A DNA stretch of 64,000 nt from the human T2T-CHM13v2.0 reference genome, Homo sapiens: NCBI RefSeq assembly GCF_009914755.1, contig NC_060935.1. One strand, given 5' to 3'. The first letter of the stretch is position 1, and each line of letters starts with the position of its first letter. Below are positions 1 through 64,000 of the stretch, one piece after another. Position numbers and translations under genes: made by a program. The notes under the pieces were generated by a model that saw only the letters and a list, made by a program, of their open reading frames with translations, was not told the DNA's origin and ran no database searches.

Positions 1-689
1 TGGCTACTTCATGAGAAGTCACATGTGTGGTTTCCACCATTTAACACTTGGATAATTCCCTTGCCCTCATCTAAGAGCCAGATAGGAATGTTCATGCAAA
101 TTATTTTTTAAAAAATCTATTTCACTGACATGCTGTAGGGGGCAGTATTCATTAAGGAAAACCAGGGACAGAGTCCAGGAAGAGCCAGTAATTTCGACCT
201 TGTAGGGAAGAAACTGGGCCCTATTTTTAACTATTTCTGTATACTAGAGACTCATTCAGTCTGTCCTATTGTTCGTGCATGAATGAGGCTCTGACCTTCA
301 GTAATGAACCTTCTTAGGGGGCCAGGATTAATTTGGCTTATGTTAAATTCATCTGGCTTGGAGTGAAAACCAGTGAATACCTGTGAGGGAGAGGGACTTT
401 TCCATATAGGACATATGTGCTAGGGCAAGGATTCTTACCTAGGTCACCTGACTCCAAGCTTTTGCTCTTTTAGCCACAATTTGAACCATTTCAGGCTCAT
501 ACCTTCCAACACAAGTAGTGTTTACCTCCCCCAGAACATCTTCAAACCTGTTACTGCCTAGGAAATAGATAATAATAAAACTTGTGGGAGCGAACCTTTT
601 TTTGGACCCTCTCACCTTGATAAGTTTGGTGAAGCAGGTGCCTTACTCACCCCTATCTTCCCAGCCCCTCAAAATGAATGTTTTCAAAT

Positions 690-1155
690 CATAGCCACGT
701 ATGATTTCTTACAAGCCCAAGGCTGATGGGACGGTCTTGCTAAGGTGCACCAGCTTCAGGGGGTCTCGGCTGGGCCTGCTCCTATGTCTGAGGGCATCTG
801 GCACATTGACTGCATGCTGGCTGGTCTGTAATGGCCTCAGGTGAGACAACTCAGAATTCTCTACATGGTCTTTCATCTCCCAGCAGTCTGGTCTAAGCTA
901 TTCTTCTGGTGGTAGGTGAGTTCGAAGGCAGAGAGTTGAAATGTACAAGGCCCTTTGAGGCCTAAGCTCTGAAAGAGGACACCAGTTTTTGTCTTCATTC
1001 TGTTGGCCAAACCTAGTCACGTGACCTGCCCAAATTCTTGTGATTGGGAAACAGATTCCACCTACTGAAGGAGGAGCTGCAAAGTCACATTGCAAAGCGT
1101 ACATGGCACAGAGAGGGGTGGACACTAGGGGCTGTTTTTGTAATCAATCTACCAC
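690..1155 (-). mobile_element. MLT1-type MaLR LTR fragment
   Basis: attctgttggccaaa...agtcacgtgacctgcccaaattc...ggagctgcaaagtcacattgcaaag...atctaccaca, typical of MLT1; left boundary approximate. Confidence 0.7.
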
Positions 1156-1629
1156 AATAAACAGGTTGCACCCAGTGAATTTGTGTTGATGGATTGATTT
1201 CAGTTGTCAAGGTAATAGTCTCTTTCCACTGTAGTTGCATGAAAATGAGAATGCACTGAGCTCATTTAAGATGTACTAAGACATACTTGCAGTTTCCTAT
1301 AAGTTATAGGGGCATGTAGTTCTAAGAACTCACGGGGGAGAGCAGCCAAAGCATCCTTGGTTACCCCAGTCCCATAGAAGGTGTCTCTAAGAAGCAGATG
1401 CTGGCAGGTCGGTGAAGGGGCACAAGCACCACTTGCTTTATGAGGCCCCTGTGGCCAAGGAAAGAAGGTAGGAACCAGCTGTTAAAGTAGAACTCCGCAA
1501 AACAGGTCTTACTCCACTTGAGTCTGTTCTCCAGCCTTTGGGATTCTTGGTATTCACAGGCCTACACTTCTCTGCTTTCTCTTTCCCACACCAACTGGCA
1601 AAAGTTGTTGTGTGATGAAGATGATCCAA

Positions 1630-1855
1630 ATGTCAGACTTGGGCTCAGGACACCTGGGGTCTGGTCCCAGCAACTCTATTTGATGGCTGTGTGGCTTTGA
1701 TGGGTCATTTAACACCTCTGAACTTCACATTCCTCAGCTCTAAAATGGAAATGAGGATAGCACCAACCACATAAAGTTATTGTACGGTTTCCGTGAGATG
1801 AAACCATACAGAAAAATACCCTAAATTGTGTATATAAGGTTTGTTGAATCAATGA
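1630..1855 (+). mobile_element. MIR SINE
   Basis: gtcatttaacacctctgaacttcacattcctcagctctaaaatgg resembles the MIR core. Confidence 0.7.
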
Positions 1856-3176
1856 TTTCATAAGTGTCCAAAAGTCAGAAATGACTACAAAGGGGAAAGT
1901 AACCACAGCAGCTGAACTGAGAACCTCAGAGAGCCAGTTCTCCACTCCTGGTCTGTTGCTTCAGATCAAAAGTCTGAAGCACCCCTGTAGCCGCCTCTTC
2001 TTGCTCATCCTCCTCTCTCTCTGATAAACCGTGATGAAAAGTGTTTTTGAAAACCAAGGGACCAAGAAACACTGAATGACCTTCACTGAAAGGACGACTT
2101 TTAGCAAATGCACACTTGACATAGTTTGGTAAATATCCACCCTGTTATCTTTTGCTCCTGGTGTCTTAGAAATGTCACTTATTGATTCTTGAAATTCCCC
2201 CACTGCCACTCATAGGGGGAGGGGGAATTTGAGACAGAAGTATTGATTGAAACTAGTGAACACTGAAAGAAGCATTTGTTAGGTGGTCCTTTCCTTTTTT
2301 ATAAATTGGCTAAAGTAGACGAAAGAAGATACATCTTTTGGCGGAGTTTTAAACAAAAGGAAATTAGCCAATTATATTCCTATAAAACAATGTTTGAAAG
2401 TCAGAATTGATTATTTTTCCACAGTGTTTTGGAACAAAGTACTCTGATAGGTGAAGGATCAAAGGTCTTTTCTCTGAATATGATTTTATTTTTCCTTTTG
2501 TTTTTTATCATCCCTCAGTCTGGGTGCTCTGATTGTCTTAATGCATCCAGACCCACAATTTGCAACTTGCTGCCCCATTGCTGGGGGCTGGTGACTACAG
2601 TGTCTTTGGACAGATTAGAGGAAAGACATTGTAGCTGAACTCCCAGGCAGCCCCCAGGAAAGGAGCAGGGAGCTTTCTGTGTTCCCTTCAGTCTGAGCAT
2701 GCCAAGATGCCCTGGCTCTGGCCTTGAGGTGTTAGTCAGCATTAGCACTTATGATCTTGGCAACCGGAATGGCCACTGCTGGCCGGAAACTGATCAGAAC
2801 TGTTCAGTCTCATTAAGGAGCCCCTCAGATCACCTTCTCAGATGTAACGCTTCAGAAATCATCAAACGGCTAAGGTAGAGGCTGGCTTCCTTGAAGTCTT
2901 TCCAGAGGCTTTGGCATATCTGCCTTTTGGATGAGCTTAACTAAACAGAGAGCTTTTGAGGTCCAGGGTGGGTGTGGGAGCTCTCAGGGCACTGGAAGTA
3001 ACACTGTGGTGGGGTGGGAGGAGGGTATACTGAGCTTTTCTTGGCCCACCCGTTCACTCCCTCCTTCCTCCGTTAACCTCTTCCTCATCCTCACTGGTAA
3101 CTCTCCAGCACCAGGAGGAGGAGACATTTTGCAGAGTGCTGGTCTGTATTTAATAAATAAATGCCTCTATCCTCTG

Positions 3177-3380
3177 CAGCACTGTCCAACGGTACTTTCT
3201 GCAATGATGGAAATAGCCTACGCTCTGTGCTGTCTAATATGGTAGCCACTAGCGCTACATGTGACTATTAAGCAATTGACATGTGGTTAGTGTGGATGAA
3301 CGAATTTTTAATGTAGTAAATTTTAATTCATTTAAATGGCCACATTTGCTAGTGGATATGGTATTTGACAGCACAGCTCT
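3177..3380. mobile_element. MER3-like hAT-Charlie MITE
   Basis: gcactgtccaac...actttctgcaatgatggaaa...gtagccactagc...gacagcacagc. Confidence 0.75.
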
Positions 3381-3444
3381 AGAAAATTATTCATTGAGCA
3401 GCCAGTGAGTCTGCTGCTGAAGTCTGTCATTAAAAAAATGTCAT

Positions 3445-3737
3445 TCTAGACACAAAAGGCCAAATATTGTATGATTCCGTTTATATGAAATCTCCAGAGT
3501 AGGCAAATCGATAGAGACAAAAAATAGATTTGTGGTTGCTAGGGCTGTGGGGTGGGAGTAGAGGAGGGATGAAGAGTTGCTAGAGTTTCTTCTTGATATG
3601 ATGAAAATATTTTAAAATTAGATTGTGGTGATGGTTGGAGAACTTCATGAGTATGAGGATACTAAAAACCATTGAATCACTCTAAATGCATGAATTTATG
3701 GTATGTGAATTATATGTCAATATAGTGGTTTTAAAAA
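3445..3737 (+). mobile_element. Old L1 (L1MB/L1ME-like) 3' end
   Basis: tattgtatgattccgtttatatgaaat...gtaggcaaatc...ggtatgtgaattatatgtcaat. Confidence 0.8.
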
Positions 3738-4551
3738 TGGCTTTCTGTTCATGCCATATTCAAGTAGATGTTATAACTCTAGCTCTTCTACCCCAAAATA
3801 TTAGTGGTTAAATGTCTCCCCTTTCTTGGACCTCAGTTTCCCCTCGATAAAAAAAAGTATATTGATTTTGCATCAAGGATACTGAAGGAAAGAATTTCTG
3901 GTCCTCCTTTCCCTGTATATATTTAACTTTAATCTAGTTCATATGGGATGGGACTGTATGTACCCCCTCCTTTTGAGACCCCAATTCTAGACAGTGCCCC
4001 ATTCCAGGAGTACCCAGGCAGTAAACAGAGCATTGACGCAGGTAACTGGCCACCCCACTCTGGCCATTCCCTCTGGAACCACAGCATAGATAGAAGGCCT
4101 TTGGTGCTGGCCTAGGAATTTTAAGTAATGCCTGAGACGTTTATCTTTCTGCCTCTGATCCAGATAAAAACAGATTGTAACTTTGAGTTGTCAATTGATC
4201 CTAATGCACAGAAACCACTTTCCATACCCTCAGTGAGCAAAGACCCTGGCTGGGGAAGAGGTGGGGAGTTGGGAGTAGGAGGAGATTCCTGGCTGTAAAA
4301 CATCTCATGGTTTTCTGTGGTTTGTGGTCCAGGGGTCCTGTGGAATCTCTCTGGGAAGCACATTTCTTCAGGAGCAAGCTTGGTCTTTTTCTTCTCCCAC
4401 TTCTCGGCTGCTCTTTTTGAAATCAAAAGCCTGCCATAGGGTTGCAAATTAGTGACATCAGACGAAGTAATAGTTGCCATCATGTTCCTCCTCCTCCTCT
4501 TCATCACTATCCTAAAGCCTTCCATGTGTGTCAACAGATGTTACAAACGCC

Positions 4552-4589
4552 TGCCTTATAAATAACTTTATAAAGTTATTTATAAGGCA
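4552..4589. repeat. Perfect 38-bp palindrome
   Basis: tgccttataaataacttta|taaagttatttataaggca equals its own reverse complement. Confidence 0.95.
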
Positions 4590-4699
4590 TATATAATAAC
4601 TTATATAACTGCTTATAATATAGGTGAGGAAATGGACTGTGAATAGACAGGGGGCACTGAAACAGTAACAACAAAGAAAATGGTAACAGTCACTGCCCA

Positions 4700-4940
4700 T
4701 CGTGGGGTGATTGAGTTATTATGTGCCTGGAGGTGTGTTAGGTATTTTGCATACGTAGTCTCATTTAATCCCTCACATCACTACTAGGAAGTGTCAGTAG
4801 TAACATCTCCATTTTATAAAGAAACTAAAGTTCAGAGTGATTAAATAACGGGCCTACATTATGCAGCTAAGGGCCAGTGTTGACATTTGAACCAGAATCT
4901 GCATCATTGCAAAGCTAATATTTTGCTTTTAACCCTCATG
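4700..4940 (-). mobile_element. MIR SINE
   Basis: ctcatttaatccctcac...ctccattttataaagaaactaaagttcagag. Confidence 0.7.
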
Positions 4941-5249
4941 CTATCATACAAGCTAGTTTTTACTAAATTCACTAATCATTGAGCCCCTCTTTTATGTTAA
5001 ATGCTGTACAAATTGCTGGAGGTGCAACTATGAACAAAACCAGCCAATGCCAGATGAGTGGTCCAGGCAGTCAGAGTCATGGAAATTCAGAGAAGAAAGT
5101 GGAAGCTTAGGGACTGGGAGAAGGTAGGCAAGGAGAGTTCATATAGAATTGGAGCTTAAAGGAAGAGTATGAAGTTCTTGAAAAACTGTATAGGGACACT
5201 GTAAATCAGAGGCGCCCTGTAGTTTGTTTTCTGACATATCAGCATGTTA

Positions 5250-5653
<404 letters not shown>

Positions 5654-5769
5654 TTAAGTGTAAGGTAATGCTTAATCCCTGTCTCACTGGCTTTTACAGT
5701 ATCATCATTTTGCAAGCACATTTTTTTTTTTTTTTTTTTGGTCTTGATTTCATTTAGGGCAAGGACAGG

Positions 5770-6100
5770 GCTTAGCAAATATTTGTGAGCTGGAAGTGAA
5801 CTGTAGCCAACTCTGTTGGCTATATGGTGCCTGAAATCCCAGCATGTGCCAGATGCTGTGCTTGGAATAGGGACAGGACACGTAGCACAGAAACAGACAC
5901 TTGTAATATCCTGTGATAAGTGTCTATAGGACATTTATGTCTGGAAGGAGCATCCAATCCAATCTTGGAGGAGTCAGGAAGATATCCTGGAAGAAGTGAG
6001 GTCTAAGCTGAAAGGTGCATTAGCTATATACAATAAGGAAAGCGTATTCTAGACAGAACAGCGTGTCCAAAGTCTAGATGGTAAAAGGGGACATGGCATG
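5770..6100 (-). mobile_element. L2 fragment
   Basis: tgtgccagatgctgtgct...gtcaggaagatatcctggaagaagtgaggtctaagctga. Confidence 0.6.
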
Positions 6101-8675
6101 ATAGAGGGAAGTTGAGTGTGTATATGTGTGTAGGTGTCTGAATGAAGTAGGCAAAATGACTCTCTCAATTCTACCCAGCAAATTGGTGCTAGACTCCAAG
6201 TTTTGTGAGGGCAGGGAGCATGCCTGTCATGTTCAATAAATCCTTGTTGAAAGAATTGAGAGGACGGTGGCCAAAATGGGATCAGAACCCAGGCTTTCTG
6301 AATCTCTTTGGTGTTTTATCCTGTCACCTCACTCTAAGAATTCTTCATCAGTTCCAAATTGACCTCAGACAGTGGATGACCTAGAATGCCTACCCAAGCC
6401 AGTCAGGGCAGAAATCAATTTCTTGGTGGGGGACAGAGCTGCAGCAAAGGCGGAAAGACTCCAAACTTCTGTCCAAGGAGCTTTGCTAATAACTTGGTTG
6501 ACTTACAGCGAAAGGGAGAGCGCATCTTGATCCAGTGATCGGTTTATTTGTGGACATGGGGAAACCTGAGAGAGCTCTGTGGTGATGAAGTTCTGGGCCA
6601 CCTAAATTCTAGTAGGTTTCAGCATCTGTTAGCAAAAGGCAGCCCTCAACCTTTGAGAGCACAAGTGGTAACATCTGCAGCCACTCTAGCGATTCTAACT
6701 GGCAAAAATGATGGATTGCAGGCATTTCATCATTGAATTTCTACTAGGTTACATCCTGACTTAATCTTTTGGTGCTTACATTCTAATTTTTAAGCAGAAT
6801 GTCTGTGTTTGGTAGTAGTTCTTCAACTTTATCTCATTAAATAAAGTTTAGTGAACTGCCAAAGACAAGATGAGCTAGGGCCAATGTTTTTGAAATAGAA
6901 AAAATGGAAATGGAATTTACATCTGGACTCTAGGACACTTTGCTGCTTCATTTGCAGAATAAGAGCAAAAAAGTGATTCTTGTATGTTTCTATATCTCTT
7001 GCAAAAGTCCTCTTTGCTTTCAAACACCCACAGCTTTGAGCAAATGTTTACATTCCACTTAAACACATTTGGACTTTAATGTCTGTGCTGCTGATTACGA
7101 AAATGTTAAATAAATGAAACAGAAAATAAAATTTGTTTCAAGGTAATATTTTAGAATGCCTGACGCCCCTTACCCAGCCCCATGAGACTGGTCACTGTTG
7201 ATCTTTGTGTCCCCATAACTGGCACAAAACAGAGATGCATTAAATGAAGGAATGCATTCTTTAGAGTTCATGTCGAATACTCATTGTCATGAAGACCGTC
7301 CTTTAGTGTAACTGGAAACCCTTACCCTTGGGACCATGTCCTTATAGGCATGTTTCTTCTTCTAACCCTGGTGTAAATTTCCAAGAGACCCAGACTGTGC
7401 CTTATTTCTCTTTACACCCAGCTAACCCCTCTGAGGAACATTACTGTATGTATACATCTTGCTCAACCAGTGTGTTTGCTTACAGACTGACTTCCCTAAG
7501 CTGTACTGCAGTTCAGAGAGAAACTAGATTGAACAGAACCTTTTAGTGCATTGTGTTACTAAAGGCAGGATTAAGGCATGTAATCCGAGTTGTCCAGGGA
7601 AACCCATGCATTCCTGGCTGCTATTTTAAGACCCTCCTCCTAATAAACTGATATCCTTCAGGTTTATTTGGTTTAACTCCTGCTCTGGCAGTTTGGCTTG
7701 TTTCTGTGCATCAGAGTCGCCATGAAAGCTACTCCTCCAGGATTACAGCTGGACAGCTGCAGAATCGCTGGCATTTTTCTTTCCTTAACTCTGTATTGAC
7801 AGCAGGTTTGAATCACTCTGTCCTGTTTTGTGTAATATAACCAGGTCAGAAATCATTTGAAAAATAATTAGGGTACCTAATTTGATCTCATTTTCAGCAA
7901 AAGAGATGCATTGCCTGGTACATTTTGTATTTTTTGTGTTTGCAGCTTTATTAAGAAAATCAAAGGACCTCCCTCTTCTGCCCTTCTATTTCCTGCTAAT
8001 TAGCATGAGAGTGTGGGGGAGCCTTTCCCAGTCTGTAATATCCCATCAGCCCCACATCCTTGTATGTTGTCTTGTAGAAACCTGTCTGCTCATTCCTTCA
8101 CTGTTGGCCACCCCAGTTGGTCTTATCTTCCTGTCAGCTGGGTTTCTGGCTAGCTTTCTTAAGCTCACACCAATCCCTGGCAGAGCTCCTCTTCATACAG
8201 AGAGAGGCAGAAATCCTGCAAATTGTAAACTAGCAAAATGTACAAATTTAGCCAGAACTGTCTATGTGTGCCCCTGCCCGGTTATAAGCCAAATTCATGC
8301 CGTGCCTTTGCCTAAGAGGATGAGACTTCGAGGCACAGAGAGAAAGGAGGGAGGCTGTCAAAACTCTGGTTCCAGATCTGCTACTAATTCAGAGTGACCT
8401 TGAGTAGCAATCACGCACTCTGGGCCTTAGATTCCTCCATCGCAGTGCTTCCTTTTAGTTCTATGTACTTTGATCAAACGATAGTTACCTGATGGATGGT
8501 GACTAGCTCTACGCCTTTTTTTAACCCTGTGCCTACCTTAGTCTCCTATAGGGACCGCATAGTCTCCAAAAACTACTACAACTCTGGATAAAACCTTGTC
8601 TTGGCAAAACCTAAGCAAAGGCTTGATCCGTGGAAACTGCCTTTAACCTAGACATCAGCTGTGGACTCCCCGAGC

Positions 8676-8880
8676 CAGTGTTATTGCTGGAGTCAGCTCC
8701 TACTAGCACATCAGAGCGAATTTTTTAATTTTCAGGAGTTTTGCAAGCCTGTTGATGTCATGCTGGTAGCTAGACATCTGCCATAGCAGGAGTATCTACA
8801 CCACAGGAATTGGCAAACACTATGAATGAGAACTTTTCTTTTTTCCCTCCAGAATCAATTGTTAGTCATTTGCCAGCCAT
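8676..8880. mobile_element. hAT (MER63/Blackjack-like) DNA transposon fragment
   Basis: cagtgttattgctggagtcagctc...aattttcaggagttttgcaagcctgttg. Confidence 0.5.
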
Positions 8881-9231
8881 TAAATGTGAATTGGAGAACT
8901 CACATGTGGAAGACCCAGTGTCCTTTTTAATCTTTTTGGAAGTGTTTCCTTTTGCTTATTTTGTTTTGTTGGGAGAAAGGTGGTGTCACATTACTGTCGG
9001 TCACTATTTTTGCCTAGTCTGTTCTGCCGAAATACTTGCACTTACAGGTCATGTATCTTCATTCTCTGTGTAATATCCCTCTCTTACCCATGGGAACCAC
9101 CCCAAATCATTCTCAGAAAAGTGATACAGGCTTTGGGCATTGTGGACTATTCCTGAATGTTTAGGGCCTTGGAGGGGTTATACGATTGCAATACAAACCG
9201 CTTAAAATTTAATATTGTTGTTCCTGTTCTT

Positions 9232-9532
<301 letters not shown>

Positions 9533-10069
9533 TGTTGTTCCTGTTCTTAAAAGTTCTTCAGCTCCCTTGCCACTTAGAATTTCTCCATGGCCACCTTTTG
9601 TTTTGTTCTTAATATTCCAGCCTTCTGCTATATTGTTCAGCCATGCCTCCCTTCTCCTCTCCTTTCTACTTTTCTCCCCTTCTCTCCTCTTTTTATACAG
9701 AGAAGTTTATCTCTGTTTTCTTATCTCCTTTCAGAACATACCCTTAAGAGCTTTGTCTTCCACAGTTGGAGTAGCCTGTCCAAGGTTAGTCAAAGTTGGT
9801 GCACAGCTTTGCTGCACTAATCCAGTGCATTCATGTGGTACATATTTGTGGAGTCCTGACTTTTTCTAGCCACTGTGCTTTCAAGGAACTCAGTTGATCA
9901 TGGAGTCCACCAGGATCTAGGTTTTCAGTGGGGCACTGGGGAGAAATCCCCTGTCAGAAGTTATCTCATTTTCGTAAAGGGAAAGATGACTTGTGTTGAG
10001 AAGAGGGAAATTGTAGCCAGGTAAACTTCCTTCACATAAAATTTGGAACACCGAATCACCATTTCTCCT

Positions 10070-10592
10070 CTCTCTTTAATTATTTGAAGACTCTTCACCA
10101 TGGCCTATAAGACTCCGTGAGCTGGCCTCATTTTTTTGCTGTGCCCTCCCTTCTCACTGGAAGCTTCTGCCATATCCAATAGTATGTGTTTTCATGCAAA
10201 GGCCATACTCTCTTATAATCGGCCTCTGCCACTGCAGCTCTCCATTTGAAATGCATTCCACTTTCCTCATCCTTCTTCCCACCAAGTCTCTAACTCATCT
10301 TTTATGTTTTAGGTTAGATTTTGTTTCCTCTAGAAATCTTTCCCTGACCTCTGGAGATTGAGTTTGAAGCCCTTTCTCTGAGTTCTCCTGCACCCTATTC
10401 TCCTCTCTAGTTGTCCTCCCCAGGTTCCGTGGTTATCTTGTTGGTCCTTCATGAGCAGGTTAGCTCCTTGAGGTCAGGGACTGAGCCTCATTTTCTTCTC
10501 TCTCCATTGCCATTACAGGACTTGGCATACAGAGACGTTAAAGTATTTGTTAAGTACTTTAATATTTGTTGGTATAGTGAATAAATGAGTGA
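10070..10592 (+). mobile_element. L2 fragment (3' end)
   Basis: agctccttgaggtcagggactgag...ttggcatacagag...tgaataaatgagtgag. Confidence 0.65.
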
Positions 10593-10604
10593 GCTATAGA
10601 GTAA

Positions 10605-10820
10605 TTATTTACAGCTCAGACTCTGGAGCCACACAGATGTATACCTGTCATCTGACATTGGACAAGCTACTTAGTCTCTTCAAGCCTCAGTTTCCTCATC
10701 TGTAAAATGGGGGTATAGCAGTATCTACTTCATAGGGTTATTGTGAGGAGTAAATTAGGTGATGCAAGTACAATACTTAGCATAGTGCCTTTTACACAGT
10801 ATATACTTAATAAGTTATTA
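10605..10820 (+). mobile_element. MIR SINE
   Basis: gcctcagtttcctcatctgtaaaatgggg...cttcatagggttattgtgagg. Confidence 0.85.
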
Positions 10821-11360
10821 AACTGTTAATGATTAAAATCATGAAGAGCAAATGAAAAGGAAATAAACTAATGTTTTTGGTATATGTACCAAAAGCCAGT
10901 AACATCCACCATTTAACTGGAAGATAAATTATCCTATTCCCAAATATCTTCCAAGGCTATACCTGTCATTTTCAGTACCAGATACTAATGTTCAGCAATG
11001 CAGCCCAAAGCATCACAGGGTTTTCAGTTAGACCCAATTTTACTAAGAAAGAGAAATAGAATAACATGCTTTTGAGGAAAAAAAATAAAATCAGTATGCA
11101 TTAATACATAAAAGTTGCTGTTGCTGTTAACTGGCTTAAATAGAAAATATGGCTAACTAGAACATCTCTTTTCAGTTTAAAGGATTTCCAATTAGTGTCT
11201 TTGCAGTAACAACTGTGTTAAATTGATCTAATCGTGTCTGTCTAACCCTTATGCATGCATTCACTCACTTTATCAAACAACATTTATTCTGTATCACATA
11301 CTGGAGATAAAGAGATGAATGAAACAGAGCCCCAGGCTTTAAGGACTTGATATTCTGGAG

Positions 11361-11550
11361 CAAGGGATAGCAGACTTTCTTTTAAATGGCTGGACAATAA
11401 ATATTTTGGACTTCGAGGGCCATGGGGTCTCTGGTGCAGCTATTCAATATGTAAATGAATGAGTACGGCTGTGTTCCAATCAGATTTTATTTACAAAAAT
11501 AGGTGGGGAGCTGGATTTGGCCTTCAGGCCCAGGCTTACTGGCCTTCATC
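11361..11550. mobile_element. MER58A-like hAT-Charlie MITE
   Basis: tgtaaatgaatgagtacggctgtgttccaat...tttatttacaaaaataggtgg...ggatttggcc. Confidence 0.75.
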
Positions 11551-12192
11551 CTAGAGGAGTGAGTTAAGTCTGTAGCAGGCTACTGATAAGTACAGAGGGC
11601 CAAAATCTGTGAAGGATAGAGAATGGGGAGATGAGAAGACAATGGGTTAGGAAATGGGTTATGGAACTGGGGGTACTTTGAGAAGTAAAGGAGAACAACT
11701 AAGGCCAGGAGGAAGAAATGCATGGCTATCCCTTGATGCAGAAGCAGGCAATGCTGGTGTAACTAAGAGATCAGGTGTCCTGGATCAGCCCTGCCCAGCC
11801 TAGATGCTTCAAGAACCTACCTGCCTTCTGGAGATCTGATTGGACAGTATGGAACCTGCCTCAGGATTTCTGTGAGTTCCCATGAGGTGCTGCCTCCAGC
11901 CTTTCTGTGAAGGTGGTTTCTACTCCACTCCCACATTCTGAACAAGAAGCCCACCTCCTTGCTGGTTTCCAAGAGATACGCATTCACAGCAAGCATTTCA
12001 TATTTTTAGTAACTTTTGTGACAGTATATTGTTGAGGGAGGGGGTGTCACAGGGAGGGAAATATTGCACACCCCATGTTCCCTAGCAATTTTCTGCCTTC
12101 TGTAAGGCAGTTGCTGTTCTCCTAGGGCCTGAGTTTCTGGGCCAGGTGGCTTCTCAAGGAATTATTCTACTAGAGACAACTCTCCCCTGTAA

Positions 12193-12605
<413 letters not shown>

Positions 12606-14494
12606 AGGTTTGTTACTTTTCACAAAGGAGAATGAGACTGAGGCAACAGGCTATAGCTTCCCCATTGGACAGACCTGGATTTGAATCCCACCTCTACCTT
12701 CTCCAGCTTTTTGATATCAGGCCAATGACTCAACCTCTCTGAGCCTGAATTTACTGTTGTGTAAAATAGGCTTGATAATCCCCTCTTCAGGGAGAGAACC
12801 TGGGTCCATCAAGCCCAGTGCACCTCAGTGTGGAGCTAATGCTGGTTGTCTTTTCCTGCCTTCATCTTCTCCTTTAAGTCCCAAACTGAGAGGATAACAT
12901 TGCATTCGGGTCTGCCATTCATTTACATCTTTAGTACAAAATGTGACTCTTGCTGGAGAAAGTTTGCCATTTGTCTCAAACTACTGGTATCTGGATTGAC
13001 AGCTGGGAGTGGTTGGGTCAATAGTCAGTTTGATATTATCTGAAACCATCAACTTTGCTTCTGGCTTGTCAGCCAAATTTGGGGAAAAAATGAGAGTTGA
13101 GTCTGCATGCCTGTTTTTTTCCATCATGGACTGGGAGGTGACTTGTAAGCATTCTTCATTGTGGAAATAAATTCACGACGTGCAACTGAATGAAAAAAGT
13201 ATATGCCTGCTGTGTGAGCAGAGAAGAACAACATTCTGGTTGAGTTATATGTCCCATTTTTCATTATGCTTGGGTGGAATAGATATGCCCCTGGAATTCC
13301 TGGTTATGATTAGTATCATGAATGTATTTGGCTGACCAGATTTTGCCCTGATCAAGTGCAGAATCTATATATTTTGTTATCTTGAGTTTGATTTTAATCA
13401 CTAGGCATGGACCCCAGGACATTTTATTTCTTTTTCCTACTTTGTAAAAGGTTTAGTTCTAGAAGTTTCATGCAGTCATTCAGTGACTTGAATGAATTCT
13501 TGACTCCCACTTGCCCTCGGACTGAGTTAGGCAACCCCTTTTGTGATCCACAGGTCCGTAAACCAATCATCACGATAGCTTCTTGCTTTGTCCTTCCTTC
13601 TGCTTTATGCTCTGTTTCATCCCCAAGACCTGGAACCCCTTGAAGGCATACACCATATATCCATTGCTGTATCCCTAACACCTGGGAAAGTACCTGAAAC
13701 AGAAGAAATGTCAAAAGAAAAATAAAAGTTGGAAGGATGGGATGAGATAGGGTGATTGGAGAAAAAAACATGCAACGTTGTGGTTATTTTAGGATTCCGA
13801 AGAGAAATGTGGCCAAATAACTTTGAGCCCAGTCATATCCCTGGTTCCTGTACATCCAGAATTCATTATTCAAGATGACAAAGATTCTCTGAAACAAAAT
13901 TTAATAAGCTTGAGAATGTTTAAGTTGGAATTAAAACCTCCAAGCTGGTCTGTGAGTGAGCCTGGTTTCCGTGTTCTATCTCGTAGCCATGCACGTGGGT
14001 GAGAAGCTCCTTGAGTCCTTGTTCAACAAGGTTCATATGAAGAGCTCTTTGAGCCTTAAGGAAACAGAGTAGATGTTGCCAAGAGTGACTGAGTCACCAC
14101 TCCAGACAGTGAGAACTGTGTGTTTACTGGGCTGCTTCCAGTCAGCCTGGTGAAGTTGACGGGGCACACAGGCCAATGCCTGTAGGGCACAGGGCCCTGG
14201 CTCAGAGTGGGAATATGGCAGAGGTCAGCTTGGGCAGGGCCGTGGGAGCCACGTATGAAACTATGGCACTGGAAGGACAGTTCTCCCTTTCTCCATAGAG
14301 TTGGGTTAGAGACCTGGTCCCATCTTGCTTATGAAAGAGAATAACGCCACCAAAATTTGGTGTAGCTACACCTTGCTTTAAGAAAGCCCAATATTAGTAG
14401 AGAAGAATAAGAATTAATCTCAGGATTTTGCAGTTTGCAGTGTGCTTTCACATCATTGCCCTTTTGCTGCTCATGAGGGAGGAAGAAAGCTTTA

Positions 14495-14829
<335 letters not shown>

Positions 14830-14977
14830 AAGAAGAGCATGGACTTTATTGTTCAAATTCTTACTCTACCACTTATTAGCCATGACTTGGGCAAGTTGCT
14901 AATGTCTCTGAGCTGCAGTAAATCCACTGTATAAGATACTTGCATGAATTAATGAAATAATTAAATAAACCTGTTAA

Positions 14978-15274
<297 letters not shown>

Positions 15275-16394
15275 TAAATGAAATTATTTAAAGCACTTAG
15301 TACAGTGCCTGGTACAGAGGTGGCATTCAAAAAGTACTAGTTATTAGTATTAGTTTTATTTTTACTTATGAATAAACTGGAGCTTAGCTAGACTCAAGAT
15401 TACCAAGCCTTTAAGTTGGACTTGAACCCATTCACAAAGTTCGATGATTGCATAATTCTAAGGGTAGTCTGAATATCACAGAACAGAATAAGATGATTAT
15501 CTTGGCATTCTTTCCACTTCATTATAATTATCTGATTTTTAAAGGTGTCTTAGCCTTACAAAAAATTGTTAGGATTCCTCTAAATGGGTGCTTCATTTGC
15601 AAAACCTCAATCTACCACCAACTTGTCACAGCCAGACCTATTACATAAAATAAAACAGACACGTGGAGGAAATTGTTTCCTGATTTAGGTGAGTAAAGCT
15701 AGTGAGAAGTCTTTTGAGGCATTTTCTATCTCACTATGTTTCATCTTTTCAGAAGAATTCTGTTTTCCCATTAAGAAGACAACTGTCAGGTGAAAAGGCC
15801 CAGAAATCTAGTAGGGCTGTGTGTGGATCAGTCACATCCGTGAAGCCCTGAAATTGTTTGATCTATCTGATACTAAGTGTCTGCATTCTTGGCAGAATCA
15901 GGATAAATGACTCCTTTTTTTTCTTCTGTTCCTGCACATTTGGCATAATACAATCATAGAGAGTGAATAATAGTCCAATTCAGCTCTCAGTTTCTGCATT
16001 GATTCCTCCAGAGAAATATAATAAGCTCGTTCTTTGGTTGGCTCCTGATTTTGATTGACAGAAAAAATAACAGCAGAAAGATTACATTTTGCCAGCATCC
16101 TAAATTTTGAAGAACAAAAACCATATTTAAATGACTGCTAAATTGTCTGACGTTCCTATTTTTAAAAAGAACCTCCTGGAGGGAAACATTGTCTTTGTCT
16201 TCAGGGAAGGAGTTAAAGGTCAACAAACTTTGTTGTAAAGTTTCTAAAAGCTGTTGACAGAAGGCTTGATGAAAATACTATATCTTGTGCCCAGAGAAAA
16301 GCACATATTTTGAGAGTCCTGTTTATTGTCCCTTCTCAAGGTGGGGTAGACTAGAAGTGCAACTTACATGTGTGGACTTTGAAATAAAGTTGCC

Positions 16395-16580
16395 TAGCTC
16401 TAATCTGTTCGATCTTGGGTAACTTACTTAACCCCTATGCCTCAGTTGTCCTCACTGGTAAAATGGGATCATTATTACCTACCTCATTGGATTTATAGCA
16501 CGAATAAAAGAAGTTAAAACAATAAAAATGCTTAGCACTGTGCCTGGCACAAAGGGCATGCTCTGTAAATGTTGAATGTT
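16395..16580 (+). mobile_element. MIR SINE
   Basis: ttgggtaacttacttaacccctatgcctcagtt...aaaatgcttagcactgtgcctggcac. Confidence 0.8.
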
Positions 16581-19500
16581 ATCCTTCTTAACATGTGTTG
16601 TTAGTAATATTGCTATATATGTGTGTGTGTGTGGGTATATAAATATATTTTGCCATGGAAAATTTTTGTCCAATAAAATCTTAGATGTAAAGAGAGCTGC
16701 TCTGGTAGAAGTGGAGCAGAGAATATATAAAAACAGGCTGACTCAATTCCCCTTTTCCACAATTGCTGTAAATACTCTCTGACCTCACCCTCTTCAACTG
16801 TCCCCAAGATTGCTCCAGGGAACCCCAGGGCTCCCCCTAACACCCACTGCTGTAATGGGTCCTGGGTCTCTCACTGTCCAGACACTCTTGTTCAGAATGG
16901 TCCTGAGTCATGGACTGCTCTGGCAGGTGTTGCTGTAACTTTTTTTTTTTTCTTTGCCTCCCAGTGTCTTTGGGCAGAAAAATTGAAGGGAAAGGAAAGC
17001 CACCTTGTTCAGAAGAGTTCTTCTACCGTTGCCTTTTCCTTCATTGTCTGTTCTCTAAAGCTGAGGGTCTCTGTCATTTTGGCCACTCTTCCTTGAGCAT
17101 GGTTTAGGGTCATCCTCGTCCTTTAGGGCAAACTATAGTTTCTCAGTGTGTGTTGTAAGATTTGAACTCTATTAACACCTGCTTTTTGAACTTCGGTATC
17201 TATTACAGTCACCTGGGGAGCTAGTTAAAACCCCTGCTTTTTGAGTCCCTCCCCAGAGATACTGTGATTTTGTAAGTTTGGGGTAGAGCCAGGGAAGCTA
17301 TGTTACTTAACAAATTCCAGAGTCCCAAGTTTAGTAGCAGCTGTGGCATTTACTGAATGTGAGACCTTGGAGAAGTCATTACCTGCCCACGGTTCTGTTG
17401 CCCGCTTTGAGAAAAGAATGCCTTAAAGTAGCTGACCTCCAAGAAGCCTTTCCAGGTCCAAAATTCTAAGATTTCACCATTCTAGCTGTGGTCTGGGCTG
17501 TGTGCAGCAAAGCAAGATCCTCACCCATCTTGTTCTGAATGTCATTCCTGTGTTAATATAACCCAAGATCCCATGGATTTTCATGGCAGCCACGTCTCTG
17601 TAGTGAGTCACAGTGAACCTAACTGTTGATAGAAATCTTTTTAGGCATACTTCTGCCTGGTAGTAACCTACTTCCTATTTTCATGTAGCTTTTGACCTCC
17701 ATGCAGAGTAAATAAAAGAAAGCAGGTATACCTTATGGGTGTTTAATGCTCGAATGCATGAAAGAATCCCACATTTTACTAGATTATAACATCACAGGGG
17801 GAAATAAGGGCTCATCTTCTTCTCCCTTTTTAATTGTCCTCGTAAGTGGCCAGTGGACATCTGTCTTTTCTGATTTAGCTTGTAAACCCATTTTATGCCC
17901 CCTTCATTAGGACAGTGTTTGTCAAAATGCATCCCATGATAGGCTTTTTCTTTAAACTATCCCATAAAATCAGTTCCCTGGCAAAAATACATTTAAGAAT
18001 CACACTATCATCCCATTATCCTTTAGGATATTCTCAGTGCAAATAGGCACATTAAAGGTTCTGAGAAGTCCTGTAGACAAAAAAAAAATTATTTGACTAC
18101 TATTTAGACCTCCATTTTCCAAACTTACCTGACCATAGAATCTCTTCTTTCTTTTACTGTCTATTTATATTGTTCAGTGGAAGCCATTCTGGTTTAACAC
18201 TGATTTGGAGGCTCCTATTTGGGGCTGCCCATCCTTGCCCCAATAGAAAGCAGAAAGATTGGGCTGGGCTCCTAGAGGAAGGGGCCTACAGAATTCCTTA
18301 ACTAACTCTATCTTAGAAGGATGTATTTACAATAGTGTACAGCCATTGCATTCTGCCAAAAAGCTGCTGGTTGTGAACAATGACCTCTTGAAAGAATGGG
18401 ATTTGCCCCCTGTAAAGTGTGTATAATCTGTCTGTGAAATTTCATACACTCTTGGAAAAAGGGAGATGGTTTTCTACAGCCAATTTTGTACTTTCTTATA
18501 GCCATATATGGTACAAGATAGAGAAATTGCTGACCAATTAAAGCAAAAGTTTTCTCCTGGGGATTTTGAACAAATAAGTTCAAGAGAGAGAAAGGATGTG
18601 TTTTGAGGGTGATGTGGCTTCAAGAACTGAAAGATAAAGAATAGGCATGTCTTATATTTTTAAAGGTATCTTCCTTCAGACACCAGCAAATGATCCGTCT
18701 CCTTACCCAGCTGAGTGGGAGGATTTTTAAAATTTGTGTAGAATACATTTGATGTAAAGGGCGTGTGTGTGAGAGAGAGGGAGAGATTTTAAGAATTTAT
18801 TCTCTTTTTAAGGTGTTATCATAGGGTCAAACATAAGCCCAGCTGCATATGAATATTTCCAGCAAGTTAACCTTTGTTTAGCTTTACCAATTCTTTATAA
18901 CATTACGTGGGATTTAAGAACATACCTTGTAAAACTGTTTGGAGAAAATGTAGTGAAAACTACTTTGGAAAGGGGTAATTCTTTAAAAAAAAAAAAAAAA
19001 CAAAAAAAAACTGGTTTTTAGCTACCAGCAGACAAATGAATTACCTCATCACCCATGGTTTCACTTGGTTTTATCCAAAATAAGCCACTGAAGAAAAAGG
19101 ATTACCTTGTCACATATTACAAAGAAACACAACTGTAATTGCTCCAGCTGTCGAGGGCCTCTTCTGCTTCCTCTGGGGTGAAAAAGTCACTGAGAAAAAC
19201 TGGGAAATGTGTGGTTCATGCAGGACAGAGGAGGGTTCTGTCTGTTAGGATAATGTGCTTTTACATTCTGCATATTTATTTTTGATCAAACTGTCACAAG
19301 ATACTGGAGTATTCATACATGACATTTTAAGTGACCCAGTAGAGAGCAAAATCTCCACCATGCATAGAAGAAGAAAACATTGAAAGCATCACCAAGATTT
19401 CTAGTCATTGAGTTCAGTTAGTTTTAGAGAGAACTGACATGGTTAGTCAAGAGGGGGACAAGTCAGGAGCACCTGATTTTAATTTTGAGCGCTGTGGAGA

Positions 19501-19659
19501 GATCTGGTGTGGATAATAGTTTTTGTTTGTTTATTGATTTTTCTAACCACCATTTCAGGAGACCTAATAAGACTTCAGGCATTCTTGGAAGTAAGCTAAG
19601 TCAGGTGCATCTACTAACCACAATGCAGGATAACAAGGGTCAGGGATGCTTATTTTTTA

Positions 19660-20840
<1,181 letters not shown>

Positions 20841-21988
20841 CAAACAACTTTTAAAAAACATTTGATTATAAAAAAACCATTTTATTGTATAGATCCTCAT
20901 CCTTATTCTAGCTTAGACTTTCTAGAAGCATATGGAATTATAGACACAATAAGCTCCTTGAAGCATGTGGATCCAAAGCCCAGCTCGCTCTCCCTCCATG
21001 CCCTCTCACTCTCCTGTCTCCATTCTTTGTTTGTCCTCGTGCCCCGCTTACCTTCTTTACTTCTCTCTGTACCTCCAGGGATCCTCTCCAAGATGGAGTT
21101 GGAGAGAAGACTGTGTTTAAGCTATATCCTTAATATTAGACATTGACACAGCAGTGCTGCTGAGGAGGCTCCTCCAGCCAGGCTCCAAGAACCTTGCAGA
21201 ACCTCTAAGTGGATCAAGACAGGTTCACCTGCCCTTCTGTGGTCTGGTGGCTACCAGGTTGTCAAGAACTGACCAGGATGACTCTGAAAACAGTCTCTAG
21301 CTCATGTGGCTGGAGTCAATACACTTAAAGAAAAAAAAAAAAACAAAAAAAACTAGTTTCAATTATACTAACCAATTTGAATACTCAAGATTGACACCTT
21401 GACAAATTTTAGGAAATTGCAGACATTTTCCCACACCCAATTATCAGGCCTGTTCTCCAAAGACTTGGGAGAGGATTTAGGCCAGAAACCTCCCCAGGGC
21501 AGATTTAAAAATCACAGTAGCAGTGACAGGAGCTGGGATCAACAGGACACTCTCCCTGAGTGCCTGTTGGCATCAGGACCAGACCACCAACATCTCCCTA
21601 ACTGAAAAGCTGGGGACAGGAGAGACCTGGGGCCAGTGTCCGCCCTCACTGAAGGAGAGAGGAAGAAATGCTTTATTTATCTGCTTTAAACAGTATTTTC
21701 ATTTAGAAAGCATTTTGGTTCCTGTCAGGGAAGGTTAAGGCTGGTTGCCAGAAAAACCAAACCAAACTTTTTCCCTCCCAACCGGAGGATTAATACTCTC
21801 TCTAAACTCCGAGAAAAAAAATTCCTTTTCTTCAAAGCCATCCTGTCTGCAGTGTTTCAAATGAAACTTTTCCTTCTTACAGTGGTTTGTCAGTTGGTGG
21901 TGGGCCAACCTTGTAAGCTGGTCTTTTAGAACTGAGGTGTTCCAACTGCAAGGCACAGCCCACTAGTGGGGCATAAGACCTGTTTAAG

Positions 21989-22409
21989 GGCCAGGCGTAG
22001 TGGCTCACGCCTGTAATCCCAGCACTTTGGGAGGCCAAGGTGGGAAGATCACCTGAAGTCAGGAGTTCCAGACCAGCCTGGCCAACATGGTGAAACCCCA
22101 TCTCTACTAAGAATACAAAAATTAGCCGGGCATGGTGGCAGGAACCTGTAATCCCAGCTACTCAGGAGGCTGAGGCAGCAGACTTGCCTGCATCTGGGAG
22201 GTGGAGGTTGCAGTGAGCACTCCAGCCTGGGCAACAAGAGTGAAACTCTGTCTCAAAATAAAATAATAAAATAAATAAAATAGCCAGGTGTGGTGGTATG
22301 TGCCTGTGGTTCCAGCAGTGAGCCGAGATTGCACCAGTGCACTCCAGCCTGGGCAACAGAGCAAAACTACATCTTTTAAAACAAAACAAAACAAAACAAA
22401 ACAAAAAAA
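21989..22409 (+). mobile_element. Three-arm composite Alu (left arm plus two right arms)
   Basis: One TSD (acctgtttaag) flanks the whole unit; (AAAAC)n tail. Confidence 0.85.
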
Positions 22410-23630
22410 ACCTGTTTAAGGGCTCTGCAATCAGCATTTTAGAACAGACTAGAGTAGCATATATCAGAGTTTATTATACATAATAAGAGTATATCTTGAT
22501 ATTTTTCAGTTTAACATGTGGAGAAGTGGCTGTTTATTGGATGGCAATATATCATTCTTACTGTGTTTTTACTATGTGGTCAAAAATTGTCACAGCTACT
22601 ATTTTAAAATTACCTTTGGCTCAACAAGGCCTGATCATGTTTCCAGAACTGGCAAAATATCACATACTACACAAATATATAGAAATAAATAAAGCTCTAA
22701 AAACTAACCATTTCAGGTTCGTTTTGAACCTAGTCCTTATTTGAGCCTTCTGGTTTGATTTCTATTTGGTTGATTACGTTTTTCAAAAGAACACATTTAA
22801 TATGAGTATATCTTGATTTAATGTAACAGTGTTTCTCCCACTTCAGTCTTACATAAAATTTCTGCGTGATTTTTGCCAAATCTGTGAGCCACTTGTGTTT
22901 TTTATTTGTATTTTCCTTAAACTAGCTCAAATTTTAAATCTACATTTAATATCCATGAAACTGTTAATTTATATATGGCTAGTTATCATTTTCCAATATG
23001 TTTCTAATATATCTAATAAGCAATAAATATGACTTTTAAAATATAAAAATATTCATGTGCCATCCAACACAATCTCATCCACTTCAGTGGCCCACATATC
23101 ATCATTTGGGGGATACAGATGTTCAAAACATTCTTTTATGCTTTTCTTTTTCCCCCTTAGGTTCCTTTGCTTTAACAAAGGTTCAGATATTTGAGGAAAA
23201 TAACAAGAGTTGTTAGTTATCAGGGAAATAAGTGCTTTTCATTTTGAAGAACTCACGCCACCCACCTTCCCCCAAACTGGTTTTCATAGGATACTAGCAT
23301 TTCTGAATTCACAAGCAGCTCATCTAATGTTGACCATACCTTGACCCAGCCGGTTTTCTCCATCAAGATTGGAAATCACCCAGCTGCAGGGGTCGTCTCA
23401 GAGACTTGCCCAGATTTGAATAGAAGCAAGGCTAAAAGGACACTAGAGAAATAGCTCATCCTCTTTCTAACAAATGGGGCAACTGAAGCCAAGAGAGGCA
23501 AAATGGCATATCTAGGATCACGCCATGAGTTGGGGACAAAGTTCAAGGTCCAGCCTACCCACCCACACCTCCCCTTTGTTTAACTTACTATCTGAGAAGC
23601 CTGTTGAGGAAAGCTTCATGCTAGGAGTCA

Positions 23631-23957
<327 letters not shown>

Positions 23958-26099
23958 AAACAGACAAAGGGAGGAACAGGCCCCAAACAGCCACTCAGCC
24001 AAGCTCTGAGATCACTGGTATGATATCCTAGGAATGATAGAAATGTATCAAGTTACTTTGTACAAGACCACTCATGACTTGACATACCCTTCATGTCATA
24101 GGGGACTTCTGGCTGTGACATGAGTGTAGAATGTTGATGACCTGGTCCTCAGATGCCCTAGTGCCCCCTATCTAGCACCACTCAAGACTCCTGCTCTAGA
24201 AACCAAATTCAGAATCATACCCAGGTGCTACCTTTTATAGTCGTAATGAGTAGCCTTGAAATGCCCCCATGACTTAATAACCAGGGGAGCCCAGACTAAA
24301 TACTACATAGAAATTCTGATTCTTTGAGTTTTAATCTGAATTTTTTCCTGAGTTTAGGCTTAAGAGTTTTAATAAAACCCTAAAGACTCATCACAAATCC
24401 TACATCTCTGTTACCTTAAATATGACTTGCAAATGTCAAAATTACCCACCAGCAATTCATAAGTATCTTTATGCTCCAGCAGGCTTTAGAACACAAAGAT
24501 GAGTCAGGGCGGGGAGTCTCTGTCCTGGAGGAAATCCCAGACCAGGGGAATAACTGACCTATAGCAGAAGCACCACGTGGTAACACAAGGATCACTTCCT
24601 CCAGGAAGTTTTCCCAAACTCTTCAGAGGGAATTAGTAGAGTCTACTAATTCTCCAGTTCTCATAGCACCTCATAGAGCCCTCTACCACTTTTTACACTG
24701 TTTTCATGGTTTGTTTTGAGGTCCATTGCACCCTGAGACAGTGAGTTCTAGGGGGCGGGAGCTTTATTCAACTCTGTGTTCCCAGAGCATTGTATAAAGT
24801 AGCTGCCCCTCCAAAATCATTCTATGGAAGAGGTATGGACGGAATCCTAGTGAAGCACAACAGTAGGGGAAAATGTCATGTGATATAAACCAGGCCTGAG
24901 AGTCTCAGATGGCCATTTCACCAAGACAAGCCAAGTATCTGTTTTCTTCTGGGTCAGTTATTAGCTACTTAGTTGGTTAATTTCTAGCTGCGATTGTTAG
25001 TGTTAAAAAAAATAGAAATTATAGTGGAGACATCCATTTCTGAGCAAGCCTCAGAGTAGTTCCAAGCGGTAAGATCACATTGATCCATGTACACGTGGGG
25101 ACTATGCCTAAAACTTCTTTAGGAAAGAGGAACATACCTTTGAATGTGATCTTGTAGTTCCTATAAGGACAGTGTTGCAACCTGCCCCTAAGACCCCCGT
25201 CCTTTTCTTTAGCACTATTTTTTAACAAATAATATAGTTTATTTAATTAAATTTATTATCTGTTCCTTCTTGCTAAAATGTGAACTCCATGAAGGCAGAG
25301 ATTTCTATCTGTTTTTTCATCGATGGATCCCAAGTACCTAAAACAGTATCTGACACATATTAGGAGCTCAAAGAATGAATAGATACATATGAATGAATAT
25401 ACTGAATGAATGAATGAAAACTTTACATCTGCCCCAGATCTAAGTTCAGGTAAAGGGAAAGGCAGTTTTCCTAGGAGGAGTGGTACTCAGGATTGGTGGG
25501 TTCACTATTATTTCAGCCAGAGAGCCATCCTCTGTGATGTAGGCTGCTGTATTTCAAATGGCAGGGTTGGTTTGTACTCCACCATGGATGTCATGAACAT
25601 ACATAAGCTAGTAGAATGCGCAGTTCCTAAAAGTGCTCTTGTTGTTTAAGTGGCTGTTTACATGCATTCTTCATCGAAGGAGGTAGCTATGACACCATGT
25701 CAGGAGACCTGAGTTCAAATCCCAGATATCTGCATTTCTGGCTGTGTAATTTAGGATTATTCTTTAGCCCTACCTAAGTCTCAGTTTCCTCACTCTTAAA
25801 ATAGGGGCAGGAACTCCTTTTCACAATGTGCTGAGCACTGAGCCTCCTGACACCAAGCAGGCCGCTGATGGGCAGCGTCAAGCCTGTAGCAACCCTCTAA
25901 CAGGCCAGCAGTGTGGGTGGGTTCTCGGAGCCTGATTCCAAGCCAGTCTCCCCAGGAAAACATCCAACAACACCCCTTGAGTTTTGTTAGGGAGGATTGT
26001 GAGGCACCCTCCCTCCAAACCCAAATCCCCAGTAAGTCAGGAAGATATATGTGTTTTAAAACATTGGGAGGTCTGCTTTGGATCACCCTGGAGCTGTGG

Positions 26100-26479
26100 C
26101 TTCCCCGAGCAGCTGAGAGTGAAAGGAGGCAGTTCCTTTACTGTGAGCTCTCACGGCACGGTGCTCACGCCCCACACAGGGGCTGCCTTCACTCGGCTTC
26201 AGCAGCCGTTGACTTTTAAATCATAAAAAGCCGCTCTATATACAGTTTACTCTGTTGCTAGAAGGCAGTGGAACATAGGTATTTAAAAAAAAAAAAAAGC
26301 AGAAGAAGCAGCCGTTAATCCCGCCAGGCTTCTGGGCACTGGAGTAGTTGTGGATGACAAAAGTTAATTAGAAACATGAGCAGTTTAACCGAAAACACTT
26401 GTGACAATTGGAAGGGCAGCCTCTCCGGTTGGAGGATTTTTCCTAGGGAATCATTGCAGGAGAAAGTGGCTGCTGCTAG
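26100..26479 (+). promoter_or_regulatory. Candidate internal promoter / alternative first exon
   Basis: Non-repetitive, more CpGs than flanks, TATA-like tatataca (~26237) and tatttaaa (~26280), ATG at 26376 with A at -3, consensus donor TAG|gtaagt at 26479/26480, G-runs downstream. Confidence 0.45.
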
Positions 26480-26562
26480 GTAAGTCATGTCATTGTGAGT
26501 TTGCAGATGCAGAGGTGCTTTTTGGGGGGCTGAAGGGGTGTATCCTGTCTGCCGTGCACACT

Positions 26563-26595
26563 GGGCATGGGGTGTGGGTGGGTGCGGGCACGGGG
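26563..26595 (+). other. Putative G-quadruplex / intronic G-run cluster
   Basis: gggcatggggtgtgggtgggtgcgggcacgggg: six runs of 3 or more G with 1-3 nt loops. Confidence 0.7.
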
Positions 26596-27012
26596 CCCAG
26601 TGGAGACGTGCTTTGCCTGGCACTTTCTCTCCAACAGCTGTCCTTCCTTGAGAGATAGGCTGCATCATCCGGGGCACTGACTGAAGCAGGGTGCTGCAGT
26701 TTCCATTTCTGTCACATTGGCCACCTTGGTGACTAGCTGTTAGTTTGGAGCCTGCCCTCACTAGAACAATTCTGGCTCTAGTTTGGAAGTATTTTGAGGC
26801 TTTTCTGAGAAAAGAGTCTGGCCAGGGAAATACTCACTGAGCGCCAAGGGGAAGCCTTGACTTTCAGATAACCTGTGTGTTTTCTGGCCCACAGTGAACC
26901 CATTGCATAGATTACACTCTTAAGCAAAAAAAAAAAAAAAAAAAAAAAAAGAAAGAAAAGGAAAAAAAAAAAGCTGTTTTTAAGTCCAACCTGAACCATG
27001 TTTGCAACGTGT

Positions 27013-27308
27013 TTTGGTTTTTTGGTTTGTTTGGTTTTTTTCTGAGACAGAGTCTCACTCTTTTTCCCAGGCTGGAGTACAATGGCATGATCTCAGCTCA
27101 CTGCAACCTCTACTTCTCCTGCCTCAGCCTCCCAAGTAGCTGGGATTACAGGCATGTGCCACCACACCCAGCTAATTTTTGTATTTTTAGTAGAGACTGG
27201 GTTTCACCATGTTGGCCAGGCTGGTCTTGAATTCCTGACCTCAGGTGATCTGCCCGCCTCGGCCTCCCAAAGTACTGGGATTACAGGTGTGAGCCACTGC
27301 ACCCAGCC
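27013..27308 (-). mobile_element. AluS with small internal deletion
   Basis: Antisense Alu about 560 bp upstream of exon A. Confidence 0.9.
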
Positions 27309-27865
27309 ATTTGCAACTTTTAAAAAGTGCCAGCATAGGAAAAACTTACATGCTTTAATAGGCTTTAACAACTTTTGTGTGTAATTATTCTTTTTTAAAG
27401 ATTCTACATGGTTTCTCCTTCTTTTCTATTTTTGTAATTGTTGTATTTTAATGTCTCTGATACATTGTTTGCTTAAAGTTGGATAATTCTTGATTCTTTC
27501 CCATAATTGGGAAACAGGCTATGGGATGAATAATTGAAAACGGTAGGTATTTCCTACTCTCTCCTGCACTGGCTGTATTAACGGTGCAGGTGTCTGTTAA
27601 GATTTGTTAAGACCTGCATGCTTTCACGTGGCACATGCCACCAAAATGTGATGGGGTTGGGGGGATGTGAACTGTGCAGTATGGAAAGCAGGAGGAAGTC
27701 AAGCCAGAAATTAAAACCTAACCACAGATAATCCACAAAGTGGGCAATGGAGCTATACGGCATTTGGGTTGGGAGTGATTGGTTGTGTGGCCATGGCTGA
27801 CCCTCCCTGGTCTTCAGTGCAGGTCAACAAGTATGATTCAGGCCTCCTCTCTTCTGTCTCTGCAG

Positions 27866-28967
27866 AGCCTTTGGCAAGTTCAGCCTCCTCCCACCCCGGA
27901 ATGAGTGACAATGCACCTGCTTCCTTGGAGAGCGGCAGCAGCTCCACCCCTACTAATTGCAGTACCTCCTCGGCCATCCCGCAGCCCGGTGCAGCCACCA
28001 AGCCTTGGCGCAGCAAATCCCTCAGCGTGAAGCACAGTGCCACGGTATCCATGCTCTCGGTCAAGCCTCCTGGGCCTGAGGCCCCCAGGCCCACACCTGA
28101 AGCCATGAAGCCGGCCCCCAACAATCAGAAGTCCATGCTGGAAAAGCTGAAACTTTTCAACAGTAAAGGGGGCTCAAAGGCAGGTGAGGGGCCGGGGTCC
28201 CGGGACACAAGCTGTGAGCGGCTGGAGACTCTGCCCAGCTTCGAAGAGAGCGAGGAGCTGGAGGCCGCCAGTCGCATGCTCACCACCGTGGGCCCTGCTT
28301 CCAGCAGCCCCAAGATTGCACTCAAGGGCATTGCCCAGAGGACTTTTAGCCGGGCACTGACCAACAAGAAGAGTTCTCTGAAAGGCAATGAGAAAGAGAA
28401 GGAGAAACAACAGCGGGAGAAGGATAAGGAGAAAAGCAAGGACCTTGCCAAGAGAGCCTCTGTGACGGAGAGGCTGGACCTCAAGGAGGAGCCAAAAGAA
28501 GACCCCAGTGGAGCAGCTGTGCCCGAGATGCCAAAAAAGTCCTCCAAGATTGCCAGCTTCATCCCCAAAGGGGGGAAGCTCAACAGTGCCAAGAAGGAGC
28601 CCATGGCCCCTTCCCACAGTGGAATACCAAAACCAGGAATGAAGAGCATGCCCGGGAAATCCCCAAGTGCCCCAGCGCCTTCCAAGGAAGGGGAGCGGAG
28701 CCGGAGTGGGAAGCTGAGCTCAGGACTCCCCCAGCAGAAGCCCCAGCTGGACGGCAGACACTCCAGTTCCTCTTCCAGCCTGGCGTCCTCAGAAGGAAAA
28801 GGCCCAGGAGGGACCACCCTGAACCACAGCATCAGCAGCCAGACTGTCAGTGGGTCTGTCGGGACCACCCAGACCACAGGAAGCAATACCGTCAGTGTTC
28901 AGCTACCTCAGCCCCAGCAGCAATACAACCATCCCAACACTGCCACGGTTGCACCTTTCCTGTACAG
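27866..28967 (+). CDS. NAV2: NAV2 coding exon A (1102 nt, phase 1 to 2); Ser/Pro/Lys-rich region with SxIP-like motifs and a charged EKEKEKQQREK segment
   Basis: Acceptor ctctcttctgtctctgcag|AG CCT; donor TAC AG|gtagga; contained in the 400-aa ORF 27769-28971. Confidence 0.97.
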
Positions 28968-30522
28968 GTAGGAGCTGCCACCCACCTGTGCTGCCTGGGA
29001 CATTGGGTAAAAGTTCCTTTATAGTGGATTCCGGGTCTGTAAGGGCAGAAGCTAGACTGTGCTCCAGGAATACTTAAGTCAGTAGCTAAGAAACCACGTG
29101 ATGAACTCCTAAGAGAAGCAGACACAATGTGCTCCAGGGAGCAGTTCATACAGCACAGGTTGGGGAAGGAACAGAGAAAGCTGAAGAAGGGAAGTAAAAT
29201 GTGAGCTGATCCCAGGATGCATAGGAAAGTGGGGACCCCAGGCCTTGTAGCAGCAGCTTCCCTGAGCAGAAAGCATGAAGGCCTAAATATGAGGGTGGGG
29301 GCGGTTTGGTGTCACCCGACAGTCCCCAGCATTAGTCCTAACACATCCCAACATACTTAAAAAATAAATAAAATAATAAACACCTGGCTCAATAACTAAG
29401 ATTTCTTATAGCAGGGATTGCCTTGAACATCCAGATCCTCACAGTCCCTGCTGAGTGCTGGGGCTTTCTGAAGGGAGAGGGACATTGGGGAGAAGAGTAA
29501 TGGTAGGGGAGGGGCTGGTTCTAGAAGAACAAGAGCTCATGTTCTGAGGAGATAAGCCTGGGTGTTTGTGGAGATGGATGGATCCTTCTGTCTTTATCTG
29601 TCCCCTAGCCCCTGTCTCTTTGATGGCACATCCTCAGGACCATGGGAGACTGTGTGGAGCCAGTCCACACAGTGGTGCTGCTGCTCTGTGTGATTCTGGT
29701 CAGCGACATTGCTCATTGCTCAGGCTACACCACACCCCTTGCTGAATGAGGCACATGGGATTCAGGGGCCACGTCATACACATGGATGAGTCCACTCCAG
29801 GCAGATGGAAGCTCCCCAACCCCTGCCCTTAAAGTTCTTATCATTCCCAGAGCTTTCACTGACAGTGCCTGATTCGATCCTGTGCTGGAGATGAGCAGTG
29901 CATTTGGCCACATTGCACAATTGGATAACTAATACTTGTACACACAAAAGAGGATTAATGATCAAGTGTCACATTCTAGACACGTATTTTACAGTTGTAA
30001 CTCAAGTGCATACAGATGCACAGCTGTACACTCACACTCATACAGCCATACATGTGGACACACATTAAAAGTCACATATAAGCATGGACACAAGTATACA
30101 TTCATACATAAAATGCAAAGGCACATGTGCATACCCGTATTTACATACCTGTTCAGGTGCATAGGTGCATGCCCAGACTTTCAGCTTGCTATGTTTGTAT
30201 GATTCCCCAAAGAATTCGATATTCCCTCTTTCCTCCTGAGCTGTGTTCTAGTGGTCTCTGTTACAGTTCCTGCCAATAGCTGGTGGAGGGACTGGCTTAA
30301 GTGCTTTCAAAGGAAAGCCAGCCAGCACCAGGCCAGCAAAGGAATGTCAGGCATTGCACTCCTTCCTTTTGTTCTGCTTGCATTCTCCTTCAGTGAGGGT
30401 CATACCAATCTTTTTAATTGGGAGAAGGTCTCATTTTATTGAATCAAGTCATCAGCTCAGCTCACAATCCTGAGAGAGCACCAGGGCTTAGATAATGACT
30501 CAGCTGGTCTACATACACGGCT

Positions 30523-30859
30523 TTTGTTTTGTTTTGTTTCTGTTTTTTTTTTTTTTTTTTTTTTTTTGAGATGGAGTGTCGCTCTATCGCCATGGCTGGA
30601 GTGCAGTGGCACCATCTCAGCTCACTGCAACCTCTGCCTCCCAGGTACAAGCAATTCTCCTGCCTCAGCCTCTCCTGAGCAGCTGGGACTACAGGTGCAT
30701 GCCGCCATGCCTGGCTAATTTTTTTTTTTTTTTAATTTTAATACAGACAGGATTTCACCATGTTGTCCAGGCTGGTCTTGAACTCCTGAGCTCAGGCAGT
30801 CCACCCTCCTCAGCCTCCTAAAGTGCTAGGATTACAGGCATGAGCCACCGCGCCCAGCC
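30523..30859 (-). mobile_element. AluS
   Basis: Antisense Alu with long T tail. Confidence 0.92.
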
Positions 30860-31518
30860 ATGAACTGTTCTCTGAAGTGTGGAGGCAACTAAATAGCTCC
30901 ATATGAAATTTTTATAATTCCAATAGCATTATTAGTCTTAAGGTAATACATATTCAGGATTCACAGCTTCTCAATTTGCATTTTCAAAATTAAAATATGA
31001 CAGTCTTTGATCACCATCAATCCCATTCCTTCTTTTTTTGTTGTTCGCTATAATCATTTGAAAGATTATAAAAGATATAACCTTTTTTTATTTCAAGCTT
31101 TTCTATCAGAAGAAAAAGTCTTAATGATAAAAAGCAAATGTCTGACAAAGAGGAGGAAGAGGAAAACGTCTATGATGTGGATCTGACTAGCCCCGTTTTT
31201 ACGTTAATGCCCACTCTGGGTAACTAACGTCCTTCTGTCCCCTCTGAGTTGCCTTCATCTTTAGGGTAGTCTGGGAAGTGACGCTGGAAATAAGAGCACC
31301 AGGATACGAATCAGGACACCTGGGCCCTGTCCTTTATCAGCCCTTGGTGCCCTCTGAGGTCTTCGGCACTGGCTGCAGGAACAGGTATTGATCGAGTGTG
31401 GGTAGAGAGTCCGCTAAGGGCTTTCCACATCTTAGCTCACTTCATTCTTCCCACACCTCCATGAGCTAGCAGCTTAGAGGTAATTAAGCAATTTGCCCCA
31501 AGTCACAGAACTAGACTA

Positions 31519-31861
<343 letters not shown>

Positions 31862-32532
31862 CTAGTGAGACCAGGCTCTTAACCACCAGTCTTGACTCTA
31901 AATCACTTTATCTTTATTGTCTTCATCTGGAAAATGAGAAGATTGGATTAGATTAGATTCTATAAAATGGTTTATTCTCCTTTTCTGCTCTAAAATTCTC
32001 TCCCTCAAGCTTATGGTTCACTATATATAACTTATAATTGCTCCCCCCCCCGCCCACCAAAACCTCTCCATGTTAAAGTTGTTACCAAGGAGTAAAGGGA
32101 AGATGGGTCATTTTTTTAAAAATCACTCAGAATGAATTATATTTATCAATTCAGAAGTAACAGCGGATTCATCTATCACTTTATCACTTTATAGTTTACT
32201 AAGAGTTGTGTGTCACATCACCTTTCATTTTTATAGAACCAGAGGAGATTGCTATTATTATCCCCATTGTACAGATGAGGATGCTGAGATTCAAAGAGGT
32301 GGAGTGACAACTCAAGTTTTGCATGGCTAACAAGTTATAGATCTTAGACCTGGAGCTAGTCGAATATTTAGACTTCCAAGTCTAATGTTCCTTCTAGTAC
32401 CTAGCATCTTCTGAGACTTAAACATTTCTTATTTATCCAGTCAACACACCCTTCTTGCGTTGCCTGTGCAGCATATGAACTTGAACTAACCTTTGCCTCT
32501 GAAGAGCTCTCAATCTAGTTGAGGAAAGATTT

Positions 32533-32616
32533 ACATTTTCGCCAACAGGAGAATAAGGAGAGTGCTATAGGATCACATTTTAGCCAACAAGAGAATAAGG
32601 AGAGTGCTGTAGGAAC
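32533..32616. repeat. Tandem duplication, 2 x 42 bp, within a probable L2 fragment
   Basis: acattttcgccaacaggagaataaggagagtgctataggatc / acattttagccaacaagagaataaggagagtgctgtaggaac. Confidence 0.9.
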
Positions 32617-33109
32617 TCCTGGCAAGGAGTCAAGGAAAGCTCTCAGGAAAAGATGACATGGAAGCTGCATCTTAAAGACAGATTAGCAGCGAACTAAGGA
32701 AGGAGGAGAAGGGCCTTTAGGCAGAGAGGTTGTAGTTACTGCAAAGATAAACCTGTTAAAGCCATGTGGAGAGAAGCCACATGTGGGTGCAGCATAGTAG
32801 AGTTGTATGTAAAGAGTTGGAAAGGCAGGAGATGGGGCTGGAAATAAAGGAAGAATGTGGCCATCATCTACCACAATAAGGGGTTTAGACCTTATTCTGT
32901 GGGTAATGGAAACCACCGAAGACAGTGATGTCATCACGTCAGTATTACAAAAGTCAATGAAAGATCGTGTGGGGAGTAGACCAAACTTAGGAAGAGTGTA
33001 GAATGGAGATCACAGATTCAGATGCCTAATTGGCCTCTAAATGGTCATCTAGATGGGTGGCTCAGGGTGAGTGGGCCTGTGGCAGAGGGAGCCACGCCTC
33101 TTTAGAGGG

Positions 33110-33143
33110 TGCAGCCACCACTTGGCACCAGCAGGTGGCGATC
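33110..33143 (+). promoter_or_regulatory. Putative CTCF binding site with upstream module
   Basis: Core CCAGCAGGTGGCG at 33128-33140; TGCAG at 33110-33114, 13 nt upstream of the core. Confidence 0.6.
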
Positions 33144-34352
33144 TGCAATAACAAAGACAGTCCTTTCCAGGCTTTATTGTTTTTACTGGACGAAGGCAGA
33201 AATGCAGATATTTATTGTGAAATATCCCGATTTTTAAATGTTGAACTAATTTTAAAACTTTAAAATATTATGCAGACCAGTAGGAATAAGTTGGGCTGGT
33301 TTCCACACCGGGCTGCCATTTGTAACCTCTAGGTGTGAGGTACCTGTTTCAAAGTACTCATAAGGCCTCAGCAGAGATGATGAGGGCTTGGACCCTGGCT
33401 GGAGGTGAAAGGAGCACAGGGAGTATGAAATCCTTTAAAGGTAAAGATAACAGAATTGAGAACGATGGCCTCAGTAGGAAGAACAAAGGAGGGAAGAACA
33501 GTTGGATGACTTGAGGTTTATCAGTACATCCCCCGTGGTCCATTCTCATTCTGGGCAAACGTTTTCTTCACAGGTAGTGAAATCGGTTGAATTAGTTCAG
33601 CATGCCAGTGCGTTAATAATGTTACATGCAGGGTCATGCATCTGAGTGTAATTATGCATTTGCATGCCATGCCTGAATGAGCAGAGGTAGCTGTGACAAG
33701 AAAACATTGCATGAAGCTGTTGCTTCAATTTGCTTGACAAATAAGGGCATGGAGAGGGTTTGGGGAAGTACAGATTTCAGTCAAGTGTTGAAATAATGAT
33801 CAATGAGACCTTTCATGTCAGAAGAACTAAGCTCTGAATCAGAGACCTGGAGGGCAAACACACCTGCTTGGCACCCACTTCCGACTGGTTTTATGGTCAC
33901 CTTTATAGAGAAAACCATGTCAGGAGAATTTTGGGGTGGGGGAGCTGTTAATAGAGTCATCTTTATGTTTGACTTGTTGGCATGGCTGGTTACTTAGAAG
34001 CTGTTCTTTGGCATAGGTTAAATTATTCAAATCACCCCGTACCCTCCAGCATGTGTCTGGCTAGACCTAGCATCCTGACGGAGGTTCAGAGAAGCATTCC
34101 CCAGTGAGGGATTGCAGACCCTCCATCTGGGCAATGAAAAGTTTATCTTTTACAGTTCAGCGGCTCTCTCTGTTCTTAGGACATTGCTCCACATACGGCT
34201 AATGAATTATTTAGCGTCAGTCTGCTGGTCCACTCTGTTCTGAAGCTTCTTGCTACAGGAGGTGATGGTGAGGGCTGTGGTTAGACCACAGTGGTCCAGA
34301 TGTGGTAGTTGCCTCTCATGACAAGTGTGTCTGCTTCGGTTTGTGTGTGAAG

Positions 34353-34465
34353 GTCTCAGACGGACACTGAAGGGAATGTTACTGCCGAGTCAAGCTCAAC
34401 AGGTGTGAGCGTGGAGCCCAGCCACTTCACCAAGACTGGACAGCCTGCTCTGGAAGAACTCACTG
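34353..34465 (+). CDS. NAV2: NAV2 coding exon B (113 nt, phase 2 to 1): (R)SQTDTEGNVTAESSSTGVSVEPSHFTKTGQPALEELT(G)
   Basis: Acceptor tttgtgtgtgaag|G TCT; donor ACT G|gtgagt; phases match exons A and C; not in the ORF track, translated by hand. Confidence 0.94.
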
Positions 34466-36399
34466 GTGAGTATGGAGCCTCAGAAATCTGTGTCTGTTGG
34501 TGATGAGGCCTTCCACGCAATACCTGCTGGAACAGCATGAACCCAGCTTGATTACGAGTTGCATTATGTTTGCATTGACTTTGAGCTAAACAAACTTTCT
34601 TTCTTTTTTTTTTTTCCTATTATTTTTCTTCTTGTTTTTCTTCCCTTTTCTCTCCCTCTTACAGTTTCTTCCCTCCTCCCCAGAATCGTAAACAAGTCTC
34701 TTACTGGTGTGCAAATCCTATTTTTAAGATACATTCAGTTTTATTCATTTAGGGGCTCTGGACTGCACTGATACTTAACTTTGAATCTTCTTGTTTACTC
34801 TTCAGATAAAGTTGCTTTTCAACAAGATTTAGAATTCTAAAATAGTGGATTTCGTTCCTGTATGGAAGCACTGATTTAAAATATGTTCTTAGAGTCCTAT
34901 GTGAATTGGGGGGGAAAATTGTAACATGCTTCTTTTTACCAGAAACAAAAAAAAAATATAAATTTTATTTAAATGTAATGTAGACAATGATGATTACAGG
35001 TACATTATACTGTATGACGGCATAAAATCCACAGTCGTTGTATAGTTAATTCTGCAAGCATTTATTTTTGGACACTATACTATCGCATTCTTAATTAAAG
35101 AAGAAAAGTCACACCTTAATTAGAATTCTTACTACGGTGGATTCCAGGCTGCTATCTTCTCTGTCTCTTTTCCCCATTCCAAAACTCTGTGTCCCAAGCT
35201 CCAGCAGCTTCTAGTCAGGGAAATGAGTGGTAAGCCATGGATTTATTAGTGGCTGTGTCATTCTTCTCATATCTTACCACTTCCACAGTCGGGTTAAAAA
35301 CTGAATCCAGGCTTAAAATCCATTTATTGAACTGAATATCCCTGACTACAGCATTTTAATAGCCACATTACAGCTGTGGAATTGGTCTGCAGCCCAGTGA
35401 TTGAACCTTACCCATCTAGCAATTAGCCCCAATGATTAATTTCAGAGGATTCTGGTTCCACTGCCTGGGCACGGTGATGGTGCAGAGATTCTTCAAGCCA
35501 TTTGTAAGCAGTCCATCTTAGAATGATTTGGGCCCCACATTTGGGATTGATTTTGTTTCCTTCTCTTCAAGGTTTGTAGCTTTCTTTCATATGAGTACAT
35601 GGATAGCACGGGAAAAGGACCAGCAATGAGAAGGGTGTGGAGTTCAGATGGCTGCTCGAGTCTCCATGCACATTCCAGATTGTGTTCTGATGTGCAGACA
35701 TCAAAAGAGCGAGGCCAACGCTTCAGATCCCAGCATGGTTCAGATGTGTGGCCCGTGGAGCAGTGTGGATTCCTGTCAGATGCTGAGTCTCAGCAAAATC
35801 CACATTTGAAAAGCAAAAGCAGGAGCCGGAGAATATTCCAAATATTACTTAGATTTCAGAGTGACAGATTGCAGTGTGTGATCTTCCCCTAATTTTTCTT
35901 TTTATCTCCATGTCTCCCCTGTACCAGGCCTTAAGAGCTCAGAAACCCTGAAATGCTGTCAATCGGCTGCGGGGAAGAGACTGTGCAGCCAGTAGTGCTT
36001 GACTGTGCACTCTTTGGTGTCAAATCAAATGGGGTTGGTCGCTAACAAAAATTCCTTATCAGGGTGACATGTCTTTATATTCAAGCAGTAGAAGTCACAC
36101 ATGTGACTATGTTGAATTTTTTTTTATGGAGACACTGAATAATAAATAGCATGAGGTTGAATTTAACTTACCCACAGCCAATCCTTTGAAATGACAGTGC
36201 ATGGTAGGACTATTTAGAAATGGACATTTACATAACTATTTGATCAATTGCTTAGTTCTTCCTCTTACTTATGCAAATGGGTGGGTTTTCCTATGGTGTG
36301 TGGTCATGTACAGAGCCTTACAGTTGAGAAATGCATCTTGCATGATAGAATTGAAGGAACCACACACACCTGCTTATCATACTGCTCATGAATTCCTTC

Positions 36400-36700
36400 T
36401 ATAGCTTACTGAGGACTCATCTTTCAGCCTCTGCTTGAATATTTCTTGGACAAAATGTTGTTCCTTCATAAGGCAGCCCTTTACTTTTTTGCTGTTGTTG
36501 ACGGCTTCAGCAGTTAATGGAGTTCTTTATTCTTACATTTCCAATCACCGGATATAATTCAGCCTCCTGAAGCCCCAGTTTTCATTCTTTTTCATGTTGT
36601 AACATATCCCTTAAGGTTTCTTTATTTCCAAGTAAAAATCCTGGATTTTTTCCATGGTCCTTTTGTAACACTTTGATATCCTCCAAGCTCAGTCATATTT
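36400..36700. mobile_element. CR1/L3-like ancient LINE fragment
   Basis: cagcctctgcttgaatatttc...aaggcagccc...acggct...gttaatggagttctt. Confidence 0.45.
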
Positions 36701-37395
36701 GGTCACAATGCGATGCTCTCCCAATCATGACTAGTGGCTTGAGGTAGAGCCCTCCTTGGCAAGGTCCAGATCGCTACAGGTAGACACTAAAGTTTTAAGA
36801 CATCTCCATATCTGTGAGCTGAAAGCTCCCTGCTGTTTCCACTGGAGCTCGATTGTGTTTTTATTGTGTTCAGGCTGTGAGTTAGTGGGTATATCCTACA
36901 TTCAGGTCATTGTCAGAGGAGGCATAATTGGCAGTTTAGAACGTGATCACCTAAGCATGTCAGGTGGGTTACTGTTTTGTGTTCCTACATTGCCCTTGGG
37001 ATCTGATGTAGAGCCCTGGAGGAAGGCAAATATTTCCCAGCACGACCCACAAGAGGGAAACAGGACACTCATATTTACTGAGCCCTCATTTTGTGCTATG
37101 TGCCATATCATCTGACTCTCACCCTAACCCTTCTAGCGAGAGGTTTTTATGTCCACTTTACAAATGAGATCCAGAGAGGATAAGTGACTTGTCCAGGGTC
37201 AAGTGGCTAATAAGCAGCATTGCCACAATTTAAATATTTATCTGTGGATAACTGAAGTCCATGCTTTTCCTACAACCCCATACTGACCAAACATGTGTTG
37301 TATAATAAACATTTCTTAGACCTCTATAAATTGTGTGGGGGTTACCAAAAGGAAAGATGAGACACCATCCCCAACTCAAAGATCTTTGACTTTCT

Positions 37396-37729
<334 letters not shown>

Positions 37730-38562
37730 TCATTAATAGAGTGATGGATAAGTAAATATGGCTATTATATTTTGTGCGTGTGGTTAAGGTAATTAGTTGA
37801 GGTAATTTGAAAACCTATGCCTAGACTTAGCTTCATAATCAATATTTTCTAAAGGGCCTAGAGCTAACCTAAGAATCAGTATTTTTTTAACAGGCTTATA
37901 TACATAAAATGTGGCCAAATTGGCAGTAAAAGATTTCACTGATGGCCCAGAAGGTAGATGCAGTTACATTCCTCCAAAGTCATTAGGGGAAGGTATAATA
38001 GACATTCATCTTTGCTTTTTTTAAAAAAACACATACATATATATGTATTTTAAAGCACTGGGAGGGAAATGCAAGTTTGACCACTTTTCAGATAAGAGAA
38101 AAATGCCTTCCAAATTTCTTTGGGTTAAAAGGTGGAAGGAGAAATTGGAAAGCACTTGCATTTTCAAGTAAATTTCCTCCATGAAATCATGGGTATATCA
38201 TTTACTCCATCCCAGCCTCCAGGCACCACCATGCCAAGAACGACCTAAGAAAGTTGTCATCTATCTCAGAAGAAAAGTTAATTCTGTTATATTTCTTAGC
38301 TGCCTTGTCCCCTGTTAATGGCAATTGTTGGAAGTTCAACTTGGTGTCTGATGTCAATTCTACTTGCTGCTGCTTGATGTCTAATGTAAATTCTGCTTGT
38401 GCTATGTTCTAGATGGAGATTTCTTTGAAAATATTGCTCAACGCTTGAAAATAGTCCTAGGCTTTTAAAGACCCATGATTGTGCTTCCTCAGTCTTCTCA
38501 GCTCTCCCTAAAATTACTCTGAGGGAGAAAATATATAATTCTATTAATTATTATTGTAGTTA

Positions 38563-38956
<394 letters not shown>

Positions 38957-39092
38957 CTAGCTTGTGTATGGCATATTTCTCATGGTACACTAGTGCCAGC
39001 TCAGCTCAAATGCTGCTCAGCCAAGTGTCTTGTGGAAAGTTTTGCCCAGGGAATGGAATACTGTGGTCCTGACAAAGAGGAACCCAGCTGTC

Positions 39093-40081
39093 TGTTTTCT
39101 TTCCTTTTCTTTTCTTCTCTTTTCTTTTGCTTTCCTTTCCTTTTCTTCTCTTTCTTTCTTTTCTCTTCTTCTCCTTTCCCCTTTCCCCTTTCCTCTTTCC
39201 CCTTTCCCCTTTCCTTTCCCTTCCTTTCCATTCCGTTCCATTTCTTTTCTTTCCCTTTCCCTTTCCATTTCCATTTCCATTTTCCTTTCCTTTCCTTTCT
39301 TTCTTCTTTCTTTTTCTTTTTTCTTTCCTTTTCTCTTTTCTTTCCTTTCCTTTTCTTTTCTCTTTTCTTCTCTTCTCTTTTCTTTCTTTCTTCCTTCTTT
39401 CCTTCCTTCCTTCCTTCCTTCCTTTCTGTCTCCCCTCCCTTCCCTTTCTTTCCTTTCCTTCCTTCTTTTCTTTCTTGGCTGGCTGGCTTTCTGTCTGTCT
39501 TTTCTTTCTTCCTTGCTTGCTTGCTTTCTTGCCTTCTTGTCTTTCTGTCTTGCTTGTCTTTCTTTCCTCCTTTCCTTCTTTCCTTTCTTTCCTTTCCTTT
39601 CCTTCTCTTTCTTTCTTTTCTTTTCTTCCCCTTTCCCCTTTCCTCTTTCCTTTCCGTTCCGTTCCTTTTCTTTCCCTTTCCCTTTCCATTTCCATTTTCC
39701 TTTCCTTTCCTTTTCTTTCTTCTTTCTTTTTCTTTTTCCTTTCCTTTTCTCTTTCCTTTCCTTTCCTTTTCTTTTCTCTTTTCTTCTCTTCTCTTCTTTC
39801 TTTTTTTCTCTTTCTTTCTTTCTTTCTTTCTTCCTTTCTTTCTGTCTCCCTTCCCTTCCCTTCCCTTCCCTTCCCTTCCCTTCCCTTCCCTTCCCTTCCC
39901 TTTCCTTCCTTCTTTTCTTTCTTGGCTGGCTGGCTTTCTGTCTGTCTTTTCTTTCTTGCTTGCTTTCTTGCCTTCTTATCTTTCTGTCTTTCTCATCTTT
40001 CTTTCCTCCTTTCCTTCTTTCCTTTCTTTCCTTCCCTTCCCTTCCTTTCCCTGCCTTTCTCCCTTCCTCTTTTCCTCCCTT
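39093..40081. repeat. About 1-kb polypyrimidine tract (expanded Alu tail) with a ~420-445 bp internal duplication and (CCCTT)11
   Basis: Nearly purine-free + strand; landmarks ttccgttcc (39231, 39652) and tggctggctggctttctgtctgtc (39477, 39923) each occur twice; (CCCTT)11 at 39848-39902. Confidence 0.95.
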
Positions 40082-40322
40082 CACTCTCTGTTACCCAGGC
40101 TGGATTGCAATGGCACAATCTCGGCTGACTGCAACCTCTACCTTCTAAACTAAAGACATCGTCCAACCTTAGCCTCCAGAGTAGCTGGCACTACAGGTGT
40201 ATGCCATCAGCCAGGGTTTTGCCATGTTTCCCAGGCTGGTCTTGAACTCCTGGGCTCAAGCGATCTGCCCACTTTGGCTTCCTAAATGCTGGGATTATAG
40301 GCGTGAGCCACTGCACCTGACC
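40082..40322 (-). mobile_element. AluJ body lacking its linker; its tail is the 1-kb tract
   Basis: Antisense AluJ; probable TSD cccagctgt at ~39083 and ~40323. Confidence 0.85.
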
Positions 40323-41079
40323 CCCAGCTGTTTCTTACAGGCTCCCTGCTCTAGAGCACCAGCTGGCTTGTGTTGAGTGCTTATGGTGGGCACTGTGCTA
40401 AGGGATCTCCAGGCCTGATCCCAGTTTGTCTCCACAAATGTCCTTTGAGGTCAGTACTACCACTGCGTTCCTTTTAGAAAAGTGAAGTCTGAAGGATAGA
40501 GAGGACCAGCACCTTCCCCACAGTCACACAGCCAGTAAGTAGAGGAGCTTGAATTTGAGGTGACATAATACATCTAACAAGGAAGAAGGCAACCTTTCTC
40601 TGTATAAATATTTGTGATTAACAGGTGCAGATCTTCTAGCTACTGCAAGCTATGCTTGCACAGTAGGGCCTAAGATAGCTGCATATATCACCAATAGGTG
40701 AGAAAACAAAATGCTTCACTCATTTTTGCATGGGTAGAAAATGACTACCTGGTTGGACCTAACCTGAGCATGTCTCTGTTGGAGACACTGTGGAAATGTG
40801 TTTACATCTCAGACTAGGCACTTGGCTTCTCCCACATGCTAGACTTCACCTATTTAAGGAGGCACCTGAAGGAAGAATCTCCCTGGACTTCACACTTCCT
40901 TTGGGCTTCCATTCACACTTCCATTCAATCATTCATTCATTGTCAAATCCTTATTAAGCACCCACAGCAAGGCACGTGCTGAGCATGGAATATGGTTATG
41001 GTCATAGACATGGATGCTGCCCTTATGAAGCTCATGGTTGGTCAGAGAATTAAACTAGTCTTAACCCTCATCTTTCTAG

Positions 41080-41188
41080 GGGAAGATCCTGAGGCTCGGC
41101 GGCTGCGGACAGTGAAGAACATCGCTGATCTGCGGCAGAATTTGGAGGAAACCATGTCCAGTTTAAGGGGAACTCAGGTTACACACAG
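41080..41188 (+). CDS. NAV2: NAV2 coding exon C (109 nt, phase 1 to 2): (G)EDPEARRLRTVKNIADLRQNLEETMSSLRGTQVTH(S), probable coiled coil
   Basis: Acceptor catctttctag|GG GAA; donor CAC AG|gtatct; motif shared by the navigator family. Confidence 0.96.
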
Positions 41189-42729
41189 GTATCTGCAGTG
41201 TGAATTACTTTACTGAACTACCTGGTATCCTAATTTTCTCCTGTGTTTGTTCATAGCAGTAGCAAAGCGATTTGGTTATAATGGATCATAGCCTCGCTTT
41301 CCAAATGTGCCGGAATTCACAAAGAATGCCATATGACATGCAGAAGAGAGTTATAGGAAATAAAAAATTAGTATAGACAGATTTTTCCCAAAAGCAGAAG
41401 GTTGCTAAATCCATTCAACAAAGGATACTGTAGACCAGCTCTATTTAAATTTCACTTTACTTGCATTTTCTATAACTGTCTGGTGCTGTGGAAATGAGCA
41501 GGTGAACTATATTTGACCTGTGTGATAAACTGAATAGCTTGAATTCCTACCCAATCTTCTGATATGCAGCACTCTGTAATATTGTTAGTCATGCACGTAC
41601 ATAAAACATGTAAGGAAATATTTATAAAAACTTATGATCATGTTTTAACTCTGATTTAGTTGGATGAAATCTAGTATTACATTGGAAACATCAGGTGCTT
41701 TCATTGTTGAACAAGAAGTTGAAGAGGATGCAACCCTGGGATGTCTTTTGTGATTTGGGCAGGAGGAGGTTTTATAGTTGTAGAAATCAAGGAAAGTTCT
41801 TGTTGTCCCCACTGAGCTCCCAGGGAGTCTCCTTTGCTTCTCCAATTTCAGTTTCTTTGATAAGTGGCTATGGCAAGGAAACCACAGGGCTTCCCCACTG
41901 TCAGCAGTTTTGGAAGATTGGGGTTAACCACTGTGGGTTCCATCTCCAATAGGACCGAGGCCCAAAACAAGGGGTCCAATCTGAGAAAAATAAGGCCACT
42001 TCCAAGATCAGAGGAAAACAAAAACAGCTTAAGGGACCAAATTGGCTCTTCCAGAGGAGAATAAACTCGGGGGTTTGGGGGTGGTACCCTCTTAAACCTT
42101 TAGGTATCTGAATGAAGGGGAGTCAGATATTGGATCTTGTGACTCTACCATTAGGTGTGAAACATCCCTTTTTCCACCATCGTCACTGACACTGACTTAA
42201 TGTTGGCATAGCAGTTTGATGGTGGGATGGTAATTATGACAGGAGGGAAGACTTCAGTGGTTTCTTCTGCAGGGAAGAATCTCATTCTCTGCTCAGTGAG
42301 GAAATTCCAGTTTTCCTGTGAAGGTGCAGACGATAGTCTTGACTGGGCTGCAAGAAACTGCAGCGCTGTGAAAACAGTGGAAGACAGACTCTGCCAAGAG
42401 ATTGAGCTCATCCTTGGGCAGATTCTAGTCCATGTAACTTGATTGAAGAGGGAACTCAAGCCCAGGCATTTACCAATCTTTCCAGGCTTTTTGGATGAAA
42501 TATGAGAAAAGCAAAAGTCTGGGGGAAGTGAACTTTAGAGGGTTAGAAAATTAGAACTGTGTCCACTGCTCAGTTGGGAGGGAGCTGAGGATGTAAAATG
42601 TGGTATTAGGAACTCCCGGTGGGTGGAGAATCCCACCCTTAGGAAAAGAAGGCTGTGATGCAACATCCTAGAATGAATGGGCAAGCAGGAACCTTCATGC
42701 CCCATCCTAATCAGTTCAGCATTTTCTAG

Positions 42730-43081
<352 letters not shown>

Positions 43082-43369
43082 TGGAAAGAAAATTCTAGTA
43101 GTTGAGGTCATTTAATTAAAGTAATTCGTTTCTTGTACCATGTTTTAGCAGGGAAAGTCTCCGGTAGGCTTTTCAGAATGTTATGTAGATGTGTAGCTTT
43201 CCTTTCTCATTTTGAGCAGAGGAAGCACATCAGGTGGTACATGGGGGCTGGCTGTTTTATCCTATTTTATATATGAGGATTATTTCATAATTCTAAATAA
43301 TTAAAGAACATATAAACTGTGAAGGATACTAGGTACCTTTGAGTCTAATCAGGTTGGTTTTGTTTCTAG

Positions 43370-43759
43370 CACATTGGAAACCACGTTTGACACCAATGTC
43401 ACCACGGAGATGAGTGGCCGTAGCATACTCAGCTTGACAGGGAGGCCCACACCTCTGTCCTGGAGACTGGGCCAGTCCAGCCCTCGGCTCCAAGCAGGAG
43501 ACGCCCCCTCAATGGGCAATGGGTATCCCCCTCGAGCCAACGCCAGCAGGTTCATCAACACTGAGTCAGGTCGCTATGTGTACTCCGCCCCTCTGAGAAG
43601 GCAGCTGGCCTCCCGGGGCAGTAGTGTCTGCCATGTGGACGTCTCAGACAAGGCAGGAGATGAGATGGACCTGGAAGGCATCAGCATGGACGCCCCCGGC
43701 TACATGAGCGATGGGGATGTTCTGAGCAAGAACATCCGGACCGATGACATTACAAGCGG
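43370..43759 (+). CDS. NAV2: NAV2 coding exon D (390 nt, symmetric phase 2-2) with LSWRLGQSSPRLQAGDAPS and GYMSD motifs
   Basis: Acceptor ggttttgtttctag|C ACA TTG; donor AGC GG|gtaagt; overlaps ORF 43374-43763. Confidence 0.96.
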
Positions 43760-44029
43760 GTAAGTACCCGGGGCCGCCCTTTCTCCCAGAGAGAAAGAGG
43801 GCTTGGCACCTGGCTTCTCTTTTGTAGGGCTCTATTTGATTCTTCTGGAGGAGGTCAAACTGCCCACCTGAGTTTCTGCTGTCCATATCAAAGGCTGTGT
43901 GACATGGAGGGAAACGCTGCTCGGCTGTGAGTCTGAAGGCCTGGGTAGTCCAGGCTTGGCCAGTAAATCACAACAGAGTAATACCTGAAAACAAACCATG
44001 TCGCATCAGTCCCTTAAACCAAACCTTGC

Positions 44030-44570
44030 ACTGAGGATGGACTACTTGCAGGTTAGACGGCCTCCCCGGGCCTATGAGATCTGGCCTGTACCTGCCTCTT
44101 AGATCTCATCTTCCTCTCTCCTACCTATTTCCCTGCTGCAGCTGTCCCTTCCAATCTTCAATCTTGTCAAGCTCTTTCCGGCCTCACAGCCTTGCACTCT
44201 GTTTCTCAGCCTGGATTCTGCTTCCCAGATCTTTGCATGGTAGGTCCTTCTTGCTGCTCAGCTGACACCTCCTTGGAGGGGCCCTCCTTGACCATGCAAT
44301 TTGAAGTAGGTGTGTGTCCTGCCTCCTGCCCTACGCATCTCCACCACTCTGTGGCAGGCTCCTTTGGAAGATTATCACTATTCGAAATTAGCCTGATTAT
44401 GTGTATATCCTCTGTTGCCTCCCGGCCCCCTCCTACTTGCAGCAGTAAGTACCATAAAGCAAGGACTTGTCTTGCGCGTTCACTGCAGAATCCCCAGTGT
44501 GTTGTGTATAATAGGAGCTCATAAATATTGCTAAATCAATGAACACGTGAATCAGTGAATGAATGAACAA
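44030..44570 (+). mobile_element. L2 fragment (3' end)
   Basis: taagtaccataaagcaaggacttgtcttg...ggagctcataaatattgctaaatcaatgaa. Confidence 0.65.
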
Positions 44571-44939
44571 ACCCAGCCTCCCTGTTTCTCTGTGTGCTCA
44601 TATATGAAGTGAAGGGGAGTGATGAGATGATGTCTAAGGAACCTTTCAGGTGGAGCCTGCCATGACTGTATAGCACGAGGCCTGGCTGGTAACTTGTTCA
44701 TGCTCCCCTCTCAGATCACCCTGCAGACTTAAGGTGCAGTGAGTTATTTCACTTGCCTGGGACTTCTTCCTTCATCTGTTAACATGACTTGCCCAGAAGT
44801 TCTCCAAGATCTTTTCCACCTTGAATGTTCTAGCTGTTAAAGTTATAGATAAGAAAAAGCAGAAATACTAATTGTGCCACTCATTTCCATGAAAATAATG
44901 ATCAAGAACCCAATGGGTGAGCCAGTATTTTTATAATTT

Positions 44940-45125
44940 AAATAATAGCTAACTCTCCTATATGCCAAACACAGTGCTAGGTGCTTTACTTTTATACTCT
45001 CTTGTTCTATCTCCATAGCAATCCTTTGAGGTAGATGATATCATAGTCCCCATTTTAGAGATGAGGAAGGTGAAGTCCAGGAAGGTTAAATAACTTGCCC
45101 AAGGGCTTGCAGCTATTAGGGACAG
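44940..45125 (-). mobile_element. MIR SINE
   Basis: cccattttagagatgaggaaggtgaagtccaggaaggttaaataacttgcccaagg. Confidence 0.8.
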
Positions 45126-45355
45126 AGCGTAATAGTGTACCATCTTGCCAACGTTTTATTGCTGTATTGAAATACTACAACTACTAGAGTTTATTTCAAA
45201 ATGAATTTGATTTTTCTCTGTTCTACCTCTGTGACTAGAAGTGTTCTTTTATTTCATTAAAAGCTGAGGCATAGAGGTGCTTTGGTTTTCAGCCTGTTAC
45301 TTTTAGAACTATCTTGGGTAGTGAAATCTTTGAAAACAGAATCCACCAAACCTTT

Positions 45356-45971
45356 TGCAGGGGCAAAAGGAAAATTTCCCCTTTACCCTCTGAAGGTTCA
45401 CTGGAAAATCAGCTCACAAAAGGCAGATTCATTGGAGAAAGGACATACAAATTTACTTAATGTATATACACAGAAGCCTTCAGAATGAATACCCAAAGAT
45501 ATAGGGGAGATTGTCCAATTTTATGCTTAGGTTCTACAAAGTACGGGCAGCTGTGTAGAAATATGATTGGGCAAAAAAGGTATGATCTAATGCTAGCAGA
45601 TGGAGTGGGGAAACCAAGCAAGGTTCTTCTTGGCCCTTCTGAGAAGCATTCCTGCCTTCTGCGTATGGGGCAGAGCCCTCTCTGTAATGGAGGTTTCTAC
45701 AATCAAACAAGGTGGGTCAGATAATTTCCTTATGCCCAGGCTTCACACAGAAAGGAAGAGGGAAAATTAGAATAATGTTTGGAGGTTTTATGACTGGCTT
45801 TGGGGAAAAAGGGTTCTGATTTCTATGGCCTACCTAGGGGCAGAGGGATTCTAGTTTCTATGGCTGGCCTCAGGGGAAATAGGATTGAGAGACCAGAGGG
45901 CAGAAAAAGGTCAGAGAGAAACTTTCACTTCTGAGGCCTTTATTTTGTAGTGTTTTCTGAGCTGCCCAACA
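45356..45971 (-). mobile_element. Solo ERV1 LTR, MER39/MER34-like
   Basis: TG...CA ends; minus-strand start tgttgggcagctcagaaaacactacaaaataaaggcctcagaag; flanks ccttt / cctta. Confidence 0.75.
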
Positions 45972-48114
45972 CCTTACAGTACAACAAATTTCTGCTGCCT
46001 GGAATGGCTGGCGCAATTAATGGAGTGAGAAATTAAATGACCTGGTCAACTTAGAGCATCCTTTTTTTTCTAGTTTTCCATAAACATGAAAAACAATAGC
46101 ATACACCTATTACTACAACTGAATTTCACATAATGTAATCTTTGTATTATTGTTTAGAAGACTTTTGGTATCTAGCATGGACTCAGATTTATTATTATCA
46201 ATTCCCATTTTCATATACTACCGAACAAATTGTGGCTTGTTTTGAGGTTTTTGTATCCTGTAATAAAGAGTTGATTTTATTGTCGAACCAGTCTTTCAAT
46301 TCTAAAAAGATGGCCAGTGAATTCATTTTGATGTAGTGTTGATTATGTCCACAAGGTGGAGACATTGAAACACTCTAACGTGAATCTTAGTGACAGCCGA
46401 CTGAGAAACTCCTGGTTTCTTTAACCATCCAAACCAGAGCCTTTACCTTTGCTTGAAAGCACCGATGTTTACATTTCAGTTCCAGCTTTGCCAAGCTTAC
46501 GTTTTAGCATGTGTGATAGCACTTAGAGCAAGTGTAGATAAAAAGTTCAGAAACGTAAGCAAAGCACCCAATTACTGAAACTGGAGAACTTTGGTCTGGT
46601 TTCTCTTCCTGTTCCTTTTAATGTAGAAATGTACCCTCAGCATGAGGAGAGGTAGCCCAGATGGAACCTAATGCTCCTTCTAGTTGTAGCATTCTAGAAC
46701 ACTTGTTAAGCATGTATCCACTCTGTGGAAATGCATGTGAATTTCTGCTTTGAGGCCAAGTTACCAGTTTGTGTTTACACGCAGAGTTCAGAGCAAGACA
46801 CTTAATGTCTTTTCTACTCATCATATTCTTCCTATAAACTGGCAAGGTTGTAAATATTGAAAGGCTGGTTATTCTGTGCTTCAGAATGTGCTGAATAAGG
46901 CATTGTTAAGGCAATTGATGTAGTGAAAGGGAAATAGACTGGGATATCATATTGGGCAGACCAGGGCTTAAACCCTCCCCAACCTCTTGCCAGCTCTGTG
47001 ACGTTAGGCATGTCATTTGACTTCCCTGAGCTTTGAAGTGCTACAATTAATACGGTTTTTAAACCTTCAGCTGGATTTCTGTTTGCAGTTGTATCTGATA
47101 AAGACCAAAATCCCAGTCGGGGTCTAGATGCCTTATCTCCCTCAAACATCCAGGCGCTTGGAAACAATGAAATGATTAAAGCTTTTGTCCAGATGTTTAT
47201 TTGGCTTAGTAGAAATGTAGCCTTGATGTATGAGTAATATATCAATCTCTACAGAGGCTCTTTGAGGAAAGTTCTTGTAAAAGTTTATAGCAAGTTTATT
47301 TAGAAAATCTGATATGGAAGTAAATTCTGGTTTCTAAAAACCTAAGACCTCTGTTTTTAAAGTGATGCTGTACTTCGGCTTGGCATAACAGCTATTTTTT
47401 GATGCCTCTAGTTCATTTTCTGTACCGGTGTGTGCATGTGCACCTGTGTGTATCCTTCAATTCTCCCTATGGTAGGGCTGAAATTACTTTATTACCATAT
47501 TACCATGTAGTTTAGCTAAGAATTAAGGGCAAATGCCTCTTACACTTTGTGTGTGTGTGTGTTCTTATATTGTGCCTGGTATATACCAGGCATGTCTAAG
47601 TACTTTACAGGTTGTTATCTGATCTCACTCATCCCTTTTATTGGATTGATAAATTGGGCATTGGCTGTAGTGGGGAGGAAATTAAAATAACAGATGAAAT
47701 TTCTCTTACTAGGTTTTGATCTGTGAAGTCAATCTTCTAGTCATATTCTAAAAATTCAAAGTGCCATATGGTACAGAATAAAATTAAAGGGGCAGACTCC
47801 ACGTCCATATGTTTGAAATGATTTTTTTTTTCTTTTCAAAGGAGGCACTGAGTTGTGTAATGTTCCAAAGTATAAGTAGATATCCCTTTATGGACAAAAA
47901 AATGACCCTTTAAATATAACATCAGAAGTTTCTCCCTCTCAGAACCTTTGATGGCTTCCCATTGCCTGTGGGAACAGATCTGAATGCCTTAACTGACTGT
48001 GGAGGCTCTTCATGGCCTCTGCCTCATCTGCCTTCGCTGACTTGCCCCCGGCCACATTTCCCTTCACACACTCCAGACTTCCCACTGCTCTAGGCTACCT
48101 GCCACCACCAAAAG

Positions 48115-48172
48115 CTGGTTCCTGCATTTGCAAAGCCCTGCCTCTGGTTCCTGCATTTGCAAAGCCCTCCCT
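48115..48172. repeat. Tandem duplication, 2 x 29 bp (1 mismatch)
   Basis: ctggttcctgcatttgcaaagccctgcct / ctggttcctgcatttgcaaagccctccct. Confidence 0.92.
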
Positions 48173-48528
48173 CCTGGGACATGCTGCTTTCTTCCTGGAA
48201 TTCCTTTCCCCTCATGCCCATCTGACTAATCCTGAAGAAAATGTCTCCCCTGTGATGTCCTCTGGGATTCCCCCAGTCACAGTTAGCTCAGTCTCACGTG
48301 TTTCTGGTAGTCTTGGTTCACACCTACCCTTACATATAAGCGTTTCACTTTGCATGGGAAGTGTCTGAAAGCCACTGGATGGTACTGAGGAAAGAGTATG
48401 TTCTTAAAAGGCAAACAGACTTGAGATTTAATCCTGGCTCTGCCAAGTGAACTGGAACAAGTTCTTAACCTTTGAATATTAGAGATAGAGCTTGAAAAGA
48501 ACAGGCAAGAATCTGAGATGCACAAGAA

Positions 48529-48568
48529 ATGTGCACACGCGCGTGCGTGTGTGTGTGTGTGTGTGTGT
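48529..48568. repeat. Alternating purine-pyrimidine tract, CG/TG microsatellite
   Basis: atgtgcacacgcgcgtgcgtgtgtgtgtgtgtgtgtgtgt. Confidence 0.9.
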
Positions 48569-49098
48569 CTTTCTCCACTAAACTTGGAGTTCCTAGCAGA
48601 CAGACAGCACTCATTATTTTTCTAAACCCAGAGACTGGGACTTAGCAGGTATTTAATATTTTGAGAATGGTCTATTCTTGATGCCTACTCTGGCAGGACC
48701 TTATGCTTATATAACTCGCTACCACACGCTATGAAGCTCAATGGTTCTATTTACAGAACACTTGGAGAAAGCCAGCTTAGCCTGTGGTGTCCATCTAGTG
48801 GTTGATAGAGGCTGTGGTCTCAATTCCTTTTCACTGTGAGTCATTGTGTTGGTTTAAAGCTCCTGGCTGGTGATATTTAGGGCTAAGGATGTTGGCTTTT
48901 GAGAATGAGGCTGATCAATAGCCTAGTGTGGAGAGAAAACAGGATGTAAGCATTTGGTCTTCCACAGTGGCTTTTTAGGGGCTGCTGTCTTCCCTCCTTG
49001 GTGGCAGGAATTACTTCATCAACAAATATGGGCACAGATGCCTGCTGGGAGACTCCGTTCTTCAGAAATTGAGGAACTCATTCATGCTGAATTAATTA

Positions 49099-49310
49099 AA
49101 GTCATCCCTCAGTATCCATGAGGGATTGGTTTCAGGACCCCCAGAAAATACCAAAATCTGTGGATGCTCAAGTTTTTCATGTAAAATTGCATAGTATTTG
49201 CATATAACCTATGTAGATCCTCCTATATACTTTAAATCATCTCTAGATTACCTATAATATCTAATACAATGTAAATGCTATATGGATAGTTGTTATACTT
49301 TATTTTTGTT
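49099..49310 (+). mobile_element. MER2 (TcMar-Tigger) fragment
   Basis: agtcatccctcagtatccatgagggattggtttcaggaccc...ggatgctcaagt...atttgcatataaccta. Confidence 0.85.
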
Positions 49311-49519
49311 TGTATTATTTGTTCATAAGAGGGTGCTTCGTGCTCTCATGCATCATTTGCATGTATAATGCCTTGTATCTTTTCCTTTATTGCCTGTCAG
49401 GTCATCTCCTCTCTGATTCCATCCAAGCAGAGGTAGTGACCTTTCTGTATGCTTCCTTGTTACTTGCTGTATCTGTATTAGCACTGGTAGCACTACATCA
49501 GAATTGGTTTATTAGTGTT

Positions 49520-49601
49520 TGTATGTATGTATGTGAGTATACGTGTGTGTGTGTATGTGCATGTGTGTGTGTGTCTGTATGTGTATATATATGTGTATAT
49601 A

Positions 49602-49636
<35 letters not shown>

Positions 49637-49637
49637 G
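49520..49637. repeat. Compound (TG)n/(TA)n microsatellite
   Basis: Read directly from the sequence. Confidence 0.9.
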
Positions 49638-49772
49638 GGATAGGAAAGACAAAACCCAAACCTGTCGTAAGTTCTAAAGGTTAAGGTCAAATCTGTCTTG
49701 AATGCTCCTGTATCTTCATTGGCTGGCACTGTGCCTGCCTGTTGCATAGTAAGCAGTCAATAAATATTTGTT

Positions 49773-50052
<280 letters not shown>

Positions 50053-50844
50053 TCAAATGAATGCTACAACTAACTTTAAAAATGGCAAGGCCAACCATAT
50101 TCCACTAAATGAATTTGTGACTATGATTGTAGCACCATTGAGTTTGAGGACGTAGCCACATGTCTTTCTTCTTCTGGGCCCTGTCAGTTTGGACTGCCTC
50201 TAACCCTGTGAGCTTGACATTGTCAATATAAGAAAAAGAGAGAACTAGGGGCATTTGCCATGTGGACTGATGGAAGATAGACATGCCCCTGTTCATCTCT
50301 TCCTTCTTTCACTGAACATTATGGGACAAATGTGTGTGGTATTTCTCACCAAGTCAGCATAGAACATAGCAGACAGTACCCTGAATCAAAGGGGGTAGAT
50401 TAATAGCATGAAAGGCTCTTTCTTATCTGGTGAATATGTCCAGACCAGACCTGGAGTGACCTTGATAGGCTGTTGTTTCTGGCAGACTGATAGGAGAGAA
50501 AGCCAGAGTGCTCCTTACAGCCTAACGCACCCTGGAGCCAAGATAAATGAATTTAGGAGAGGCTGTCCTGAAAGGCACTGATTTATGGCAGGTTCCAGCA
50601 GGGTGTGGCAGGCATCTCGAGATTTGGAAAGGATAGATTCTTGTTTCTCTAGGCCGATCCCACTGAAACGATCTTGGCTTTTGGCGCTCTTGGAACGCTT
50701 GGGAAGTTCAGGTTGCCAGCCAGCCAGTGGGCTGGTCTCAGTGGGATTAGGAAGACTGAGCTGTCAAGGAAAGGTAAAGACTCAGCTATGTGGACAGACC
50801 CATCTGTAGGGCTTGGAGCCGATGAATGGAAGGTCTCTCTTCCC

Positions 50845-51749
50845 AACACTCAGACACTAAATATGTGGGTTGCTTTCCCCACACAACCAATTCTCCTACA
50901 CCAGCTGAACATCCTATAATTCAATTCAATTCGGACACAATCTACCTAGAGTTAGCCTAGACGCCACAGGTTAAGGGCTCAGTTCCACAAGATTACCACA
51001 CCCCCGACACACATACACACACACACACATACACACACACACACATACACACACACACACACTCTCTCTCTCTCTCTCTCTCTCTCCAGATGCCAATCAC
51101 AAGTCATAGGTCCCAAGGTTACCCACACTTCTGTCCAACTTGGCTGCAAATCAGGAGTTCCCATGACCTCCCTTACATTCAGAGATTTGCTGGAATGGCT
51201 CAGAGAACTCAGGGGAACACTTATTTACTGTGGCTGGTGTGTTATAAAGCATATGGTAAAGGATACAGTTGAACAGCCAGATGAAGAGGTGCATAGTGCA
51301 CGGTGTGGGGGCAGTGCAGAGCTTCCATACCCTCTCCATGAGTGCCACCATCCCAGCAACACTGTGTGTCCACCACCCTGGAAGCTCTCTGAGTCCCATA
51401 GTTGAATGTTTTTTTGGAGACTCTATTATGTAGGCATGACTAGTTAAATCATTGGCCATCAGCAATTAAGTCCATCTCCATCCCCGCCTTACTGTCTCCT
51501 TACTGTCTTGGAGGTCAGAGGGCAGGAATGAAAGTTCCAATGCTCTAATCCCATGGTTGGTTTGTCTCGCAACCAGCTCCTATCCTCCAAGAGTCACCTC
51601 AGTAGCATAAGCCCAGGTATGTTTGAAAGGGGTTTGCTATGAATAACAAAAGATGCTCCTCTTACCCCTATCAAGAAATTCCAAAGACTTAGGAGCTCTG
51701 TGCCAGGCACTGGGAGCAGAGACCAAATATGCATTTCTCATTATGTCAC
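50845..51749 (-). mobile_element. MER21-family LTR containing a (CA)n(CT)n microsatellite at ~51008-51086
   Basis: Minus-strand start tgtgacataatgagaaatgcatatttggtctc...ggcacagagctcctaa; caggttaagggctcagttccacaaga; left boundary approximate. Confidence 0.8.
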
Positions 51750-54700
51750 AGCAAGTCACTTGCCCCTAATGCACTGCCATCCTCTTAAAACAGACAGACT
51801 TAAAAGATGCAATGAGGCTCCAAGATGAAGGAACAGGCCCAGAGTAGCCCAATAGGTTGGTGATGGGGCTGGGCCAGATCCTGTCTAGGGTTCTTTTTGT
51901 GCCTCTCTGCTTCCCTCAGTGTCTACTTGCTGACAGCTCTTAATAGTGTATGAATTCACAGAAATCATAAATACTTTTCCCTGTCTGATATTTTCCTTGG
52001 TGTTAAATATCCCAGGCAAGTACAATGGTCTCTTTTCCTAAGCAGCTCTCTAGGTAGAGTGAGCAAGCGCAGAGTCATGCAGAGGGCAAGATTAATTTCC
52101 CCAAGTGCTGCAGAACAAATGACAGCTTTCCCTGCATGGTTGTGATGTTGTCTGACATGGGTGGTTTGGCAGATGGATGGCTCTGGCTACTAATATCAGT
52201 CGTCCCTGATGGCTGGGGCAGCATCAACTGAACACCTCTTCTCCCTCCACGGTGGACCCACTTGATGTACTGAGTGCAGGAAACCTACTAGCCCTTATCG
52301 GCGTCTGGGTAGGCAGTCTCATCAGAGGAGAAAGAATAACTGAGCTGTTAGCCCACTGGAGGAGGAGAAATTCTCCAGCACTCCCATGCGCACTCTGTCC
52401 ACTGCTGGTGACGACAGACTTAGCAGGCTGAGACCTGGATTAAAAAGAGATTTACTGGGGGACAGCCCCATGGAGAAATGAAGTGTGGTCCAGCTTTGAC
52501 GTGGGCAGCCCAGACTGCCACAGATGTCTAATGGCAAATGCTGGCTTAGTAATTTATGGGGAAGAGAGAGAGAAAAAAAAATAAATGGGTGTCTTGTCTT
52601 CTCAGGAAACTAGGGTTGGGCCTCGATTTCTTGGGAATTTCCTAACTAGCTTTGAGGCTTGAATCCCTTCCTGCCTCCCTCCCACCCCTGCATCCTGTGG
52701 GAAGGAAAAAGAAGACGGGAACAAAAGTGGGTGCTTTGGGAGAAGGAAGTCTCAGGCCCTTGTTGAGAGGCCTCCAAATGGGCTGTTCCCTGCCTGCCAC
52801 CCACCCTTACAGATGTCCTCCTCCTCCCATAGCTTTCCAAAGCACAGGGTCTTCTGGCCTTGGACACTGGAATCCTTTCCTTTGGCCTACCTTCTGGGTA
52901 GGCTCCAGGCAAAAGGCAGTAAAATCCCGTGTAAAAAGTGTTTATTGAGTTTGTTATATGTTAAAGACTATGCTAAAAGCACTGAGACCAAGGGAAATGA
53001 GTAAGACCAGGTTGCCAAGATCCTAACGCTGTGAAGGAAAGATCATGCAACAGGGCACTGTGTAGGTCAGCATAAGAGTGGTGAGTGAAGGAGGCCAGTG
53101 AGGAAGTGATGGCTTGTGTTGGGACACAAACACCCTTACCATAAGGTGAGGGTCGGTGGGAAAAGTGTGGGCTGTGGAGTTTGACCTGCAGTCCAGGCTG
53201 GATCCACCACTCTTAGCTGTGTGTCCTTTAGTAACCTATTTAATTTCACTGTGCCCATCTCATAGGTTTGATGTGAGGTTTCAGTGAGATCATGGTGTGT
53301 ACTCTCAGCCCAGTGCCTGGCATGCATGCTTTAAGCACTCAGCAGGGTTCGCTACCATATTGTCCACCACTGTCACTACCAGCAGCAGCGGTGGCACCTT
53401 GAGGACATGTGAGCTGGGCCTCACAGGATAAACAAGGGCCCAGGCAGACCAATAGCCTAAGGACATACAGGCATTGTCATGTTATTATGAGGTTGGTGCT
53501 TGGGTGGGTTGCAGATTCAAGATGGAGGTTGGGAGGCAGTGGGCTCAGGTTAGAAGCTATTCCAGAGTCCACGCAGCAGAGCCACAGGGCTGGGTAAGGC
53601 CAGGGCCAGGGGAACAGATGCACAATGAGTTTAAAGACACTTTTTACATTAAACTCAGCCTGATGTGGGGGCCAGTTACACAGGGGACACAAAGGAGACA
53701 GAGAAGATAAGGATGGCTCCCCAGCTCCAGCCTGTGTTGTAACTGCTGGGAAATAGCTGATGTCTGTCCTCAGCATCCTTTGTCATTTCCTAGCTTTCCC
53801 TCTTGCATGTTAGCACCCACCCTGTGCTCCCAGATTGTCTCAGGCCTCTCAGGCCACCCCCAGACCAAGGTGGGTTGAATGTTTAAGGAGAGTGTAGAAT
53901 ATGATTCCAGGAGCCTTAGGAAAACCCGGTCCCACAGCCTGCCAACTCTTGTCCCCGGAGGAACTCAGGGCGCAGAGGGGAAGAACACCCTGCGTGTCCA
54001 TAGTTCATTGCAACCCAAGGCAGATGGTGGTGAATGTTAACATGAAGAGGCAAAATGTGGGGGCTCCAAAGTGGATCTGAAACTAGAGCAGGTCCTGTGG
54101 GGACCTTGTATGTTCTCACTTTCACATTCTGGGAAGCCCACTGTGCTCATCTGCAAATGAGAATAATAATGCCTGGAGTTATGGTGACAATTGAATGAGG
54201 TGACACAGGCAAAGTGCTAGCCCAGTTCCTGGGGCATTGCAGACCTCACCAAACTGTCCTCATAATGAGGGTGTTTCCTAGATTCAATCTGATATAACCA
54301 AATTCAGCACATCGTGCAGGATAAAAGTACTTAACATATTTCATGCTCTTCCCCGCATGACTCCTCCCCAAGCCCCAAAGGGTAAGAAGCTAGTGAGCCC
54401 TCTCCTTAGACATAAGACCATAACTGATGTTCATGTGGGAAGCATGAACACGATACCCTCCAGCCGACAGCTACCGTGCTGGGCGAGAGAAGCCCGCTGT
54501 GACTAATCATGCTTAGCAAGGTGCTCCTTCTTCCCCCTTCACCATCTGGACTGTCTGCTGTCTTGTTGGAACGGACCTCCTGCCCTTCCGGGGCTCTTCA
54601 CTGGCAAGCAGCATCAACAAAACACAGCCAGCATTTGGGTGTTACTGAGACTGGCCCAGATGTTTAAGGGAAATTCCACCTTAAGTCCATTAATCAACAT

Positions 54701-55235
54701 GACCGAGACTCTGCATGTTAGTTGAATCAAGTTGGCAAGTATTTAATAAGTTCTAGTCAGTTCCAGGCCCCTGACTGTGCCCTGGGGCTTGATGGACAAG
54801 AGGAGGAGTCACTTATTTGTTCTCAAAGCTGGACCGTTTGATACTCTACTTTTTGTGCCAACTTTTGATCATTCAAGGTTCTTACCAGGGGCCCATGAGC
54901 TCACACTTAGTGAAGTGTGCTTACATGTACAGGAAAAACATATTCCATCCTACTCTGGAGCTCCGGGTGGCTTATGGGGGCTGATATGTGTGGCATCCCT
55001 TCTGTGTGCTAGGCATCTTATCTAACTCCCACACTCTGGCTTTATACTGTTTTTATTAATAAAGAAAATGAAGACCCTAGAGGGTAATTGTTACTTAATT
55101 GTCTTAAGCCCATGGAAGAGTTGAAAAAGATGGCCTACCATTTTATTGTCACTTTCCCTTTGTATCCTGGGATTCCAGTGTGACTTTGGTGCTCTTGTTG
55201 CTTTGCTATAGTTGATGCTGTCCTGCATCCTTTAG

Positions 55236-55582
<347 letters not shown>

Positions 55583-55756
55583 AGGGCCACCCTCTTTGCC
55601 TGGAGAGTAGTGGTCTGCAGGCATCTTCTTTCTCTACTCAGTGTTATGCAAATGGACCTGGAAGACAGAGACCCGAGGGCTCACAGACAGTCCCTGAGCC
55701 CCCCTGTTTTTCCTGCTAAGCCTTTGCATAGTTCTCATCTAGAAAACCAAATCCAT

Positions 55757-55943
<187 letters not shown>

Positions 55944-56578
55944 TAGATCACTCAAGTTGAAAATACCCTTCCCAGTATTTTTCAAGGGCCAGCAGCTACA
56001 GAGTGGCTCAACAGATTTATGATGGGAAGGTTGGAGAATACCAAGTTCGAGTTGAGGTGAATATGAAAAGAAACATTTGGACAAGGTTGGGAGTATTTTG
56101 GCCCTGAGACAGTCGGCCCATGTTGAAAGACTCAAAACAGAAGGCTATGTGTGCCTGTGCTCAGATCAAGATAAGAAGCTTAAGTTTTGTTGGGACCTCA
56201 TGAACCTCTCATCAAGCTGTTCTGGAAGAAATGTACAATGGAAATGGAAGAAACTTTAGAGATAGAGGCAGAAGACCTGACTTCACATTTCTTGATTGGC
56301 AGCTGTGACCATAGGGAAATTTCTTCCTTTCCTGAGCCTCCCATGTGTTAAACTGTGGCGCACCTCTCAGGTGTGTGAGGAGGAGTAGAGGAGATGGTGT
56401 TTGTAAAGTGTTTGGCACAGGTAGCATGGTGGCTCCTTTAGCCCTATTGGAGTTACTACATCTGCTTGCCTTTTTAGTCTTTTATTTTATTTAGGACATT
56501 TACGAAGATGATGTCAGGCACAACATCTTATTCTTGAGCACAGTGACCAAATAGCTCCTGGCTGGATCAGAGTTGGTC

Positions 56579-57093
56579 TGTGCATTAGTCAAGGTTCTCC
56601 AGAGAAACGAAACCAATAGGGTGTGTGTAGGTTTGTGTGGGTATGGGTGTATGCATGTGTAGAGGAATTGGTCATGTCATTGAGCAAGTCCAAAATCTTC
56701 AGATGCCCTCGTTGCAGGCCAAGAGGGGATTCTACCTTTAGACTGCCTTTAGACTCGAGCTGCAACATCAACTCCTCCCTGGGTCTCTCAGCCTATTGGC
56801 CTGCCTACTGGCTGAGAGATCCAGAGTAGAGTCAGTGTGGCAGCTCAAATCTAAAGGCAGTCTTGAGGTAGAATCCCCTCTTGCTCAGAGGACATCAGTC
56901 TTTCAAAGCCTTCAACTGATTGGATGAGACCCACCTACATTATGGAGGATGATCTGCTTTACTCAGAGTCTACTGATTTAACCGTCAGTCTCATCTAAAA
57001 TATTCCTTTGCAACAATATCTGGACTCTAGTGTTTGACCAAATATCTGGGTATTGTGGCCCAGCCAAGTTGACACATAAAATCAGCCATCCCA
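56579..57093 (-). mobile_element. MLT2 (ERVL) LTR with an internal inverted duplication
   Basis: tagtcaaggttctccagagaaac...gccttcaactgattggatgag...cccagccaagttgacacataaaat. Confidence 0.85.
56720..56883. repeat. Inverted repeat: 74-bp arms, 16-nt loop
   Basis: Arms 56720-56793 and 56810-56883 align without gaps; 62 of 74 Watson-Crick pairs by manual count. Confidence 0.93.
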
Positions 57094-57819
57094 GCCTGTA
57101 AGCAGGCCTTGCCATATGATCAGTGGGAGTGAATCATGTAAGGGAGGAGGCAACTCACCTGTGGCCCAGGGTCAACACATCAGCTTTAATAAACATCTGC
57201 AAGGGCTCAAAGCTAACGCACCCTGCCTGGGATGTGACCACAGATCAAGACTCTATGCCTGCCTTGGAAGAATCATTGCATCCCTTCCTTCGTCCCCTGG
57301 GTCCTGGTAAGAAATCTCCCTGAGAAATGGAGGTTTTGACCTTTCCTCTTAATCCTGAAATAACTGCAGAGTGAGACAGACACACTGGCATGGACACCTC
57401 CAGAGAGCTGATGATTTTTGAGACCCAAAAATGAAATAAGATTCTGAGCCTAAGGAGAGGCCCCAAGTTTGTCTCCAGAGCCTTCTACCTATAAATCAAG
57501 CCCACATTCACTTCTTGATCTTGGGAACAGTGGGAGACAGGGTCTGTGGTTATCTCCACTGCATCACTGGAGTCTTGTATCCCTTTCCCAGAGCTTTGTG
57601 CTTGTAATCATCCAGTCATCTGTTTCGAAATTAGAAAGCTCACATACTTGAGCAGTGAAGTTTAAAGGGTGAAGTCAACTCAAGTTGTCAGAAACATGGG
57701 ACGAAATAAATGTGGTGTTGGCTCTATAGAGAAGGGGGAAGGCCACAGAGGACTCAACAGCGCCTGCTAACCCATGACTTTCTGCCAGTCCTGCTGTGGT
57801 GGCACTGTAATTCATAGTC

Positions 57820-58060
57820 GCTAACTGCTTTGGAGAGTTTATTATGTGCTAGGCACTGTGTTGAGCTCTTTACATGCTTTTTCTCACTTACTCTTTCCAC
57901 TAGTTATTTGCAATAGAGACTGTTTCTCGTCCCAGTTTTACAATCAAGGGGGCCAAAGCTCTGAGAGGTGAAGTTACTTGGCCGGGCCACACAGACAGTA
58001 ACTGGTGGAAGCAAGCATTCAGCCAGGCTGATTCAAAGCCCGGGATCCCAAGCACCCTAT
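57820..58060 (-). mobile_element. MIR SINE
   Basis: tatgtgctaggcactgtgttgagctctttacatg...gagaggtgaagttacttggcc. Confidence 0.75.
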
Positions 58061-59162
58061 AGGATGGCAGTTTACTATAGCTAGTCCCCACACTCTGAAT
58101 ATCCGAATATATGGAAGGCAAGACCAAAAAGGAAGAGTGTGCACCTTCTGAACATCGGAAGCCCTGGATACTCCCAGTGCCATTTGAAGGAGCTATGAAG
58201 GGACCTGAAAGTGCCATTTGGAAGGGTAAGGTACAGAGGAGTGAGTTATGTAGGAACTGAAAAAAATAGCTGGAGAATGCTTGTGCAAGGACCATGGAGG
58301 CTGTGGCAGGGGCAGAGGCAGATACTTCTCTTTGCCTCGAAAGCAATATTATGTGTTTAATTTCAATTAAATGTCACAGGTCTTTACTGTAGCATGAGAA
58401 ACACTTGTGTCAACATTCCCCAGTGCTTATGCAGAAAGTGAATGGGGGCAAAACTGGTTCTCTGCGTGCTGGAAATGAAAACCGATGAGGTGCTCAGAGG
58501 CAGGAAAGTTCAGATCAAGAGCCAATTCTGCACAGTGATTTACCGAAGCGCCTTACCGCGATGTGGCTTCCTGTTGTTAAATCTCATGAAAGTGGGCATT
58601 TCAGTCACCTATGGTTTCTAGACATGATACCCGAATTTCTCTGAGGAAATTCCACTCCCTCAGCCCCTCACCCACTGCAAACCCAAACAAAACCCACAAT
58701 TACAAGCTCAGCGCCACCCTGAGACCTCAGAATTGTGCACGGCAAGTTAGAGCTTTATTAATCGAGTGACTTTTGCCTTACTCTTTGGGAGTTGTTAATT
58801 AAAACCACTCAACCATTGAGTTGAGAGAGAGGGAGAGAGACAGAGATTGAGGACAGCTAACAGACTGGATTTTCTCCCTCCTTTGCAAGCTGGTGTAGCT
58901 ATTTTAGAAGCTGACACGGACGTTACAGTTGACTAAACCATGCACCAGATTTGTATGTGAGGCTCCTTGGGAACAGCTTTCATTTAATGCCCTGTAGCCA
59001 GGCCCTCAGGGTACAAAGAACCTGCCTAGCCTCTGACCAAGTATATATAACGGTTAATAATAATGACCATTGTAATAATATTAACACGACTAGCTACCGT
59101 TTATTGAACACTTTTAAATGCCAGGCACTGTGCTTTATATACATTATCTCTTTTCATCCTCA

Positions 59163-59809
<647 letters not shown>

Positions 59810-60372
59810 TAGGAACTCCTCTTCCCATTCTCCTGTTGAGGACACAGGGATTTGGGGGGGCGGGGCCACTGGTAACTTGCCTTAAGGTTGCAGAGGTGGT
59901 GAGCTAGGGAGCTGGGACTCAAACTTGGACAGCCTGACTTCAGAGCCTGAATTCAACCACTCATTTCAGGACTTTCACTGAAGCTGTGTACACATGTCTA
60001 AAATGTAATCGCTCTTCTTTCCCCCAAACCTGTTTTTCTTCTGTGTTTCCACCATCCATTTTTTTTTCCCACACCCAGAACCCAGAATCTTAGACTCTTC
60101 CATTCTCTTGTTCATGGAACGCCAGTCACTGAATTTGATGGATTCCATTTCTTAAGTATCTCTTACTATGGTTTTTCTCTCATCTTGCTGCTAATATTTC
60201 TCACCCAGATGATGACAATTCATCCTTTCACTAATTGCCTTTCTTCTGATCCCAATGCCCATCCAACAAATCCATTCCACACATTGGTGAGAGAGATCTT
60301 TCTAGAGCACAAATCTGATTATATTCTCTGCTTACATTCCTCAGTGGCTCTTCACTGCCTGCTGAGAAAACT

Positions 60373-60945
60373 CTGTGTTTTAGTTACTGTTTCTGTACAA
60401 CAAATTACTCCATAATGTAGCTTCTTGAAACTACCATTTCATTATGTTCATGGGGTCTCTGCACCAGGAATTGGGACAAGATATGGCAGAGATGGCATAT
60501 GTCTGGTCTTCCATGTGTGGAGCCTCTGCTTGGAAAACAGCAGGGCTGGCATTGACTTGATAGCTGAAGGCTAGAGTTATTCCAGAGTTTGTTCACTCCC
60601 ACGTCTCACTCCTGGGCTGGGATGACTTGAAGGTTAAGATGGCTGCAGCCTCTCCACATGGCGTGGCTTCCTGGGGATTGGCAAACTTCTTACATGGAGC
60701 TCAGGGCTCAAGGGCAAAGGGTACAGTGAACAATGCAGAAGCTGCCTCACCTTTTATCATCTAGCCTTGGAAGGCAGAGACTGTCCCTTCTGCCATACTG
60801 TATTGGTCAAAGCAGTCACGAGCCCTCCAGATTCGAGAGGAAGGTGCATAGATCCCACCTCTCAGTGGGAGGATGGCAAGGTCACCTTGCATGTGGGATC
60901 CAGAGATGTTGCTGTGGTCATCTGTGGCGAATACAGTTCACAACA
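60373..60945 (-). mobile_element. MLT1 MaLR LTR inserted in an L2 fragment
   Basis: tgtgttttagttactg...acaaattactcc...cttctgccatactgtattggtcaaagcagtcac. Confidence 0.75.
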
Positions 60946-62820
60946 ATATATCCCCATACCACCCAGTGTGATATACACGGCCCTCCCTCCATAGTCTCAC
61001 ATTGGAGTGTCTGCTCCATGGAGACACAAGCCTTGTCTTTCTTGTACATTATGTATCCCCAGTGCCTAGCACAGAGCATGGTGCATCATGGGCCCTCCTT
61101 TTGCATTTGAGAAGCTAACAAATGATCAACTTGCCTAGCCTCATTTCTTCATTTCCTGCCATCTCCTTCATCCCCTCACTGACCACCCGTCCTCTCCCCA
61201 CCCCAGCTGCCATCCTGTTCCTGCCACTCTGAACCACAGACGTTTTCCTTGATACAGACACCATGCTCTTGTAACTGAGCCTTTGCATGAGTCTGCTCTG
61301 TCCATAAACTCCTCCCCATCAATTACCACCCACCTGCCACAATCCTTCAAGAGTCTACTGCAGCTAGGAAGCCTCCGCTGATGCACATTGATGGACATTG
61401 ATGGTCTCCCTCCTCTGAGTTTCCAAACGCCTGGTAACAGCTCCCAGATGGCTTCTCTTATGTTCTTTGGGCTAGTTTGTCCCCCAGGCCAGAATATCCT
61501 TGAACAGAGGGATTGTGTCTTTTTACTCTCTCACATTTCCAACTTCTTCTACCAGACCTGTTGTGTATGCTTGGGTAATATGAGCGGAATGAAAAGAGAG
61601 AGAAAGGGGTTGATAGTAGGAGCAGTGCTGCTGCTGCTGCTGCTATTAATAATACAGGTCGTGTTCATTAAGTACTTTTCATGTGGCAGGTGCTTTTCAG
61701 GCATTATCTCATTGAATTCTCGTAGAAATCCTGGAAGGCCTATAACATGTGATTGTCCCCATCTTACAGATGTGGAAACTGAGGATGACAGAAGTCCCTT
61801 GTCCAAGGTCATACTGTTACTAAAGGGTGCGGCCAGTTTCAGGAAGCTTGAGAGCCAAGCCTATTCTCTTGGTGCTGCCGCCTGTTGCACTTTAGGCTCT
61901 GTAGACCCAAGGATTTTCCTACCTTTCCTTAGAGCTCTACAAAGCCTAACCTTCAACTGGATTCATAGAATAAGAATATGGGAAGCAACAGAGTTTCTGC
62001 TAGCTAGACAATATCAAGCTCTGTCTTATTCTCGGTGCTAGGTTTTAAGGGGTTCAGAATAAGGCAGAGGTTTTTTTTTAGGAACAGGTAACAAGGTGCA
62101 GGATTCAAAACCCAAAACATAATAGAAATGTTTGTAGAAAGTACAAATATTGGCTTGGCATGGAAAGTACTTAGAAAAGCAGTAGGTTCCAGGGGACCAA
62201 ACTTGAACCATAGGTGGAAGTTAGACAGGTTTTTTATTGCCTAGACACCAAGGTGACCATTAATCAGCATAAGGAAAAATGTGCCCAAAAGTAGACCTGT
62301 TAAAACTAGAGGCAGTTTTGCAAGGACATGAGCCCTGTCACTCCCTGTTCCTGGGAATATTCACTCAGAATCTGGAAAACTCTGTATCCCAGATATTACA
62401 GAAGGGGTTCCTGCATGAGGTGAAAAGGAGACAAAGAGGTGATCTTTCAAAGGTCTTTCAGTTTTATGATTCAGGGTATCCAGGTGCCCAGAGGAATCAT
62501 TACAGCTGGATTATAGACTGAGCAGACTGGGTATTGTATTCTGGAGATAAGGATCTCCTTGGAAAGCCACGTTTCCACAGGTCCTGCCAGCCTGGGGGTG
62601 ATAGTAGAGGCACCAAAGACATTTCTTCTGAAAAATGTTTAACCCATGACTCCTTCTAATAAATACAAAAATTGTGCACACCTCCCTGCTGCCCCAGGTT
62701 CTGATCTGGAAGATAAGGAAGTGGACTGTGGCTACAGTCCAGATAAGAGTATGAGGACCGCTGGAAACACAGTGTCTGCACACCAGCTGAGAACTTTACT
62801 ACCTAGAGTTCATATGATGA

Positions 62821-63180
<360 letters not shown>

Positions 63181-64000
63181 TAATAATAGGTCTTTAAAGT
63201 ATAAACATGTTTTACTGTTGAATGTGCTCTCTCAGTATGCAGATCCTAGGGAATTCTGCTTTGCCTTCAATCCCATTTGAATTATGATTTTAGCTTATCT
63301 GTCTACCTTCTTGTGGAAGTGGAAGCGTTTGAACAAGTTAAAGAGTGAAAAAAGTCAGATACCCCATTATTTGGTCTGTGTAGCAGTATCAGTCACTATG
63401 ACCAGCTCCTGGTGCACTGATAGAAGGTAATTTGAGTGTCCTATAGGCAACTGACCATAGCTTGGCTCCTACTCTGGAGGTCATTGGCCTGTGTTTCGGC
63501 GACTTCTCAGCCTGTCTTTCCCCCCAGAGTGCTCCGACTGCTGCTAGGGCACCCCTGCCACACCCTGTTCCCAACCGCCTTGGCTTCTCCTTGTCCGCAG
63601 GCTGGCTGGGTTGCCTGGGTGCTTGGCTGCTTGGCTTCTGAGTGTCTCATGCCCAGGTTACCTCAAGAGCTCCAGCAGCTGCCTTCCTACAGGGAGAAAC
63701 GTGCTCATCCACACAGTTTGTGCCACACCCTGTCCCTCTTGTGAACACACCTGTGGTACTGTCCTGACCTATACATATTGAAATTCTAAAAGAGAAACAC
63801 AGTTCTTTTGCCTTTCAAACTGTGCTCCCCACTATACTGCTTTCACTTTTCTAAGAATCAAATACAATGGGGAATTTGGCCATGGAGAAATGAAACTCGC
63901 TTCAGCTCAAGTTCAGGATGCCTTAGGGTGTGGCAGTAACATTGTTCCCAATACAGTGGACTCTTTGCTGGAGCCATGCTGTCCCTTAAATGAGACCCAG

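What the first reader, a model, noticed from the sequence alone, without database searches (positions are those of the whole stretch)
56720..56883. 164-nt fold-back hairpin made by inverted duplication inside an MLT2 LTR
Seen: the arm caagaggggattctacct...ctctcagcc (56720-56793) pairs without gaps with ggctgagag...aggtagaatcccctcttg (56810-56883) around a 16-nt loop. By manual count there are 62 Watson-Crick pairs plus 3 G-U on the sense RNA; on the antisense RNA six C-A mismatches become G-U, giving 68 of 74 paired. The outermost 18 bp are perfect. From recall, the MLT2 consensus has only one copy of this segment, so the left arm would be a locus-specific fold-back. Inference: a non-Alu long dsRNA hairpin in NAV2 pre-mRNA that could be a Drosha/Dicer or ADAR substrate (A-C mismatches are favoured editing sites), or a DNA cruciform kept similar by arm-to-arm conversion.
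Basis: partly seen in the sequence, partly recalled or inferred. Interest (0 to 1): 0.7.

Follow-up and report, generated by a model that had tools for sequence, protein, structure and literature searches.

The report
Fold-back duplication in old ERVL LTR
An ancient solo retroviral LTR in a NAV2 intron carries a one-off 82-base inverted copy of part of itself, which makes a strong predicted hairpin but looks like an ordinary old replication or repair scar with no sign of function.

Summary
The symmetry in fact runs to the axis: two 82-nt arms, 56720-56801 and 56802-56883, 66 of 82 identical. Predicted RNA folds are -116 kcal/mol (sense) and -120.9 (antisense), z about -15 to -16.

The host is a solo LTR, 56581-57093, with single-copy flanks. 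It matches loci that print labels MLT2B1 and MLT2B3 and none labelled MLT1 or LTR16, so "MLT2" (ERVL) holds. The subfamily is undetermined.

None of 29 genomic relatives has a second, inverted copy, and none folds below -65.4 kcal/mol. The left arm is a locus-specific inverted insertion placed exactly at the 5' edge of its source, with no spacer. This fits a template-switch or fold-back event, a known kind (PMC10710096).

The arms differ by 19.5%. The event falls at roughly 0.5-0.6 of the LTR's age, about 30-70 Myr, a rough estimate.

No miRNA, Rfam or RefSeq feature lies there. Editing, small RNAs and orthologues could not be tested. Most likely a neutral scar.

The parts
56581..57093 (+). 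Solo LTR of ERVL MLT2 type, 513 bp (431 bp without the inserted arm), sense to NAV2, in the intron after the exon at 43370-43759
   Evidence: Matches of 29 relatives start at about 56580-56581 and end at about 57093-57094. It begins TG and ends CA. Both flanks are single-copy in the genome. Collinear matches to print-labelled MLT2B1 and MLT2B3 loci.
56576..56580 (.). Possible target-site duplication, left copy (GTCTG)
   Evidence: Read. 4 of 5 bases equal to 57094-57098. That ERVL elements make 5-bp duplications is recalled.
57094..57098 (.). Possible target-site duplication, right copy (GCCTG)
   Evidence: Read. 4 of 5 bases equal to 56576-56580.
56581..56719 (+). 5' part of the LTR, up to the insertion point. 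Includes a TG-rich variable stretch at about 56620-56665.
   Evidence: In relatives this part runs straight on into segment X.
56720..56801 (-). Left arm: inverted (reverse-complement) copy of segment X, a locus-specific insertion of 82 nt
   Evidence: It matches relatives on the opposite strand, at the same place as the right arm, in 27 of 29 loci. The other 2 of 29 give no hit, and none of 29 has a second copy. Pairwise alignments place it as an insertion.
56802..56883 (+). Right arm: segment X in its normal place and orientation in the LTR, the source of the copy
   Evidence: Contiguous with the rest of the LTR in all 29 relatives.
56720..56883 (+). Predicted 164-nt hairpin (both arms)
56884..57093 (+). 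Remaining 3' part of the LTR
   Evidence: Mean identity to 29 relatives 0.777.

Best explanation
A solo LTR of the ERVL MLT2 group inserted into what is now a NAV2 intron in an early placental-mammal ancestor. Much later, one DNA replication or repair error of the template-switch / fold-back kind copied 82 nt of the LTR (segment X, now 56802-56883) in reverse complement. The copy was laid down immediately 5' of its source (now 56720-56801). There is no spacer and no visible loss of LTR sequence.

When new, this was a perfect 164-nt palindrome. Since then the two arms have drifted apart to 80.5% identity.

Shown: the structure, its uniqueness among relatives, the LTR type, and the relative date.

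Inferred: the mechanism (interstrand template switch or break-primed fold-back), the absolute date (about 30-70 Myr), and neutrality. The hairpin is necessarily transcribed within NAV2 pre-mRNA and may be edited passively by ADAR, but nothing indicates a selected function.
For: Geometry:
- The arms are gapless, of equal length, and meet at the axis.
- The axis and the left junction both sit at the point where the 5' part of the LTR normally joins segment X in relatives.

Uniqueness:
- Genome search: 3542 first-look candidates, 39 scored. Only the locus itself reaches 100% identity; the next best is 80%.
- 29 of 29 saved relatives carry one copy of X.
- The lowest fold energy of any 164-nt stretch in the 29 relatives is -65.4 kcal/mol, against -116 here.

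Local origin of the copy:
- The left arm shares 5 of the 17 right-arm states that under 25% of relatives hold. No relative shares more than 4.
- The right arm shares 5 of the 9 rare left-arm states. The maximum among relatives is 3.

Decay looks neutral:
- 16 differences in 82 positions, 10 transitions and 6 transversions.
- Of the 10 transitions, only 3 keep a G-U pair on the sense RNA (binomial p 0.34).
- The run of 18 perfect pairs has p = 0.19.

No annotated function:
- No Rfam family reaches its gathering score. Best over the hairpin is mir-28 at 21.9 bits against 64.
- No RefSeq miRNA, lncRNA or functional element lies in 54000-60000.

Known mechanism in print:
- Template-switch mutations create whole hairpins in one event, over 6,000 in the primate lineage, with inverted fragments up to 83 bases (PMC10710096: abstract and section 5).
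- Fold-back insertions at breaks range from 2 to about 150 bp (PMC11724301: passages).
Against: - No orthologous sequences could be read, so the ancestral empty state is inferred from paralogues only.
- Of the 16 arm differences, the left-arm state is the commoner one among relatives at 11, the right-arm state at 3, and 2 are unclear. This asymmetry (binomial p 0.057) is not predicted by equal neutral decay and is unexplained.
- The 5 positions where both arms share a rare state could be compensatory double changes or conversion rather than changes that predate the duplication.
- No clear junction microhomology can be read after this much divergence, so the mechanism is not pinned down.
- Editing and small-RNA data were not available, so function is not excluded.
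- Only 39 of 3542 candidates were scored, so a rare subfamily carrying the inverted copy is not strictly excluded.
Confidence: 0.8

Rival explanations
1. The hairpin is a working RNA element of NAV2 pre-mRNA. It would be a long dsRNA that ADAR edits, or that Dicer (less likely Drosha) cuts into small RNAs, and selection has kept it paired.
For: - Very stable predicted fold on both strands, and it persists in context.
- It is intronic and sense to an expressed host gene (annotation given with the finding).
- Print shows that intronic sense template-switch hairpins can become miRNAs (PMC10710096, passages).
- An MLT2B1-labelled LTR holds the annotated MIR5694, whose hairpin is also an inverted repeat.
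- Both arms share 5 rare states, which could be compensatory changes.
Against: - Stem of 74-82 bp with a 4-nt apical loop. This is outside the 30-55 base stem range that PMC10710096 used for miRNA-like hairpins and the roughly 35-bp / 10-nt-loop preference it cites.
- No Rfam or RefSeq RNA lies here.
- 13 of 82 pairs are broken on the sense RNA, and the transitions do not favour G-U on the sense strand: 3 of 10.
- No paper holds both NAV2 and MLT2. None of the 15 papers listed mentions NAV2.
Confidence: 0.08
2. Two separate MLT2 fragments lie head to head. The left arm would come from a second, independently inserted element rather than from a local copy.
For: - The left arm's best relative is 83.8% identical to it, slightly more than the 80.5% between the arms.
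- The left arm keeps more family-typical states than the right arm, 11 against 3.
Against: - The inverted piece covers exactly the 82 nt that adjoin it, with no spacer. The LTR continues in normal order on both sides.
- The arms share more rare states with each other than with any of 29 relatives.
- An isolated 82-nt internal LTR fragment is not a product of retroviral integration (established knowledge).
Confidence: 0.03
3. It is a DNA palindrome or cruciform whose arms are kept alike by repeated arm-to-arm gene conversion.
For: - Single-stranded DNA fold of -60.1 kcal/mol, z -12.6.
- The outer 18 bp are perfect.
- Mismatches are somewhat denser at the centre: 4 of 9 central pairs against 12 of 73 (Fisher p 0.068).
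Against: - The arms differ at 16 of 82 positions, spread along the arms.
- A perfect run of 18 or more is expected in 19% of random placements.
- The divergence is about what the relative dating predicts without any conversion.
Confidence: 0.03
4. The inverted repeat is already part of the LTR subfamily's own sequence, so it is not a locus-specific event.
For: Only 39 of 3542 first-look candidates were scored. The subfamily could not be named, for want of a repeat library.
Against: - 0 of 29 relatives (the closest found) have it.
- 0 of 2 MLT2B3-labelled loci have any inverted repeat of 18 nt or more. The MLT2B1-labelled locus has only a different 22-nt one.
Confidence: 0.02

Closest known systems
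Template-switch mutations (TSMs) that create hairpins in one step (Monttinen, Frilander and Loytynoja 2023, PMC10710096)
   Same: An inverted copy of adjacent sequence, laid down in one event, gives a perfect stem. It sits in an intron, sense to the host gene, as do 81 of their 99 intragenic cases. Its size is within what they report: an inferred event of up to 83 bases.
   Different: The 82-nt stem lies outside their 30-55 base 'miRNA-like' class. No parent/child phylogenetic reconstruction was possible here. Whether this locus is in their datasets is unknown, because supplements were closed.
Fold-back templated inverted insertions at double-strand breaks (PMC11724301, yeast)
   Same: A short inverted duplication of the sequence next to the break, 2 to about 150 bp, captured by the other end.
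   Different: Their events use inverted microhomologies and leave a loop or spacer (41 nt in their example). Here there is no spacer, and no microhomology is readable. The organism is also different.
MIR5694, an annotated human miRNA inside an MLT2B1-labelled LTR (PMC10379226 Table 2)
   Same: Same LTR group. Its hairpin is an inverted repeat within the LTR (L035 901-922 / 955-976, 22 nt, 91% complementary). No such repeat was found in the 10 relatives of that LTR that were scanned.
   Different: Arms of 22 nt with a 32-nt loop, which is of miRNA size, and it is annotated as a gene. It lies in a different segment of the LTR, just upstream of segment X.
Inverted-repeat Alu pairs, the usual long intronic dsRNA and ADAR substrate in human (for example PMC4053975, abstract seen in the listing)
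   Same: Intramolecular dsRNA in an intron, formed by two inverted copies of a repeat.
   Different: A single element with an internal duplication, not two insertions. The stem is about 80 bp rather than about 300 bp. It is not an Alu. No editing data were seen.

Membership tests
ERVL LTR of the MLT2 group | Sequence homology to copies that print names as MLT2 | tested here: met
   The window LTR hits the MIR5694 locus (MLT2B1 in PMC10379226 Table 2) in three collinear blocks. It hits the MIR1269B locus (MLT2B3) at both termini. 29 of 29 relatives hit the MLT2B1 locus and 25 of 29 the MLT2B3 locus.
ERVL LTR of the MLT2 group | No homology to other LTR groups named in print (MLT1C, MLT1H2, MLT1M, LTR16D1, LTR16A1, LTR16D2, LTR86B1) | tested here: met
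   For the window LTR, only (TG)n simple-repeat hits to the MLT1C and LTR16A1 loci, and nothing else. 0 of 29 relatives hit the three MLT1 loci or the LTR16D1 locus. 3, 1 and 7 of 29 hit the LTR86B1, LTR16A1 and LTR16D2 loci. I take those hits to come from unrelated insertions in the segments. That is inference and was not checked.
ERVL LTR of the MLT2 group | LTR termini TG...CA and a short target-site duplication | tested here: met
   Starts TG at 56581 and ends CA at 57093. The 5-bp flanks are equal at 4 of 5 positions. The expected 5-bp length is recalled.
ERVL LTR of the MLT2 group | Best match to one MLT2 subfamily entry in Dfam/Repbase | not testable with these tools
   No repeat library was on hand. 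Only the termini and one core block match the B1/B3-labelled loci, so it is not B1 or B3. The subfamily is left open.
Template-switch / fold-back inverted duplication | Reverse-complement copy adjacent to its source, explained by one event without gaps | tested here: met
   82 + 82 nt, gapless, no spacer.
Template-switch / fold-back inverted duplication | Absent from the ancestral state | tested here: inconclusive
   Absent from 29 of 29 paralogous copies. Orthologues, which are the proper test, were not available.
pri-miRNA / miRNA gene | Stem of about 35 bp with an apical loop of 10 nt or more (as cited in PMC10710096) | tested here: not met
   Stem of 74-82 bp. 4-nt terminal loop in the minimum-energy fold.
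pri-miRNA / miRNA gene | Known family or annotated gene | tested here: not met
   No Rfam hit reaches its gathering score. There is no RefSeq miRNA in the window. The nearest in NAV2, MIR4486 and MIR4694, lie more than 200 kb away.
pri-miRNA / miRNA gene | Small-RNA reads with defined ends | not testable with these tools
ADAR substrate | Long intramolecular dsRNA within a transcript | tested here: met
   Predicted only: -116 kcal/mol, 65 of 74 pairs on the sense strand. It lies in a NAV2 intron, sense strand.
ADAR substrate | Observed A-to-I sites | not testable with these tools
   No editing tables or reads were available. Literature searches gave nothing for this locus.

The most novel reading that the evidence does not exclude
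The fold-back made a long-hairpin RNA locus inside NAV2 that is in real use. It would be hyper-edited by ADAR or diced into endogenous small RNAs in neurons. The five rare states shared by both arms would then be compensatory changes that kept the stem. That would make it a non-Alu, LTR-born proto-gene older than most template-switch miRNAs.
Probability: 0.05. Interest if true: 0.55.

Novelty: new member of a known kind. Interest (0 to 1): 0.2.

Why it matters
Small on its own. It is a clean, datable example of a template-switch or fold-back duplication of unusual length (82 nt, no spacer) inside an ancient ERVL LTR. It produced one of the longest non-Alu intramolecular dsRNA stems one is likely to meet in an intron.

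It could serve as a natural test case for three questions: how fast long palindromes decay in the human lineage, whether ADAR edits old LTR hairpins, and how LTR-borne hairpins such as MIR5694 begin. If orthologues showed selection on pairing, its interest would rise.

Tried and rejected
1. Family name. My own first recall was that the LTR is an MLT1 (MaLR) element. I tested this against loci that print assigns to MLT1C, MLT1H2 and MLT1M. They gave no homology, so I dropped it.

2. First relatives-versus-named-loci table (second table). It used whole loci with 500-nt flanks and was contaminated by unrelated repeats in the flanks. I replaced it with LTR-only segments.

3. Per-site polarity of the arm differences. 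A free MAFFT alignment put gaps between the two arms. Separate pairwise alignments to each arm gave contradictory registers. I discarded both in favour of adding the relatives to the fixed gapless arm pair. The pairwise distances for arms versus relatives (p about 0.14) are also register-optimistic. I did not use them for dating. Only the arm-to-arm figure from that call is used.

4. Rfam, the RefSeq tables and the literature gave nothing for this interval.

5. Junction microhomology was looked for by eye. Nothing unambiguous was found.

6. Could not be done here: orthologue comparison, editing tables, small-RNA and CLIP data. Supplements are closed, so the locus lists of PMC10710096 (Datasets S1/S2), which could show whether this locus or MIR5694 is a listed template-switch event, were not seen.

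7. Subfamily naming needs a repeat library, not inner genes. I looked at no inner genes, listed no reading frames and translated nothing.

Full report
**Observation.**
- A script count of 56720-56793 against 56810-56883, without gaps, gives 62 Watson-Crick pairs, 3 G-U on the sense RNA, 6 C-A/A-C and 3 other mismatches.
- The outer 18 pairs are perfect. The first mismatch is at 56738.
- The repeat finder extends the symmetry to 56720-56800 / 56803-56883: 81 nt, 81% complementary, 2 nt between the arms.
- When relatives are added, both central stretches align to the same LTR segment.
- Fold energies: RNA sense -116.0 kcal/mol (z -15.3; 0 of 200 shuffles as good), RNA antisense -120.9 (z -16.0), single-stranded DNA -60.1 (z -12.6).
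- The hairpin survives in a 401-nt context.
- It is the only inverted repeat of 40 nt or more within 300 nt in the 64-kb window.

**What the host element is.**
- A genome search with window 56560-57110 found 3542 first-look candidates. 39 were scored, and only the locus itself reached 100% identity.
- Matches of the 29 saved relatives begin at about 56580-56581 and end at about 57093-57094.
- The element begins TG and ends CA, and is flanked by GTCTG and GCCTG, equal at 4 of 5 positions.
- Both flanks (55960-56575 and 57096-57700) are single-copy in the genome. So this is a solo LTR of 513 bp, or 431 bp without the extra arm.
- RefSeq's masked-repeat table does not mark it.

**Family.** No repeat library was on hand, so I anchored the name in print.
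- Papers assign miR-558 to MLT1C and miR-3927 to MLT1H2 (PMC10671384, table text seen through find; also PMC4330264, one passage).
- mir-1246 is assigned to MLT1M (PMC4482582, figure legend).
- miR-1269a/b is assigned to MLT2B3, miR-5694 to MLT2B1, miR-3681 to LTR16D1, miR-4288 to LTR86B1, miR-3670 to LTR16A1 and miR-3200 to LTR16D2 (PMC10379226 Table 2, seen through find).
- I fetched these loci from the reference and compared them with the three pieces of the window LTR.
- The MLT2B1 locus is hit in three collinear blocks: the 5' end, the core and the 3' end. The MLT2B3 locus of MIR1269B is hit at both termini, and in both loci the miRNA lies inside the matched LTR. The first 40 nt align plainly.
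- The MLT1 and LTR16 loci give only (TG)n hits or nothing.
- Of the 29 relatives, 29 hit the MLT2B1 locus, 25 the MIR1269B locus and 13 the MIR1269A locus. None hit the three MLT1 loci or the LTR16D1 locus. 3, 1 and 7 hit the LTR86B1, LTR16A1 and LTR16D2 loci. I take these last hits to come from unrelated insertions, but did not check.
My own first recall (MLT1) was wrong. The subfamily is neither B1 nor B3 and stays open.
- Print places MLT2 LTRs with HERV-L/ERVL, class ERV3 (PMC5753468 Table 4).

**The fold-back is locus-specific.**
- In every one of the 29 relatives the 3' piece (56802-57110) matches once.
- The left arm matches the same place on the opposite strand in 27 of 29. The other two, L027 and L028, give no left-arm hit. 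None has a second copy.
- In pairwise alignments of 9 relatives, the 5' part of the LTR runs straight into segment X. The window's left arm appears as an insertion exactly at that joint.
- No 164-nt stretch of any relative folds below -65.4 kcal/mol, with a median of -52.3.
- The two MLT2B3-labelled loci have no inverted repeat of 18 nt or more.
- The arms are each other's nearest kin by rare states. The left arm shares 5 of the 17 right-arm states that fewer than 25% of relatives hold (maximum among relatives 4). The right arm shares 5 of 9 rare left-arm states (maximum among relatives 3).
- Together with the exact geometry, this excludes a second independent insertion for practical purposes.

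**Age of the LTR.**
- Mean identity between the window's 3' part and the relatives is 0.777, and 0.777 among the relatives themselves. The Jukes-Cantor distance is 0.265, or 0.13 per lineage.
- Print gives HERV-L (MLT2) an origin more than 80 Myr ago, with 25,000 copies (PMC1794541 Table 1).
- Print lists MLT2B1-B4 and MLT2D as eutherian-wide and only MLT2A1/A2 as primate-specific (PMC4419796 Table 1).
- With recalled neutral rates of about 1.2-2.2 x 10^-9 per site per year, 0.13 corresponds to roughly 60-110 Myr.

**Age of the duplication.**
- The arms differ at 16 of 82 positions. The Jukes-Cantor distance is 0.226, or 0.113 per arm.
- Segment X evolves faster than the rest of the LTR. Identity among relatives is 0.68 there, a half-distance of 0.209.
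- By distance, the event lies at about 0.54 of the copies' age.
- By counts, it lies at 8 of 13, about 0.62. This takes 8 changes per arm after the event against 5 shared rare states before it (Clopper-Pearson 0.32-0.86).
- That puts the event at very roughly 30-70 Myr, within or just before the primate lineage. The estimate rests on few sites, on paralogues chosen for similarity to the query, and on recalled rates.

**Mechanism.** This part is inferred.
- An inverted copy laid directly beside its template, with no spacer, is what an interstrand template switch during replication produces. An intrastrand fold-back needs a loop.
- Print describes such template-switch mutations as creating whole hairpins in a single event. 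It reports over 6,000 suitable hairpins in the primate lineage and an inferred intermolecular event of up to 83 bases (PMC10710096: abstract and introduction; section 5 read whole).
- Fold-back priming at a break followed by end joining gives inverted insertions of 2 to about 150 bp in yeast. Those leave a loop between inverted microhomologies (PMC11724301, passages).
- I could read no clear microhomology at the junctions.

**Function.**
- Nothing is annotated here. No Rfam family reaches its threshold: over the hairpin, mir-28 scores 21.9 bits against 64, mir-4677 19.6 against 80, and mir-9193 18.3 against 55.
- There is no RefSeq miRNA, lncRNA or functional element in 54000-60000. The miRNAs within NAV2 lie elsewhere.
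- The stem is far longer than a pri-miRNA stem, and outside the 30-55 base class that PMC10710096 counted as miRNA-like. Drosha processing is therefore unlikely.
- As an 80-bp intronic dsRNA it is a plausible passive ADAR target (established knowledge), but I could not test this.
- The decay pattern shows no sign of selection for pairing. 13 of 82 pairs are broken on the sense RNA, and only 3 of 10 transitions keep G-U there.
- It shows no sign of conversion either. A perfect run of 18 has p = 0.19.

**Results against a simple neutral picture.**
- The right arm carries the non-family state at 11 of the 16 differences, the left arm at 3, and 2 are unclear (p 0.057).
- Mismatches are somewhat denser at the centre, 4 of 9 against 12 of 73 (p 0.068).
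- Both results are unexplained and may be chance.

**Print.** No paper holds both 'NAV2' and 'MLT2'. Of 34 papers holding at least four of NAV2 / A-to-I / intronic / hairpin / non-Alu, none of the 15 listed mentions NAV2. Supplementary lists were closed.

**Verdict.** The feature is real and correctly described. It lies in an old ERVL MLT2-type solo LTR and is a locus-specific fold-back duplication of a known mutational kind, tens of millions of years old. It is most likely a neutral scar. Its interest is modest unless orthologues or RNA data show otherwise.

Noticed in passing
L035 901-976 (G000 chr14:61,648,972-61,649,047, MIR5694): The annotated MIR5694 hairpin is itself an inverted repeat inside an LTR that print labels MLT2B1. 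Its arms are 22 nt, 91% complementary, with 32 nt between them. The 3' arm lies in the normal LTR sequence just upstream of segment X. 38 of 39 scored relatives of that LTR start matching after the 5' arm. None of the 10 relatives scanned has such a repeat. It may have arisen by the same kind of event as the NAV2 hairpin. miR-5694 is not mentioned in the main text of PMC10710096.
   Followed up: partly
window 56738-56865 (the 16 positions where the arms differ): The decay is lopsided. The left (copied) arm keeps the state common among relatives at 11 positions, the right (source) arm at 3, and 2 are unclear (binomial p 0.057). No mutational signature was evident.
   Followed up: partly
window about 56620-56665, and the same LTR position in L004, L006, L016, L023: The LTR has a variable stretch that is TG-rich here. 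Relatives carry different simple repeats at the same place: (TG)n in L006, GA-rich in L016, GATA/GACA in L023, GATT in L004. It looks like a microsatellite-prone spot of this LTR group.
   Followed up: no
window 56581-57093: RefSeq's masked-repeat table (stretches of 100 bases or more) does not mark this 513-bp LTR, although the genome holds thousands of relatives.
   Followed up: no
window 55500-55580 and 55803-55917: Weak Metazoa_SRP hits below the gathering score (18.6 and 48.4 bits against 70) coincide with masked repeats at 55239-55575 and 55812-55940. They are presumably Alu fragments. That reading is recalled knowledge and was not tested.
   Followed up: no
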